Assembly (NCBI GenBank): GCA_009995495.1
Contig: JAACPL010000007.1
Coordinates: forward strand, 1 to 55,949
Length of the DNA stretch: 55,949 bases
Source of the DNA: Candidatus Falkowbacteria bacterium
GTDB lineage: Bacteria > Patescibacteriota > Patescibacteriia > Patescibacteriales > UBA12465
Direction of reading: 5' to 3'
The number at the start of each line of letters is the position of its first letter. The stretch's first letter is position 1. The notes beneath the pieces were generated by a model. The model saw only the letters and a program-made list of their open reading frames with translations, was not told the origin of the DNA and made no database searches. Both the position numbers and the translations under genes were made by a program. Shown piece by piece: positions 1-55,949 of this stretch.

Positions 1-22
1 AGTTCGATTCCCCCTTCTGACT
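1..22 (+). tRNA. partial tRNA 3' end (T-loop plus 3' acceptor strand), identity unknown, truncated by window edge
   Basis: GTTCGATTC T-loop consensus at bases 2-10, followed by a 5-nt stem half and a 7-nt acceptor strand. A terminator hairpin follows. Confidence 0.35.
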
Positions 23-30
23 ACAAAATT

Positions 31-64
31 AAAAAAGAGTAGTCCGACAGGACTACTCTTTTTT
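31..64. terminator. bidirectional intrinsic terminator between convergent tRNAs
   Basis: aaaaaagagtagtcc-gaca-ggactactctttttt: perfect stem flanked by an A-run and a T-run. Confidence 0.6.
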
Positions 65-69
65 AATTG

Positions 70-141
70 AGCGGGTAGGGGGAATCGAACCCCCATCCTC
101 AGCTTGGAAGGCTGATATAAAAGCCATTATACGATACCCGC
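70..141 (-). tRNA. tRNA-Gly(UCC)
   Basis: The reverse complement folds as a cloverleaf. Acceptor GCGGGTA/TACCCGC, anticodon stem TCAGC/GCTGA with loop CTTCCAA, T-arm GGGGGTTCGATTCCCCC, discriminator U. Confidence 0.9.
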
Positions 142-205
142 AACAACTTAATCTTATAAGAAAAAAGATTCAAAGTCAAGATTGATTTTCCGATTGATTT
201 TCTGG

Positions 206-1387
206 TTATAAACTATCTTTCATCGGCCAAACTAAGATAATTCCTAAAGCCGTTAATAGAGCAGAAACAAGAAAAATAAAGTGAATTGGCAAAAAGACAG
301 TAATTAATATGGCTAAAGCCGGGCCAATAATATAAGCAGCTGGTCCAGTTAAACGAAAAAGATTGATCATCTCTAAATCTTTAGCACTAACTATCTTAAA
401 GAAATAACTTTCTCTCATCGCCTCAATTAAAGCAGCACCAACACGACTAAAGAATAATAGTCCGGCCCAAAGCCAAACAATCGGTTGGTTTACATAAAAG
501 ATTCCAACTAAAGAGATTGTTAAAATACTTAAACCAATATAAAGCATTTCTTTCTCGCCAAAATATTTATCAGCTAAAAAGCCAGCTGGTATTTGAAAAA
601 TAATAAAAGGAATTAGCATAAAAGAGAAAATTGGACCTAAAATTTCCCAACTCATTCCTAAGGTTTGATGAAGGTAAATAGGAATATAAACAACGGCAGT
701 TGTGTAAAATAGCTGAAGAATTAAAGCAACAAAGAATATCCCTCTTAGGTTTTTGTTGTGCCACATTTTTCTAATTACTTTTTTCATTCCCTCTTCAGCG
801 TATTTAATTTTTGACTTTAAGTGTGGGCTGATAATTAAAAAGAAAACGAGAGTTGGAATTATAATTGAGCCTGATAACCAATAAACAAAACTATAGCCGA
901 AAGAGCTAATTAAATAACCAGAAAATGTTGGTGCTAAAACCCAACCTAAATTGCAAATTGTTAAATAAAGCGCTCTAACTTTTCCGGTATCAGCATTTTT
1001 TGTAAATATTTCTATAAATAAATCAAGTTTAATGAAGGTTAGATTTAAGAAGGCGGTGAAGAAAACAATCCCGATTAAAGCAGTTAAAGAAGAATCGGCA
1101 ATAGCAAAGAAAAATAAGGAGGCGCTATAAAGAAAAAGAAGAAGTTTAAAGGTATTATGATGGCCAAAACGCTTTATTGTCTGGGGAAATCTTAGAATAA
1201 ATAATAAGGTTGCTAGATTGGCAATAACAAAAAATAAACTAACAAAACTAAGGTCAGTGAACTGACTAATAAAACTTGAATTGACATAGGCTGGTAGAGC
1301 GGATGAAAAAGAGATAATTAAACCAACTAAATAAAGAATAGTTAGTTGGTGTTTTGGTTTAAAGCCTCTCTTTTTTTTGAATAACAT
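206..1387 (-). CDS. MFS-type transporter (about 12 TM segments)
   Basis: 393-aa highly hydrophobic ORF with a two-halves organisation and a basic loop in the middle. Confidence 0.7.
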   Translation of the reverse strand: MLFKKKRGFKPKHQLTILYLVGLIISFSSALPAYVNSSFISQFTDLSFVSLFFVIANLATLLFILRFPQTIKRFGHHNTFKLLLFLYSASLFFFAIADSSLTALIGIVFFTAFLNLTFIKLDLFIEIFTKNADTGKVRALYLTICNLGWVLAPTFSGYLISSFGYSFVYWLSGSIIIPTLVFFLIISPHLKSKIKYAEEGMKKVIRKMWHNKNLRGIFFVALILQLFYTTAVVYIPIYLHQTLGMSWEILGPIFSFMLIPFIIFQIPAGFLADKYFGEKEMLYIGLSILTISLVGIFYVNQPIVWLWAGLLFFSRVGAALIEAMRESYFFKIVSAKDLEMINLFRLTGPAAYIIGPALAILITVFLPIHFIFLVSALLTALGIILVWPMKDSL

Positions 1388-2186
1388 AAGTTTTAATCAT
1401 GATAAAAATGGCAACCAGAGCCATTACTAAGCTTATTACTTGGGGCGCACGTAGACCAAAGATAAGTGGAGAATAATCAATCCGAATAAATTCTAAACTA
1501 AACCTCAATATAGAATATGATAACATGTAAAGCGTAACTAGCAAAATATCAAAACTAGTTTCTTTGCTTCCTTTTGCTCTTAACTGTGTATAAGTTAAAA
1601 AAATAAGGACTGCAAATATTGTTAAAGAGCCTAAACTTTCATAAATAAAAGTAGGCTGAAAGTAAATTTCATTGATAAATTCTAAAGGTCTATTTATTTG
1701 AGCAATTGGGATTCCCCAAGAAAGATTTGTTGGCAAGCCAAAAAGTTCCTGATTAAAATAATTGCCAAAACGACCAATGGCTTGAGCCAGAGCTAAACCG
1801 GGGACGCTAATTGCCCCTAATTTCCAAAAACTAATTTTTGTTTTTTTGGCAAAAAAGATAAAGACTAAAAGTCCAGCAATTATTCCGCCATGAATAGCGA
1901 GTCCGCCTTCCCAGATTTTTATTATTTGCCCTGGATTTTTTAAATAAAATGGTAGCTCTAAAATTACATCATAAAGTCTCGCTCCTAAGATGCCAAAGAT
2001 TATGGTCCAAAAAAATAAATCAAGCAAAAATTCTTTCTGAATTTTACGTTTTTCGCCAATTTTTAAAATCAGAAATAGGGCGATTAGCATTCCTAGAGCC
2101 ACAAAAAAACCGTACCAATTTATTTGGAGCGGTCCTAGGTTAAACATAACCGGACTGGGATTAAAGTTGTGAAGAAAATTTATCAT
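1359..2186 (-). CDS. lgt: prolipoprotein diacylglyceryl transferase
   Basis: 275-aa membrane protein with Lgt signatures: GARLY, HGGIIAG, GRFGNYFNQELFG. Confidence 0.85.
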   Translation of the reverse strand: MINFLHNFNPSPVMFNLGPLQINWYGFFVALGMLIALFLILKIGEKRKIQKEFLLDLFFWTIIFGILGARLYDVILELPFYLKNPGQIIKIWEGGLAIHGGIIAGLLVFIFFAKKTKISFWKLGAISVPGLALAQAIGRFGNYFNQELFGLPTNLSWGIPIAQINRPLEFINEIYFQPTFIYESLGSLTIFAVLIFLTYTQLRAKGSKETSFDILLVTLYMLSYSILRFSLEFIRIDYSPLIFGLRAPQVISLVMALVAIFIMIKTYVIQKKERL

Positions 2187-2187
2187 T

Positions 2188-2272
2188 TGGTGCGGATGGA
2201 GAGACTCGAACTCTCAAGAGTTGCCCCGCTTGGTCCTAAGCCAAGTGCGTCTACCAGTTTCGCCACATCCGC
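2188..2272 (-). tRNA. tRNA-Leu(UAG), CCA encoded
   Basis: Acceptor GCGGATG/CATCCGC, anticodon stem CTTGG/CCAAG with loop CTTAGGA, long variable arm, 3' ACCA. Confidence 0.9.
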
Positions 2273-2447
2273 TCTATTAAGTTAGTTTTGATTTAACCTG
2301 AATAAATAATAAATCATAATTAGAATAAAGTAAAGATGGCTCTTGAAAATATTTTAAATTAAGTTTTTGCAAACTTTTTAAAAAATATTTTTCAGAAACA
2401 AAAAACAATGCTATAATAAATTTATAAAAATATAAAATTAAATATCT

Positions 2448-4865
2448 ATGAGTAAGAAAAAATTTGTTCTTTTTTTTGAAGAGCTAGGAATTAAAGATGT
2501 TCCTTCTGTCGGTGGTAAAAACGCCTCTCTTGGTGAGATGTTTTCTAATTTGAGCAAAAAAGGAGTGAGAATTCCTGATGGTTTTGCAACAACAGCCGAG
2601 GCTTATAATTATTTTTTTGAAGCTAACGACTTAAAGAAAAAAATTAAAAAAATAATTAAAGGTCTTGATACTCACAATGTTAAAGATTTGATGGCCAGAG
2701 GAGCGGAAATCAGAAAAACAATTATGGCGGCGGAACTTCCTCAAGATTTAAAAGATCAAGTTGCCGAAGCTTATCGCAAGTTGTCAAAAAAACATGGTGA
2801 GAAGAATTCTGATGTTGCTGTTCGTTCTAGCGCAACCGCCGAAGATTTACCAGATGCTTCTTTCGCCGGTCAGCAGGAAACCTTTCTAAATGTTCAGGGA
2901 CAAGAGGACTTAATTTTAGCAGTTAAAAAATGTATTGCTTCTCTTTTTACCGATCGGGCTATTTCTTACCGGGTAGATAAAAAGTTTGATCACTTTTCTA
3001 TTTCTCTTTCGGTCGGCGTCCAAAAAATGGTGCGAGCCGATAAGGGTTCGTCTGGTGTTATGTTTAGTATTGATACGGAATCAGGCTTTAGCGGCGTTGT
3101 TTTAATTAATTCAATCTTTGGTTTAGGAGAAAATATTGTTCAGGGAAAAGTTACTCCTGACTCATTTTTAGTTTTTAAAGAAACGGAAAAAATTATTTCT
3201 CGTTCTATCGGCACTAAAAATTTACGAATGGTTTATAATCCAGGTGGCAAAAACCCAGTTAAAGATCTACCAGTTTCAGCTAGTGACGCAAAAAAACCAT
3301 CCTTAAACGACAGCCAAGTTTTAGAGTTAGCTAAATGGGCGATGATTATTGAGGAACACTATAAAAAACCGATGGATATGGAGTTCGCTTATGATGGAAT
3401 TTCCAAAAGAATGTATATTACCCAAGCGCGACCGGAAACAGTTCAGAGTCGTAAGGATGTTAATGTTATTGAAAGTTATAAACTTGAGAAAAAAGACAAA
3501 TTAAAAGTTTTGGTTAGCGGTCAAAGTGTTGGTTCTAAAATTGGTAGTGGCGAAGTTAATAAAATAATGTCAGTTAAAGATATTTCTAAGTTTAAAGCGG
3601 GTCAGGTTTTGTTAACTGATATGACTGATCCTGATTGGGAGCCGATTATGAAAATTGCTTCGGCGATTGTGACCGATAAAGGTGGCCGAACTTGTCATGC
3701 CGCGATTGTTTCTCGTGAACTTGGGATTCCTTGTATCGTTGGGACTGAAAATGCGACGAAAAAAATTAATCCAAGACGCCAAGTAACGATTGATTGTTCT
3801 ATTGGCGAGGTTGGTTATGTTTATGAAGGAAAAATTCCTTTTCAAATTGAGACAACTGATATTAAAGGTCTTAAGAAAACTAAAACTAAAATAATGATGA
3901 ATGTTGGTGAGCCTGATATGGCTTTTCCACATTCATTTTTACCTAATGATGGAGTTGGTTTAGCTCGTTTAGAATTTATCATTAATAATTACATTAAAAT
4001 TCACCCTCTGGCTCTAGTGCATTTTGCTAAATTAAAAGATAAGAAGGCAAAAAAGACGATTGAGAAGATGACGGAAACTTATCAAAAGAAGACCGAATAT
4101 TTTGTTGATCGTTTAGCTCAAGGAGTTGCTGTTTTAGCCTCAGCTTTTTATCCTAAAGATGTAATTTTAAGACTTAGCGATTTCAAAAGTAACGAATACG
4201 CTAATTTAATTGGCGGCCGAGAGTTTGAGCCAATTGAATCAAATCCGATGATTGGTTTCAGGGGTGCTTCTCGTTATTACTCAAAGGAATTTTTACCAGC
4301 TTTTAAATTAGAATGTGAGGCAATTAAAAGAGTTAGAGAGGAAATGGGACTTAAGAATTTAAAAGTCATGGTTCCTTTCTGTCGAACAATTGAAGAAGGC
4401 AAAGAAGTTCAAAGAATTATGGCCGAATGCGGACTTAAGCGTGGTGATAAAGGCTTGGAAATTTATGTGATGGCTGAAATTCCAAGTAACATTATTTTAG
4501 CTGAAGAATTTTGTCAGATTTTTGATGGCTTTTCTATTGGTTCAAATGATTTAACTCAACTTGCTTTAGGAATTGATCGTGATTCTGGAGGAACTTTAAA
4601 AGTAATTGGTGAGGCGAATGAGAATAATAAAGCGGTTAAAACTTTAATTCGTCAATTAATTAAAGTTGCTAAGAAAAATAAACGTAAAGTTGGAATTTGT
4701 GGTCAGGCGCCAAGCGATTTTCCTGAATTCGCTGAATTTTTAGTAGAAGAAGGAATAGATAGTATTTCTTTAACTCCGGACACGGTAGTTAAAACAACAA
4801 TCGCTTTATTAAAAAAAGAAAAAGCTTTACGCCGTAGCCGTAGTATTTTAAGCTTCTTGTTTTAA
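2448..4865 (+). CDS. ppsA: phosphoenolpyruvate synthase (pyruvate, water dikinase)
   Basis: 805 aa. N-terminal GGKNASLGEM ATP-grasp region, central phospho-His swivel motif GGRTCHAAIVSRELGIP, C-terminal PEP-utilising TIM-barrel region. Confidence 0.9.
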   Translation: MSKKKFVLFFEELGIKDVPSVGGKNASLGEMFSNLSKKGVRIPDGFATTAEAYNYFFEANDLKKKIKKIIKGLDTHNVKDLMARGAEIRKTIMAAELPQDLKDQVAEAYRKLSKKHGEKNSDVAVRSSATAEDLPDASFAGQQETFLNVQGQEDLILAVKKCIASLFTDRAISYRVDKKFDHFSISLSVGVQKMVRADKGSSGVMFSIDTESGFSGVVLINSIFGLGENIVQGKVTPDSFLVFKETEKIISRSIGTKNLRMVYNPGGKNPVKDLPVSASDAKKPSLNDSQVLELAKWAMIIEEHYKKPMDMEFAYDGISKRMYITQARPETVQSRKDVNVIESYKLEKKDKLKVLVSGQSVGSKIGSGEVNKIMSVKDISKFKAGQVLLTDMTDPDWEPIMKIASAIVTDKGGRTCHAAIVSRELGIPCIVGTENATKKINPRRQVTIDCSIGEVGYVYEGKIPFQIETTDIKGLKKTKTKIMMNVGEPDMAFPHSFLPNDGVGLARLEFIINNYIKIHPLALVHFAKLKDKKAKKTIEKMTETYQKKTEYFVDRLAQGVAVLASAFYPKDVILRLSDFKSNEYANLIGGREFEPIESNPMIGFRGASRYYSKEFLPAFKLECEAIKRVREEMGLKNLKVMVPFCRTIEEGKEVQRIMAECGLKRGDKGLEIYVMAEIPSNIILAEEFCQIFDGFSIGSNDLTQLALGIDRDSGGTLKVIGEANENNKAVKTLIRQLIKVAKKNKRKVGICGQAPSDFPEFAEFLVEEGIDSISLTPDTVVKTTIALLKKEKALRRSRSILSFLF

Positions 4866-4893
4866 TTGTTTAAAGATTGATAAGCGCTAAAAT

Positions 4894-4921
4894 AAAAAAT
4901 CTCCTTTGTAGGAGATTTTTT
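4894..4921. terminator. bidirectional terminator between convergent ppsA and the 3D-domain gene
   Basis: aaaaaatctcc-tttgta-ggagatttttt: perfect 11-bp stem with flanking A and T runs. Confidence 0.6.
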
Positions 4922-4924
4922 ATT

Positions 4925-5782
4925 TTATAGTCGGCTAATTACTGATTTTATTTTTAGATCTCTAACTTCTGGTATTTCTGGCTCTATAATTTCAACTACT
5001 TCAATTCTTGTTCTTCTGACACCAAATTGAATAGCGTCACTTCTTTCAAGCATCCAGATATCAACTCTATCAGAATATCTTTTATTCATTCTATCGCGGA
5101 CAACGAAAATTCTATCACCAAACAAGTCCGGGATTCTAACTTTAGTACCAAAGGGGAGAAAGTTAGCGGCAACTGTATCTTCTATTCCGTGAGTACAAAC
5201 ATTAAAGCCATTAGCGGTAATACAAGGACTGTTGTCGGTTTGTCCAACTTCGGAATTATAAGCAGTCATAGTATGAACACCAGAACTAATTACTCTTATT
5301 TCTGGCTCAGTATTTTCCGGAACTGGTTCTAAAGCTAGAGCGACTTTTTTAATTTCAGAATTGTCACTAGAACTATTATTAGTAGCATCATCTACGGCCA
5401 ATTCGCCGATTTCTCCGCTTGCAGTTGTTTTTAGATTGTAGTTTAAATTTCGAGGATTAATAATTGCATTAGTCGTTTCTCGTAATTGACGATTAGTGTT
5501 AATAAACGGAGACCCTTCCTTACTAGAAGACATAGTAATTAATATTTCTGGCTCTGTTTGTGACTCAGATTTTGTTTGGGCTTCAGGTTCTGTTTGCGCC
5601 TCAGGTTTTATTTGCGCCTCAGAATTAATATTATTTTTATAATCTTTAACTGCGTCCTCGGCTAAAGCTGGAGAGTAAAATAGGACAAACTGGAAGAAAC
5701 AAGCGATAATGAGCACAAGGAAAAAGCCCTGACGTTTACTCAGAGGAATTATTTCTTCAGCTAACTGAAGTATTTTTTTCAT
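4925..5782 (-). CDS. secreted/membrane-anchored 3D-domain (MltA/YabE-like) cell-wall protein
   Basis: C-terminal TAYNSEVGQTDNSPCITANG...GTKVRIPD...VVRDRMNKRYSDRVDIWM matches the 3D domain pattern. N-terminal TM/signal segment. I place the start at the ATG at 5782 (MKKILQ) rather than the upstream TTG in the ORF track. Confidence 0.7.
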   Translation of the reverse strand: MKKILQLAEEIIPLSKRQGFFLVLIIACFFQFVLFYSPALAEDAVKDYKNNINSEAQIKPEAQTEPEAQTKSESQTEPEILITMSSSKEGSPFINTNRQLRETTNAIINPRNLNYNLKTTASGEIGELAVDDATNNSSSDNSEIKKVALALEPVPENTEPEIRVISSGVHTMTAYNSEVGQTDNSPCITANGFNVCTHGIEDTVAANFLPFGTKVRIPDLFGDRIFVVRDRMNKRYSDRVDIWMLERSDAIQFGVRRTRIEVVEIIEPEIPEVRDLKIKSVISRL

Positions 5783-5811
5783 ATTTAAATTTTTATTTAT
5801 TTTTGCCAATT

Positions 5812-5884
5812 AAAAAATCCCAACTTATATGTCAGCTGGGATTGCATGACCGTCAATCTTAGCATATAAGCAAAAAAAAGTCAA
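5812..5884 (-). promoter_or_regulatory. sigma70-like promoter plus terminator-like leader hairpin upstream of the 3D-domain gene
   Basis: Minus strand: TTGACT (5884-5879), 17-nt spacer, TAAGAT (5861-5856). Then hairpin aatccca/tgggatt (5843-5816) followed by a U6 run, about 30 nt before the ATG. Confidence 0.35.
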
Positions 5885-5917
5885 GCTTAGCTCAGTGGAT
5901 GAACTGTGGATAAACTA

Positions 5918-5946
5918 TTGACAAATTTTAAAATGTATGCTATAAT
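5918..5946 (+). promoter_or_regulatory. consensus sigma70 promoter for the 6052 gene
   Basis: TTGACA, 17 nt, TATAAT. A GGAGG Shine-Dalgarno sequence lies 8 nt before the ATG at 6052. Confidence 0.5.
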
Positions 5947-6051
5947 TGAGCTATGAAAATTGAGATTTTAATTAAAAATAATTAAGATTTTAAGTTTCTT
6001 AGAACTTTAAAATAAAAATAAGTAACAATAAAAAAAATCGGAGGATTTATC

Positions 6052-6810
6052 ATGAAAAAAGTATTAGTATTATTGGGTTTGAGCTTTGCTTTGGCTATTT
6101 CAGTTTCCGCTCAGCGGAACACGTTCTATTACGGCGACAAAAACGCCGTAGAGATTAACAACTCAATCGAGCTCTTTAATGAGCTGATTGATGACCACGA
6201 GGCCAGCATCGAATCCTTGAAAAAGGAAAATGATAGAATGGTGGCCGATTTCAGAAGAAGTGGGAACGGCCAGTCAGCCAAATCGTACGCCAAAAGAACG
6301 GCCGTAAATGATTCGCTTATTACTCTTTATCGGGCAAAAGTTTTGGATCTTAAGGTGACAAAACAGGCGTTTCTCGAAAGAACGGCTGGTAGCAGTAAAA
6401 AAAGAGTTGTTAGCTCTAAAGGAAACAATCCGAAAAAACTTAGAGCGGTCGCTGATGCTTATGCAACTATAAGTTATGTTGACGCTTATACAAGCGGCAT
6501 TGGCAAACCAGGAGGAGCTAATGAGACCCCAGCAAGTGGGCTCAAAGGATTAATAGTAAATGAATGGTACGAAAACGTTACCTTTCATGTCTATGGTCCC
6601 GGAACTTGGAAAAGAGAATTTAGAGTTTCTGGAAACGGTGGAATAGTTGAATTTGATATTCCTTCTCCAGGGGAATATCGCTTCGTTTCCATACGTGGAA
6701 GGGAGATAAACACTATCACAAAAATTTCTCGTCCTGGTTTATCGGAATTCCGGGATGCAAAAGGAAACAAGTATGATATCATGACCACATTGCAAAGACG
6801 CAGGTGGTAA
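6052..6810 (+). CDS. secreted hypothetical protein (signal peptide), compositionally atypical
   Basis: N-terminal MKKVLVLLGLSFALAISVSAQ signal peptide, strong Shine-Dalgarno sequence, own promoter and terminator. Visibly more G+C than its neighbours. No family recognised. Confidence 0.6.
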   Translation: MKKVLVLLGLSFALAISVSAQRNTFYYGDKNAVEINNSIELFNELIDDHEASIESLKKENDRMVADFRRSGNGQSAKSYAKRTAVNDSLITLYRAKVLDLKVTKQAFLERTAGSSKKRVVSSKGNNPKKLRAVADAYATISYVDAYTSGIGKPGGANETPASGLKGLIVNEWYENVTFHVYGPGTWKREFRVSGNGGIVEFDIPSPGEYRFVSIRGREINTITKISRPGLSEFRDAKGNKYDIMTTLQRRRW

Positions 6811-6921
6811 GAATTATACGAAAATTTATCAGAGGAGCTTTTGAACGAGCTCCTTTTTTATTAAAAAAATCATCCTTTTAAGAATGATTTTTATGGTTTT
6901 AAATTTATAATAAGAAAAAAA

Positions 6922-7623
6922 CTATGTAAGTTCTGTCATCGATGACTCTCCTCCTGAAAAAGGCAAGCTATTGAAGATAAAGTAGGTAATGGCATAAGAC
7001 GCTAGAACAATCACGAGTCCGATAACCGCATTTTTTAAAGAGGTCTGAGCCTTCTTAACTTCCTCATCATTACCTCCGGCTGTCATCCATTTAAAGCCGG
7101 CCATAATTGTTAAGACTAAGAATATTAACGCGAGGAAACTTAAAATAACGCCAATAATCGTTGCTACCAAACCGCCAACACCCATACTAACAAGCCCGGC
7201 CCCTGTAGCAACTTGTGAGGTTGATTCATCTAAGCCATTAGCAAGAGGCAAGCGTTCAAAGACAAAGACGGTCATCGTGTAGGCAGCTAGAACTACTATT
7301 AAACCGATTGTGGCATTTTTGACTGAAGTTTGAGCCTTCTTCACGTCTTCATCATTACCCCCCGCATTCATCCATTTAAAGCCAGCCATAATTGTTAAGA
7401 CTAGAAAAATCAAGCCTAAAAAGCCAAGAGCGGTTTTAATAACTATTATTGAGACAGTTTCAATGTCCGCATCTTGGAATCCAGCCCCAACTTTAAACTC
7501 ATTAGATTTTTCGTCTAAATTTAAAACAGTTGGATCAATAAGTTGCGCCTGACTTACTAAAACTGGAACAACTAAGATAAACAGGAAGAGTGTTAATTTT
7601 AAAATATTGTTCATTTTTTTCAT
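6922..7623 (-). CDS. TrbC/VirB2-like (T4SS-pilin family) protein, internal tandem duplication of the pilin unit
   Basis: Two copies of LIFLVLTIMAGFKWM(N/T)AGGNDE(D/E)VKKAQTS(V/L)KNA..GL(I/V)VVLA.Y in one ORF. I place the start at MKKMNN (7623); the upstream extension overlaps the neighbouring gene. Confidence 0.75.
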   Translation of the reverse strand: MKKMNNILKLTLFLFILVVPVLVSQAQLIDPTVLNLDEKSNEFKVGAGFQDADIETVSIIVIKTALGFLGLIFLVLTIMAGFKWMNAGGNDEDVKKAQTSVKNATIGLIVVLAAYTMTVFVFERLPLANGLDESTSQVATGAGLVSMGVGGLVATIIGVILSFLALIFLVLTIMAGFKWMTAGGNDEEVKKAQTSLKNAVIGLVIVLASYAITYFIFNSLPFSGGESSMTELT

Positions 7624-7634
7624 ATGCGTATAAT

Positions 7635-8072
7635 TTAAGAAGAAGAAGCCGCAAGTCTTGAGGCAATAAAAAACCAAATTGCCCAAGCAGAGAGAATAAC
7701 AATCAAACCGATTGTCGCTCTTTTTATATAATTAGTCGCGATTTTAACATTTTCTTCATTTCCTCCGGCCGTCATCCACTTATAACCACCAATAACAATT
7801 AAAAATATGAAAATTATACCTAATAAACTTAACGCTGCACGCACAACTTGGCCAGTAGCTGTAGCTAAACTAATGTCTTCCTTATAACCACTATCTTTAC
7901 CAATTGTTTTTAATTTATCAAGAGCTTTATTGTTTTCGCTTGCGTTTTTAAAGCTTGAGGGGTCTGGGTCAGGAGTTACTAGATTTTCAGCAAAAACGAG
8001 AAACGGAAGAACTAGAAAGGCGGTGATAATTATAATTCCGAAGAAAGCTTGAAGATGGTTTTTGATTTTCAT
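7635..8072 (-). CDS. TrbC/VirB2-like (T4SS-pilin family) small membrane protein
   Basis: Signal peptide, then two TM helices flanking GGYKWMTAGGNEENV. Confidence 0.75.
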   Translation of the reverse strand: MKIKNHLQAFFGIIIITAFLVLPFLVFAENLVTPDPDPSSFKNASENNKALDKLKTIGKDSGYKEDISLATATGQVVRAALSLLGIIFIFLIVIGGYKWMTAGGNEENVKIATNYIKRATIGLIVILSAWAIWFFIASRLAASSS

Positions 8073-8081
8073 ATTAAAAAT

Positions 8082-8480
8082 TTAAGAGGCTAGAAAAGAA
8101 AAAGCCTTGATAATAAAGTAACTTATTGCATAAGAGCCAAGAACAACAATTAAACCAATAATCGCCTGTTTAATTGTTTTTGAGGCTTCTTGAACTTTAG
8201 CCTCTTGACCACCGGCGGTCATCCAATTAAAACCGCCAAGAATTAATAAAATCATGAAGATTATTCCTATGAAAGACAGGACAATATTTATTATTTTACT
8301 AATCATCTTTTCTAGTGATACATCATCTTTTGTGTTATAGCCCGCATTATTACCAACTTCCTCTTGGACCTCTTTAAAAGCATTTTTTAAATTTCGACCA
8401 GAGCTCTCAGTATCTTGCGCTAAACAAAGACCGGGGATTAGGCTAAAAAATATGAAGCTAGCAATTATTAATTTTTTCAT
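8082..8480 (-). CDS. TrbC/VirB2-like (T4SS-pilin family) small membrane protein
   Basis: Signal peptide, then GGFNWMTAGGQEAKV between two TM helices. Confidence 0.75.
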   Translation of the reverse strand: MKKLIIASFIFFSLIPGLCLAQDTESSGRNLKNAFKEVQEEVGNNAGYNTKDDVSLEKMISKIINIVLSFIGIIFMILLILGGFNWMTAGGQEAKVQEASKTIKQAIIGLIVVLGSYAISYFIIKAFSFLAS

Positions 8481-8482
8481 AA

Positions 8483-8863
8483 TTAAGTAAGATAGGGCTC
8501 GGAAAAGAATTGAACGATAAAGTAACTAAGAGCGTAAGCTACTAAAATAATTAAAACTCCAATAACACTTTGAATGAACATTTTTTTTGCTTTTTCAACT
8601 TCAGCCTCATTTCCTCGAGCGGTCATCCATTTAAAGCCAGCCACAATTGTTAGTATTAAAAATAAAACACCAACAAAAGTTAGAACTAGTTTTATTCCTT
8701 GTACGATCATGCCATCAATAGATTTTTGTTCGTCAACATACCCTGCTTTCCCGGCAGTTATATTTAAACCGCTATTTTCTTCAAAATCATAAGCCAAAAC
8801 TAATATCGGCGAAATTATTCCAGCTAAAATTAAATATTTTATTTTTTTAACTAGGGTTTTCAT
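8483..8863 (-). CDS. TrbC/VirB2-like (T4SS-pilin family) small membrane protein
   Basis: AGFKWMTARGNEAEV motif with the same architecture. Its start codon overlaps the stop of the upstream paralog by 1 nt (TAATG). Confidence 0.75.
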   Translation of the reverse strand: MKTLVKKIKYLILAGIISPILVLAYDFEENSGLNITAGKAGYVDEQKSIDGMIVQGIKLVLTFVGVLFLILTIVAGFKWMTARGNEAEVEKAKKMFIQSVIGVLIILVAYALSYFIVQFFSEPYLT

Positions 8864-9273
8864 TAGTTTGCAAATTGGTTACCTATAAAGCTAGTTATTG
8901 TGTAAGCGGAAAGAACAATTAAAAGACCAATAATAGCGTTTATTATTATTGTTTTAGCTTTTTCTACTTTTTGCTCATTACCTCCGGCAGTCATCCAATT
9001 TATACCACCGTAAATTGTTAAAATTAAAAATAAGACTCCAATAAAAGAAAGGACGAAGCCAATCATATCGCCAAGTTTAGTAGCAATAAATTTTTCGTCA
9101 TAGGGCTCATTAGTATTGATTTGTTCCTGATAAGCTGGAACTACATTAGCCGCTTCATTTAAGCCTTTTAAGACATCTTCTGAAGCAGCGTTTTGAGCCA
9201 ACACTGAAGAGGAAAAAGTAAAAAATAAAAATAAAAAAAAGATTACCGGAAAAAAGAATTTAAATTTTTTCAT
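8863..9273 (-). CDS. TrbC/VirB2-like (T4SS-pilin family) small membrane protein
   Basis: GGINWMTAGGNEQKV motif with the same architecture. Confidence 0.75.
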   Translation of the reverse strand: MKKFKFFFPVIFFLFLFFTFSSSVLAQNAASEDVLKGLNEAANVVPAYQEQINTNEPYDEKFIATKLGDMIGFVLSFIGVLFLILTIYGGINWMTAGGNEQKVEKAKTIIINAIIGLLIVLSAYTITSFIGNQFAN

Positions 9274-9297
9274 AAAGAAATTATTTGAGATAAATTC

Positions 9298-9346
9298 ACT
9301 GCCTTAATTAAAAGAGGAATTCCTGAAGACTTTTAATTAAGGCAGT
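9298..9346 (-). repeat. perfect 17-bp inverted repeat (stem-loop) between the first and second pilin genes
   Basis: actgccttaattaaaag (9298-9314) and its exact reverse complement (9330-9346). The 15-nt loop contains ggaattcc. No U-run follows on the coding strand. Confidence 0.6.
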
Positions 9347-9382
9347 AAATCCTAATTACTTAGGACTACTGACTAAAGTATC

Positions 9383-9781
9383 TTAATTACTGACGGTTGT
9401 ACTAATATTTTCAATTAACCAAGTTGCTAGACCCCATGAGGCTAGAACAATAATTAAACCGACAACACCAGCGCCTAGAAGTTTCTTTGCTTCTCCGGTT
9501 TTTTCTTCGCTACCACCAGAAGTCATCCATTTAAATCCACCGATTAAAATGATACTTACAGCAATTAAGCCAAGGAAACCAAGGGCAAATTTAATAAAAC
9601 GGCCGATGACTTCACGAGGATCTTGCTCAACATCACCAAGAGATCCACCTAAACCATCTTCAACTAGTTGTGTGCCATATGGATCATTGTCTGTTTGAGC
9701 TAATGCTGGTAAAGCAAAAACTGGAACCAAAAAGGCAGCGACAATTGCGAAAGCTGCTAAATTTTTTAATAATTTTTTCAT
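9383..9781 (-). CDS. TrbC/VirB2-like (T4SS-pilin family) small membrane protein, promoter-proximal paralog
   Basis: GGFKWMTSGGSEEKT motif. Strong Shine-Dalgarno sequence (aaaggtggtg), a putative promoter upstream, and more G+C-rich codons than the downstream paralogs. Confidence 0.75.
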   Translation of the reverse strand: MKKLLKNLAAFAIVAAFLVPVFALPALAQTDNDPYGTQLVEDGLGGSLGDVEQDPREVIGRFIKFALGFLGLIAVSIILIGGFKWMTSGGSEEKTGEAKKLLGAGVVGLIIVLASWGLATWLIENISTTVSN

Positions 9782-9866
9782 AATTTCACCACCTTTCTAG
9801 TTTTTTTAATTTATTTTTCTATCACTAATATTTTAGCATAATCCCTAAAACAAGACAATATGATTT

Positions 9867-10229
9867 TTAGCTCAAGATATTATAATATTTTTTTATTACT
9901 GCTCTTTTGCAATTTTGCTTAAAAATCACTAATATTAAGTCTAATTGTGTATTTTCTAGAGGAATTTTATTAAGGTAGCAGTAGGCTAATATTGCCTTTT
10001 TTAAATTAATTACTTGTTTTTTTGTTAACGGAATAGCATTTAAATCAAGGACATTAAAGTTTCTACTTTTAACTTCAATAAAAATTAGGTCTTTATTTTT
10101 ATTAAAAATTAAATCAATTTCATTTCGGCCATTGCGCCAATTTTCCGCCAATAATTTATAGCCTAGATTAAGATAATGATTTTTTGCAATAAATTCCCCT
10201 CTTTTTCCTAATTCTTGTTTTTTATTCAT
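9867..10229 (-). CDS. yraN: YraN-family (UPF0102) endonuclease-like protein
   Basis: 120 aa with G.RGE.IA..YL...GY.ILA.NWR....EIDLI......L.FIEVKSR pattern. Confidence 0.7.
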   Translation of the reverse strand: MNKKQELGKRGEFIAKNHYLNLGYKLLAENWRNGRNEIDLIFNKNKDLIFIEVKSRNFNVLDLNAIPLTKKQVINLKKAILAYCYLNKIPLENTQLDLILVIFKQNCKRAVIKKYYNILS

Positions 10230-10250
10230 AAAATAGGTTTTCTAGAATTA

Positions 10251-10282
10251 AAAAACCTCCGAGCTTAAGCCAGGAGGTTTTT
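10251..10282. terminator. bidirectional terminator-type hairpin
   Basis: aaaaacctcc ... ggaggttttt: 10-bp stem, 12-nt loop. Confidence 0.55.
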
Positions 10283-10305
10283 AAAAAACTCATTATTTTA
10301 ATTAA

Positions 10306-10695
10306 CTAAGGAATGTATTTCTCTCTAATTTTTTGTAATTCCGCTTCTTTTTTCTTTTCTGGTAAACCTTTTAAATCTTTAAGAATAAAATAAAGCCAAG
10401 CAATTATTAAAAGAAACCAAGCGGCTAACCAAAAACGACCGGATAAAAAAGGTAGGTTTTCGTAGCGGAAAAAGAAGAAGATTATTGCTAAAACAAAATT
10501 AGCGGCAAAAAAGTCATAACTTCGAATTAAAGTTCTTTTATAAAGCTTGGACCTTTTTTTATAAATTGTCGTTAAAACTGCGCCAACTAAGAAAATAACT
10601 AAAAGTGCTAAGAAAAAAATTTTTCCACTTTGACCAATCGGACCAGGAATAAGTTCAAACCAATAAGTGCTTGAAAACAAATTTTTTAACATCAT
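10306..10695 (-). CDS. hypothetical membrane protein (4 TM)
   Basis: 129-aa hydrophobic ORF tightly packed with the downstream gene. No family recognised. Confidence 0.5.
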   Translation of the reverse strand: MMLKNLFSSTYWFELIPGPIGQSGKIFFLALLVIFLVGAVLTTIYKKRSKLYKRTLIRSYDFFAANFVLAIIFFFFRYENLPFLSGRFWLAAWFLLIIAWLYFILKDLKGLPEKKKEAELQKIREKYIP

Positions 10696-10699
10696 ATTT

Positions 10700-11251
10700 T
10701 TATAGTTTAGTTAAGACGAGACCATAATGATAGGGTCCGGCTTCAAATTCTTCATTTATTTTTAAACCGAGCCTTGAACAAATATCTTTTACTTCTCTTT
10801 GAGAAATCCTTTTTTCTGGAGCGGGACCAAGAGGAATATCTTCAAGTTTCCAATCAATTATTAACATTTTCCCGTTATTTTTTATAAGTCGGGTCGCTTC
10901 CTTTAAGATATTAGCTTTTTTAATTGCTTGGCTTAAAACATTAATTATTGTCGCTGCATCGAGACTTGCTGTCTCTATTTTAGTCGCTTGAAAGACCTCT
11001 AAATCGCTCCAAACAGGCTCTACTTGTGGTAAGTTATGGCTTTCTGCTTGGCTTTTAACCTCTTTTAAAGCTTCTTTTAAGATATCAATCGCGTAAATCT
11101 TTCCTTCGCGACCAACTAAATTAGCTAGAGGGAAAACAAAGAAGCCAAAATTACCGCAACCAAGCTCAGCGACTCTTTGTTTCTCGCTAATGCTTATTTT
11201 AGCTAAAATTTTATCAATGTCAAATAGAACTGTTTTTTTTGTGCCCAACAT
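10700..11251 (-). CDS. class I SAM-dependent methyltransferase
   Basis: Motif I VAELGCGNFGF and post-I acidic AIDI. Size is typical of the family (183 aa). Confidence 0.7.
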   Translation of the reverse strand: MLGTKKTVLFDIDKILAKISISEKQRVAELGCGNFGFFVFPLANLVGREGKIYAIDILKEALKEVKSQAESHNLPQVEPVWSDLEVFQATKIETASLDAATIINVLSQAIKKANILKEATRLIKNNGKMLIIDWKLEDIPLGPAPEKRISQREVKDICSRLGLKINEEFEAGPYHYGLVLTKL

Positions 11252-11271
11252 ATTTGTAAATTTAATTTTTT

Positions 11272-11931
11272 TTATTCAACTAATACTTGTCTAATTATAA
11301 TATTTTCTTGGCTGTATTTCTTTTTAGCACTAATTATAATATTGTTTAGTCCGCTTTTTAGATTAATAGTTTGGGAAAAATTTCCATTATGATTACTGAG
11401 AATTATTTCACCATTTATTTTTAACTCTGTTTCCGCTTCGGTTTCTCCAATAACTTCAATCGAGCGATCTTCTGTTAGTAAATTATTTTCCGGGGCAATT
11501 ATTTTTAGTTCTGGTGGAGTGACAATCTTTCTAACGTAGAATATTAAGTAAAGGGAGCAGGCTAAAATTGCTAAAGAAAATAAAATAGTTTTTATTATTT
11601 TTGGAAAGGCGATTAAATGTTTTTTAGTGATTTTTTTATTGATAAAGGGATCATCTTTTTCTTCGCTGCTTAATTCACTAAGTTTATTTGCTAAAACTTT
11701 TTTATCAAGTCCTAAAAATTCTCCGTATTTTTTCAAAAAACCTTTACGATAAATTCCAGATGGTAGTAAATCTAAACGATTCTTTTCAATCGCATCGAGA
11801 TATTCTTCTTTTATTCCAAGTTTTCTTGAAACAAAGCTCATCTCAAGACCTTTTTCTAGGCGAAGTCGATGACTTAATAGTCCGAAATCGTTTTCCTCAG
11901 TTATTATTTTTTTTAAACTAAATTTCGACAT
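11272..11931 (-). CDS. RodZ-like helix-turn-helix membrane protein
   Basis: N-terminal Xre-type HTH (LRLEKGLEMSFVSRKLGIKEEYLDAIE), a single TM segment, and a C-terminal beta-rich domain. Confidence 0.55.
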   Translation of the reverse strand: MSKFSLKKIITEENDFGLLSHRLRLEKGLEMSFVSRKLGIKEEYLDAIEKNRLDLLPSGIYRKGFLKKYGEFLGLDKKVLANKLSELSSEEKDDPFINKKITKKHLIAFPKIIKTILFSLAILACSLYLIFYVRKIVTPPELKIIAPENNLLTEDRSIEVIGETEAETELKINGEIILSNHNGNFSQTINLKSGLNNIIISAKKKYSQENIIIRQVLVE

Positions 11932-11978
11932 AAATTAAGCTTTAGCTTAAAGAAAAGACCTTTTTTAAGGTGGTTAAA

Positions 11979-12449
11979 TTATCTTAAAAGCCTGGTCCGC
12001 GGCTTGAGTTGAGTTGGTATTTCAACTTTACCCTGCCAATTAAGACCCATAGCTTTAAAAACGAAATTAATGATTAACCAACTTCCGAAGACTATTAAGA
12101 GTCCAACAACAGCAGCGGTAATTATTTTTTTTGCTTGGCCAACCTTATCTGCTGAGCCAGCAGAAATTAAGAACATAACACCACCGTAAACAAACATTAA
12201 TAGAGTTAAGGAGCCAAGTATGCCAAAAACGAATTGGGAAATTTTAATTGCTAAAGCTAGGAAATCGTTGATAGCATAATCACCGCAATCGGTTGGGCTC
12301 ATTCCCGTTGGGTTCCCGTTTTCATCAACTGAGCAATTTGAGGAGCCAGTGGCTTCTGGTAGTATTCCTTGAGCTGAAACTTGGAAAGCCAAAACTAGTC
12401 CAAGAAAAATAGTGACGGCAATTAAACTAAAAATTTTTTTCTTTTTCAT
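11979..12449 (-). CDS. divergent T4SS-pilin-like small membrane protein
   Basis: Signal peptide, a Cys-containing N-terminal stretch, then two TM helices flanking YGGVMFLISAGSADKVGQAKK. This is the same layout as the 6.9-9.8 kb paralogs. Confidence 0.55.
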   Translation of the reverse strand: MKKKKIFSLIAVTIFLGLVLAFQVSAQGILPEATGSSNCSVDENGNPTGMSPTDCGDYAINDFLALAIKISQFVFGILGSLTLLMFVYGGVMFLISAGSADKVGQAKKIITAAVVGLLIVFGSWLIINFVFKAMGLNWQGKVEIPTQLKPRTRLLR

Positions 12450-12463
12450 ATAAAACTAATATA

Positions 12464-13840
12464 TTATCTTACAGTTTGCTGAACTCTTGAAGCCCCAATA
12501 CTTAAAATATCTTCAATTTTTCCGGTGGGATTATTAACAACCCCTAAAATCATCTCTTTCATTGCTACTTCGGCTGCCTGAGGATTAATTCCTTTATACC
12601 AGGTTTTGGCCGTTAAGATTTGAGAAGAAAAAATCTTTATTTCTTCACTACTGTTTTCATTATTAATTAAAGACTTTAAAGCAGCGGGCTTATTTGTTTT
12701 TTCTAAGTATATTTTTGCTTGTTCAGCTTTAGTAATAAATTGAATAAAATGCCAAGCTTCATTTTGATTTTTGCTTTTATTTGAAACGACCTCAACCCAG
12801 TAATTAGCAAAGTTTATATTAGTTGATTGGTCGCTACTAATTTGTGGTAACTTAGCAATCGAGAAATTCAATTTTGGCGCCCTAGTTTTAATTGTTTCTA
12901 AATCATAGGAATAACTAAACATTATTGCTAAATTGCCGCTAATAAAAAGATCAAGCGCATTATCTAAGGCTTCGTTCCAAGCATAAGATTCTTTTATAGG
13001 ATTAGCAAATTCAGAATAAAAACGTAAAGCGTTAAGGCCTGGATTAGCTTTTCTATTTTGATTATCTGTTATTTCGTGGTGAAAAGTAATCGCCCCGTTA
13101 TTATTTTGCATTATTGCTCCGCCTTGCATCATTAAAAGAGCGAGAATATCAGTTGAGCGGTTAATATTATAAGCACCGCCTAAAGCAACGCCGGACTGAA
13201 CAATTCCTTGCCTTGAATCTAATCTAGTTAACTTATTAATAGTCACAAGAAAGTCATTGTCCCAATATCTTGGCAACTCAATTATACCAGCATTATTTAA
13301 TAAATCTCGATTATAATACATCGCCAAGGTATCAACTGATAAAGGTAGGCCGTAAATTTTTCCGTCTAAAACAACATCGTGATAAACAGCTCCAGCAAAA
13401 TCATCCTGTAAGGTTTTTAAAGTTAAGGAATTAGTTGTTCTTAATTCATTTACTAACTCTTTTTTAATTGAACCAACAATTTTTGGATAAACCATTGTTG
13501 TTGTTGGTGGTAAAGGAGTTAATTTGCTTTGATATTTTTTCATCCAGGTATTGTGAATAGAAAAAATGTCTGGTCCTCTATCCTCAGCTAAGGCATTTAA
13601 AATTTCATTTTCATATTCATCATAACGAAGTAGTCGGTAATTAATGGTGATATAGGGGTGGGCAGCCTTATAAGCGTCAATTATTTCTTGAAAATCATCT
13701 TGACCATCAAAAACTCGCCAATAATTAAGAGTAACTGGCCGCGCTGCCTCCTGAACACCTTTATCGTCGATTTTACAGGCCGATCCAGAAATAAAGACAA
13801 AAATAATTATTAAAAAGATAGCACCGAACTTTTTTCGCAT
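12464..13840 (-). CDS. extracellular solute-binding protein (ABC sugar-type SBP), probable lipoprotein
   Basis: 458 aa. N-terminal signal with Cys (ISGSAC). General family-1 SBP sequence character (WRVFDG...DIF..HN.W). No permease gene is adjacent. Confidence 0.7.
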   Translation of the reverse strand: MRKKFGAIFLIIIFVFISGSACKIDDKGVQEAARPVTLNYWRVFDGQDDFQEIIDAYKAAHPYITINYRLLRYDEYENEILNALAEDRGPDIFSIHNTWMKKYQSKLTPLPPTTTMVYPKIVGSIKKELVNELRTTNSLTLKTLQDDFAGAVYHDVVLDGKIYGLPLSVDTLAMYYNRDLLNNAGIIELPRYWDNDFLVTINKLTRLDSRQGIVQSGVALGGAYNINRSTDILALLMMQGGAIMQNNNGAITFHHEITDNQNRKANPGLNALRFYSEFANPIKESYAWNEALDNALDLFISGNLAIMFSYSYDLETIKTRAPKLNFSIAKLPQISSDQSTNINFANYWVEVVSNKSKNQNEAWHFIQFITKAEQAKIYLEKTNKPAALKSLINNENSSEEIKIFSSQILTAKTWYKGINPQAAEVAMKEMILGVVNNPTGKIEDILSIGASRVQQTVR

Positions 13841-13927
13841 AAGGTTTTTAGTCGCTATTTTAGCGACGAGAAGCTAATTTATTAGACCATTATATTATAG
13901 CAAAGTTTTGTCTTTCCTCCAATTTTT

Positions 13928-15490
13928 TCAATTTTCTTGACGACGGTATTGCAAGGCCTCAGCCAGATGTTTTAATTGAATAATTTCGCTTTTATTATTT
14001 TCATCTAAATCGGAAATAGTTTTAGCTACTTTTAATAGTTTAAAATAAGAACGACCGCTCAGAACTAGCTTTTCGCTTGCATTTCTTAATAAATCAAGAG
14101 CATTATTTTCAAGTTGGCAAAATTTTTTTACCAAAGTTCCTGGTATGTCGCCATTAACTTTAAAATTATATTTTTGATAACGCTTGGCTTGCTTTTTTCT
14201 AGCCCCTTCCACCCTTTTCTTAATTGTTTCTGAATCTTCCTCGTCTTCTAACCTTTCAATCTCTGAAATTTCTAATCTTTTTACTTCACTAAATAAGTCA
14301 AGACGATCAAGAATTGGGCCTGATAGTCTATTTTGGTAATTTATTATTTGTTTTTTTGAACAACAACAACTTTTTTTACTATCACCAAGATAACCACATG
14401 GGCAAGGGTTCATCGCCGCTAGAAGAATAAATTTTGCCGGAAAATCAAGACTAGCATTAGCTCGACTAATATTTATTTTCCCATCTTCTAAGGGCTGTCT
14501 TAAACTTTCTATTGCTGAACGAGAGAATTCTGGAAATTCATCTAGAAATAATAGACCACAATGAGCTAAAGATATTTCTCCTGGGGATGGTAATGGCCCG
14601 CCGCCGATTAAAGCAGAATTAGAAGCGCTATGATGTGGAGAGCGAAAAGGACGATTTTTTATTAAAGAGGCACCTTTCATTTTTCCACTAATGCTATAAA
14701 TTTTTGTTATTTCTAAAGATTCTTTGAAGCTTAATGCTGGCATTATTTTTAAAGAGGCTTTCGCTAATAAAGTTTTACCACTTCCTGGAGGACCATAAAG
14801 TAAAAGATTATGACAACCGGCAGCCATAATTTCTAAGGCTCTTTTAGCGTTTTTCTGGCCTCGAATTTTACTAAAGTCAAAATTATCAGAATTTTCTAAA
14901 TTATTCGTAGATTGTTTTAAATCATTTTTGTTATTTTTTTCTTCAAGACCTTCACCTTGAGAATAAGTTTTAAGGTTGATTTCTCCTCTTAAAAAAGCTA
15001 AGAGTTCTCTTAAATTATGGAGCGCAATGATTTCCAGTCCAGAAACTAATGAAGCTTCGTCAGCATTTCTAGCGGGAAGGAACAATCTTTTTAGACCAGC
15101 TGCTTTAGCGCTCATAGCAATTGCTAAAGCGCCTTTAATTTCTCTAAGCTCTCCATCTAAAGAAAGTTCGCCGATGAAAATATCTTTTTGATAGTTAATT
15201 TTCAAATTATTATTAAGAGCGATAATGCTTATTGTAATTGGTAAGTCGTAAGCTGGCCCTCGTTTTTTTACATCGGCTGGTGCCAGGTTAACGGTGATTT
15301 TTCTTTTAGGATATTTTAGCCCAGAATTTCTTAGAGCACTTTTTACTCTTTCCCGCGATTCGTTAACAGCGGTGTCTGGCAAACCAACAACGGTAATTTG
15401 TCCAAAGTCACCGCCTCCGCTATCGGCTTCAACTAAAATAATTTTGGCTTCTAGACCGACGATGGCGGCGCTAAAAATTTTTGCAGGCAT
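13928..15490 (-). CDS. comM: YifB/ComM family Mg-chelatase-like AAA+ ATPase
   Basis: N-terminal Lon-like domain (VEADSGGG...GLPDTAVNESRERV), Walker A GPPGSGKT, and Cys cluster CPCGY...CCC. Confidence 0.85.
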   Translation of the reverse strand: MPAKIFSAAIVGLEAKIILVEADSGGGDFGQITVVGLPDTAVNESRERVKSALRNSGLKYPKRKITVNLAPADVKKRGPAYDLPITISIIALNNNLKINYQKDIFIGELSLDGELREIKGALAIAMSAKAAGLKRLFLPARNADEASLVSGLEIIALHNLRELLAFLRGEINLKTYSQGEGLEEKNNKNDLKQSTNNLENSDNFDFSKIRGQKNAKRALEIMAAGCHNLLLYGPPGSGKTLLAKASLKIMPALSFKESLEITKIYSISGKMKGASLIKNRPFRSPHHSASNSALIGGGPLPSPGEISLAHCGLLFLDEFPEFSRSAIESLRQPLEDGKINISRANASLDFPAKFILLAAMNPCPCGYLGDSKKSCCCSKKQIINYQNRLSGPILDRLDLFSEVKRLEISEIERLEDEEDSETIKKRVEGARKKQAKRYQKYNFKVNGDIPGTLVKKFCQLENNALDLLRNASEKLVLSGRSYFKLLKVAKTISDLDENNKSEIIQLKHLAEALQYRRQEN

Positions 15491-15523
15491 AAATTTATTT
15501 TTTTATTTAAATTATATTTAACT

Positions 15524-15556
15524 GATAACAAAAAACCTGACTTTAAGTCAGGTTTT
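15524..15556 (-). terminator. intrinsic terminator after smc
   Basis: aaaacctgac-tttaa-gtcaggtttt with a U-run on the minus strand. Confidence 0.6.
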
Positions 15557-15592
15557 ATTGTAGTATTTTTTGTTTCAAGAAAAATTAAATTA

Positions 15593-18500
15593 TTATTCAA
15601 TTTTTTCTAAATCATCAAGCTTAACGCTTAAAAGTTGACTAACGCCATCAGCTTGCATAGTTACACCGTAAAGAATACTTGCTTTTTTCATGGAAGCGCG
15701 GTTATGAGTAATAACAATAAATTGAGTTTTGTCTGACAGGTCGTCTAAAATTCTGGCCAATCTTTCAGAGTTCGCTTCGTCTAAAGCAGCATCAACTTCA
15801 TCTAAAACTACAAAAGGTGAAGGGTTGGCGCTAATAATTGCGGAAATTAAAGCGATCGCCGTTAAGGCTCGTTCTCCACCAGAAAGCATAGTTACGGTTT
15901 GAATTTTTTTACCTGGAGGAACAGCTTGAACTTCAATTCCTTCAAGTTCACCGCCGCCATGTTTTCTTAATTGCTTAATTTTTTTCAGTTTTTTATCTAT
16001 TTCATTTTTAACCCGATTTTCTTCTTCGCTTAAACTGGCTAAGGCTTGCACCTCTTCTTCGCTAGCAACCTTATTTTTCTCATCTTTATTATCCTCAACT
16101 GTTAATTTAGAAATTTTCGCCTCTCCGCCATTAAATAAAATTTTAAAGTATTCACTAAACTTTTCCGAAATTATTTTAAACTCAGCGTCAAACTTCTTTT
16201 TAATAGTTTTATCAAGTTCGGCGATAATTTCCTCTAAAGAAATAATAGTCTTATCTAAATCATCGGTTTGTGATTTTAAGAAATCATATCTTTGTTTAGT
16301 TTCTTCGTATTCTTTTTCAACTTCCGGATCAATGCCGCCGATTTGATCAAGCTGGTTTTTTAGGGAGTTTATTTTTTTAGGCAAGAAATCAGTACCTGAG
16401 ATTTCTTCTGGACGAGGATGATTTTCAATTTCTAAGATGCTTAAGTTTTCGTTTCTAATACTAGCCTCTAAATCTTCAAGCTTAGTTTCTTGGCGAGCCG
16501 CCTCCATCTGGATTTTATTTAAGTCGTTAATCGTTAAATTTAATTCTTGTTGTTTGGCTTGAGTATTTTTTTGAAGCTCAAACATTGTTGTTTTTTCTTT
16601 TTCTTGCTTTTCTTTTAAGATATCAAGTTCTTGGCGCAACTGGGAGATATCTTCATTTAAAGTTTTAACTCTCAAATTTATGCTCGCCTCCTCGCTTTTT
16701 ATTTGTTCGGCGTCAAATTTTAATGAGCCCTTAGAAATTTTAGCGACTATTCCCCCTAGTTCAACTTTTAAACCTTCATTTTTTTCACCTAGAAGCCTTC
16801 GTCTTTCTTGTAGTGATGATTTTTTTATTAAAATTTCTTGAAGAACTTTTTCTGTTATTTGACGCTTTTTTGATAAAGAAAGCTCTTCGTCATTTTTTTC
16901 GATCTTTTTAATTGCCAGCTCAATATTTTTGATTTCTTTTTCTAGTTCTCGCTTTTCATTTTCAGTCCCAGCAAAATCAAATTTAATTTCCGCTTTTTCT
17001 ATTTTTATTTTTAAGTCATTTAGCTCACGTTCTTTGGCTTGAAACTTTTCTTGATTAAAGGAAATTTTTTCGCTTAAACTATTAAGACGATAATTTTCTT
17101 CGGCTAAGTCAGTGTTTAATTTTTGTTTTGTTTCCGAAAGAGAAATAATTTTTTCTTGGATTAATTTTATTTTTTCCAGAGATTTTTCATCTTCACCGGA
17201 AATTAAATTTTTTATTTTTGTGCCAAAATCTTTTTTGGCTTCAGCTATCAAGGTTTTGATTTTTTCTAAACTATCCTCACGATTTATTTGATCAAGGCGA
17301 TTTAAAAAATCATCAACTAATTTTTCAATTTCTTCACGACCCTTAAGTTTTTCTTTATTTTCTTTTAAACGCTCGCTTATATCGTTTAAAGACCCTTGAA
17401 GATTGTTTAATTCTTTTTCAACCTGAGCAATTTCATTTCGCAAACTTTCTTTTTTATTATTCTCCGTTTCCGCTTTAAAAACTGCTAACCTATTAGTTAA
17501 CTCTTCTTTTTCAGTTCTTAATTCTTGAGCTTTATTTTTTAACCAATCAAGATCAATTTCGCCCTTGGCCTCAAGATTGGCAGCAATAATTGTTTCTAGG
17601 CGAGAAATTTTATTTTCAGTTAGATTTTTTTCTCTTTCAAATTCTTGTTTTTTATATTTTAGTTGAGAATTTGCTTGGAGTTTTTTAGTTATTTCTTCTA
17701 GTTCAGCTCTAGCTAAAAGCTCTTCCTTTTCAGGGTTTAGTTTTTCTAAGGAGTTTATTTCAAAAGCAATATTTTCTAATTGGCTTTCAAGTTCTGATTT
17801 TTTTGAACTAAGCCAAGACAGGTCAAATTGTCCCTGGGCTTCAAGTTTCGCCTCCATTTCCGCTTGAAGTTTACTTATTTCTTTTAAGGCTTGATTTTTT
17901 TGACTTTCTTTTTCGCGCAAACGTGGTTCAAGCTCATTAATTTCTTTAAAACTATCGGTTGTTTGAATTTTTATTAATTCCTCATTAAATTTTTCTAACC
18001 TTTTTTCTTTTTCTTGTTTATCTTTTTCTAATACTAAAAGTTCTTGGTTAGCTTTTCTTAACTTGCCATTAATATCATGCCAAAGGTGGCTATAATAATT
18101 TATTTGATTTGAATTTAAGTCTTTTTCAATCTCCTCGCGCTTTTTTAATTTTTCAACTTGGCGAGTTAAGCTTTTAAGACGGGGACGAATTTCTAATAAC
18201 AACATATCAACTTGGCGAAGGTTCTCGTAGCTACTCTCAAGTTTATTCAAAGAAGAGTCTCGCTTGATTTGAAATTGCTTAACACCAGTTGCTTCATCAA
18301 AAAAATCTTTTCTTTCCGCGGCGGAAACAGTTAAAAAATTCTCAACCATTCCCTGGCCAATAACACTATAAGTTTTTTGACCAAAATTTGCTTTAGCCAG
18401 AAGCATTTGAATATCGGTTAAACGAACACGATTATCGTTCAATAAATATTCGCTCTCACCATTTCTAAAAATTCTTCTAGTAATAATTATATGATCGCAA

Positions 18501-18868
18501 GTAGCAAGAATTTTATTTAAATTATCATCATTCTCACTTTTTTCCTCACCTAAATTACGATTAATGTTGAGAGTAAAATTTTTATCACTATTATTTAAAT
18601 GAAGAGAAACTTCAGCGGAACCGAGACGGCCTTTTTTATCAGAGCCAGAAAAAATAATATCTTCACTCTTTTTTCCTCTTAGAGTTTTTAGACTTTGTTC
18701 ACCTAAAGCCCAACGAATAGAATCAGCCACATTTGATTTGCCAGACCCATTAGGACCGACAATCGCCGTTAATCCCCGTTTCTCATTACTTAAAATTCCC
18801 GAGAAGATTAATCTGTTTTTGCTAGCAAAAGATTTGAAACCATTAATTTCAAGTTTTTCTAAATACAT
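15593..18868 (-). CDS. smc: chromosome segregation protein SMC
   Basis: 1091 aa. N-terminal Walker A GPNGSGKSN, long coiled coils with a hinge, and C-terminal LSGGE signature plus Walker B VLDEVDAALD. Confidence 0.9.
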   Translation of the reverse strand: MYLEKLEINGFKSFASKNRLIFSGILSNEKRGLTAIVGPNGSGKSNVADSIRWALGEQSLKTLRGKKSEDIIFSGSDKKGRLGSAEVSLHLNNSDKNFTLNINRNLGEEKSENDDNLNKILATCDHIIITRRIFRNGESEYLLNDNRVRLTDIQMLLAKANFGQKTYSVIGQGMVENFLTVSAAERKDFFDEATGVKQFQIKRDSSLNKLESSYENLRQVDMLLLEIRPRLKSLTRQVEKLKKREEIEKDLNSNQINYYSHLWHDINGKLRKANQELLVLEKDKQEKEKRLEKFNEELIKIQTTDSFKEINELEPRLREKESQKNQALKEISKLQAEMEAKLEAQGQFDLSWLSSKKSELESQLENIAFEINSLEKLNPEKEELLARAELEEITKKLQANSQLKYKKQEFEREKNLTENKISRLETIIAANLEAKGEIDLDWLKNKAQELRTEKEELTNRLAVFKAETENNKKESLRNEIAQVEKELNNLQGSLNDISERLKENKEKLKGREEIEKLVDDFLNRLDQINREDSLEKIKTLIAEAKKDFGTKIKNLISGEDEKSLEKIKLIQEKIISLSETKQKLNTDLAEENYRLNSLSEKISFNQEKFQAKERELNDLKIKIEKAEIKFDFAGTENEKRELEKEIKNIELAIKKIEKNDEELSLSKKRQITEKVLQEILIKKSSLQERRRLLGEKNEGLKVELGGIVAKISKGSLKFDAEQIKSEEASINLRVKTLNEDISQLRQELDILKEKQEKEKTTMFELQKNTQAKQQELNLTINDLNKIQMEAARQETKLEDLEASIRNENLSILEIENHPRPEEISGTDFLPKKINSLKNQLDQIGGIDPEVEKEYEETKQRYDFLKSQTDDLDKTIISLEEIIAELDKTIKKKFDAEFKIISEKFSEYFKILFNGGEAKISKLTVEDNKDEKNKVASEEEVQALASLSEEENRVKNEIDKKLKKIKQLRKHGGGELEGIEVQAVPPGKKIQTVTMLSGGERALTAIALISAIISANPSPFVVLDEVDAALDEANSERLARILDDLSDKTQFIVITHNRASMKKASILYGVTMQADGVSQLLSVKLDDLEKIE

Positions 18869-18965
18869 AAAGCCTTGTTATTTTGAGAAAATAATTTTAA
18901 GATACTATTATGATAAACTTTTATCATTAAAAAGACAACTGTCTTTAAAGTTTATAAATATTTTT

Positions 18966-19535
18966 ATGATTATAACTTTCAGTGGCGCCGCTGGTTCCGG
19001 TAAAAGCACAATCGCTCAAAAATTAGCCGATAACTTAAAGTGGCCTCGTTATTATATGGGCGGACTTAGGCGCGAGGCGGCTAAAAAAAGAGGCCTAACC
19101 TTAGCGGAATACAATGAGCTTGGCGAGAAAGATCCAAAAACCGATATGGAAGTTGATGAGTATCAAAAAAAATTGGGAGAAACTGAAGATAATTTTATTA
19201 TTGAAGGCCGAACCTCTTGGTATTTTATTCCTCATTCTTTGAAGATATATTTAGATGTTAGCCTTGAGGAAGGCGCAAAAAGGATTTTTCTAAGTTTAAA
19301 GGGAAAAAATGAACGAAACGAGGCTCTCGGTCTTGAAAGTTTAGCGGATGTTAAAGCGAGCATGCTTAAAAGGCTTGAGAGTGATAGTAAGAGATATAAA
19401 AAGTATTATAATATTGATGTTAATGATTTTAGTCATTATGATTATTACCTAGACACAACAAAAATGACTAAAAAAGAGGTTATGAAAGCGGTTTTTGATT
19501 TTGTTGAGGGAAGGCTTGACAAGGCCAAAAAATAA
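18966..19535 (+). CDS. cytidylate-kinase-like nucleotide kinase
   Basis: P-loop FSGAAGSGKSTIAQKLA at the N-terminus. I place the start at the ATG at 18966; the longer track ORF overlaps smc antisense. Confidence 0.6.
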   Translation: MIITFSGAAGSGKSTIAQKLADNLKWPRYYMGGLRREAAKKRGLTLAEYNELGEKDPKTDMEVDEYQKKLGETEDNFIIEGRTSWYFIPHSLKIYLDVSLEEGAKRIFLSLKGKNERNEALGLESLADVKASMLKRLESDSKRYKKYYNIDVNDFSHYDYYLDTTKMTKKEVMKAVFDFVEGRLDKAKK

Positions 19536-19624
19536 TTATAGTATTAGACCAGATTTGGCTTGAACCTAAGGGTTTTTGCAGTTATTATAAAAATTAAAAG
19601 ATTAAGCATCATATCAATAAACAT

Positions 19625-19954
19625 ATGGTTGAAACTAAAATGGAACTAAAGCCGGGCATGACCGTCAGAGTTCACCAAAAAATTAAAGAATTAAATTCTA
19701 AGGGAGAGGAAAAAGAAAGAGTTCAATACTTTGAGGGTATTATTATTGCCAGAAAACACAATAAAGAAACCGGAGCAACTATTACTGTCCGCAAGGTTTC
19801 TGATGGTATTGGTGTAGAAAAGATTTTTCCTTTGAATTTACCGACCATTACTAAAATAGAAATTAAGAAAATTGCCGAGGTTAGACGCGCTAAACTTTAT
19901 TTCTTAAGAGATGGTTATAAAAAGAGGTTAAAGGAGAAGGTTGTTAAGGAATAA
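19625..19954 (+). CDS. rplS: 50S ribosomal protein L19
   Basis: [22 protein letters not shown]......G.TITVRK...[10 protein letters not shown] pattern. Confidence 0.9.
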
Positions 19955-19979
19955 AACCGTTTTTTGGTTTTTTCTTTTT

Positions 19980-20066
19980 GGGCGGATGGTGGAACTGGTA
20001 GACACGCAAGCTTGAGGGGCTTGTGATCGCAAGGTCGTGGAGGTTCAAGTCCTCTTTCGCCCACCA
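19980..20066 (+). tRNA. tRNA-Leu(GAG), CCA encoded
   Basis: Acceptor GGGCGGA/TTCGCCC, anticodon stem CAAGC/GCTTG with loop TTGAGGG, long variable arm, 3' ACCA. Confidence 0.9.
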
Positions 20067-20077
20067 AAGCACAATTA

Positions 20078-20151
20078 GGGCGCATAGCTCAGCTGGTTAG
20101 AGCACTTCGTTTACACCGAAGGGGTCCAGGGTTCGAATCCTTGTGCGCCCA
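20078..20151 (+). tRNA. tRNA-Val(UAC), no encoded CCA
   Basis: GGGCGCATAGCTCAGCTGGTTAGAGCA D-arm, anticodon stem CTTCG/CGAAG with loop TTTACAC, T-loop GGTTCGAATCC. A terminator hairpin follows (20155-20195). Confidence 0.9.
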
Positions 20152-20256
20152 CATAAACAAAAAGAGAAACCGTATGGTTTCTCTTTTTGTTTTAACTCAG
20201 TTGTTTTTTCGTGCTATAATTAAATTAATTAATTAATAATATTAACAATAGATAAC

Positions 20257-20982
20257 ATGTTAGAGATAAAAAATTTAAATAAAAAATTTGCTGATTTTTT
20301 TGCTGTAAAGGAGATTAATCTAAAAGTTGTTGAAGGAGAGTTCTTTTCCTTAATAGGCCCTAATGGGTCAGGGAAAACTACTATTATAAAAAATATTTTA
20401 GGCCTTTTGCATCCTAGCTCAGGTGATATTTTGATAAATAGTAGAAGTATTAAAACTTCTCCAATTGAGGCAAAAGAGCAAATGGCCTATATCCCTGATG
20501 AACCTAAAATTTGGAACCATATTACCGGCGAAGAGTTTCTATATTTCTCTGGAGCTCTATATGGTATGAAAAAAGAAGATATTTCTAAGAAAATTCCTGA
20601 GCTTTTAGGACACTTTGATTTAAAAGGTATAGAAAAGAATTATTTTGAAAATTATTCTAGAGGGAATAAACAAAAGTTTAGCATTTTAGCAGCCTTACTT
20701 CATAATCCCAAGTTAATTTTAGTAGATGAGCCCATTGTCGGTCTTGATCCAGAATCGGCTGAAGTGGCTATGGATTTATTATATAAGTTTTGTCAGAGTG
20801 GCGGCACTGTTTTTATGACTACCCACACTTTGCCAGTAGCTCAAAAGTATTCTTCGAGGATTGGTATTTTAAATGAAGGGAAACTTATTGCCGCTGATAC
20901 CTTAGATAATTTGAGAAAAAAGATGAATGATAAAAATGCTAGTCTGTCGGAAATATATTTTAACTTTACTAAACATGATTAA
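20257..20982 (+). CDS. ABC transporter ATP-binding protein
   Basis: Walker A GPNGSGKTT, signature YSRGNKQK, Walker B LILVDEP. Confidence 0.85.
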   Translation: MLEIKNLNKKFADFFAVKEINLKVVEGEFFSLIGPNGSGKTTIIKNILGLLHPSSGDILINSRSIKTSPIEAKEQMAYIPDEPKIWNHITGEEFLYFSGALYGMKKEDISKKIPELLGHFDLKGIEKNYFENYSRGNKQKFSILAALLHNPKLILVDEPIVGLDPESAEVAMDLLYKFCQSGGTVFMTTHTLPVAQKYSSRIGILNEGKLIAADTLDNLRKKMNDKNASLSEIYFNFTKHD

Positions 20983-22624
20983 AGAATTTTTTTTATATCA
21001 AAATAAAAAGTTTCTGAGATATTTTCAGAACAATAAAGTGGCAAAAATCTCAGTAACAGTTTTAATGCTTGCTGTTATAGCTTTAATAGCCTGGGGCGTT
21101 TTTTATCTTACTAAATTTGGTTTAGAATTCACGCAGATAGAGGATGATATATTCATGAATCAAGTAGGGCCTTTATATATTTATGAACTATTTTTATTGC
21201 TTACGGGATTTTTGGTATTTGTTAGTAGCATTATTTTTGCTTTGGTTAATTTTTTTAAAAGTTATAAAGATAACTGGATAATGGCTAGCCCTAAATATAG
21301 AACAATGTTGTGGGTTAATTCTTTTAAAGCTATAAATAATTCCACTTGGGCCATTGTGATTATTAGCATCCCTCTTTTAATAGCTGCTGGACAAGTTTTT
21401 CAGTTTTCTTTTTTAACTGTTTTTCTATCAGTCTTGGCGGTATTAATTTTCGCGGTAATTTGTTCTTTACTCGCTATAATGATTATTTTTATCTTTTCAA
21501 TTCTGATGAATTTGTTGAGGATAAAAAACTTTATGCTTTTGGCCTCACTTGTTATCGCTGTAGTGGTATATATAGCCGTGTTCATATGGCAAAGAGTTGT
21601 AAATATGAATTTGGAAAAGATTTTCCAAACAGATAATATTGTTGACCCTAGTTTATCAGTTTTTACTGACTACTTCTCCGTATTTCCATCTCATTTGTCA
21701 GCTATGGTTATTTTTAATTTTCAAATAGGTGATACCGTTACCGCTATTAAATATGTAAGTCTGTTGTTACTAGCTTTATTTATTATAGTTTTAATATTTA
21801 AACTTTTAGAATTTAAATTTCTCCATATTTGGCAAATCTTTCAAGAAGGTCCTTTTGAAGCTAAGAAAGAAAAAAAGCAAGCAACAAGGCATTTATTTCA
21901 AGGAAGTTTTCCTAAGTCAGCTGAAGATGTTGTTTACAAAAAAGAGCTCTTAACCTCACTACGTTCATCAAAGAATTTTCTAGGGATCTTATTTCTAGCG
22001 ATACTATTATTTGCTCAAGTAGCCCTAATTACACTGATAGATAAATATTCAAATATTGGTGATGACTTTATCTTGGGTGAAAATATGATAGCCTTGCAGT
22101 TGGCGATAGTATTATTCTTTATCACGGCTTTTATTGTTAGATTTGTCTTCCCATCTTTTAGTCAGGAAAATAACACATCTTGGATTATGGGCTCAGCTCC
22201 TATTAAAATGTCTAAAGTGTTTTATAGTAAGTATAAAATATTTTCTTTGGCTTTAATCATTTTAGGCACTTTATCACTTTTATTATATATAATACCTCTT
22301 CAAATTAGTCTTTCCTTGTCTATATCTTTAAACATAGTTACTTTAATAGCTATTTTGACCTTAACTATGTTAGGGCTGGCTTTAGGATCTATTTATATTA
22401 ACTTTGAAAGCAGTGATCCTAATGAACTAAGTACTTCTGCGCCCGGTATTAGTTTTATCATTTCAGCCTTAGCCTATATAACCCTAACTACATATTTGTT
22501 TTATTTGAGTGTTTCAAGTGCTAGTTATTTGCCGCTTATATTATTTACTGTTGTTTCAATTATAATTATCCTTAGCTTTAAGCGCTTAGCAATAAAAGCT
22601 TTGGAGAAAATGGAATATTATTAA
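20975..22624 (+). CDS. multi-pass membrane protein, putative permease partner of the ABC ATPase
   Basis: About 550 aa with many TM segments. The start ATG at 20975 overlaps the ATPase stop (ATGATTAA), suggesting translational coupling. Confidence 0.6.
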   Translation: MIKEFFLYQNKKFLRYFQNNKVAKISVTVLMLAVIALIAWGVFYLTKFGLEFTQIEDDIFMNQVGPLYIYELFLLLTGFLVFVSSIIFALVNFFKSYKDNWIMASPKYRTMLWVNSFKAINNSTWAIVIISIPLLIAAGQVFQFSFLTVFLSVLAVLIFAVICSLLAIMIIFIFSILMNLLRIKNFMLLASLVIAVVVYIAVFIWQRVVNMNLEKIFQTDNIVDPSLSVFTDYFSVFPSHLSAMVIFNFQIGDTVTAIKYVSLLLLALFIIVLIFKLLEFKFLHIWQIFQEGPFEAKKEKKQATRHLFQGSFPKSAEDVVYKKELLTSLRSSKNFLGILFLAILLFAQVALITLIDKYSNIGDDFILGENMIALQLAIVLFFITAFIVRFVFPSFSQENNTSWIMGSAPIKMSKVFYSKYKIFSLALIILGTLSLLLYIIPLQISLSLSISLNIVTLIAILTLTMLGLALGSIYINFESSDPNELSTSAPGISFIISALAYITLTTYLFYLSVSSASYLPLILFTVVSIIIILSFKRLAIKALEKMEYY

Positions 22625-22777
22625 CCACACATTAGTAATTACACTTGACAATACCTGAAAAAATGCTATTTTAACTATATTAGTGATTTGATATCTTATA
22701 ATAATCACAAAAAACAGGCGTTAGCCTGTTTTTATAACAGAACTTTTAAAATTAAATATAAATTTAAAAAAGAGAAA

Positions 22778-23290
22778 ATGAAGAGTGAGATTACGCGTCC
22801 TATGTCTTTGGGTAAAGTAATAGAAATCCCATCATGTGATGGTTCAGAGAAAATCTGTGGAGATCGCACAACTTTTGTTTCCGGAATTGATGGTGATTTT
22901 TCCAAACTAACATCTTTGGGTATAAACACGGGCCCGACAAAAATTGAAATTTACGAAATTGTTAAAGATGGGACTTTTTATAGCGCTTTTTCCGGATTAG
23001 ACCGAAACTGGAATCGGAAGTGGTTATCACAGCATCAGGTAATTAGTTTCTGTAAAAATTTCTCAACTTTTTTAAGATTGGGTGGTAATTGCACCTTTAT
23101 CTTAATTAAAAAAGATGAGCAACTTCCCGTTAATGAGCTTAATCCGCTGGAAAATTTGGCGCCGGTTCAAATTTATGTTAGAGGTGGAAGTCGTCAAATA
23201 GCTTTACGTGAGCTGGATTGTGACATTATTTGGAAGGGTAAGGATAAAAATAGGCTCATTATCCCTTGTTTTCAGCCATGTCTAAGATAA
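22778..23290 (+). CDS. hypothetical protein
   Basis: I place the start at MKSEITRP (22778), downstream of a terminator hairpin at 22708-22733. An intrinsic terminator lies at 23296-23331. No family recognised. Confidence 0.45.
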   Translation: MKSEITRPMSLGKVIEIPSCDGSEKICGDRTTFVSGIDGDFSKLTSLGINTGPTKIEIYEIVKDGTFYSAFSGLDRNWNRKWLSQHQVISFCKNFSTFLRLGGNCTFILIKKDEQLPVNELNPLENLAPVQIYVRGGSRQIALRELDCDIIWKGKDKNRLIIPCFQPCLR

Positions 23291-23494
23291 AAAATTAACC
23301 CTGCCCGACTTATTTGAGTCGGGCTTTTTAATTAAAGATTTGATTTCACAAATTAAAAAGCCCTGGAGTTTCACCAGAGCTTTAATAAATCGATGATTGT
23401 GGTTGTTGTTTATAGATTTTTTGGTGCCACGGGAATTGCGTTGTTTTTTATAAACATGTTATGTTAACTAGAACATTGCGGTTCACCTTTTTCG

Positions 23495-23833
23495 TTAACA
23501 ATAACAATTGACGCAAAACGGTGACACCCATACCGCATCGAGAGCATGACCAAATACAGCTGTTTCTTTTCCGATAAAAGTTTCATCGGTTCCGCCAACT
23601 GCTCTGGCGGAAATATTATTTATTTGAAACTGGAAAACACTGTTTTCCAAGTAAGCAAATGACGAAATTTTTTTAGAAAGCTGATTCTCATCTTGATTGG
23701 TGAAAAATTGTTGGCCCGCTTTTAATTCTTCGGAAGATTTAACATTACTGTTAGCTTTGGAATAATTTCCTAGAGACGTGGTAATCAAAACTATAAACAA
23801 CAAGGCTTTTAAACGAACTTTTCTTTTTTTCAT
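23495..23833 (-). CDS. small secreted hypothetical protein with Cys-rich C-terminus
   Basis: Signal peptide MKKRKVRLKALLFIVLITTSLG. The C-terminus ends FCVNCYC. No family recognised. Confidence 0.45.
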   Translation of the reverse strand: MKKRKVRLKALLFIVLITTSLGNYSKANSNVKSSEELKAGQQFFTNQDENQLSKKISSFAYLENSVFQFQINNISARAVGGTDETFIGKETAVFGHALDAVWVSPFCVNCYC

Positions 23834-23957
23834 GGTATTCCTTGTTGGTTTATAAATATATTATAAAATCTCGAAAAAAAAGTCAAGATATTTTTGTTGA
23901 TCACCGAGGATAAGAAAAAAGCAGGCAATTTAGGCCTGCTTACACAAAGAATTTAAA

Positions 23958-24236
23958 TCATTCAGTTTTTTCTTTGATTTCAATTTTTAATTTTTTTACT
24001 TTCTCTTCATCACTTAAATCACTGGCACAGTACATGCAGGAACCAGTAATAAAGTAATAGTTTTTATAGTCCTCTTCTTTTTCAAGAACTATGTCTGGGA
24101 AATTACCCATATCTCCCATAATACTTATTAATATTCCCACTAGCCTAGAACTTAATGGGGCACTTCTTCCACAATTCTCACATTTTGTGAAAGAAACAGC
24201 CCAGGGAAATTTCATCAATAATTCATCACCTTTCAT
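23958..24236 (-). CDS. small hypothetical protein with two CxxC pairs (zinc-ribbon-like)
   Basis: CENC ... CMYC. AAGGAGG Shine-Dalgarno sequence. 21-nt gap after the upstream ORF, and a terminator hairpin at about 23918-23945. Confidence 0.45.
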   Translation of the reverse strand: MKGDELLMKFPWAVSFTKCENCGRSAPLSSRLVGILISIMGDMGNFPDIVLEKEEDYKNYYFITGSCMYCASDLSDEEKVKKLKIEIKEKTE

Positions 24237-24257
24237 TACTCCTCCTTTTCTGTTTTA

Positions 24258-24995
24258 TTAATTTTTAATTTTTTCTTGTTCTAATAGTTTATTTTGATAA
24301 TTTGTTAATATAGATTGGACGATTTTTTCTCCGTATTCATCGATTTTAGCTTGAAATGTTTCTTTGTTAAAGTCTTTATTTACTTTGCTTGGATCCATTT
24401 GATCCCTTTCTTCTTGGCTTATTAAAATTATAATATTAGCTTTGGCCCGAGTTTTATCTCTATTCCCAGTTAAGTCAATGGTTGTGCCAATTATTTCTTC
24501 GTCAGTTTCTTTGTCACATAATTTAAAAAAGCAATCAATTCCGTGTAAAATATCAAGGTGAGTTAAGCCGGTGGCGGTATAAAATTTTAAAGAATATTTG
24601 TCCTCAAAACGGTTCTTTATATAATTATATAAAGATGCGCTAAAAAATTTAGCGGGTTTTTCAGGACTTCCATATTGAGATTTTTCTACCAAATTCATTG
24701 AATCCTCATAATTAATCAAATTTTCATCTTTTTGAATTTTTACAAGACTGTCAAAACGGCTAGCAGCAGCTTCTCTCATCTTTAGTATTTTTTCATACTT
24801 CTCCTCTTTACTTTCCGCGCTTGTATCGTCTGTTATATCATCATCTACAAGTTGCTTCGTCTTTTGCTGAATATAGTCAAAAGCTAGTTCATCATATTTT
24901 TTCTTGTTTACGCTACCAATAAATTCAGCCTCCATTCGATGTCCGCTATTTTCGTATTGGGGAATTCTCTTGTCAGAAGAATAAGCTTTTGTCAT
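24258..24995 (-). CDS. hypothetical protein (acidic, 245 aa)
   Basis: Long uninterrupted ORF, co-oriented and tightly linked with the zinc-ribbon ORF. No family recognised. Confidence 0.5.
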   Translation of the reverse strand: MTKAYSSDKRIPQYENSGHRMEAEFIGSVNKKKYDELAFDYIQQKTKQLVDDDITDDTSAESKEEKYEKILKMREAAASRFDSLVKIQKDENLINYEDSMNLVEKSQYGSPEKPAKFFSASLYNYIKNRFEDKYSLKFYTATGLTHLDILHGIDCFFKLCDKETDEEIIGTTIDLTGNRDKTRAKANIIILISQEERDQMDPSKVNKDFNKETFQAKIDEYGEKIVQSILTNYQNKLLEQEKIKN

Positions 24996-25077
24996 AGTAT
25001 TAATAAAAAATGATTAAATTAGTTTTATTTTGACGAGTACAATATATCATACTTATTGAAAGAAGTCAATAGTATGC

Positions 25078-25106
25078 TTGACATAAATTATTTAATATGA
25101 TATAGT
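25078..25106 (+). promoter_or_regulatory. consensus sigma70 promoter for the DksA/TraR-like gene
   Basis: TTGACA, 17 nt, TATAGT, about 35 nt upstream of the ATG at 25142. Confidence 0.5.
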
Positions 25107-25141
25107 CTGCCTAGTTCATTTAAACCTTTAAATCGAAAATC

Positions 25142-25489
25142 ATGAAGGAAGAATTGAAAATTCCAACTCAGAAGACTGACGTTATTGAAAGGCGCCTTGA
25201 TAAACAATTCATCGAAAGCCAAAAAAATATTATTATTGGCAGAATTGCTAAATACATGGACAAGGAAAGAATTGTTGAAGAATTGAGGGATAACGATGTT
25301 TCTCCTTATATTCTTTATAAGCAACAAGAAGTTGTTCCGCAACTTCAAAAAGCTTTAAGAATAATTCAAGAGGATAAATATGGTATTTGCCTTTCCTGTA
25401 GCGGCAACATCGAAATCAAAAGGCTTATAGCCGTTCCGGCGGCCTTTGTTTGTATCGCGTGTATGAGAGCGGGAAAAACTGGTAGTTAG
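25142..25489 (+). CDS. DksA/TraR-family C4 zinc-finger protein
   Basis: C-terminal CLSCSGNIEIKRLIAVPAAFVCIACM (CxxC-N17-CxxC) preceded by a coiled-coil-like region. Confidence 0.7.
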   Translation: MKEELKIPTQKTDVIERRLDKQFIESQKNIIIGRIAKYMDKERIVEELRDNDVSPYILYKQQEVVPQLQKALRIIQEDKYGICLSCSGNIEIKRLIAVPAAFVCIACMRAGKTGS

Positions 25490-25549
25490 TCGGTGGTAAA
25501 GAGTAAAAAATTTAGAACTAAGAGCTTGAAAAGGCTCTTTTTATTTTTC

Positions 25550-26287
25550 TTAATTTTTGTTTTTAAAAGTAAATCCTCGAAAAACTTCTTTTAAATTATT
25601 ATTTTTTTCTTCTTCGCTTAATTTTTCTGGTGATAAGAATTTCTTTGGCAGACGGACAATTATAAATTCTAAGTCTTCTTTTTTAATTTGTCCCGAAACA
25701 ATTCGGACCGATTCTCTGTTAATATTTCCAGTGTTTAACATTTTATCTTTAGGGTCTTCTATTAAATTATGTTGGGAATTTTGTCTGCTTGCCATCATTG
25801 TTACCAAGGGGCCGGCCATACCTCGACCCTCTAAGAAAGCATTTTGCATGCCTGCGGTAGGGTTAACTCCATGTGGCCAAATAGCGCAATTAGCATATTT
25901 ATCACCCCTATCAGCCACTACCTTTGGGTCAAAGCTTAAATCTATATCTTCATTTTCTATTAACCTAACAACTTTCTCCGGATCTTCTCGTCTAACGATT
26001 AAAGGTTTTCCATTCTTACTTAAATAGTTTCGATAGATAGAGCTTACATCTTCTTCTTTGCCGCCATTTTTTTTGAAAAAGTCGCTTATATGTTCAAGAG
26101 TGCTTTCTAAGCGATGCTTATATTCTTCTGGATTATTAATTTGTTCGTCTTTATTTTTTAAAAACCGTAAGTCACCAATTAAATAAACTAAATCCTCTGA
26201 CATTTCTTCATTAACTTCTAAATCTTCTTTCTCCTCCAATTTTTTAATGATTGGTTCATCAATAGTGAAAACTTTTTCCTGCAACAT
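25550..26287 (-). CDS. hypothetical protein (245 aa)
   Basis: Long ORF with its own terminator region. No family recognised. Confidence 0.5.
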   Translation of the reverse strand: MLQEKVFTIDEPIIKKLEEKEDLEVNEEMSEDLVYLIGDLRFLKNKDEQINNPEEYKHRLESTLEHISDFFKKNGGKEEDVSSIYRNYLSKNGKPLIVRREDPEKVVRLIENEDIDLSFDPKVVADRGDKYANCAIWPHGVNPTAGMQNAFLEGRGMAGPLVTMMASRQNSQHNLIEDPKDKMLNTGNINRESVRIVSGQIKKEDLEFIIVRLPKKFLSPEKLSEEEKNNNLKEVFRGFTFKNKN

Positions 26288-26419
26288 ATAATTATAGTTA
26301 TGTTTTATAATTTTTATTATAGCACAAATAAATCTATCTTTATTACAAGGTGATAGTACAAACTGTTGCCAAACCCCATTTTAGCTTGCTATACTCAATT
26401 TGAATATAAATGAAAAAAT

Positions 26420-27484
26420 ATGTCATTATCAATTGGAATTGTCGGTTTGCCAAATGTAGGAAAATCAAGCTTATTTAATATTTTAACCAAAAAAGGCGTT
26501 GAGGCGGCGAACTACCCTTTTTGTACCATCGATCCTAATGTCGGCGTTGTTAAAGTTCCCGACAGCCGTTTAAATGCCTTAGCCGAAGTTTCCAAGCCAG
26601 AAAAAATTATCAATACAACGATTGAGTTTGTTGATATCGCTGGACTTGTTGCTGGGGCTCATAAGGGTGAAGGTTTAGGTAATAAATTTCTGGCTAACAT
26701 CAGAGAATGTGATGCGATTTGTGAAGTTGTTCGTGATTTTAAAGATGGGAATATTATTCATGTTAGCGGAAAAGTTGATCCGAAAGGCGATAAGGAGACA
26801 ATTAACATGGAGCTGATTTTTGCTGACTTAGCGACAGTTGAAAAGCGTTTGGATAAAGTTAGGCGGGAAGCGAGAAGTGGTGGCAAGGAATTAAAAATTG
26901 AACTTGTTATTTTAGAAAGAATTTTTAAAGCTCTAAGCGATGGCTTGGCTGTTCGTGAATTGGTTTTTAGTGATGAGGAACTATTAGTAATCAAAAGTTT
27001 AAGTTTATTAACAATTAAACCAATTATCTATTTATTAAATGTTGATGAAAAGCATGATGGCAGTGATTTTTTTGGCGTTTCTGATCCGGTGATAAAAGTT
27101 AATGTTAAAACTGAAGAAGAAATTGCGGCCTTACCCGAAAATGAGCAAGCGGAATATATTAAGGAATTGGGACTTGAAGAAAGCGGACTTGATAAATTAA
27201 TTAGAATTGCTTATCAAACGCTTGGGCTTGATACTTTTTTTACAACCGGAAAAGACGAGACTCGCGCTTGGACTATTAAACGAGGTTCAAAAGCGCCAGA
27301 AGCGGCCGGAGAAATTCACACTGATTTTATTAAAGGCTTTGTTCGCGCGGAAGTTATTGCTTGGGATAAATTTGTTGAATGCGGGAGCGAAGCGAGGGCC
27401 AAAGAGCTCGGACTAATGCGTATTGAAGGAAAAGAATATATCGTTAAAGATGGCGACGTTTGTAATTTCTTGATAAACAAATAA
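26420..27484 (+). CDS. ychF: redox-regulated ATPase YchF
   Basis: GIVGLPNVGKSSLFN G1 motif, DIAGLV G3 motif, C-terminal TGS-like domain (FFT.G..E.RAWTI..G..AP.AAG.IH.DF..GFI.AEV). Confidence 0.9.
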   Translation: MSLSIGIVGLPNVGKSSLFNILTKKGVEAANYPFCTIDPNVGVVKVPDSRLNALAEVSKPEKIINTTIEFVDIAGLVAGAHKGEGLGNKFLANIRECDAICEVVRDFKDGNIIHVSGKVDPKGDKETINMELIFADLATVEKRLDKVRREARSGGKELKIELVILERIFKALSDGLAVRELVFSDEELLVIKSLSLLTIKPIIYLLNVDEKHDGSDFFGVSDPVIKVNVKTEEEIAALPENEQAEYIKELGLEESGLDKLIRIAYQTLGLDTFFTTGKDETRAWTIKRGSKAPEAAGEIHTDFIKGFVRAEVIAWDKFVECGSEARAKELGLMRIEGKEYIVKDGDVCNFLINK

Positions 27485-27532
27485 ATAGATTTTTACAATT
27501 AAAAAAGGCTTGTTTCCAGGTCCTTTTTGTTT

Positions 27533-28726
27533 TTACTTCTTTTTTAAAACCACAATTTCCCGAAAAACTTTTTGTCCGGAACGGCTATAAATTGGGTTAG
27601 CACGGGGACTTAAGCTAGATTGTAATAAAGGTGAGGTTTTTAAATTTTCTGGTAATAAATTCATTATTTCAAAACCCTCATAACTTGGGCTAATTGCTCT
27701 TTGACCATAAAAACTTGGCCAGACCATTACAACTTTCCCTCCCGTTTTTAAAACTTTTCGAAATTCTTTAATTGCTCCGGAGTATAAGTTCTCAAGTTCA
27801 GAAATTACGGAAGCGAAATTTATCATTCCTCGTTGCGGGCCTAAAAATGGCTCAGTAATAATATCATCTACTGACTCGCTTTTAATAAATTTTGATAAGG
27901 CTAAAACATTTCTAACCGCTAATTTAAGTTTAACATTTTCTATTTTATATAAATCTTTAAGCCAGGAAAAGTTTGTATAAGTATCGTCTATCGCTCGTTT
28001 AGAAATATCGGAGCCAAATAAATTTTTATAACCCATTAAAGCCGCTTCGTTAATAAGCGTCCCCGAACCACAAAAAGGATCAATAATAATATCCTCATCA
28101 GAATTTAGTTGAGCTAAATTTATCATCGCCATCGCTAATTTTGGTGGCAACATTCCCGATAAATCATCGCGAGCCGGTCGGCCGAAATCACGAAGCGATA
28201 AGTCTTTAAAGGGCTGAACCGCTAAAGTTTCACCAATAAAAACTTGTCCATCTTTTTTTAGGCCAACTATTTCTACGCCGCGTTTTAATAATTTGTTTTG
28301 AGTTATGACAACGCTTGAGAGAGTTCTCTCACGGCTAATAACAAAACGCGAACTTAGTTGTTGGGAACTAAAGTAATTTTTTATCTTAATGCCAAGATCT
28401 TTTTTATTAAATTCACCGTCGCCATAAACCGAGAAGCCAAAATTGAATTTTCCCGGATCAGATTTTTTTTGACGATTAGCCGCAATTTTTATAGCGACTT
28501 CGTTAATTTGATTTTGACTAGCGCCCTTAGTTAAAATATCTCTGATTAAACCAATTTTAATAGTTCCGCCTAGACGGGAAATTATTTTCTCTGGGTTAAT
28601 TTCTTCCTCAATTTCGGCCATTAAAAAATCAAGCGCCAAAAGTTGCGGATTTTTTAAATTTAAAAGCGCATTCAATTCAGCGATAGCTAGCGCCGTATTA
28701 TTTCCTAAAATAAAATAGTATTTCAT
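27533..28726 (-). CDS. putative RNA (or DNA) N-methyltransferase, UPF0020/Trm11-like
   Basis: SAM motif I DPFCGSGTL and a downstream ITEPFLG in the position of the (D/N)PPY motif, with an N-terminal THUMP-like region. The substrate is not determinable. Confidence 0.55.
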   Translation of the reverse strand: MKYYFILGNNTALAIAELNALLNLKNPQLLALDFLMAEIEEEINPEKIISRLGGTIKIGLIRDILTKGASQNQINEVAIKIAANRQKKSDPGKFNFGFSVYGDGEFNKKDLGIKIKNYFSSQQLSSRFVISRERTLSSVVITQNKLLKRGVEIVGLKKDGQVFIGETLAVQPFKDLSLRDFGRPARDDLSGMLPPKLAMAMINLAQLNSDEDIIIDPFCGSGTLINEAALMGYKNLFGSDISKRAIDDTYTNFSWLKDLYKIENVKLKLAVRNVLALSKFIKSESVDDIITEPFLGPQRGMINFASVISELENLYSGAIKEFRKVLKTGGKVVMVWPSFYGQRAISPSYEGFEIMNLLPENLKTSPLLQSSLSPRANPIYSRSGQKVFREIVVLKKK

Positions 28727-28809
28727 AAATTAAGCATATCGGAAAAATTGGATAATGTATAGATTGGAGAGAGTTTTTTAGACAAAAGCGTGAAAAAATA
28801 TTATTTTGC

Positions 28810-28838
28810 TTGACATTATCTAATATATATGATATAAT
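28810..28838 (+). promoter_or_regulatory. consensus sigma70 promoter now facing into the IS30 element
   Basis: TTGACA (28810-28815), exactly 17 nt, TATAAT (28833-28838). It ends 6 nt before the IS outer inverted repeat. Confidence 0.5.
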
Positions 28839-28844
28839 ACTTTG

Positions 28845-30074
28845 AATGCTTAAATGGTCGATTCACCCCCGAAGTGCACCACCGGCACATTTAGCTAAGT
28901 TAGCAAGTTGCTGTTTAAAATATTCACTATTTAATATACCATTTTCTAGGTAATGAGTCTTTAAGGACTCTTTTTTTATATCCTTTAGCATATTCTCATT
29001 AAGCATAACCTCAAAAGGAGTGAGTCCACCTAAAGATTTTCTTGGTTTGAAATTAAAGAGAGTCTCAACATACTTAATATATTCATCTGAGTATTGTGAT
29101 AAGTCTGAGCCCTTCTTAAAATATCTCCTGAGCCAAAGATTAGCATTCTCAACGGATCCTTTTTCCCAGGGAGAATAAGGAGTACAAAAATATACTTGTT
29201 CAATATTCATTTTTTCCCACTTAGAATTTTCTTTTCCATTATCTAGCGTTAAACTATCTATTCTTTCTAGTTTTATGCTTGCTTCTTTAATTGATTTATT
29301 AAATTGTTCACTGGTAGCCCTGTCAATCTTTTTTAGATGCAAATACCTTCCTTTTCGATCAATCATTACCGATATAGCCGCTTTTCCTATGATGTTTTCT
29401 TTTCTTCCCGAAACGATTAGGTCAGCTTCCTTGTGTCCGCATCTAGCTCTTTTAGCTATATGTTTAGGTCTCATTTCAATCCCTATCCGATTTGGTATTA
29501 TTTCTTTTTTGGTTTTATTTTTCTTTTGCTTCTTAACCTTCTTTCGTTTTGAATATAGATATTGACAATATGGTTGCCCCCGCCAATCTGCCCGGAGCCA
29601 TTCATAAATAGCAGTTTTAGAAATATGTTTATTCAATTCTTTTTTTGATCGTGAATTAATATCGCTAGGCGACCAACCAATCTCTAGATGAGAGGTGACA
29701 TATTCTAATATTACCAGATCATAATTTATTTTTTTCCAATCAAACCGAGCATACTTCTTTTTAACATAGGCTTTATGAGAAGCTAGATTAGCATCATATT
29801 TACCAACTATTCGCCCCTCACCATTCTTCTTACCCCTTTTAATAACTCGACTGTATTTTATGAGCTCTCTACTAATGGTGCCGTGGTCTCTCCCCAAAAC
29901 TTTTGCCACATCCACAATGGAATACCCTTGGCTTCTTAATATATCTATTCTGTCTCTCTCGTTCTGACTCAGATGACTATATGTCCTTTGAGTCTTTTTT
30001 GTTGTATTTTTCATGGTTTTATTATACGGCCATAGTGGTGCACTTCAAAACGGAATTTCCCAATATTAAGCATT
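28845..30074 (-). mobile_element. IS30-family insertion sequence (about 1.2 kb)
   Basis: A single transposase ORF is flanked by imperfect terminal inverted repeats. The core gaagtgcaccacc (28871-28883) pairs with ggtggtgcacttc (30034-30046). The outer aatgcttaa (28845-28853) pairs with ttaagcatt (30066-30074). Confidence 0.8.
28863..30014 (-). CDS. IS30-family DDE transposase
   Basis: N-terminal HTH (SQNERDRIDILRSQGYSIVDVAKVLGRDHGTISRE). DDE region H.EADLI..., LTLDNGKEN, PYSPWEKGSVENANLWLRRYFPKG-like. Confidence 0.85.
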   Translation of the reverse strand: MKNTTKKTQRTYSHLSQNERDRIDILRSQGYSIVDVAKVLGRDHGTISRELIKYSRVIKRGKKNGEGRIVGKYDANLASHKAYVKKKYARFDWKKINYDLVILEYVTSHLEIGWSPSDINSRSKKELNKHISKTAIYEWLRADWRGQPYCQYLYSKRKKVKKQKKNKTKKEIIPNRIGIEMRPKHIAKRARCGHKEADLIVSGRKENIIGKAAISVMIDRKGRYLHLKKIDRATSEQFNKSIKEASIKLERIDSLTLDNGKENSKWEKMNIEQVYFCTPYSPWEKGSVENANLWLRRYFKKGSDLSQYSDEYIKYVETLFNFKPRKSLGGLTPFEVMLNENMLKDIKKESLKTHYLENGILNSEYFKQQLANLAKCAGGALRG

Positions 30075-30129
30075 ACCCAATTTCGCAGGGATTGCGAAAA
30101 TAGTTTTTTAACAATTAAATAGTGTTATT

Positions 30130-30336
30130 ATGGAAAAAAGTAGCCAAAATCCCAGTTTCGGACAAGGGCTGGAACTTGCCGGTATTATCATCAAAGCACT
30201 CGCTAGCGCTGCCAAGAAAACCAACGCCGATTCAGACAGAGTCCAGGCAGTAATCGGCAAGCCCGGAGTAGTTTTTCAGCTGATTGAAGGTCTGTTTGCG
30301 GAAGACGGAAAAATATTTTTAATTAAAAAATTATAA
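30130..30336 (+). CDS. small hypothetical ORF upstream of the DGR template repeat
   Basis: 68-aa ORF, more G+C-rich than the local background, with no obvious Shine-Dalgarno sequence. Coding status is uncertain. Confidence 0.3.
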   Translation: MEKSSQNPSFGQGLELAGIIIKALASAAKKTNADSDRVQAVIGKPGVVFQLIEGLFAEDGKIFLIKKL

Positions 30337-30419
30337 GTTGGTATAAGGCGCTTGAGGACTTTTAAGTCCCGAATAATATTCAGTCGCTTCTTTCGTATTC
30401 GTCAGAGCGACGGTGAAAC

Positions 30420-30552
30420 CGGAAGGCGCTTTATACAATTTCGTGGTCAACGTGAACGTGCATTCTGACGGTCTGAATGTCAACGTGAATCGCCTTGAGA
30501 ATGACAATGTCTGGAATGGCGAGTATCGTCATCGCGTTGTCTCCCCGCAACT
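30420..30552 (+). other. candidate DGR template repeat (TR)
   Basis: A relatively G+C-rich stretch whose only open frame carries nine AAY (Asn) codons within 28 codons (30437-30520) and ends ...WNGEYRHRVVSP. That frame is closed upstream by a TAA at 30374, so this is not a gene 3' end. It lies next to avd and RT. The boundaries are approximate. Confidence 0.55.
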
Positions 30553-30554
30553 TA

Positions 30555-30938
30555 TTAGTTTCTCCTTCGTTCGTTCGAGGGAGTTTTATTTTCCAATCCC
30601 TTTTTCCAACCACCGAGCATGCGCCCGATTTCATCAAGTTGTTCAGATAAGGCAGAGTATTTTATATTAGCAAGACACTTATTTTCCCAAGCCAGTTGTA
30701 AAAAAAATTTTAAGCTGTCTAACTTTAAAATGGCTATTGATAATTGAGCCGATTTCCTTTCCCCAGACAAATATACTGTTATAAAAGTATTTTCCAAAAG
30801 TGATAAAAAATTATTTTCAATTTTCCCTCCTAAATTGTAGCGATAAATTTTAGGAAAACTACTCAAGACACTAAACCAAAGACTATAAGCTTCTTTTGTT
30901 TTGATGAGAACTACTGGCGGTCTAAGTGATGCATTCAT
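30555..30938 (-). CDS. avd: four-helix-bundle protein, DGR accessory variability determinant (Avd)-like
   Basis: 127 aa with the size and helical pattern of the 23S-rRNA-IVS/Avd family (KEAYSLW...FPK..RY.LG.KIEN..L.LLE....A......K...L......LD.LK..L.LA.E...L....Y..L...L.EIG.MLGGW). Adjacent to a DGR-type RT. Confidence 0.7.
   Translation of the reverse strand: MNASLRPPVVLIKTKEAYSLWFSVLSSFPKIYRYNLGGKIENNFLSLLENTFITVYLSGERKSAQLSIAILKLDSLKFFLQLAWENKCLANIKYSALSEQLDEIGRMLGGWKKGLENKTPSNERRRN
30562..30592 (+). terminator. hairpin plus T-run directly after the TR (inside the avd 3' end, antisense)
   Basis: ctccttcg-ttcgtt-cgagggag (8-bp stem including one G-U pair) followed by ttttatttt. Confidence 0.4.
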
Positions 30939-30947
30939 AAATTTATA

Positions 30948-31943
30948 ATGAAAAAATTTATTAAAACTTACAGTGAAATTGTTACTATTTCTAATTTACT
31001 TTTAGCTTGGGAAGAGTTTCTTGTTGGAAAAAAGAAACGAAGGGATGTGGTTATTTTTCAGGGGCGACTGATGAATAATATTTTTAACCTCTATCATGAT
31101 TTAAAAGAAAAAAATTATTGCCACAGTGATTATCAAGCTTTTAAAATTTCAGATCCTAAACCCAGAAATATTCATAAGGCCATAGTTCGCGACAGGCTAC
31201 TCCACCACTTACTTTACCAAGAAACTTATCAGTATTTTGACCAACAATTTATTTACGACTCTTATTCTTGTCGTCTAAACAAAGGTACTCATCGCGCTAT
31301 TAGTCGTTTGGCTGAGTTTAAAGATAAAGTTTCGGAGAATAATTATAAAACAGTTTGGGTTCTTAAATGTGATATTAAAAAATTTTTTGCCAGCATTAAT
31401 CATAAAATTTTAAAGAATATTTTAGTTAAGTATATTGAGGATCGGGACTTGCTTTGGTTGTTTGGACAAGTGATTGATAGTTTTAATACGCCTGGAAAAA
31501 TTGGCATCGGACTACCATTGGGAAATCTGACCTCGCAGTTATTAGTTAATATTTACATGAATGAATTTGATCAATTTGTTAAACGGACTTTAAAAATAAA
31601 ATACTATCTTCGCTATGCAGACGACTTTTTATTTTTAAAGGATAATAAAGAAGAATTAATTTCTTTGCGAACAAAATTAGAAATATTTTTAAATGAACAC
31701 TTATGCCTGACGCTACATCCAAATAAAACTTTTTTAAAAACCATAGCCAGTGGTGTTGATTTTTTGGGTTGGGTACAATTTTCTGAACATAGAACCCTGA
31801 GAACGATAACGAAGCGACGCATGTTTAAAAAAATTAAACAGAATAATAAGCCAGCGACCAAGGCTTCTTATTTGGCAATGTTAAAACATGGCAATGCTCA
31901 TAAGTTAACCAAAGTGGCTGGTTTAGTTAACGAAAAATTATAA
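30948..31943 (+). CDS. DGR-type reverse transcriptase
   Basis: 331 aa. RT motifs include LPLGNLTSQLLVNIYMNEFD (the [I/L]GxxxSQ signature that distinguishes DGR RTs) and RYADDFLFL (YxDD box). Confidence 0.85.
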   Translation: MKKFIKTYSEIVTISNLLLAWEEFLVGKKKRRDVVIFQGRLMNNIFNLYHDLKEKNYCHSDYQAFKISDPKPRNIHKAIVRDRLLHHLLYQETYQYFDQQFIYDSYSCRLNKGTHRAISRLAEFKDKVSENNYKTVWVLKCDIKKFFASINHKILKNILVKYIEDRDLLWLFGQVIDSFNTPGKIGIGLPLGNLTSQLLVNIYMNEFDQFVKRTLKIKYYLRYADDFLFLKDNKEELISLRTKLEIFLNEHLCLTLHPNKTFLKTIASGVDFLGWVQFSEHRTLRTITKRRMFKKIKQNNKPATKASYLAMLKHGNAHKLTKVAGLVNEKL

Positions 31944-31949
31944 CATTTT

Positions 31950-32146
31950 TTGACAATTAACGCAATAAATATTATAGAGTCGCCTGCCCTTGACTTTTTC
32001 ATAAACATTAGCTAGGCTTGAAGGGTAAAAAGAATATTTTAATATCTTTCCCAAAACTGAAGCAATTCAGTTAAGTTCCCTTGAAACAAAGTGGAGCTAA
32101 AGGTATTTCTTAACCCCAACGTTTTAGGAAATACTTGGGGTTTTTA
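31950..32146 (+). promoter_or_regulatory. promoter-to-terminator unit (candidate leader or small RNA) between RT and rpsF
   Basis: TTGACA (31950-31955), 17 nt, TATAGA (31973-31978). Several short hairpins follow. Then ccccaa...ttgggg plus T5 (32114-32146), about 100 nt before rpsF. Confidence 0.3.
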
Positions 32147-32243
32147 TTTAATATTTAATAAAAATTTAAAATATAAATAAAAGGAAAGGCTTTAGAAATT
32201 ATTTAAATTTTTTTTAAGTAATATTCAGGGCTAATCCTATAAA

Positions 32244-32783
32244 ATGATTATGTCAAAAACCAAGAAGACCGGTGCCGGTCATTATGAAATCTTGTTCATT
32301 GTTCCTAATAAATTTACTGAAGATGAGGCGAAAAAAATCGCTACTAAGGTTGACGCAATGATTGTTGAGACTGAGGGGAAAGTAACTTTCAGTGAATTTT
32401 GGGGAAAAAAGAAATTAGCCTATAAGATTAAAAATAACGAATACGGCTATTATGGTCTATTTGAATTTGATCTAGAAAAGGAGAATTTGGCTAAAATTGA
32501 TAACAATCTTCGTTTATCAACTGAGATTTTACGTCACCAAATCGTTATTAAGAAAATAAAAACTGAAGCTGAATTAAAACGAGAGGAAGAAATTCGCGTT
32601 AAAATTGATTCTAAAAAAGCCAAAGAAGTAAAAGTTGAAAAAACGGGGGTAAAAAAGGATTTTAAAGAAGAAAAAACTGATAAAACTACCAGCGTGAAAA
32701 AAGCCGTTGCTTCAAAGAGCTCTGGCTTAAAAGAGTTGGATGAAAAATTAGAAGGAATCCTTAATGCCGACGATTTAATTTAA
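32244..32783 (+). CDS. rpsF: 30S ribosomal protein S6 with Lys/Glu-rich C-terminal extension
   Basis: YEILFIV......E.A..I......I...G......E.WGKKKLAY.I......GYY..FEF pattern. Operon context with ssb and rpsR. Confidence 0.85.
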   Translation: MIMSKTKKTGAGHYEILFIVPNKFTEDEAKKIATKVDAMIVETEGKVTFSEFWGKKKLAYKIKNNEYGYYGLFEFDLEKENLAKIDNNLRLSTEILRHQIVIKKIKTEAELKREEEIRVKIDSKKAKEVKVEKTGVKKDFKEEKTDKTTSVKKAVASKSSGLKELDEKLEGILNADDLI

Positions 32784-32833
32784 TTTAACAAAAAGTTAAA
32801 GTTTTTTAATAAGCTTATAACTTAAATAAATTT

Positions 32834-33301
32834 ATGAATCTTAATAAAGCTATGATAATTGGTAATCTAACTAGAGACCCGGAAGTTAGAAATACAACAA
32901 CTGGGCAAATAGTTGCTTCCTTTTCAGTTGCAACTAATTTAGTTTGGACCGATCAATCCGGACAACAACAAAAGAAAGTTGAATTCCACAACATTATCGC
33001 TTGGCGTCGTTTAGCAGAAATTTGTTCAAAATATCTTCACAAGGGTTCTAAGGTTTATCTTGAAGGCCGTCTCCAAACAACTGATTGGACCGGACAAGAT
33101 GGAGTGAAAAGATATAAAACAGAAATTGTTGCTGAAAATATGATTATGCTTGATAATAAGGGCGGTTCAGGAAATTTTGAAGGCGCTAATGGTGGACAAA
33201 ATTATCAAGGCGGACAAAACTCAGCTCGCGAAGAAGTAATTGAAATTCCTGAGGAAAGTATTGACGACGAAGAAATAAAAGTTGAAAATATTCCTTTTTA
33301 A
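32834..33301 (+). CDS. ssb: single-stranded DNA-binding protein
   Basis: MNLNKAMIIGNLTRDPE.R.T..G...A.FSVAT...W......Q....FHNI.AW..LAE. Gly-rich tail ending in an acidic DDEEI...IPF tip. Confidence 0.9.
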   Translation: MNLNKAMIIGNLTRDPEVRNTTTGQIVASFSVATNLVWTDQSGQQQKKVEFHNIIAWRRLAEICSKYLHKGSKVYLEGRLQTTDWTGQDGVKRYKTEIVAENMIMLDNKGGSGNFEGANGGQNYQGGQNSAREEVIEIPEESIDDEEIKVENIPF

Positions 33302-33369
33302 TAATTAAATAAAGAAAATAATAAAGAGCAAAAATTCTGATTTCAGATTTTTGCTGCAAAACAAATACT

Positions 33370-33582
33370 ATGGCTACTAAAAAAGCAAAAGAATGTTATT
33401 TTTGTGTTAACAACCTAGAAGTTGACTACAAAGATATTAGAACTTTAAGAAAGTTCATTAATTTCTACATGAAAATCTTACCTGGTTCAAGAACTGGAGT
33501 TTGTGCTTGGCACCAAAGAAAATTAGCAACCGCTATTAAACGTGCTCGCGTCATGTCTTTATTAGCAGCAACTCATAAATAA
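33370..33582 (+). CDS. rpsR: 30S ribosomal protein S18
   Basis: C.FC......VDYKD...LRKFI.....I.P.R.TG.CA.HQR.LA.AIKRAR..(A/S)LL. Confidence 0.9.
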   Translation: MATKKAKECYFCVNNLEVDYKDIRTLRKFINFYMKILPGSRTGVCAWHQRKLATAIKRARVMSLLAATHK

Positions 33583-33645
33583 ATTTAAGAGTTCTTCTAA
33601 TAAAATTTAAGCTCGGCGCTTAAGGCCGAAATTAAACATAAATTT

Positions 33646-34203
33646 ATGCTTAGTTTTAACGAAATAAAATCAGGAAGAGTTATCAAGGTAAATGACGAAC
33701 CATATATCATTATTAAAACAGATCATCATAAAATGGGTCGTGGCGGGGCAGTTTTAAAAACAAAATGTCGTAATTTAATTAATGGTAATGTTTTAGAACG
33801 AACTTATCAAGGGGCTGATAAGGCCGAAGAAGCGGAGACTGAAACTAAGAAAGCTAACTTTATGTATAAAGATAAAGACGAGGCTTTTTTTATGGACAAT
33901 GCTAGCTTTGAGCAATTTAGTTTGCATGTTGATGAAATCGGTTCCCAGGTTAAGTTTTTAAAAGATAATACTGATGTTGATGTTTTATATTTTGAAGGAA
34001 AGCCGGTGACTGTTAGTTTGCCGATTAAAATGGAATTCAAAGTTATTAGTGCTCCTCCTGGAGTTAAGGGAAATTCGGTAGGTAATGTTAATAAAACTGT
34101 GCAACTTGAAACGGGCGCTGAAATTAACGTGCCGATGTTTATTAACGAAGGCGATATTATTCGGGTCAATACGGAAAACGAAGAATATGTAGAAAGAGCT
34201 TAG
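33646..34203 (+). CDS. efp: elongation factor P
   Basis: 185 aa. NEIK.G..I......Y.I......H.K.GRGGA....K.RNL..G, followed by OB domains. Confidence 0.9.
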   Translation: MLSFNEIKSGRVIKVNDEPYIIIKTDHHKMGRGGAVLKTKCRNLINGNVLERTYQGADKAEEAETETKKANFMYKDKDEAFFMDNASFEQFSLHVDEIGSQVKFLKDNTDVDVLYFEGKPVTVSLPIKMEFKVISAPPGVKGNSVGNVNKTVQLETGAEINVPMFINEGDIIRVNTENEEYVERA

Positions 34204-34210
34204 CTTTTTT

Positions 34211-34246
34211 AACCGCCCGGGCCTCTTGGTCGGGGCGGTTTTTTTA
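34211..34246 (+). terminator. intrinsic terminator after efp
   Basis: aaccgccc ... gggcggtt stem followed by T5+. Confidence 0.65.
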
Positions 34247-34306
34247 AAAGGCTCAAGGTCGCAAGATTACAAGAAGCTTTTTGTTTTATATGATATAATT
34301 TTAATT

Positions 34307-35734
34307 ATGGAAATCTTAATCGCTTCATTTTTAATAGTTTTTTGCTTTCTTTCTTGGCGAAGACTTGAGACAGGTTTATTTTTTATTGCCGCTCTATTAC
34401 CGACTTATTTAATTCGTTTTCAGATTTTAGGCTTGCCTTTGACTTTGCTTGAGTTAATGATTTTAATAATTTTTGCGATTTGGTTTTTTAAGGAATGGCC
34501 GGAGTTAAAAAAACGATTGAAACTTGTCTTGGCTGGATTTAAAAATAAAAAGAACGATAAAGATGGAATTGAAAAAACTAATTATCCTTTTTGGCGGGAA
34601 ATAATTTTGCTTTTAATTATTTCCTTTGTTTCTTTAGCGGTCGCCGACTTTTCTTTAGCCGCTTTAGGCATTTGGAAAGCTTATTTTCTTGAACCAGTTT
34701 TATTATTCATTGTTGCGGTTAATGTTTTATCAACTAATAAAAAACGAGAACGAATATTTTTAGCTCTTGCACTTTCGGTTCTTTCAATTTCCTTAGTCGC
34801 AATTTATCAAAAACTAAGCGGACAGTTTATTGCCAATGATTTTTGGGCGGCGAGTGAAAGCCGTCGAGTTGTTTCTTGGTTTAGCTATCCGAATGCCGTT
34901 GGTTTATTCTTAGCTCCTTTGATTGTTTTATTTAGTGGAGTTTTTTATTCCTTACCAAGATTAACTAATTTGTCTGGAGCGTTTAAAAAAATTGGAATTT
35001 TAATCGTTATAATTTTAGGAGCCCTATCAATTTTTTTCGCTCGCTCAGACGGCGGTTTGATCGCGGTTTTAGTTGCTCTCTTTCTGATTGCTTTCTTAGC
35101 TGATAGGAAGAAGAGAATTATCGCTCTTAGTCTAGCGGGAATTTTTCTTATTTTTGCTTTTCTTTACGCGCCTTTAGGTGATGGTCTTGTTAATCATCTT
35201 GGTTTTAAAAATTTATCAGGGCAAATAAGACTACAACAATGGGAGGAAACGATGGAAACTTTAAAGGGCCCAGCTTTTTTACTCGGTAATGGTTTAAGTG
35301 GTTATCAAGAGGCGGTTAAGCCATATCATCAAGAAGGAATATTTTTTAATTATGACGGTTTAGAAAATTTTGACGCCGTTGTTTGGGCCTCTTCTACTTT
35401 AAGAGAAAAATATTGGCAACCGGTTGAAATTTATCTTTATCCCCATAATATATTTTTAAATTTTTGGACGGAACTAGGTTTAATTGGAGCGCTATTATTT
35501 TTATTTATTTTAATTAAGGCGAGCATAATTGCTTTCAAACTTTTTAAACATTATAAACGAGAAAATAGTTCTCATCGTTATTTAGCCCTTGGTCTTTTAG
35601 GAGCTTTGATCGCGATTTTTGTTCACGGCTTAGTTGATGTGCCGTATTTTAAAAATGATTTAGCCGCTTTATTTTTCTTATTACTTGCGATTTTAGGGAC
35701 AATGAAAATTGAAAGTGAAAGTGAAAGAAAGTAG
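34307..35734 (+). CDS. O-antigen ligase (Wzy_C/RfaL-like) family membrane protein
   Basis: About 475 aa, polytopic, with a large loop containing the YPHNIFLNFWTELG motif typical of the family. I place the start at the ATG at 34307, after the efp terminator and a TATAAT box. Confidence 0.65.
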   Translation: MEILIASFLIVFCFLSWRRLETGLFFIAALLPTYLIRFQILGLPLTLLELMILIIFAIWFFKEWPELKKRLKLVLAGFKNKKNDKDGIEKTNYPFWREIILLLIISFVSLAVADFSLAALGIWKAYFLEPVLLFIVAVNVLSTNKKRERIFLALALSVLSISLVAIYQKLSGQFIANDFWAASESRRVVSWFSYPNAVGLFLAPLIVLFSGVFYSLPRLTNLSGAFKKIGILIVIILGALSIFFARSDGGLIAVLVALFLIAFLADRKKRIIALSLAGIFLIFAFLYAPLGDGLVNHLGFKNLSGQIRLQQWEETMETLKGPAFLLGNGLSGYQEAVKPYHQEGIFFNYDGLENFDAVVWASSTLREKYWQPVEIYLYPHNIFLNFWTELGLIGALLFLFILIKASIIAFKLFKHYKRENSSHRYLALGLLGALIAIFVHGLVDVPYFKNDLAALFFLLLAILGTMKIESESERK

Positions 35735-35761
35735 GTGTGTTTAAAAAATAATAAAACAAAA

Positions 35762-36502
35762 ATGAAAATAGTTTTACAAAAATTGATTGCCGAATCTGGA
35801 AAATGTTCAAGACGCCAAGCCGAAGATTTAATTCGGTCGGGAAAAGTTTTGCTTAATGGCGAAGAAGCTTTTTTGGGACAAAGAGCGGAGGCCGGAGTTG
35901 ATGTGGTTGAAGTTGAGGGAGAGATTTTAGGCGAGGCTAGAGACTTTATTTATTTAAAATTTAATAAGCCGGCGGGATATGTCTCAACAACCGCGAGTTT
36001 TCCGAATGAAAAAAGTATTTTTGAACTTGTGAACCTTGATGAAAAATTATTTCCGGTTGGTCGCTTAGATAAAGATAGTCGTGGATTAATGTTGTTAACT
36101 AATGATGGCGGTTTAGCACAAAAACTAAGTCACCCGCGTTATGAACATGAAAAAATTTATGAAGCGCGCGTTAAATTCGTTGGTAAAAGTTTTGGAGACG
36201 ATAGAGAGGCTGAATTAGCGCCGGAGCGAGTTGTGAGATTAATGGAAAAAGGTTTTGATATTGGCGAGGGGGACGGTTTAGCGCGGGCAAAAAAAGTTGA
36301 ATGTCTACAATATGGATTTTTTAGAATAACTTTAACCGAAGGAAAGAAGCGTCAAATTAGACGGATGTTTATGGAATTAGGTTTTAAGATTTTAGATTTG
36401 AAACGGGTTGAGTTAGCGGGATTAAAAATAGCTGGATTACCAGAAGGCTCTTGGGATTATTTGAGTGAGGAAGAGCTTAGTGATTTGAAGAGGGGGGCTT
36501 AG
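35762..36502 (+). CDS. RsuA/RluB-family pseudouridine synthase
   Basis: S4 domain (LQKLIAESG.CSRRQAE.LI..G.V..NG), catalytic GRLDKDS.GL.LLTNDG, and KKRQIRRMF. Confidence 0.8.
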   Translation: MKIVLQKLIAESGKCSRRQAEDLIRSGKVLLNGEEAFLGQRAEAGVDVVEVEGEILGEARDFIYLKFNKPAGYVSTTASFPNEKSIFELVNLDEKLFPVGRLDKDSRGLMLLTNDGGLAQKLSHPRYEHEKIYEARVKFVGKSFGDDREAELAPERVVRLMEKGFDIGEGDGLARAKKVECLQYGFFRITLTEGKKRQIRRMFMELGFKILDLKRVELAGLKIAGLPEGSWDYLSEEELSDLKRGA

Positions 36503-36536
36503 TTGTTTGGAAATAAATCTTAGTAATTAAGATAAG

Positions 36537-36623
36537 GGAGACTTGCCAGAGTGGTTGAATGGGACACTCTCGAAAAGTGTTGTGCTCGCAAGGGCACCCA
36601 GGGTTCGAATCCCTGAGTCTCCG
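36537..36623 (+). tRNA. tRNA-Ser(CGA), no encoded CCA
   Basis: Acceptor GGAGACT/AGTCTCC, anticodon stem ACACT/AGTGT with loop CTCGAAA, long variable arm, T-loop GGTTCGAATCC, discriminator G. Confidence 0.9.
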
Positions 36624-36659
36624 CAGGAGATAAAACAAAGAATGAAACTTTTGTTTCAG

Positions 36660-36834
36660 TCTTTGTTTTAGCTTCTTGAAAAGAAGCTGAGGGTTCGAAC
36701 TGGTTGGAAGCGAGACGCGAGAGAGGGCGGAAGCCCGAAAGAGCGAACGAGCGTCGGACGACTTGCCGGGGGCAAGTCGGACGCCAACCCTGGACAAGCG
36801 AACGAGGCGCTTGCCGGCGCTGAGTGAGGGCGAA
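36660..36834. other. strongly G+C-rich, hairpin-rich non-coding insert downstream of tRNA-Ser(CGA)
   Basis: There is an abrupt composition shift. It contains hairpin agcttctt-gaaa-aagaagct, hairpin cgacttgcc-ggg-ggcaagtcg, and a repeated agcgaacgag. It is bounded on the right by a copy of the tRNA 3' end. Confidence 0.5.
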
Positions 36835-36853
36835 AATCCCTGAGTCTCCGCAG
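36835..36853 (+). repeat. perfect 19-bp direct repeat of the tRNA-Ser(CGA) 3' end (first copy 36608-36626)
   Basis: aatccctgagtctccgcag occurs at 36608-36626 (inside and just past the tRNA) and again at 36835-36853. Confidence 0.85.
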
Positions 36854-36958
36854 TTTTCAATAGGCTTAAATATAGGATATTTTTTAAATAATTTAAATTT
36901 TGGAACAATTGTGATGCAATATATTTATAATAAATATATAAATAATTATAATTATTTT

Positions 36959-38530
36959 ATGAAAAAGTATTTTTCTACTCTTTCAATAAACGTTTTACTT
37001 TTATTGGTTTTTGTTATTAGTCTACTTTTACTAACAAGTTTTGGGGCGCAGGCAGGTAAAGAAATTATTGTTTCTTATAGCAAAGAAATTGTTCCAAAAA
37101 ATAATAGTGGTCGGATTTTTTGGAATACAAACACTAAGGCTAATTGTGAAGTTCTGCTTGGTGCCGAACCAAATTTAAGTGATGCTGTTGTTTTTAAAGG
37201 TTATATGGGAAATGAAAATATTGATACTGAAACTGGGCCACAATCCTTTGTTGCCCTGTTATCTAATGTGTCTCCTGGTGTTAATTATTATCAAATTCGT
37301 TGTATTGATGATAATGGCATACTTATCGATGAAACTGATATTGAAGAAATAACAAACACACAAATTGATACCAGCAAAATGATTATTGATAGTGTTCGAG
37401 CTACTCATGTTACCGCGACTTCAGCCAACATCTATATGCACACAAACAATCGGTATGATTGTAAAGTTGAATATAGTGATTTATCTGGCAACAGTGGTAG
37501 TGAGGAGGGGATTTTAAATCAGTCGGCCAATCCGGATAATGGAGAATATTTTATATACACTGCTATGGTAAGAGATTTGAAGGCTAGTACAAGATACGAT
37601 TATAAAATTGTTTGTAATGATGCTAACAATATTATTGAGAGTAAAAATTATGCTTTTTATACACAAATGCATAATGAGGATATAGTTATTAGTGATATAG
37701 ACTTGGTTCACGTTTCTGATAGTTCGGTAAAAATAAGCTGGAAAACAAATATGGATACATCTTATAATTATGTAATGTTTTATAATCAAAATTCACGGAC
37801 AGGAAGAGGGTATTATGAAGATAAGAATCAATTTAAAAAGGAGCATGAAGTTATTATTCCTGACCTATTAACTACAGGTTCTTATGAATATTCTATATAT
37901 TCTGGATTGTTAGAGGGCGGTAGCGTATATGCCATGACTGAGTATTTTGGTGTTTCTGATAACGTTGGCCCTACATTAAATAACCCGAATGTTAATCGAG
38001 GAGCTATTGACGCAACTGAGGTTGTAAAAGTTGATAAGGAATTTAGTCAAAAGTTGGCTGGAAAAATATTGCTTCAAGTTGAATCTCGTGGTGAGGCTTA
38101 TTATGTTAATCCTAAAGATAATAAGAAGTATTATATGTCTGATGGAAAATCAGCTTTTAGTATAATGAGAAATCTTGGCACAGGAATAAGTAATAACGAT
38201 CTTAATAAAATTCCTGTAGTCCGTAATTCTATTGATAGTTTAGAAAAAATAGACTCGGATGGTGATGGCTATAATGATAAGCAGGAATTACTAAATGGCT
38301 ATAATCCAAATGGTGCTGGTAAATTAATGTTAGATGCGTCTTTTAGTAATAAAAATAGAGGAAGAATTTTTTTACAAGTTGAATCACGCGGCGAGGCTTG
38401 GTATATTAACCCTAGTGATGGTTTAAGATATTATTTAGGAACGCCTAATGATGCATTTAATATTATGAGACAATTAGGATTAGGAATAACTAATATAAAC
38501 TTAAATAAGATTGCCACTGCCAAAAACTAA
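36959..38530 (+). CDS. secreted repeat protein (FN3-like repeats, Ca-binding-like DxDxDG motif, two C-terminal about 55-aa repeats)
   Basis: I place the start at MKKYFS (36959), which gives a signal peptide. There are three repeats of the ...W.TN....C.V.Y type. Then DSDGDGYNDKQE. Finally duplicated (I/L)(L/F)LQVESRGEA(Y/W)Y(V/I)NP....YY......AF.IMR.LG.GI.N..LNKI. Confidence 0.65.
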   Translation: MKKYFSTLSINVLLLLVFVISLLLLTSFGAQAGKEIIVSYSKEIVPKNNSGRIFWNTNTKANCEVLLGAEPNLSDAVVFKGYMGNENIDTETGPQSFVALLSNVSPGVNYYQIRCIDDNGILIDETDIEEITNTQIDTSKMIIDSVRATHVTATSANIYMHTNNRYDCKVEYSDLSGNSGSEEGILNQSANPDNGEYFIYTAMVRDLKASTRYDYKIVCNDANNIIESKNYAFYTQMHNEDIVISDIDLVHVSDSSVKISWKTNMDTSYNYVMFYNQNSRTGRGYYEDKNQFKKEHEVIIPDLLTTGSYEYSIYSGLLEGGSVYAMTEYFGVSDNVGPTLNNPNVNRGAIDATEVVKVDKEFSQKLAGKILLQVESRGEAYYVNPKDNKKYYMSDGKSAFSIMRNLGTGISNNDLNKIPVVRNSIDSLEKIDSDGDGYNDKQELLNGYNPNGAGKLMLDASFSNKNRGRIFLQVESRGEAWYINPSDGLRYYLGTPNDAFNIMRQLGLGITNINLNKIATAKN

Positions 38531-38898
38531 AGGGATGGGTTAAGGTACTAATAAAGTTCCAAGACTGTCCTACCCTCTCCGTCAGGAGATAAATTAAAAG
38601 ACAAAAAAATGTTTTATAATTAACACTATCATATGTCAATCAAAAACAAGCCTCTTAAAATATCAAAATTTCCGGAGATTGTTAGGATGATAAAGAAAGA
38701 TTTAGATTTATAAAACTTATCTTTCTTTCTTTTATAATTCACTCTTCTCTAATATTTAATCTTTTTTACGTTTTGCTAATAAATATTTGACTTTTATATT
38801 AATTAGCAATACTATGTATATTTTTTCTAGCAAAAAATATGCTTTCAAAAAAGCTTTTTTATTATTGCTAATTAACTTATTTATTATTAATTTAGAAT

Positions 38899-40404
38899 AT
38901 GCACAACATTATTAAACGAGTGGCTCTTTTTTTGTTACTAATTTTGGTTTTAATCGGTGTGGGTAATTACGGCACGGTCGAAGCGGCCAAGAAATCTAAT
39001 AGATGCTTTTTACAATTTACGGCAGTTCCTCTAAATGAAAATATTAACTCGGGGGCTGAGACTACTTATCGTTATGCTGTAAAAAATATCGGTGCCACTA
39101 TGTGTAACGAGGTAGCGGTATCTTTATATTATGCTGAGAACGAAAAATATATAAATTCAAATCCTTTGCCAACTGCTTCGGATTATTATTGGTCCATCGG
39201 AAAACTTAATCGCGGTCAAACATTTTATTTTTCCGTGGTTATAAAAAACATTAATGGTGGCGAGCAGATGCTTGGGGAAGGTTGAGCCTCTGCTAATAAT
39301 GCTGATGATGCTTGCGTTAGCACCTCGGTCAACATAACAACAACTCCAACGATTGATTATCCAGAGCCTGTTGTGCTTGATGAAGCCCCACCCTTGGTAA
39401 TGGAAGAAATTGAGCCGATAATAGTAGACGAAGTGGAGCCGGTAATAATTCCGGTATTACCAATAGTTATTCCTAAGATAGACGAGCCAAACTCCATCAA
39501 TATCCAAGCTTGGGTTTATCCAGGCCAGCCAGCTTGTAATGCCACTAATGAATATTCTGATGGCAGACAAATAGATACATTAAAACCGGAATATTATACA
39601 GTTCAAAGCACGGGGGCGTTAAGACAATTAACCGCCTCTTCAGATGGTTGTAATGGTTATAGCGCTAGTAATGTCGCTGACATCAAAGCACACTCTAGTG
39701 AGCAATTTGTAACCGTGTCAGGTCATATTAGTAATGTAAGAAAATTACTTTCTTCGACATTATTACAATCAGCAGCGATAAAAACTTTAACAGATTTTAC
39801 TGTTTCTAGTGGATTTACTGGCGTAGAAATTGATTGGGAGGGTTTTGGTGACTGGACTGTTACTGATTACAATAATTACAAAAAATTTATCGCTGATTTA
39901 CAAACTAGTTTGCGCGCTAAGGGAAAGTTTTTAATGATAGACGCGCCAGCTATTTCTGATGCTAAATATCAGAGTTATTTTTTATTCAAATATGAAGATT
40001 TTGTAGATGTAGATTACGTCGCTATTATGGCTTATGACTATCAATATGATTATGGTGTTGGCCAACCAGTAGCTCCAGAAGTCTGGGTTAAAAATGTTGT
40101 TGATTGGGCAAAAGCTCGTTTAGATGTGAATCAAATAATTATTGGTATTGCTAATTATGAATATCACGGTCCGGTAGGAAGTTATAATGTGTCGATTGAT
40201 ACCTATACTCAATCCTCTTCTTATAACGGGTTTTCTACTAGAAAGTTGAATGCCGAAGGTGAAGAAGTTTGGACATCAGGGGGAACTTATTATGCGGCAC
40301 AAAGCGTGGCTGCGCTCGATAAGAGAAAGGCTTTTATTGAGTCGTTGGGAATAAAAAGTATTTCCGTTTGGCACCTAGGGGGCAATAAATGGTTTAGTAA
40401 TTAA
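38899..40404 (+). pseudogene. GH18 (chitinase/YaaH-like) secreted protein, single reading frame interrupted by one in-frame TGA at 39283-39285
   Basis: Track ORFs 38899-39285 and 39373-40404 are in the same frame, with no other stop between them. The N-terminal part has a signal peptide and a CARDB/DUF11-like beta domain. The C-terminal part has the GH18 core FTGVEIDWEGF. The paralog on the opposite strand is intact. Confidence 0.6.
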
Positions 40405-41735
40405 AACCATAGGTTTCCTCCTAAATGCCAAATTGAGATTGAGTCAATTCCTAAGTTTTTAATTGTTTGTATTTTTTTAACCAAACTTTCAGAGTCTTGG
40501 TAAAAATAAGTATTGCCAGCCTCTTCCCAGGTCATCTCAAAAGAATTAGGGTCCCGTTTAGCGTTAGCGAAACCGGGCTCTTTTTCTATCTGAGAATAAG
40601 TTAAAAGAGAGAAGCGATTGGCACCAGTTGGTCCTTTATATCCATAAGAGGGAACGCCGATAGAAAGTTTTGCCTTGTTTGGGAATTTCCCTAAAGTGAA
40701 TTTTATAGTTTCTTGAATCCAGGTGATGGGCGCAACTGGTTGACCAGCGCCGTGATCATATTGGTAGTCATATAGCATAATTACTAATTTATCAATTGGT
40801 AAATTATTAAAATCGCTATAGCGCCAAACGTACCAAGCCTCTTCTACTGCGTTTGAAGTTGCCGGGCCATCAATCATTAATTTTTTATTCTTAGCATGTA
40901 GAGCATTTCCTAGCTTAGTTATGAATTCTTTATATTTTTGATATGAAGAAGCTGACCAACCGCCGAAGTCTTCAAAATCTATTTCTAGACCCGTTATTTT
41001 ATTATCTACCGTAAAGGCAACAAGAGTATCAATATTAGTTGAGTTTTCTAAAGATTCAGTTAAAAATAAATCCATACTTCCAGCGTAGGAAGAAGAAATA
41101 GTAGCATATTGTTCTTTTGAGTAACCTCTTACACTCTCAACGTTAGCAGGGGAATATCCATTGCAACCGCGATTTTCTACGGTTAATAAAACTAATTTGC
41201 CATCTTCATTGATTGTAAAATATTCGGGTTTTAAAATATCTATTTTTCGACCATCAGAATATTCTGCTTTAACATTACAAACTGTTGCCCCAGGATATAT
41301 CCAGGCCATAATTTCTTTTTGAGTAATTGATGTCGGTAGTTCTGGCGCGGGAGTTTCTATGATTTGAACGGAAGAATCGCTATTTGTGGTTGGAACAAAA
41401 ATATCTGAAGAATTAGGATTCGTTATTTCTGAAGAAGAAGCATTGGAGAGATTTTCTTTGTCATTTAGATTTTCCTGTGCTCTCTCTATATCCTTGTTTT
41501 CTAAAATAACATCATTCGTACTAGTGGAGCTTGTGTCGGCGATAAAAATTTGGTTGGTATCGGCGACACTAATTTCACTATTAGCGGTTTCCATTGAAGT
41601 AGTAGTATTAATTAGCGAAAATTTTTTATTAATAGTGTTTTGATATATTACTATAAATATTATTATTAAAATGGCAACCGCTAAAATAGCCAGAGAATAT
41701 ATTGAAATTTTTGTATTAAGTAATGATTTTAACAT
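40401..41735 (-). CDS. GH18 (chitinase/YaaH-like) glycoside hydrolase, membrane-anchored
   Basis: N-terminal TM segment, Ser/Thr/Asn-rich linker, and a GH18 core ITGLEIDFEDF. It aligns by eye with 39373-40404 (IMAWIYPG..VCN...EYSDGRKIDILKPEYF...). Confidence 0.75.
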   Translation of the reverse strand: MLKSLLNTKISIYSLAILAVAILIIIFIVIYQNTINKKFSLINTTTSMETANSEISVADTNQIFIADTSSTSTNDVILENKDIERAQENLNDKENLSNASSSEITNPNSSDIFVPTTNSDSSVQIIETPAPELPTSITQKEIMAWIYPGATVCNVKAEYSDGRKIDILKPEYFTINEDGKLVLLTVENRGCNGYSPANVESVRGYSKEQYATISSSYAGSMDLFLTESLENSTNIDTLVAFTVDNKITGLEIDFEDFGGWSASSYQKYKEFITKLGNALHAKNKKLMIDGPATSNAVEEAWYVWRYSDFNNLPIDKLVIMLYDYQYDHGAGQPVAPITWIQETIKFTLGKFPNKAKLSIGVPSYGYKGPTGANRFSLLTYSQIEKEPGFANAKRDPNSFEMTWEEAGNTYFYQDSESLVKKIQTIKNLGIDSISIWHLGGNLWF

Positions 41736-41755
41736 ATATTTATTGCTAAAAAATA

Positions 41756-43098
41756 TTAATTTTTAGTGGATATAGCCCCTTCTTTAATTTTTTCGGAAAA
41801 TACCCCTTTTCTGGTCCATTTTTGCCATTGTATCTGTTCCTTTCTTAAATAACCCAAGATGGTTCTTATTAAAGCGCTAAACTCAACGAAGGTGCTGGCG
41901 TAAAAAAGTAGCCAGCCGATAGGGGCTAAAAAAAGAAGTTTTAAATTCTTTTTACTACGGATATCAAAAAATATTTGCACTATAAACATTGAATTAACTA
42001 CGATTATCCCGGAGATAAAAGAAGAATAGTCACTAGTCAAGTAAGAATATATGTAGACGAATATCAGGAAGAATAATTCTAGAAAAAGTTGTAAATCACC
42101 AAATACGGCTAAGGGGAGTATAAACCAGGAAAGAAGTTTTTTGTGTTTTCTTTTACTACTGAAAAACATTTGACGGTAGTTCATAAAAGTTTCTAGTCTG
42201 CCTCTTTTTCATCTTAGTCGTTGTTTTATCAAGCCTTTGAAATCAGTCGCTCCTTCTGTGTAAACGATAGCATCTTCAGCGTAGACTATTTTCATGCCAG
42301 CGTGTTGAATGCGAAAAGAAAGTTCTATATCTTCTGTTATATTTTTAACGTCATATCCTCCGAGTTTTTCAAAGACCTCTTTTCTAAAAGCGCCAGCAGC
42401 GCCACCAATGATGTAGATTGAATTCATGATTGAATCGCACTTTTTAAAATAGAAAGAAAATAAGAACTCTAAGTATTGCACTATCTCAATTAGAGAGTTA
42501 GTATTTCCAATTTTAACGTTACCAACGGCAGCCATAACATTAGGAAGTTCAAAGTATTTTACGAAATTTTCCATGGTTGATGGCGGAACAAAGCAATCAG
42601 CATCAATGGAAATAATAATATCTCCCTTGGCTTGAGCTATTCCTTTATTTAGAGCATGTCCCTTCCCTTGAGTTCTTTCTTCTATACAGAGAATTTTAAT
42701 TCCATTTTTTCTTTAGCCGTTTTGAGGCGGTAATTTCTTATTAATCGTCTGACATTGACTTTAGTATTGTCTGTCGAGGCATTATCAATCACAATGATTT
42801 CTAGATTTTTATAAGTACTATTGAGCAAAGATTTTAAAGTCACTAAAATACCATCTTCTTCGTTACAGGCTGGAACTAATACGCTCACAAGTGGTTGATA
42901 TTGTTGATAATTTTTATTTTTTACAAGCACCTCTCTACTTCTGCGGCTAATGCGAGCAACATATACGTCATGCCAAGGACTCACCACCATGTAAATGAAG
43001 TATTTTATAAGTAAAGTGCTGGCGAACATTATAATAATTAGTCGTAAAAAGGGAAAATTATTACCTTCCTCAGGTTTTAACAAAAAAACTGATAGCAC
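41756..43098 (-). pseudogene. family-2 glycosyltransferase (PgaC/IcaA/chitin-synthase-like processive GT2), split into three ORFs by one frameshift and one in-frame TGA
   Basis: The pieces carry VSVLVPACNEE...IIVIDNASTDNT, then GKGHALNKGIAQAKGDIIISIDADC (open in another frame from 42712), then GGAAGAFRKEVFEKLGGYD...TEDIELSFR...KQRLR-TGA-KRG. The C-terminal TM piece is in frame after the TGA. Confidence 0.75.
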
Positions 43099-43159
43099 TA
43101 TCCAAATAGTTAAGGCATAAAGTATTGTATAAATTAATAATTTTTTAAATATATATTTA

Positions 43160-43357
43160 TTAGTGATGCTTAAAATATTTGCTTAAAAGTCTAGCCCCTA
43201 AATTGGAAATAAGGATTATGGATAAAAAAATCACCACCAAACGATAGGATAAGACAGTAATATTATCAAAAAAATTGAGGTAAAGAATAATTAGACCTAT
43301 TAAAACTAAAGAAAAAAGGGTGATCTCTACTAGCATAGTTGATAAAAATTTTTTCAT
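43160..43357 (-). CDS. small hypothetical membrane protein (2 TM)
   Basis: 65-aa hydrophobic ORF directly upstream of the GT2 gene on the same strand. Confidence 0.4.
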   Translation of the reverse strand: MKKFLSTMLVEITLFSLVLIGLIILYLNFFDNITVLSYRLVVIFLSIILISNLGARLLSKYFKHH

Positions 43358-43604
43358 ATTTTTATAACAATTAAAAAATGCTGACTAGAACTAATTTAGT
43401 CAAACGTTATAGCTTGTATAAGAAGTAATATTAGTAACTTTCTGATTATTAGCCGATAAACTAAGAAATTTATTACAGGGAGAAATATTTATTAAAACTG
43501 TGGACAAATTGTGATTGGAGTAGATGACGGAATGGAAAGAAAGCGATAAGTGAAGACGAAACTTTTCTCGTTTTTGCTGGATTTTTTAGTATAAATTTGG
43601 TATA

Positions 43605-43898
43605 ATGATTATTATGATAAAGATTAAAGCATCTGAAGAAAAAATGCATAAAATTCCAAAAGATCTTAAAGAGGCTCTAATAGCCTCGCCAGAAGTTTAT
43701 GATATTTGGAAAAAACTTACACCCATCGCGCGTAACGAGTGGATTTGTTACGTGACCATCTTTGAAAAAGCTGAAACAAGAAAAAATCACATTAAACGCT
43801 TACAAGAGGACTTGCTTAAAGGCAAGCGTCGCCCTTGTTGTTGGCCCGGTTGTCCGCATCGTCGGCCTAATGCGCAAAAATGGTTTGCTAATAAATAA
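43605..43898 (+). CDS. YdeI/OmpD-associated family protein
   Basis: P.DL.EAL...P.....W..LTP.ARNEWI.....EKAETR...I.R...DL..GKRRPCCWPGCPHR. An extended -10 (TGGTATAAT) lies upstream. Confidence 0.65.
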   Translation: MIIMIKIKASEEKMHKIPKDLKEALIASPEVYDIWKKLTPIARNEWICYVTIFEKAETRKNHIKRLQEDLLKGKRRPCCWPGCPHRRPNAQKWFANK

Positions 43899-43902
43899 AC
43901 TT

Positions 43903-44361
43903 ATGATTTCATACAAACATACTCAAATTGGATATCGAATGTTGTTTACGTTAATTGCTCTTGTTTTTTTTTATACACAACTTTTTAAAATTATTTCACC
44001 AGAGATTAGCTCTAATTTTATTATTATTGCTATATTTTATATAGCTGCATTAATTTTTGCCTCTTTTATAACACTTAAAGTAACAATTGATGAAAGTTAT
44101 CTGCGAATTAAATTTGGCTATGGTGTTTTTAGTAAAAAATTCTCTATTAAAGAAATAGCTTCAGTTGAATCTGTAAGAAATCGTTGGTATCATGGTTGGG
44201 GTGTTAGATTGTGGTTTTTTCCTTATATGTGGATCTATAATGTTTCCGGTTTCGATGCGGTTGAAATAACTATGAATAGCGGCAGAATTTACCGGATAGG
44301 AACAGATGAGTCATATAAGCTTGAGATGGCAATTAAACGAGCAACAGAATTTAATAAATAA
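43903..44361 (+). CDS. hypothetical membrane protein with PH-like C-terminal region
   Basis: I place the start at the ATG at 43903 (MISYKHTQ). The longer track ORF overlaps the preceding gene out of frame. Two TM segments are followed by a soluble domain. Confidence 0.5.
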   Translation: MISYKHTQIGYRMLFTLIALVFFYTQLFKIISPEISSNFIIIAIFYIAALIFASFITLKVTIDESYLRIKFGYGVFSKKFSIKEIASVESVRNRWYHGWGVRLWFFPYMWIYNVSGFDAVEITMNSGRIYRIGTDESYKLEMAIKRATEFNK

Positions 44362-44373
44362 GATATAAATAGA

Positions 44374-45141
44374 ATGAAAATTTTAATTATTACAGATATT
44401 CACTACGGAGAAGATACTAATTACCCTAAACTTATAGGTAAAGAGTATATTAATTTATTTGGCTCTCAATTTAAAAAATATCTTCCAAACATTAAAACTC
44501 TTGTGAAAGAACATGACTTAACGATTAACCTTGGGGATTTAATAAATGAAACTAACACTGAGTCAGATTTAATTCAATATAAAAAAGCAGTTGAGTTTTT
44601 TGTTAAAGAAAAACCAGTTAAACATGTGCTAGGAAATCATGAATTACGAACTCTTTCAAGGAGTCAGTTGGTAGAAATAATAGGCGAGAAAAAATCTTAC
44701 TATTCTTTTGATTTAAATAATTATCACCACATAGTACTTGATGGTTTTAGAGATTTTGAAGAAGACATATATAAAATAGATAAAGAACAATTAGCTTGGT
44801 TACAAAAAGACCTAGACAATACCAATCTTTTAAGTCTTGTATATTGTCATTATGTTTTTGATAATCAATCCCTTGACTCCAACTATTATTTTAATAAGCC
44901 GCAAAGAGTGTTTATAGAAAATAAGGAAGAAATAAGAAAAATATTTGAAGATTCAAAAAAAGTTATTGCGGTTTTTAGTGGGCACTTACATTTTTTTCAT
45001 CAAGAAATTATTAATGGTATAAAATATATAACAGCCCCCGCTTTTAGTGAAAATGATGGAAATCATAAAGCAAAAGCTGAATGTTTAAGTGTTGATTTGG
45101 ATGGTAAAGAGGTTGCAGTAAAGTTTGTTAAAGTCTTTTAA
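44374..45141 (+). CDS. metallophosphoesterase
   Basis: ILIITDIHYG, LGDL, GNHE, and GHLH motifs in canonical order. Confidence 0.75.
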   Translation: MKILIITDIHYGEDTNYPKLIGKEYINLFGSQFKKYLPNIKTLVKEHDLTINLGDLINETNTESDLIQYKKAVEFFVKEKPVKHVLGNHELRTLSRSQLVEIIGEKKSYYSFDLNNYHHIVLDGFRDFEEDIYKIDKEQLAWLQKDLDNTNLLSLVYCHYVFDNQSLDSNYYFNKPQRVFIENKEEIRKIFEDSKKVIAVFSGHLHFFHQEIINGIKYITAPAFSENDGNHKAKAECLSVDLDGKEVAVKFVKVF

Positions 45142-45144
45142 GCG

Positions 45145-45669
45145 CTAGGCCTTACCAAGAGTTTTTTCGCCCTCAGTCCATTCCATCGGACAAAGTTCAC
45201 CGCTTTGAACGGCTTTTAGAACTCTTAGAGTTTCATTAACCGAGCGCCCGACTGAACCAGCGGAGACAACAATGTATTTTATTTTACCTTCTGGGTCAAT
45301 AATAAATAAGCCACGATCAGCCGAACCGTCGCTTTCATTTAAAACTCCATAAGCACGAGCAATGGATTGAGTCGTATCAGCTAAAACTGGGTATTTTACT
45401 TCTGGTAAATCTTTTTCCAGCCAAGTTTTGTGGGACCATTCGGAATCAGTTGAGGCCGCTAAAATATCACAATTTAAAGCTTTAAATTCTTCCTCGCTTT
45501 TAGCAAAACCCCTAATTTCGGTTGGACAAACGAAAGTAAAATCGCGAGGATAGAAAAATAATACTAGCCATCTGTCGGTATAGTCGGCTAGGCTAATTTC
45601 TTTGAATTCGCCATTATGAAAAGCTTTTATTTTTTCAAAGTTTGGGGCTGGTTGATTTATATTAAGCAT
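45145..45669 (-). CDS. peroxiredoxin (AhpC/Prx1-type)
   Basis: FFYPRDFTFVCPTE peroxidatic Cys motif, a thioredoxin-fold length, and a C-terminal ELCP resolving Cys. Confidence 0.9.
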   Translation of the reverse strand: MLNINQPAPNFEKIKAFHNGEFKEISLADYTDRWLVLFFYPRDFTFVCPTEIRGFAKSEEEFKALNCDILAASTDSEWSHKTWLEKDLPEVKYPVLADTTQSIARAYGVLNESDGSADRGLFIIDPEGKIKYIVVSAGSVGRSVNETLRVLKAVQSGELCPMEWTEGEKTLGKA

Positions 45670-45731
45670 ATTTTTATCGTTAATTAATTAGTGCCTAATA
45701 TTTTAACAAAAAAATTGGCTCAAAGCAAGAC

Positions 45732-45959
45732 TTAAAATTCCAAACTCTTTATCCTCGCAACTTTTTTACAATTACGACATTTTATTTCTATCAAGGCGGA
45801 AGTAATTTTGGCGCGAAAAAATAATTTATAACAAAGAGGGCAACGATATTCGCGAAGCTCTATTTTTTTATTTTCTTCAAATTTCAGCGCCCTTTCTTTT
45901 CCTGGTTTTTCTTCGTCTAATAATTTTCCAGTTATTGAATTTTCTGAGTCAAAGCTCAT
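45732..45959 (-). CDS. Com-like zinc-ribbon protein
   Basis: The C-terminal half, YRCPLCYKLFFRAKITSALIEIKCRNCKKV, matches the phage Mu Com CxxC...CxxC pattern. It lies upstream of and co-oriented with the peroxiredoxin gene. Confidence 0.55.
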   Translation of the reverse strand: MSFDSENSITGKLLDEEKPGKERALKFEENKKIELREYRCPLCYKLFFRAKITSALIEIKCRNCKKVARIKSLEF

Positions 45960-46099
45960 AAATTAAAATTAAATTTATTATATTTTAATTTTATAATATT
46001 TACCCTGAAATTTAGTTAAAGAAAAACTCAAGAAAAGATAAAGAGGCGAGCGGCGGTTTTTGCTTAATTTTTAGGGTCTTGACCTTTTTATTAAATAGC

Positions 46100-46114
46100 T
46101 ATACCATAGGTATA
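46100..46114. promoter_or_regulatory. candidate CsoR operator palindrome in the cop promoter
   Basis: TATACC-ATA-GGTATA perfect palindrome, followed by a second GGTAT. It overlaps the -10 region downstream of TTGACC (46079-46084). Confidence 0.35.
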
Positions 46115-46146
46115 GGTATTTAAATTTAATTTATTATTCTAATTCT

Positions 46147-46419
46147 ATGGACTACAAAAAGAAAGTGGCAATTACTTTAAAAAAAGCGAACTCTTTAACG
46201 GCGAAGGTTCTAAAAATGACTGAGGATGATAAATACTGCATTGATATTATTCAACAAAATCTGGCTATTATTGGCCTTTTAAAGTCGGCTAACTTAGCTT
46301 TACTAGAGGGTCATCTTGGTTGTTGTGTTGTTAACGCCGCTAAAGCGGGTGATGAGAAAAGAATAAATGTTATGATGGATGAAATTTTAAAAGTTGTTAA
46401 AACCGCGCAAAATAAATAA
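46147..46419 (+). CDS. csoR: CsoR/RcnR-family metal-sensing repressor
   Basis: 90 aa. C.DIIQQ..A..G.L......LLEGHL..CV (the C-H-C metal ligands of the family). Confidence 0.8.
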   Translation: MDYKKKVAITLKKANSLTAKVLKMTEDDKYCIDIIQQNLAIIGLLKSANLALLEGHLGCCVVNAAKAGDEKRINVMMDEILKVVKTAQNK

Positions 46420-46439
46420 TAGCGCAAAAATAATAATTT

Positions 46440-47840
46440 ATGAAAAAAATTTTTTATATTTCTGGCATGCATTGTGTCAGTTGTGAGATGTTAATTGAAA
46501 AAGAGGTCAAAGATATTTTTAAAACCGCAAAAATTGATATTTCTCACCAAAAAGGAGTGATGGAAATTGAGGCTGAAGAAATTAGTGAGAAAAAAATTAG
46601 AGAAATTGTTAAGAGCTGCGGTTATCAGATAGTTGATAAAAATGAAGCTCGACTTGAGACAAAAACAAAATTTAAATTAAAAGATTTTTGGCAATTAGTT
46701 TTTGCTTTTGGCGTTCTTTTTTTTCTTGTTTCTTTGTTTTCTAAATTTGAACTAGCTAGATTTTTTCCTGAAGCTAGTGATAATGTCGGGTTATTAGTTG
46801 CGCTTGGGCTTGGCGTTGTCGCTTCCTTATCAACTTGCTTAGCAATTACTGGGGGAATTGTGATGAGTTTTTCTAGTCGTTACGATTTTAATGATGACAC
46901 TAATAATAATTTAAGTAAAAAGATTTCTTTTTTAAGTCGTAGTCTGCCTCAAATTTATTTTCATATTGGTCGCATCGGTGGTTTCTTTGTGCTTGGTGGT
47001 CTTTTAGGAGCCTTGGGCGGAAAAATTCAGTATTCAAATGGTTTTACAGGGTTTCTGACAATCCTCGTGGCTTTAATAATGCTTTACATTGCTTTAAATA
47101 TTTTAGGACTTCTTCCTAGCATTACTAAGCTTGGTTTTTATTTGCCAAAAAAGTGGAGTCGGGGAATTTCTAGTTTGCAGGCGAATAATAACCCGTCTTT
47201 AATTGCGAGTATTGGTGCTCTAACTTTCTTTTTGCCTTGTGGTTTTACCCAGTCAATGCAACTAGCTGCCGTTGCTTCTGGCAGTTTTCTTTCGGGGGCA
47301 TTAATTATGGCAGTTTTTGCGCTTGGGACTTTACCAGTTCTTTTTTCTGTTGGTCTTGGCTCAAGCTATTCTCAAAATAAAAAATTTGGCTTTCTTAAAA
47401 AATTTATCGCCGCCATTATTATTTTCTTTGCTCTCTATTCTTTAAATTCAGGGTTGATTATTAGTGGATCTAGATATTCAGTTGATTTTTGGAGTAGTTT
47501 TGTTAATAAAATCAATACTAGCGCCGGGGCCAATGTTAAGGAATTAAATGATAAAGCTTTAATTGATGAGGACGGTTATCAAGTTGTTCAACTTGATGTA
47601 GATTATACTTTTAAACAGAGCGAATTTAAAATTAAAAAAGATATACCAGTTAAATTTATTATTAATGCCGTCCATGTGTCTGGTTGTAGTGATGAAGTTA
47701 TTATTAGAAGATTGGGCTTAACTACTGGAAAATTAAAAAATGGCGATGAGGGCTTAATAGAATTTACGCCGACTCAAGCTGGCATTATTCCATTTTCTTG
47801 TTGGATGGGGATGCAAAATGGTCGTTTTATTGTTGAATAG
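46440..47840 (+). CDS. HMA-domain / DsbD_2 (TauE-like) membrane / cupredoxin-like fusion protein
   Basis: N-terminal GMHCVSCE heavy-metal-associated motif, a polytopic core with FFLPCGFTQ, and a C-terminal beta domain with SGCSDE...FSCWMGM. Confidence 0.6.
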   Translation: MKKIFYISGMHCVSCEMLIEKEVKDIFKTAKIDISHQKGVMEIEAEEISEKKIREIVKSCGYQIVDKNEARLETKTKFKLKDFWQLVFAFGVLFFLVSLFSKFELARFFPEASDNVGLLVALGLGVVASLSTCLAITGGIVMSFSSRYDFNDDTNNNLSKKISFLSRSLPQIYFHIGRIGGFFVLGGLLGALGGKIQYSNGFTGFLTILVALIMLYIALNILGLLPSITKLGFYLPKKWSRGISSLQANNNPSLIASIGALTFFLPCGFTQSMQLAAVASGSFLSGALIMAVFALGTLPVLFSVGLGSSYSQNKKFGFLKKFIAAIIIFFALYSLNSGLIISGSRYSVDFWSSFVNKINTSAGANVKELNDKALIDEDGYQVVQLDVDYTFKQSEFKIKKDIPVKFIINAVHVSGCSDEVIIRRLGLTTGKLKNGDEGLIEFTPTQAGIIPFSCWMGMQNGRFIVE

Positions 47841-47886
47841 CTAAATAAAAAGCTGAATAAAATTTTATTCTTTTAGAAATAAATAT

Positions 47887-50100
47887 ATGGAAAAGAAAAT
47901 TGATTTAGATATAACTGGAATGACTTGCGCCTCTTGTTCAGCTCTGATTCAAAGGGCGCTTGATAAAGATGGGCGAGTTAAAAAAGCCAGCGTTAATATA
48001 GCGACAAATAAAGCTTCGCTAGTTTTTGATGAAGATAAAATCTCTAGTGCCGGTATAATTGAATTAATTAAAAAAACTGGCTACGGAGCTAGTATTGCTA
48101 ATTCTGAAAATGATATTTCGGCGAAACTTGTTAAATCACGCTATCTTCGTTTTTTATGGTCACTTATTTTTGGCTTGCCTTTATTTTATTTAGCGATGGG
48201 CATGATAGTCGGTTTGCCAGAATTAAAGATTTCAATGATGGCTAATATTTCTTGGCAATTAATTTTTACTTTAGCAATTATTATTATCAATAGAAACATT
48301 TATTCCTCTGGTTTTTCCAAACTCTTTAAACGACAGCCGAATATGGCTAGCTTAATTGCGATTGGCACCCTAGCAGCCTTCTTTTATTCGATTTTTGTTT
48401 ATTTAGGAATATTGTTTTATCCGGAAAATGTCGCCTCGGCTCATGTTTATTTTGAAAGTGCTGGTTTTATTTTGATTTTTATTGCTTTAGGGAAATATTT
48501 AGAGGAGAAAACTAAGGGAAGAACTGGGAACGCGATTAAAAAGTTAATTGGTTTACAGCCAAAAACAGCTCTTGTTAGTCGTGATAATCAAGAAATTGAA
48601 GTTAGTATTTCTGAGCTAATTAAGGGTGATATTATTATTGTTAAAGTGGGAGATAAAATTCCGGTTGATGGCGAGATAATATTTGGTGAGTCAACAATTG
48701 ATGAAAGCGCAATTACTGGAGAAAGTATTCCTGTTTTTAAAAAGCTTGGTGATAAATTAATTGGCGGAACAATTAATAAAACTAGTATTTTAAAATTTAG
48801 AGCGACTGGAGTCGGAAGTGAAACGATGTTGGCGCAAATAATTAAAATTATGGAAGAAGCGGTTGCCTCTAAGGCGCCAATCCAGTTGTTAGTTGATAAG
48901 GTTTCTTATTATTTTGTCCCGACCGTTATTGGCTTAGCTATTATTTCTTTTCTTGTTTGGTATTTTCTTGGTTTCGGTTTTTATTTTGCCTTAACGGCTT
49001 TTGTTTCTGTTTTAATTATTGCTTGCCCTTGTGCTTTAGGTTTGGCAACGCCAACGGCAGTGATGATGGGTACAGGTTTAGCAGCGAAAAACGGAATTTT
49101 AATTAAAAGTTCAGTTGCCCTTGAAGCGGCTAATAAAATTCAGGCAGTTGTTTTTGATAAAACCGGAACTTTAACTAAGGGTCAGCCAGAAGTTGTGGAA
49201 ATTTTTGGTTTTGGCTTTTCCGAAGCCCAGATTTTAAAAATTTCTCAAGCACTGGCTCGGAATTCTCGCCATCCTTTGTCTGAGGCGGTCGTGCGTTATG
49301 CTAAAGAAAAAAATGCGCCTCAAGTTGAGCTTGATAATTTTGAGGAAAAGGAGGGGATGGGGTTAAAAGCTTTTTGTCGGGAGCATAAAACTAAATTATT
49401 ATTAGGTAATAAAAAATTATTAGAACTTGAAGGTCTTAGTTTTAATGATGAAGTTGAAGCCGTTTTTGATCGTTTTGCTAGCGCCGGGAAAACACCATTG
49501 TTTATTAGCCACGGTGATAAGGTTGCCGGCTTAATTGCAATTATTGATGATATTAAAGATAGTAGTCTAGAAGCGGTTAAAGAATTGAAACGACGAGGGC
49601 AAGAAGTCTATATGATAACTGGTGATAATGAAAAAGTGGCACAGGCGATTGCCGAGAAATTGGGAATAGATAAGGTTTTAGCCAATGTTTTTCCGGCTGA
49701 TAAGGCGAAAAAAATTAAAGAGCTACAAGAGAGTGGTTTAGTCGTCGCTATGGTTGGTGACGGAATTAATGACGCGCCAGCTTTAGCGCAAGCGAACTTA
49801 GGGATTGCCCTAGCTTCGGGGACTGATGTCGCCCTTGAGGCCGGAGAAATTATTTTGGTTAAGAATGATTTGCGTGATGTTGTTAAAGCGATTGATATTT
49901 CTAAGTTTACAATTCATAAAATTAGACAAAATCTTTTTTGGGCCTTTATTTATAATATTTTAGGCATACCGGTGGCCGCCGGCGTCTTCTATTTTATTTT
50001 TGGAGTTTTATTAAATCCGATGATTGCCGCTCTTGCTATGTCTTTTTCCTCGGTTAGCGTTGTTAGTAATTCGCTCTTGATAAAATTCTATCGTCGTTAG
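47887..50100 (+). CDS. copA: copper-translocating P1B-type ATPase
   Basis: GMTCASC HMA motif, TGES, CPC in TM6, DKTGTLT phosphorylation site, GDGINDAP hinge. Confidence 0.9.
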   Translation: MEKKIDLDITGMTCASCSALIQRALDKDGRVKKASVNIATNKASLVFDEDKISSAGIIELIKKTGYGASIANSENDISAKLVKSRYLRFLWSLIFGLPLFYLAMGMIVGLPELKISMMANISWQLIFTLAIIIINRNIYSSGFSKLFKRQPNMASLIAIGTLAAFFYSIFVYLGILFYPENVASAHVYFESAGFILIFIALGKYLEEKTKGRTGNAIKKLIGLQPKTALVSRDNQEIEVSISELIKGDIIIVKVGDKIPVDGEIIFGESTIDESAITGESIPVFKKLGDKLIGGTINKTSILKFRATGVGSETMLAQIIKIMEEAVASKAPIQLLVDKVSYYFVPTVIGLAIISFLVWYFLGFGFYFALTAFVSVLIIACPCALGLATPTAVMMGTGLAAKNGILIKSSVALEAANKIQAVVFDKTGTLTKGQPEVVEIFGFGFSEAQILKISQALARNSRHPLSEAVVRYAKEKNAPQVELDNFEEKEGMGLKAFCREHKTKLLLGNKKLLELEGLSFNDEVEAVFDRFASAGKTPLFISHGDKVAGLIAIIDDIKDSSLEAVKELKRRGQEVYMITGDNEKVAQAIAEKLGIDKVLANVFPADKAKKIKELQESGLVVAMVGDGINDAPALAQANLGIALASGTDVALEAGEIILVKNDLRDVVKAIDISKFTIHKIRQNLFWAFIYNILGIPVAAGVFYFIFGVLLNPMIAALAMSFSSVSVVSNSLLIKFYRR

Positions 50101-51386
50101 ACCTCTTTAATAAAAGCTAAGCTTTCTTCTCTTTCTTTTAAAGCCTTTAAAGCGGAATTTTTTGAAAGACGACAAAATTTTAAGAGAAGTTCCGGGTTTT
50201 TTATCACTTTGATTTTTTTTAATTCTTTTTCGGCGATATCTATCTCTTTGATTATTTTCATTGCTAAAGTTTTTAAAGTTCTAAGCCAGAATATTTTTCC
50301 TAAGTCTTCTTCGTTTATTAAATTAAAATTTTTAGCTTTCGCTTCTCTTAGAGTTTCGTTAATCGCGGGACTTAAGTGGCCCCTTTTTAAGTCTTCTTTA
50401 AAATCGTGGAGGTCGTCGTTTAGTTGGCGGGCGATTAAGTAATGGCGAAAAAAGTTTTCTAAGTTTTTTATTTCCTTGTCATTAATTTTAAAACCAAGCT
50501 CCGTCATAGTTGTTAGAGGGCCAAGAAGATGAGTCGCTGCTGGAAAAAATTTTATTTCATAATTGCCATAATCAACCAATTCAATTTTTTTTAAATCAAG
50601 AGGAAGATTTTTTATTGGTTTTAAGAAACGACAATTTTTAGTTTCAAAGTAATTAGCACTATCAGCTTCGTTTAAGATATTTTTCAGATATTTATCATAA
50701 CCTTCATAACTATGAAAAAAGGAAGAATAAAAATTTATTAGCTTGCGCGACATTAAATTTGCTAAGGGTAATAAACTCGGCCTAGCTTTTTCATCTTCGT
50801 CCCAAAAATCGTCGTAGATAATAAAAGCCGTCCAAAAATAGGCGTTTATTAGTCCAAGTTTTGTTATTAATTCGCTTCTTTTTTTATTTGGCTTTAAGCC
50901 TAAACTTTTATGAAAATAAAAAGGCATCAGTAGCATCTGTTTATCAGGATTGTTTTTAGCGGTTATTCTTAGGGTTTTTATTAGCTCTCTGGCTAAATTT
51001 TTATCTAAACTTGATAGTTCAGATTTTGCCAGCCTAAATATTTTGTTTATTTCTTTTCTTTCTTCTTTTTCGGCGACAGTTTCTTTGAAATTTAATTTTT
51101 TATTAGCGCTCGCTCCCCCGGGCTCAACTTTAATTAAATTATTTTCTTTTAAAAATTTAGTTAAATTAGGAAGGGAGACGCCCTGAGTTTTTAAAAATTC
51201 AAAAATAGCCAAATTTAATTTAGCGTTAGGATTTTTTTTATTTAATTCTTGATAGGGGCCACCCGGTTTTAATTCTCTTAAAGTTATTTCTTTAAGGATT
51301 TGGGTGAGCTTTTTAACATCTAAAGTTTTTCCCAGCTTAATTTCCTTATTAAGCTTGTTTAAAGTTTCTGTTAGAGATTTTTTCAT
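50097..51386 (-). CDS. hypothetical protein with polyprenyl-synthase-like aspartate-rich motifs (isoprenoid synthase fold suspected)
   Basis: 429 aa. IIYDDFWDEDEKAR (DDxxD at residues 192-196) and ARQLNDDLHDFKEDLKRGHLSP (DDxxD at 324-328, followed by a D..+G+.+.P pattern as after the second Asp-rich motif of trans-prenyltransferases). The N-terminal extension is about 140 aa and Lys-rich. Confidence 0.5.
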   Translation of the reverse strand: MKKSLTETLNKLNKEIKLGKTLDVKKLTQILKEITLRELKPGGPYQELNKKNPNAKLNLAIFEFLKTQGVSLPNLTKFLKENNLIKVEPGGASANKKLNFKETVAEKEERKEINKIFRLAKSELSSLDKNLARELIKTLRITAKNNPDKQMLLMPFYFHKSLGLKPNKKRSELITKLGLINAYFWTAFIIYDDFWDEDEKARPSLLPLANLMSRKLINFYSSFFHSYEGYDKYLKNILNEADSANYFETKNCRFLKPIKNLPLDLKKIELVDYGNYEIKFFPAATHLLGPLTTMTELGFKINDKEIKNLENFFRHYLIARQLNDDLHDFKEDLKRGHLSPAINETLREAKAKNFNLINEEDLGKIFWLRTLKTLAMKIIKEIDIAEKELKKIKVIKNPELLLKFCRLSKNSALKALKEREESLAFIKEV

Positions 51387-51432
51387 AGCCTTAAATTTTT
51401 ATGGGCTCAAGACCTCTTTTAGTTTTAATTTT

Positions 51433-52860
51433 TTATTTCTTAGGAATTTTAATAATAAAATTACTACCAACTCCGATTTTGCTTTCTATTTCAATCGTGC
51501 CTTTAAAATCATTCTCAACAACTGATTTTACTAGAGTTAGTCCTAGCCCAGTTCCGTCAGTAAAATTTTTCGTGCTAAAAAAGTCCTCAAAAATTTTAGT
51601 TTTAAGCTCTTCGCTTAGTCCACAAGCATTATCTTTGACCGATAAGATTATTGTTTCGCTTATCTCAGACCCTTCGTCTAAAGTTATAACTACGCTTTTG
51701 TTTTTCTCTTCTTTCTCTTCGTAAGCATCAATTGCGTTAGAAATTAAATTAGCGACGAGTTGATAAAATTTTACTTGTTTATTAAAAAGGAAATATTCTT
51801 TTTCGGCATTGAAAATTAAATCAACTTTCTTTTTTCTCGCCTTAAAATCAAGAATTTCCATTACTTCCTCAATCTCTTTATTTAAAGAAAAATAGGATTT
51901 TTCTTCTTGTTTAGTAATTTGCTTTCTGACCGAAGTTAAAAAACTCCCCATTTTTTTTGTCGCGGAAATTACCCTTTCTATATTAAAACGAAATTTTTTC
52001 CAGTCATCATTTTTTGGACAAAGTTCGTTAATTTGTTCCATGTTTAAATTTATCGCCGTTAGGGGATTAGCTAGTTCGTGAAAAAGCCCGCTACTTAAAC
52101 GACCGAATTCAGCTAATTGGCGGAAATGAGTCAGCTCTTTAATTTGTATTTCTTTTAATTCCTTCGTTCTTTCTTTGACTTTTATTTCCAGCAAATTCCT
52201 TTCAAGAGCGAGATTTTTTTCTGATCGCCTTGCTCTTTTTAGAGATTTCTCTAGCTCCTTATTTGAAAGCCAAGCTAGAGTAGCAATGACAAAAAACAAA
52301 AAACTAAGAGTAATTATATTAGAGTTATCCCAAGCTTCAATTTTCCAACTCAAATCTGGGCTTGTTATTTTAGCTTGCTCTAGATAGTTTAAAATGAAAA
52401 TAATAAGCGCTGATGCACCGGCAAGGAAAAAAGAAAAACGGGAACTGATGAGAATTCCGGAAATTATAATTAGAGTAATATAAAAGATTATTGTTGGCGG
52501 TAGTTCTATACCCCAAGCTAAAGCCATTTTTGAGATAGCTAAAAAAAGAAAAGTTATAAGAATTAAGGAAGCTTCTTTGCCTTTCCCTTTCTTAGATAAA
52601 TATAAAAGAAAACTTAGAAGCGCTAAAATAAATAAGGCTCCGCCAAGAGAAATCATTTGGCTTGGCTCAAAAGTTTCGCTTTTGAAAATTAATTTTTTTA
52701 TTAAAATTAAATTTGCTAGAGAGATGAAGCTAGTTAAGCTTATAAGAATTATGTTTAAAATAAATTCTCGCCGATTTTTATCCTCATCTTTTTCTTTTGA
52801 GATAATAAAAGAATTAAGACGGCTTTTTAAGCCAATCCAGAAATTTATAATTTTTAACAT
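51433..52860 (-). CDS. sensor histidine kinase (multi-TM sensor region)
   Basis: H-box SSGLFHELANPLT, an N/G boxes region (NLISNAIDA, DNACGL, GTGLGL), and about 6 N-terminal TM segments. Confidence 0.85.
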   Translation of the reverse strand: MLKIINFWIGLKSRLNSFIISKEKDEDKNRREFILNIILISLTSFISLANLILIKKLIFKSETFEPSQMISLGGALFILALLSFLLYLSKKGKGKEASLILITFLFLAISKMALAWGIELPPTIIFYITLIIISGILISSRFSFFLAGASALIIFILNYLEQAKITSPDLSWKIEAWDNSNIITLSFLFFVIATLAWLSNKELEKSLKRARRSEKNLALERNLLEIKVKERTKELKEIQIKELTHFRQLAEFGRLSSGLFHELANPLTAINLNMEQINELCPKNDDWKKFRFNIERVISATKKMGSFLTSVRKQITKQEEKSYFSLNKEIEEVMEILDFKARKKKVDLIFNAEKEYFLFNKQVKFYQLVANLISNAIDAYEEKEEKNKSVVITLDEGSEISETIILSVKDNACGLSEELKTKIFEDFFSTKNFTDGTGLGLTLVKSVVENDFKGTIEIESKIGVGSNFIIKIPKK

Positions 52861-52864
52861 TTAT

Positions 52865-52987
52865 TTATTGACCGCTTTGTCCGCTCCAAGGAATTCCGGT
52901 TTCAACTAAAGAGACCATTAGGGCCAATAAAGCACTTTTGTTTCTCAAACTTTTTTGAGACAAAAATTTTTCAATAATTTTTTCCAT
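52865..52987 (-). CDS. possible 40-aa small ORF between the response regulator and the kinase
   Basis: ATG at 52987, TAA at 52865-52867, which is 4 nt before the kinase ATG. Peptide MEKIIEKFLSQKSLRNKSALLALMVSLVETGIPWSGQSGQ. No Shine-Dalgarno sequence. It is below the ORF-track size cutoff. Confidence 0.25.
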   Translation of the reverse strand: MEKIIEKFLSQKSLRNKSALLALMVSLVETGIPWSGQSGQ

Positions 52988-53036
52988 ATTTTTGGAAATT
53001 ATATATTAATTAAAAATAACTTTACTCTTAATAGTT

Positions 53037-53702
53037 TTAAATTATTCCGTAGCCTCGGCCGGAATAGGTTTTGATAATTGTTTTATTATTTTTCTTACCG
53101 ATTTTCTTTCGTAAATTTAAAATATGAGTTTCTATTGTGTTGGAAAAAATATTTGCTTCTTGATCCCAGACATGATCAACTAATTCTCCCCGAGATATTA
53201 TTCGCCCGCGGTTAAGAAGGAGATATTCAAGGAGAATAAACTCTTTTCTTGTCAGATATATTTCTTTTTTATCTTTAATTACAACTTGCTTTTGAGTATT
53301 TAATTCAAAGCCGACAAATGAGATGGTGTTATTTAATAATTTTTTCGGGCGTCTTAATAGAGATTTTATTCTAGCGAGTAGTTCGGGGACGGAAAATGGT
53401 TTGGTTAAATAATCATCAGCACCAAGATCTAGAAGTTGGACCTTACTTTCGATTTCGCTTTCAACGGTTAAAATAATTATTGGCATTTCTTTACCGTCAG
53501 TTCTGATATCGCGACAGATTTCATAACCGCCCTTGTCGGGGATATTTAAATCTAAAATAATTAAGTCGTAGTCATTAGTTTTAGCGAGAAAGGAACCGCG
53601 TTCGCCGCTCTCAGTATAGTCAATATTAAAACCAGCTTTTTCTAAACTTAATTTTAGAAAGAGGCCAATATCTTTTTCATCTTCAACGATTAAAATTTTC
53701 AT
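53037..53702 (-). CDS. OmpR/PhoB-family response regulator
   Basis: Receiver domain (ILIVEDE, DLIILDLNIP, LTVES), and a winged-helix domain (LTRKEF.LLEYL..N.G...SR..L...VW, RGYG). Confidence 0.9.
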   Translation of the reverse strand: MKILIVEDEKDIGLFLKLSLEKAGFNIDYTESGERGSFLAKTNDYDLIILDLNIPDKGGYEICRDIRTDGKEMPIIILTVESEIESKVQLLDLGADDYLTKPFSVPELLARIKSLLRRPKKLLNNTISFVGFELNTQKQVVIKDKKEIYLTRKEFILLEYLLLNRGRIISRGELVDHVWDQEANIFSNTIETHILNLRKKIGKKNNKTIIKTYSGRGYGII

Positions 53703-53714
53703 AAAAATAAAAAA

Positions 53715-53747
53715 AAGAAGTTCAAAAACGAGTTTCTTGAACTTCTT
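53715..53747 (-). terminator. terminator-type hairpin immediately upstream of the response-regulator start codon
   Basis: aagaagttcaa / ttgaacttctt: 11-bp perfect stem, 11-nt loop, followed on the minus strand by a long U-run that reaches the ATG at 53702. Confidence 0.45.
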
Positions 53748-53813
53748 ATAATATAATTATAGCATATCAAGAAGGTTTGTAAAGGTTTTTAGATACATTA
53801 TCTTTAGGCTTTA

Positions 53814-53864
53814 ATTATAACAATTTCAATAAAAGTTGACAATAATTTAGATTTATTTTTTAAT
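53814..53864. promoter_or_regulatory. back-to-back promoters sharing overlapping -35 boxes
   Basis: Plus strand: TTGACA (53836-53841), 17 nt, TTTAAT (53859-53864), directed toward tRNA-Ser. Minus strand: TTGTCA (53842-53837), 17 nt, TATAAT (53819-53814), directed toward the response regulator. Confidence 0.4.
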
Positions 53865-53919
53865 CTTGCCAAAATTTAAGTTCTTATTTATAATAAACAG
53901 GTATTAAAAACAAAATATT

Positions 53920-55482
<1,563 letters not shown>

Positions 55483-55610
55483 ATATTTCTAATTAGCTGT
55501 TCTTTTTAACAAGGATAACCATTAAATATTGCTAGTTATTTTGTTGAATATTCGTGGGAGCGGTCTGTTGTGTGCCTATGGTCAAGTTAATATATTTTAT
55601 AATATATATA

Positions 55611-55685
55611 GGCCGGGTCCGTTTTTCTTTTTCGGCTCCCCCTCCGGGGGATCCGCCGAAGAAAGAAAAAAACGGAACCTCGGCC
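55611..55685. repeat. long imperfect palindrome (about 75 nt) upstream of the recombinase gene
   Basis: ggccgggtccgtttttctttttcggc | tccccc-tcc-ggggga | tccgccgaagaaagaaaaaaacggaacctcggcc. The G+C-rich ends and centre pair, and the T-run and A-run arms pair with bulges. Confidence 0.6.
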
Positions 55686-55949
55686 ATATTTCAATCTTAG
55701 CAAATCAGAGTTAACGAAAGTTCCGGGGAAGATTTAGGGGAAGAAAATGAGCCTTATTTATCTAATGATAGCAAAACGGTATTGGACAAAGTTTAGCTAA
55801 AGATTTAGGTTAAGAAATCGACCATATTTTGTTTAATATTAACAAACCGGCTTACAGGAAACTTCACCTGAAAATTTACCTGTAGATTATGGCAAAGCGA
55901 GGTTTGACTAAGTTTGACCGAAAGAATGGTCAAAGGTATTTTAAACTAT

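Follow-up and report, generated by a model that had tools for sequence, protein, structure and literature searches.

The mechanistic prototype of the DGRs, that of Bordetella phage BPP-1, has the order mtd-avd-TR-brt and combines an RT, Avd and a template repeat (TR) of about 115-135 nt with adenine-specific mutagenesis; structured RNA flanks the TR, with a stem-loop just 3' of it. Such stem-loops lie just downstream of the TR in 207 of 278 Avd-type DGRs (bioRxiv 10.1101/2023.10.23.563531). Among CPR bacteria, 90% of the DGRs have architecture B3, TR-(avd)-RT (Wu et al. 2018, NAR 46:11, PMC5758913), and these correspond to DGR clade 2 of Roux et al. (2021, PMC8144416). Remote-target DGRs, found for example in Legionella, in cyanobacteria and as lineage 4 of Wu et al., have a core with no adjacent variable repeat (VR), intact TR transcription units and remote VRs that can be demonstrated. 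Over half of the candidate DGRs of Wu et al. (PMC5758913) were discarded on account of stops, truncations or poor TR-VR matches, and the same study warns against assuming DGR function.

We analysed a stretch of 55,949 bp (the window) from an uncultured groundwater Patescibacteria (Falkowbacteria-like) bacterium, in which a DGR core is located on the chromosome among housekeeping genes. The core comprises the following features.

30948-31943, plus strand: RT gene, intact, 331 aa (Pfam RVT_1, 71 bits)
30555-30938, minus strand: avd, 127 aa (Pfam bAvd PF22296, 54.4 bits, cut-off 40)
30439-30553, plus strand: TR, 115 nt long (25 adenines), which abuts the 3' end of avd
30562-30583, plus strand: hairpin and T-run directly 3' of the TR, overlapping the final codons of avd (opposite strand)

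This element is a member of a known family and its organisation is not new, since the order TR (plus), avd (minus), RT (plus) is that of architecture B3. We consider it quite probable that the window holds an ordinary DGR, with the gene order typical of its lineage, that was orphaned by the loss of its cis target and is now decaying.

The RT carries LGNLTSQ at residues 191-197, an instance of the [I/L]GxxxSQ motif that it shares with the CPR B3 DGRs, and YADD at residues 223-226. At every invariant column of an alignment of 45 family sequences it has the conserved residue, and homologues 57-95% identical to it sit in cassettes with adenine-specific TR/VR pairs. The Avd, which scores 66 bits against NCBIfam DivGenRetAVD (NF033474) and so stays under the cut-off of 80, could be aligned with 15 homologues, and its strand and position are alike in all relatives. 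The original prediction of a 331-aa RT with these two motifs next to a 127-aa Avd-like protein is thus borne out, both by the Pfam matches and by the conserved RT residues. It is scarcely credible that the RT is instead of the retron, group II intron or defence (Abi/DRT) type and merely neighbours a four-helix-bundle protein. Relatives are labelled 'retron-type' or 'RT/maturase' in the source databases, and NCBIfam models of group II RTs, Drt3a and retrons do give sub-threshold matches, but the scores fall far short (132 bits against a cut-off of 300 for group II TIGR04416; 59 bits against 235 for retron St85) and no Rfam group II intron or retron RNA was found in 29900-32300 at E up to 1. The LGNLTSQ motif, the adenine-specific TR/VR cassettes of the homologues and a TR homologous to functional TRs likewise argue against such an RT.

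The start codons of avd and the RT gene are divergent, with 9 bp between them (30939-30947), and the TR precedes avd, all as first described. This layout had been taken as unusual or undescribed, but it is the published B3 arrangement (PMC5758913) and recurs in all related loci examined. An opposite-strand avd adjoins the RT gene in 66 of the 66 related loci with enough upstream sequence; in 64 of these a TR adjoins the 3' end of avd and a VR is present (0-2 non-A and 5-18 A mismatches per 60 nt), and the other two (L067 and L089) have no detectable VR. The window also resembles the CPR B3 DGRs in its opposite-strand avd directly upstream of the RT gene, in its TR on the RT strand at the avd 3' end, in host lineage and chromosomal place among housekeeping genes, and in the homology of its TR to TRs that template VRs. 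It departs from them in keeping only the first 60 or so codons of the target gene, in having lost the VR and its hairpin together with the TR-RNA promoter and 5' leader domain, and in the IS30 element that lies in the target promoter region. With BPP-1 the system shares RT, Avd, a TR of similar length, adenine-specific mutagenesis (here seen in the relatives) and structured RNA around the TR, including the stem-loop just 3' of it. Unlike BPP-1, it has another gene order and avd strand, a large structured RNA 5' of the TR, a 3' flank antisense to avd and a target family without a recognisable C-type-lectin protein, and the window is without a VR.

The limits of the TR were set where homology to the TR/VR pairs of relatives starts and stops. 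The G+C-richer template, its AAY codons and the in-frame TAA at 30374, which had drawn attention to this stretch, are all present (GC 0.51, against about 0.30 nearby), although the TR is better set at 30439-30553. It is homologous to the TRs of L011-L014, L016 and L018, where the VRs differ at adenines, aligns with the TRs of 16 relatives and is close to the family consensus. Identity to the L018 TR is 94% over 194 nt, with seven differences inside the repeat, and the L018 VR has mismatches only at adenines, so that the template in the window goes beyond a chance likeness. Among 10 assemblies of the window locus, the sole TR polymorphism is G/A at 30536. Judging by sequence, the hairpin at 30562-30583 is likely to be the terminator of the TR RNA, an Avd-binding stem-loop or both; a terminator-like site is found here and at the equivalent place in L018, and the hairpin is kept in relatives.

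RT, TR and Avd are thus all in place, and no VR was found on either strand of the 55,949 bp. In an ungapped, adenine-tolerant scan the best non-A match was 0.63-0.64, which is background, in agreement with the earlier failure to see a second TR copy by eye. Searches with adenine-masked TR patterns (a 52-mer against genome contigs and a 37-mer against metagenome contigs) gave no matches and missed the window's own TR as well. Since the masked pattern is present in 10 of 10 fetched copies of the locus, the scanned collections do not contain the source locus, and these scans are uninformative rather than negative evidence.

The VR is absent because a deletion removed most of the target gene: compared with close relatives (RT 95% and 82% identical), about 680 bp are missing from the window. 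The region around the deletion contains the following features.

30130-30336, plus strand: target-gene remnant, a 68-aa ORF made of the first 60 or so target codons and then running out of frame into the leader
30307-30314, plus strand: deletion junction, an 8-9-bp microhomology, GGAAAAAT, common to target codons 60-62 and the TR leader
30315-30438, plus strand: retained 3' part of the leader, in which clade-consensus helices 6-8 survive, along with the 3' strand of helix 3

The remnant, which lacks the VR and about 160 target codons, is 91% identical in nucleotide sequence to the 5' end of the L014 target and 92% identical in amino-acid sequence to residues 26-87 of the L018 target. Positions 1514-1722 of L014 align to window 30062-30270 (91%) and positions 2438-4260 to window 30307-32129 (94%), while L014 1723-2437, which contains the VR at 2117-2234, is without a counterpart in the window; the comparison with L018 agrees. 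The blastn edges fall at L014 2438 (window 30307) and at L018 6260 (window 30314), and GGAAAAAT is found at both sites in L018 and in the L014 leader. A deletion between the two copies of this sequence joined target codon 60 or thereabouts to the middle of the leader. Lost with it were the VR and the hairpin downstream of it, as well as the promoter of the TR RNA and the 5' domain of the leader. Homologous recombination between VR and TR was considered as the cause and rejected, since the TR-specific leader at 30315-30438 still lies upstream of the repeat.

Metagenome assemblies can break at hypervariable VRs, so the missing target might be an artefact of assembly or binning in which such a VR was collapsed or dropped. 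This is very improbable here. The deletion is present in 10 of 10 independent assemblies from different samples; 10 of 10 independent contigs (JGI, ENA) share the junction, the 68-aa ORF and the IS30 element, at 99.8-99.98% identity over the locus; and the sequence around the junction is unique, the join itself falling at a microhomology and not at a contig end. The 68-aa ORF is called in each of the 10 independent assemblies shown and was seen on 16 contigs.

The region upstream of the remnant carries an insertion and, beyond it, a promoter.

28856-30061, minus strand: IS30-family IS of 1206 bp with a transposase ORF at 28863-30014 (NCBIfam transpos_IS30 NF033563, 190 bits, cut-off 80)
28810-28838, plus strand: consensus promoter of the former target gene, TTGACA-17-TATAAT with TG, a 12/12 match

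Besides the transposase, the element has the terminal inverted repeats of its family (about 27 bp, imperfect overall; their 12-nt core, at 28871-28882 and 30035-30046, matches perfectly) and a duplication within the 2-3 bp of IS30 elements, AAT at 28853-28855 and 30062-30064; the corresponding site in L014 is empty. It lies 65 bp ahead of the target's start codon and cuts the consensus promoter off from the remnant ORF. An equivalent 12/12 promoter is found in L018 directly upstream of the intact target gene. The insertion may have come before or after the deletion. IS30 itself was rejected as the cause of target loss, since it shows a plain insertion that duplicated 3 bp and lies 240 bp from the junction. 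The target-gene stump, the deletion of about 680 bp and the IS30 element in the target promoter region had all been missed when the locus was first described.

Intact cassettes of this lineage run from the target with its VR through a terminator hairpin, a promoter and the structured leader to the TR, followed by the opposite-strand avd and the RT gene. From an extended -10 promoter that lies shortly after the target gene, intact relatives would make a discrete RNA composed of a folded leader of about 240 nt, the 115-nt TR and the terminal hairpin. RT and Avd would then copy the TR, making errors at its adenines, and the resulting cDNA would replace the VR about 440 bp upstream; for both steps we follow the Bordetella paradigm and the adenine-only TR/VR mismatches. 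A covariance model of the 5' leader domain has matches in 56 of 87 related loci, and this conservation suggests that the domain is required. The window has no match to that model, and nhmmer agrees, while the profile of the 3' domain matches at 30326-30439 (E 1e-29). The cassette has nothing left to diversify in cis, and it probably no longer makes a proper TR RNA. For these two reasons, no cis target and a TR RNA that is probably not properly made, we regard the element as orphaned and at an early stage of decay. The loss was probably recent, since RT, Avd and TR are still intact. Of the three possibilities raised in the original prediction (a remote target, an orphaned and decaying element, or an undescribed organisation), the second is thus supported by the deletion and the IS30 insertion, and the third falls away.

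The first of these, an RT-Avd-TR core still active on a remote target after its cis target was lost or became redundant, is unlikely but has several points in its favour. RT, Avd and TR are intact, with the invariant RT residues kept; the RT changes on the window branch are 16 synonymous and one non-synonymous, and dN/dS between the window and L014 is 0.06-0.11. The low non-synonymous change and the intact core would fit either a very recent loss or a core that is still selected, for instance through a remote target. The TR is near the family consensus and keeps its 25 adenines, some relatives (L023, L025, L027, L042 and L077) have non-adjacent VRs, for instance beyond the RT gene on its downstream side or at a distance of 2 kb upstream, and the 56 kb or so examined amount to about 5-10% of a typical CPR genome. 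Against these stand the deletion of a conserved TR-RNA promoter and of a 5' leader domain that 56 related loci possess, the lack of a VR in the window and the candidate targets, none of which could be attributed to the window TR. A paralogue of the target family in the window (22688-23290) was rejected because it has no nucleotide similarity to the TR. The target of L018, an intact DGR found in a sample where the window locus occurs too (GC 39% versus 33%, no genes shared), was rejected as a trans target because its VR fits its own TR and has five non-A conflicts with that of the window. When 120 target-family proteins were screened for codon-level fit to the window TR, two were fully compatible, and both serve other DGRs, from other samples, as cis targets, so that 0 of 120 are attributable to the window TR; this screen is not discriminating, as TR scaffolds are nearly identical across the clade. 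Like the remote-target DGRs, the window has a core with no adjacent VR; unlike them, it keeps the stump of a cis target and its TR-RNA unit is partly deleted. We find it quite doubtful that the core works in trans now that its cis target is gone, together with the promoter of the TR RNA and the conserved 5' domain of the leader. If it did, it would be a remote-target DGR in the CPR clade, for which only cis targets have been described, and the 5' leader domain would be dispensable.

The core might also be kept for a function that needs no VR, such as the production of cDNA for another purpose; we know of no precedent for this and hold it to be improbable. The one point in its favour is that RT and Avd are intact after the loss of the target, and it is opposed by the loss of the TR-RNA promoter and 5' domain and by the variants that segregate in the population. 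These comprise Avd E103K and RT H257Y, both at invariant residues, and an RT variant with a C-terminal frameshift, and together they hint at relaxed constraint. The signal is weak because polymorphism in the flanking housekeeping genes is also half non-synonymous (three of six), and the population SNPs are too few to tell the cassette from the flanking genes.

As an orphaned and decaying DGR, the element matters little in itself, being one more inactivated example. What sets it apart from the inactivated or incomplete DGRs of surveys is that close relatives allow its lesions to be traced base by base. It thus provides a base-resolved case of DGR death, in which a microhomology deletion took the VR and the TR-RNA promoter and an IS entered the target promoter. 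The lesson is that, where an RT/Avd/TR core lacks a VR, comparison with close relatives should come before any proposal of a new organisation or a remote target.

Two features of the family as a whole are perhaps worth separate attention. One is the target itself. The intact targets of the relatives have no Pfam match and no sequence match in PDB, and the AF2 model of the target (pLDDT 88) has no match in PDB or BFVD (best E 0.36 and 0.18, TM about 0.15). By this model, the intact targets do not appear to have the C-type-lectin fold of the Mtd/TvpA type, and the suggestion that the window TR resembles templates for that fold did not hold up, given targets in the clade with no Pfam, PDB or BFVD match. 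The family, of about 220 aa, combines a lack of known structural matches with a confident predicted fold. The other feature is the large RNA leader 5' of the TR, which is absent from Rfam (searches with the window and L018 returned nothing) and is supported by covariation. In its fold, 52 of 64 pairs show compensatory changes across 16 relatives, and 94% of the leader cells are paired, compared with 42-50% when the partners are slid, values that 0 of 500 shuffles reach.

The window holds a diversity-generating retroelement (DGR) of the known Patescibacteria B3 type, which has lost its variable repeat (VR) through a deletion of ~680 bp and carries an IS30 element in the promoter of its target gene.

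Features of the DGR locus in the window
28810-28838: consensus promoter (12/12 match), separated from the 68-aa ORF by the IS30 element
28856-30061: IS30 element, 1206 bp, with ~27-bp imperfect terminal repeats
28863-30014: IS30-family transposase gene (NF033563, 190 bits), directly upstream of the core
30130-30336: ORF of 68 aa, directly upstream of the core
30439-30553, plus strand: template repeat (TR)
30555-30938, minus strand: Avd, 127 aa (PF22296, 54.4 bits)
30948-31943, plus strand: reverse transcriptase (RT), 331 aa (Pfam RVT_1, 71 bits)

The RT contains both LGNLTSQ and YADD and keeps all invariant columns of a 45-member family alignment. The PF22296 cut-off for Avd is 40 bits; against NCBIfam DivGenRetAVD the protein scores 66 bits (cut-off 80). 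The TR is the AAY-rich, G+C-richer plus-strand stretch directly past the avd 3' end, and 9 bp separate the start codons of avd and RT. An ungapped scan of both strands of the whole window, scoring only non-adenine positions, found no second TR copy; the best non-A match fraction (0.63-0.64) equals background. The original prediction of a DGR core lacking a VR in the window is thus confirmed.

That prediction had also flagged the organisation as unusual, but it is the typical state: this layout was already defined as architecture B3, "TR-(avd)-RT" (Wu et al. 2018, PMC5758913), and prevails in the relatives surveyed. RT homologues number in the thousands. In the related loci L011-L014, L016 and L018 (RT identity 73-95%) the order is invariant, with a target of ~220 aa (+), a spacer of ~300 nt, TR (+), avd (-), ~9 bp and RT (+), and their TR/VR alignments are textbook, with mismatches at TR adenines only. 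We surveyed 80 loci from GTDB representative genomes; in 66 of them the sequence reached 900 nt or more upstream of the RT gene. Throughout these 66, avd adjoins the RT gene on the opposite strand. In 64, a TR flanks avd at its 3' end and is accompanied by a VR, usually on the same strand and ~440 bp upstream, that differs from it per 60 nt at 5-18 adenines and 0-2 other positions. No VR was detected in two of the 66 (L067 and L089). Between the VR (2118-2232) and TR (2570-2684) of L014, differences occur at 13 adenines and 12 non-adenine positions, the latter mostly L014-specific TR changes. With 12 non-synonymous changes on its RT branch beside 12 synonymous ones, this DGR may be in independent decay.

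The deletion emerges from comparison with L014, the closest relative (RT 95% identical). Using blastn, L014 2438-4260 aligned with window 30307-32129 (94%) and L014 1514-1722 with window 30062-30270 (91%), while the intact L014 target gene (222 aa) occupies 1582-2250, with its VR at 2117-2234. Given these boundaries and coordinates, the 68-aa ORF is the 5' end of the target gene. Residues 26-87 of the L018 target match window 30130-30315 at 92%. Relative to both L014 and L018, ~680 bp are missing from the window, and the junction falls inside GGAAAAAT (30307-30314). The intact L018 has the junction motif twice, in the gene (…GAAGACGGAAAAATC…) and in the leader, the RNA 5' of the TR (…AGGGAAAATG…), which points to a microhomology-mediated deletion; at this motif the L014 leader reads AGGAAAAATATTTTT. 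The lost segment comprises ~160 target-gene codons including the VR, the long hairpin that follows it, an extended -10 promoter (TGTATAAT) that all 16 aligned relatives conserve, and the first ~100 nt of the TR-carrying transcript.

The target ATG is 65 bp downstream of the IS30 element, which is flanked by an AAT duplication (28853-28855 and 30062-30064), L014 representing the empty site. In L018, whose target gene is intact, the equivalent of the promoter at 28810-28838 directly precedes that gene. IS30 is ruled out as the cause of the deletion, since the junction is 240 bp away. The 5' untranslated region of the target remnant has a hairpin with a T-run at 30081-30099 (+), conserved in L014, which may regulate the target gene or act as its attenuator. 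L014 also has a Fic-domain gene (437-1309) between a methyltransferase gene and the DGR target, absent from the window near 28779.

The ~240 nt from promoter to TR were aligned in 16 relatives. The consensus leader fold has 8 helices and 64 pairs, with compensatory changes in 52 of them; 94.2% of cells are paired, compared with 42-50% after the partners were shifted by 1-3 columns, and 0 of 500 shuffles reached the observed values. The lost RNA domain is a structured and conserved element. Two leader hairpins share the conserved loop GGUYAMGGCU. The leader spans 6838-7080 in L018 and 2338-2580 in L014; the window retains only its 3' part (30315-30438). Of 87 related loci, 56 gave full-length matches to a 113-position covariance model of the 5' domain, always on the plus strand and ~640-780 nt upstream of the RT gene. 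The window gave none, and nhmmer recovered only the 3' domain there (30326-30439, E 1e-29). No Rfam 15 family matched the leader region of the window or L018. We found no prior description of this leader; one published analysis covered only 40 nt upstream of TRs. cDNA synthesis by the Bordetella DGR requires RNA on both sides of the TR, and stem-loops directly 3' of TRs are widespread (bioRxiv 10.1101/2023.10.23.563531); the window still has a 3' hairpin with a T-run (30562-30583). The conservation of the 5' domain suggests that it would be required in this DGR clade.

The identical RT protein is found on at least 22 contigs (JGI and ENA assemblies), and the ten of them that were compared all share the gene order, IS30 element and 68-aa ORF included, with 99.8-99.98% identity to the window across 5.5 kb. 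The locus is real and stable, and its host belongs to the Patescibacteria (CPR). Relatives are annotated as Candidatus Falkowbacteria, and the DGR lies among housekeeping genes (S6, SSB, S18, EF-P and YchF).

Taken together, the DGR is probably an orphan in an early phase of decay, one of the options originally proposed. Continued use of the core is favoured by the intact RT, Avd and TR and by the substitution pattern: with L018 as outgroup, the window RT branch has 16 synonymous changes and 1 non-synonymous change (12 and 12 on the L014 branch), and comparison with L014 gives dN/dS values of 0.11 (RT) and 0.06 (avd). However, the promoter and 5' domain are gone and the VR is absent from 56 kb. 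Population variants also hit invariant residues (Avd E103K, 16/16 homologues; RT H257Y) or shift the RT C-terminal frame, a weak signal since 3/6 flanking-gene SNPs are non-synonymous too. That the core acts on a remote target is improbable: Wu et al. (2018, PMC5758913) report single cis targets as the rule in CPR DGRs and place remote targets in another lineage only. On the simplest reading, the loss occurred late on the 1.7% branch but predates the ~0.1% population diversity. The finding of an orphaned DGR is itself of low novelty.

Public collections scanned with adenine-masked TR patterns yielded no hit, not even the TR of the window itself, so these scans carry no weight against a remote target. 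Indirect tests for such a target came out negative. An intact DGR of the same family, L018, co-occurs with a copy of the window locus (L007) in ENA sample ERZ27293359 (contig k141_817169, 6001-9391), between dnaJ and tatD/ATP synthase genes; its RT is 82% identical to that of the window, its GC is 39% versus 33%, and no genes are shared. Its VR was rejected as the window's target, fitting the L018 TR and showing 5 non-A conflicts with the window TR. Of 120 proteins of the target family, only two fit the window TR fully, and both are cis targets belonging to other DGRs from other samples. Within the population, polymorphisms are concentrated in the cassette (30227, 30536, 30632, 30635 and 30678; protein variants P0263, P0264 and P0265): G/A at 30536 in the TR, D102N, E103K and a synonymous K87 change in Avd, A33D in the 68-aa ORF, and H257Y, an E-to-K change and the C-terminal frameshift in RT.

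The ~220-aa targets of this clade (L014 1582-2250, L018 6001-6750 and homologues P0121-P0240) have an N-terminal helical part followed by an alpha/beta domain with the VR at its end. They have no Pfam or PDB sequence match, and a confident AlphaFold (AF2) model (pLDDT 88, pTM 0.71) has no significant structural match in PDB or BFVD, so the proposed analogy to C-type-lectin templates is not supported; the family may be an undescribed variable-protein scaffold. A distant paralogue at window 22688-23290 (+; 28% identity to the L018 target, E 8.5e-17) has no similarity to the TR and is therefore not diversified. L018 (8723-9391) and L012 (11091-11765) have similar paralogues directly after the RT gene, with no VR detected.

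Elsewhere in the window, 6922-9781 (-) contains six or seven small paralogous ORFs in tandem, ~126-145 aa long except for the first, which is listed as 254 aa; the array includes a 171-nt repeat with copies 60-75% identical (families D1 and D2). At 39373-41735, a long inverted repeat arises from two convergent paralogues of glycoside hydrolase family 18; its arms, at 39508-39600 and 41214-41306, are 74% complementary.

What the first reader, a model, noticed from the sequence alone, without database searches (positions are those of the whole stretch)
36537..36853. tRNA-Ser(CGA) 3' end duplicated 208 bp downstream, bracketing a very G+C-rich structured insert
The 19-mer aatccctgagtctccgcag (T-arm 3' half, acceptor strand and 3 trailing nt) occurs at 36608-36626 and again perfectly at 36835-36853. 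Between the copies there is first an AT-rich terminator-like hairpin (aaaacaaaga...tctttgtttt). Then come about 175 bp whose G+C content is far above anything else in the window. That stretch has several perfect hairpins (agcttctt-GAAA-aagaagct; cgacttgcc-ggg-ggcaagtcg) and a repeated agcgaacgag. Direct repeats of a tRNA 3' end are the classic attL/attR scar of site-specific integration. A 0.2-kb non-coding payload, however, is far too small for an autonomous element. Candidates are a remnant left by deletion of an integrated element, a miniature non-autonomous element mobilised in trans (a serine recombinase sits on the other tRNA-Ser in this window), or a structured RNA gene delivered by such an event.
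Basis: partly seen in the sequence, partly recalled or inferred. Interest (0 to 1): 0.65.

Follow-up and report, generated by a model that had tools for sequence, protein, structure and literature searches.

The report
Mobile structured-RNA cassette behind tRNA-Ser
The duplicated tRNA end brackets a real 227-bp mobile, non-coding cassette that carries a previously undescribed, strongly structured RNA; the same cassette family sits, often in tandem arrays, behind at least eight different tRNA genes of groundwater Patescibacteria next to serine-recombinase gene cassettes.

Summary
The 19-mer occurs exactly at 36608-36626 and 36835-36853, and the stretch between holds the G+C peak of a 33% G+C window. 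Independent metagenomes tile it, so it is not a chimera.

It is one member of a cassette family: AT-rich terminator-like hairpin, short linker, a ~153-nt GC-rich RNA motif, then a copy of the local tRNA from nucleotide 58 to 1-3 nt past its end. I found about 20 distinct copies behind tRNA-Ser (three isoacceptor contexts), Gly, Gln, Glu, Asp and Leu.

The motif has five helices: 95% of cells paired, and 25 of 40 pairs carry compensatory changes. Rfam has no match. Its closing helix P1 uses the tRNA-derived strand, and its 5' strand covaries with the tRNA type.

A relative (L129) has the empty site. Another (L128) has a 227-nt insertion at exactly these boundaries.

This genome holds at least three such loci. 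A cut copy lies at window 1-14, with 2-3 tandem copies that vary in the population. Another starts about 1.5 kb past the right end.

Cassettes are interleaved with gene cassettes carrying large-serine-recombinase attP-like arms. The recombinase that moves the RNA cassette, and the RNA's function, remain inferred.

The parts
36537..36624 (+). tRNA-Ser(CGA), intact; its nt 58 to 3' end plus CAG form the first repeat copy (36608-36626)
   Evidence: ARAGORN; Rfam tRNA 54.3 bits; repeat
36634..36667 (+). AT-rich hairpin flanked by an A-run and a T-run (terminator-like), the first part of the inserted cassette; sequence varies between family members but the structure is kept
   Evidence: fold (z -5.0); the same position in every copy. 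It is part of the insertion in L128 versus the empty L129. tRNA-Val at 20078-20152 has a similar native hairpin and no cassette
36668..36690 (+). second small hairpin (agcttcttgaaaagaagct) in the linker; shared with L128 and L055 copies only
36689..36841 (+). GC-rich structured RNA motif. P1 36691-36695 with 36835-36839; P2 36702-36707 with 36784-36789; P3 36710-36718 with 36743-36752, capped by the GGAA hairpin 36725-36736; P4 36755-36767 with 36771-36783; P5 36806-36810 with 36817-36821
   Evidence: covariance model R1 hit 172.5 bits, E 5e-43, the only full copy in the window; helices and covariation
36835..36853 (+). second repeat copy (tRNA nt 58-73 plus CAG); its first 5-8 nt are the 3' strand of P1, the rest is a 3' tail
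36854..38590 (+). adjacent cargo module. It starts with TTTTCAATAGGC, which resembles the TTTGTCAATATC arm next to the recombinase at 54010. It carries a 523-aa secreted protein gene (36959-38530). It ends in the motif GTTCCAAGACTGTCCTACC|CTCTCCGTCAG (38556-38590), followed by a decayed cassette-type hairpin start
   Evidence: a near-identical motif precedes a GC-RNA cassette in L049
1..141 (-). second locus of the same family, cut by the window edge: tRNA-Gly(TCC) 141-69, hairpin about 66-26, linker, then GGGGGAATCGAACT (14-1), the P1 5' strand complementary to tRNA-Gly nt 58-65
   Evidence: contigs extending leftward show 2 or 3 tandem cassettes
53920..55482 (.). tRNA-Ser(TGA) (53920-54007, +) abutted by a large serine recombinase gene (53971-55482, -) whose last codons are read from the complement of the tRNA end; this is the left end of an island of about 3.4 kb that ends, beyond the window, in front of another GC-RNA cassette
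   Evidence: Resolvase, Recombinase, Zn_ribbon_recom; L056 is 100% identical over 2051 nt; cassette at L056 3593-3711

Best explanation
Positions 36627-36853 are a 227-bp non-autonomous integrative cassette inserted at the 3' end of tRNA-Ser(CGA).

The cassette brings three things. First, a terminator-like hairpin that now follows the intact tRNA. Second, a ~153-nt highly structured RNA gene. Third, at its far end, a tRNA-like arm (nt 58 to the 3' end), so that the tRNA end appears twice. The RNA closes its core with helix P1, made of an internal strand and the tRNA-derived nt 58-65. The acceptor 3' strand is left as a tail.

Shown: the family, its boundaries, an empty versus an occupied site, tandem arrays, copy-number polymorphism, chimeras formed by homologous recombination between cores, the RNA structure, and the interleaving with gene cassettes that carry large-serine-recombinase attP-type arms.

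Inferred: insertion by site-specific recombination within the acceptor-strand core (about CTCTCCGC), catalysed in trans and most likely by the co-resident large serine recombinases. The cassette may behave as a portable attB-like unit that travels within their arrays. Also inferred: the RNA is transcribed on the + strand and serves the element, as a recombination cofactor, a tRNA-end mimic, or selfish cargo.
For: - **Family size.** 17 metagenome loci came from one core pattern, plus L081, L128 and L131-L136, giving about 20 distinct copies. Every copy has the order hairpin, linker, GC RNA, copy of the local tRNA from nt 58.
- **Empty versus occupied site.** L129 (empty) and L128 (occupied) differ by exactly one unit.
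- **Structure.** 95.3% of cells are paired against 31-40% for slid controls. 25 of 40 pairs show double changes, and 0 of 500 shuffles reach the observed values.
- **Strand.** G-U pairs number 23 against 7 A-C, which favours the + strand.
- **P1 follows the tRNA.** The P1 5' strand pairs with cognate nt 58-60 in 15 of 15 copies, against 13% for non-cognate combinations.
- **Abundance.** Depth over 36694-36840 is 25-35 times that of the flanks, with compensatory variants, so there are many copies in the community.
- **Variation within one population.** Arrays of 2 or 3 copies occur, with a chimeric core in the shorter form.
- **Recombinase context.** The recombinases have the three expected domains. 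Gene-cassette arms read GTTCCAA + 5 nt + TCCCACC, against GTTCGAA + TCCC in the tRNA. That is the 5-bp shift of the zinc-ribbon motif between attP and attB reported in PMC3783163.
- **Crossover position.** In L053 the two repeat copies differ at nt 64 and 75, which places that crossover inside the acceptor core.
Against: - No recombinase lies inside or next to the cassette in the window, L081 or L128.
- The cassette's own arm (GAGYGAGSGCGRWW followed by nt 58-65) has no GTTC(G/C)AA motif at either the attB or the attP spacing. Its other arm looks like a native tRNA terminator. An excised circle would therefore carry an attB-like site, which canonical serine integrases do not recombine with attB.
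- A tyrosine integrase encoded elsewhere is not excluded.
- The empty site in L129 could be a secondary loss by recombination between the 18-nt repeats.
- No strand-specific RNA evidence exists. The same-sample RNA run had no coverage. Family fragments in two RNA-library assemblies may be DNA carry-over.
- No copy was found in viral contigs.
Confidence: 0.65

Rival explanations
1. It is a host small-RNA gene family that lives downstream of tRNA genes. The copy of tRNA nt 58-76 is kept because the RNA must mimic or engage its cognate tRNA end (processing, CCA addition, supply or protection of a 3' fragment), not because of integration. Arrays and loss arise by ordinary recombination.
For: Repeats next to the tRNA are perfect, while the hairpins and helices of neighbouring cassettes have diverged by about 20%, which suggests selection on the tail. 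P1 covaries with the tRNA type. There is no recombinase in cis and no viral copies. Cores are homogenised by homologous recombination.
Against: The family sits behind eight tRNA types with near-identical cores. Boundaries between presence and absence are precise. Cassettes lie between recombinase-type junctions far from any tRNA (L055, L059 third copy). Only one hit came from 185,579 species genomes with a pattern that most family members match, which indicates patchy distribution.
Confidence: 0.15
2. The RNA itself programmes the mobility. Its P1 5' strand and 3' tail act as guides for the two strands of the tRNA gene at nt 58-76, recruiting a trans-encoded recombinase or nuclease, in the way bridge RNAs or omega RNAs work.
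For: The layout is a scaffold plus a 17-19-nt target-identical 3' segment. The same core type occurs with different tRNA-specific P1 and tail sequences (Gly-3, L128 Ser and L050b Glu share an identical P3 domain). The insertion boundary is always nt 57/58.
Against: No IS110, TnpB, IscB or Cas gene was seen beside any copy. Core shuffling by homologous recombination explains 'same core, different arms' without any guiding. In free RNA the would-be guide is sequestered in P1. Serine recombinases are not known to use RNA.
Confidence: 0.08
3. The conserved fold acts in single-stranded DNA, as an attC-like recombination site, rather than as RNA.
For: Cassette arrays in which each unit ends in a structured element resemble integrons. 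A G-T versus A-C asymmetry would also fit folding of the top DNA strand.
Against: No integron-type integrase was seen. The motif has five helices, a GNRA-capped hairpin and highly conserved purine-rich internal loops, which are typical of functional RNAs and far more complex than attC sites. The neighbouring junctions fit double-strand serine-integrase sites.
Confidence: 0.07
4. It is a remnant left by internal deletion of a larger integrated element.
For: Larger islands with a recombinase do occupy the same kind of site (window 53920 onward; L059).
Against: The same minimal unit with the same boundaries recurs at 12 or more independent junction contexts and eight tRNA types, also in tandem. 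Its sequence is under structural selection.
Confidence: 0.03
5. It is an assembly chimera or foreign GC-rich contaminant.
For: There is a sharp G+C jump. Contigs of relatives break at this spot (L001, L127).
Against: Error-free overlapping contigs from independent samples cross both junctions. The structure is orthologous in L128. The contig breaks are explained by the repeat family itself.
Confidence: 0.01

Closest known systems
tRNA-targeted integrative elements and their non-autonomous derivatives (CIME-type cis-mobilisable elements; islands with 16-20-bp repeats of a tRNA 3' end)
   Same: The tRNA is intact. There is a direct repeat of the tRNA 3' part from the T-loop to the end. An empty site exists in a relative. 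There is no recombinase inside, and tandem accretion occurs at one tRNA.
   Different: The payload is only about 210 bp and is a single structured RNA gene. The tRNA-derived repeat is built into that RNA's closing helix. Eight tRNA types are used by one family. The recombinases seen nearby are serine, not tyrosine, enzymes.
SCC-type composite arrays (serine recombinases CcrAB; elements and recombinase-less pseudo-elements separated by 15-18-bp repeats at the 3' end of a conserved gene). This comparison rests on my own knowledge and was not tested.
   Same: Serine recombinase genes abut the site. Units are tandem and separated by repeats of the target's 3' end. Recombinase-less units presumably move in trans.
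   Different: The target is a tRNA 3' end rather than rlmH. Units are tiny gene cassettes and RNA cassettes. No homology to Ccr was tested.
Large serine integrase attP/attB architecture (Rutherford et al. 2013, PMC3783163)
   Same: The neighbouring gene cassettes carry GTTCCAA + 5 nt + TCCCACC next to the core, against GTTCGAA + TCCC in the tRNA. This is the reported 5-bp shift of the zinc-ribbon motif between attP and attB. The geometry places the crossover in CTCTCCGC.
   Different: The RNA cassette's own arm has neither arrangement. No activity was tested. tRNA targets are unusual for this enzyme class.
Integron cassette arrays
   Same: Arrays of short, mostly single-gene units, each ending in a conserved recombination motif followed by a hairpin of conserved shape and variable sequence.
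   Different: There is no IntI-type tyrosine recombinase, attI or attC. The anchor is a tRNA gene.
Guide-type RNAs of mobile elements (IS110 bridge RNA, TnpB/IscB omega RNA)
   Same: A structured scaffold joined to a short segment identical to the target DNA.
   Different: No matching effector gene lies nearby, there is no Rfam match, and the target-like segment is partly paired within the RNA.

Membership tests
tRNA-targeted integrative element (att repeats) | Direct repeat identical to the 3' part of an intact tRNA gene | tested here: met
   19 of 19 identity; the same layout at seven further tRNA types
tRNA-targeted integrative element (att repeats) | Empty site in a relative with the same flanks | tested here: met
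   L129 (empty) against L128 (227-nt insertion); secondary loss cannot be excluded
tRNA-targeted integrative element (att repeats) | Integrase encoded within the element | tested here: not met
   227 bp with no ORF; the neighbours are a pseudouridine synthase and a secreted protein
Non-autonomous (trans-mobilised) element | Mobilisation by a recombinase encoded elsewhere | not testable with these tools
   Only context is available: recombinase genes in the same arrays
Large serine integrase substrate | Half-sites with recombinase-domain and zinc-ribbon motifs, the latter shifted 5 bp between attP and attB | tested here: inconclusive
   Met for tRNA versus gene-cassette arms. Not met for the RNA cassette's own arm (GGGCGGAAATCCC). 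The right arms were not resolved.
Any Rfam 15 RNA family (including tRNA, tmRNA, ribozymes, omega/HEARO, raiA, ROOL, GOLLD) | Covariance-model match | tested here: not met
   No match for 36627-36853 beyond the tRNA, even at E <= 10. ARAGORN finds no tmRNA.
Conserved structured RNA (generic) | Compensatory base changes beyond controls | tested here: met
   25 of 40 pairs; 0 of 500 shuffles; slid controls 31-40% paired
Conserved structured RNA (generic) | Transcript of defined strand and ends | tested here: inconclusive
   No coverage in the one same-sample RNA run. Family fragments occur in two RNA-library assemblies without strand information. The G-U excess points to the + strand.
Complete tRNA-like molecule (cloverleaf with a split T-loop) | 5' acceptor strand pairing with the tail, conserved across copies | tested here: not met
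   The GGAGAU pairing is seen only in the window and L049; other copies have none
Intrinsic terminator (hairpin 36634-36667) | G+C-rich stem followed by a T-run | tested here: inconclusive
   The consensus scan calls none because the stems are AT-rich. The hairpin and T-run are present and stable, as they are after the cassette-free tRNA-Val.

The most novel reading that the evidence does not exclude
Groundwater Patescibacteria run a tRNA-anchored cassette system in which a dedicated structured RNA, whose closing helix and tail are written in the sequence of the target tRNA's 3' end, takes an active part in recombination. It could mark, regenerate or guide the attachment site for large serine recombinases. 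That would make it an RNA-assisted, retargetable integration platform, an integron-like system built on serine recombinases and tRNA ends.
Probability: 0.12. Interest if true: 0.9.

Novelty: new variant of a known kind. Interest (0 to 1): 0.7.

Why it matters
- **A new RNA class.** This is a ~153-nt, well-supported structured RNA class from the candidate phyla radiation, where almost no non-coding RNAs are known. It was found because its G+C content stands out in a 33% G+C genome.
- **An unusual build.** The RNA is physically fused to a recombination site: a tRNA-derived att arm is part of its fold. I did not find this described.
- **An undescribed array system.** It exposes tRNA-anchored arrays of tiny gene cassettes with serine-integrase-type arms. 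This is relevant to how ultra-small genomes exchange accessory genes. It also bears on integrase engineering, since these enzymes appear to read the near-universal T-loop.
- **A practical consequence.** The family breaks metagenome assemblies at tRNA genes (L001, L127).

Tried and rejected
- **Rfam and ARAGORN.** Rfam at gathering and at E <= 10 found nothing but the tRNA. ARAGORN found no tmRNA.
- **Exact 21-mer in species genomes.** It gave only a chance hit inside a Ruegeria coding region.
- **Degenerate pattern scans.** Of 60 genome hits, 59 were chance matches in GC-rich genomes by nhmmer, and only L081 was real. The one viral hit was also chance.
- **Synteny through the downstream protein.** It gave no informative loci. 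The two 128-aa genes that looked syntenic are unrelated.
- **tRNA-like cloverleaf with an insert in the T-loop (my first reading).** Dropped, because the 5' acceptor pairing is not conserved and no tRNA 5' half precedes the other copies.
- **T-loop intron or group I intron.** Dropped: the upstream tRNA is complete, the core is too small, and the boundary nucleotides do not fit.
- **Hammerhead-like CUGAGUGAG...CGAAA.** Not conserved in the alignment.
- **Gene on the minus strand using the hairpin as its terminator.** Disfavoured by 23 G-U against 7 A-C pairs.
- **Riboswitch.** Downstream genes differ at every locus.
- **RNA-seq.** The same-sample run was empty.

Full report
**Observation.**
The 19-mer AATCCCTGAGTCTCCGCAG is present at 36608-36626 and 36835-36853 without mismatch, where none is expected by chance. 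The first copy is the end of tRNA-Ser(CGA), 36537-36624. In tRNA numbering it starts at A58 of the T-loop and runs 3 nt beyond the discriminator.

The window is 33% G+C, and 36677-36867 is its G+C peak at 70%. The two AT-rich hairpins fold stably. Error-free overlapping contigs from independent public metagenomes (cold spring, aquifer, groundwater) cross both junctions, so it is not a chimera.

**It is a family.**
Depth over 36694-36840 was 25-35 times that of the flanks. Many short contigs were 85-95% identical, and their variants looked compensatory. A scan of metagenome contigs with a conserved 22-mer returned 17 loci. Further copies came from a species-genome scan (L081) and from contigs of relatives (L128, L131-L136).

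Every copy has the same order:
- the end of a tRNA, or an att-like junction;
- an AT-rich hairpin of variable sequence;
- a short linker;
- a ~153-nt GC-rich core;
- a copy of the local tRNA from A58 to 1-5 nt past its end.

The tRNAs are Ser(CGA), Ser(GCT), a Ser(TGA)-type, Gln(TTG), Glu(CTC), Asp(GTC), Leu(CAA) and Gly(TCC).

**The core is a structured RNA motif.**
Fifteen distinct copies give a consensus of five helices. P1 closes the motif. P2 carries a three-way arrangement of P3, which has a GGAA-capped hairpin flanked by purine-rich internal loops, and the long hairpin P4. P5 follows.
- 95.3% of cells are paired, against 31-40% when partners are slid.
- 25 of 40 pairs have changes on both sides.
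- No shuffle out of 500 reaches the observed values.
- G-U pairs outnumber A-C 23 to 7, which points to the tRNA strand.

Rfam has no match on either strand even at E <= 10. A covariance model built from 17 copies finds one full copy in the window, 36689-36841 at 172.5 bits.

The 3' strand of P1 is the first part of the tRNA-derived repeat. The 5' strand is complementary to nt 58-60 of the cognate tRNA in 15 of 15 copies, against 13% for non-cognate combinations. These are T-loop positions, so the strand is a purpose-made complement and not a copy of the T-arm.

**It is an insertion.**
A relative at 63% identity of the neighbouring pseudouridine synthase has tRNA-Ser(CGA) followed directly by ACATCGTGCTCGCACGAG (L129). 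A closer relative at 91% has, between the same two sequences, a 227-nt unit consisting of hairpin, linker hairpin, GC RNA and an 18-nt repeat (L128). Loss through the repeats cannot be excluded. Either way the pair defines the unit, and it shows that the AT hairpin belongs to the unit.

The L128 core differs from the window's in its P3 domain. The same 'type 2' domain recurs behind Gly and Glu tRNAs.

**This genome has more copies.**
- **Left edge.** On the minus strand, tRNA-Gly(TCC) is followed by a hairpin and GGGGGAATCGAACT, the start of another copy cut by the window boundary. Contigs carrying the identical neighbouring transporter show three tandem cassettes in some samples. In others there are two, with cassettes 2 and 3 fused inside the conserved core. 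This is copy-number polymorphism by homologous recombination, and it also explains the mosaic cores.
- **Right edge.** L056 is 100% identical to window 53899-55949 and continues to a further cassette about 1.5 kb beyond the window end.

**Context: serine-recombinase cassettes.**
tRNA-Ser(TGA) (53920-54007) is abutted by a 503-aa recombinase with Resolvase, Recombinase and zinc-ribbon domains. Related recombinases lie next to cassette ends in L059/L065 and L049.

In these arrays each small gene is followed by (A)AAACCGTTCCAAnnnnnGTCCCACC|CTCTCCGC and a hairpin. The tRNA reads GTTCGAA directly followed by TCCC. The extra 5 nt match the published shift of the zinc-ribbon motif between attP and attB of serine integrases (PMC3783163), and they place the crossover inside CTCTCCGC. 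In L053 the two repeat copies differ at nt 64 and 75, which agrees with a crossover in that core.

In the window, the sequence after the second repeat starts a cargo module. It carries a 523-aa secreted protein and ends in the same motif at 38556-38590, followed by a decayed hairpin. The locus is therefore a small array: tRNA, RNA cassette, gene cassette, remnant.

**What is not settled.**
The RNA cassette's own arm has no GTTC(G/C)AA motif at either spacing, and its other arm looks like a native tRNA terminator (tRNA-Val has one without any cassette). An excised circle would thus carry an attB-like site. Canonical serine-integrase chemistry does not explain solo copies at otherwise empty tRNA loci.

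Three possibilities remain:
- hitch-hiking between recombinase cassettes as a portable attB-like unit;
- an unseen tyrosine integrase;
- a role of the RNA itself.

Expression is untested. The only same-sample RNA run had no coverage. Fragments of family members in two RNA-library assemblies carry no strand information and may be DNA. Literature searches found no description of such an RNA or array.

**Verdict.**
It is a new RNA family inside an unusual, apparently undescribed tRNA-anchored cassette system of Patescibacteria (closest named relatives of the flanking gene: Candidatus Falkowbacteria). The mechanism of movement and the RNA's function are inferred only.

Noticed in passing
window 1-141 (minus strand); L131-L136: tRNA-Gly(TCC) is followed by a hairpin and the first 14 nt of another GC-RNA cassette, cut by the window edge. 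Extending contigs show 3 tandem cassettes in some samples. Others show 2, with a chimeric core, so copy number varies within one population.
   Followed up: yes
window 53920-55949; L056, L065: A large serine recombinase gene reads its last ~12 codons from the complement of the tRNA-Ser(TGA) 3' end, so its C-terminus would change on excision. The island continues ~1.5 kb past the window and ends in GTTCCAATATAATACCAAG|CTCTCCGC in front of another GC-RNA cassette.
   Followed up: partly
window 55611-55690: A long GC-rich imperfect palindrome lies just upstream of the recombinase start codon. On the minus strand it folds at -47.4 kcal/mol, z = -5.6. Its function is unknown (regulatory hairpin or site for an accessory factor?).
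   Followed up: partly
L059 8470-10320 (also L053, L065): An array of three single-gene cassettes (a 224-aa receiver-domain protein, and 131-aa and 92-aa unknowns). Each ends in the motif GTTCCAA-N5-(G)TCCCACC-CTCTCCGC plus a hairpin, and there are more attR-type than attL-type junctions.
   Followed up: partly
window 36854-38590: A cargo module encodes a 523-aa secreted protein with a purple-acid-phosphatase N-terminal domain and a TSP3 repeat. It is bounded by recombinase-type junction sequences. The homologues fetched from other Patescibacteria lack the junction motif.
   Followed up: partly
L001 (end), L127 (end): Contigs of close relatives stop exactly at the tRNA-Ser(CGA) 3' end or inside the cassette, so the repeat family fragments metagenome assemblies. 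Several of these MAGs are labelled 'uncultured Gammaproteobacteria' or 'Actinomycetes', although their content is Patescibacteria-like.
   Followed up: no
L053/L059 versus L065: An identical cassette and downstream array follow tRNA-Ser(GCT) in one genome and tRNA-Ser(TGA) plus a recombinase island in another. Whole arrays seem to move or recombine between tRNA-Ser isoacceptor loci.
   Followed up: partly
window 49767-49850: This is the second-highest G+C stretch of the window (59%), inside the P-type ATPase ORF 47887-50100. It was not examined.
   Followed up: no
L053 3456-3603 in RNA-library run X26; 3540-3619 in X30: Divergent family members appear in wastewater and aquifer metatranscriptome assemblies; one has a 70-nt shorter middle part. 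The family may be wider than groundwater and may be transcribed.
   Followed up: partly
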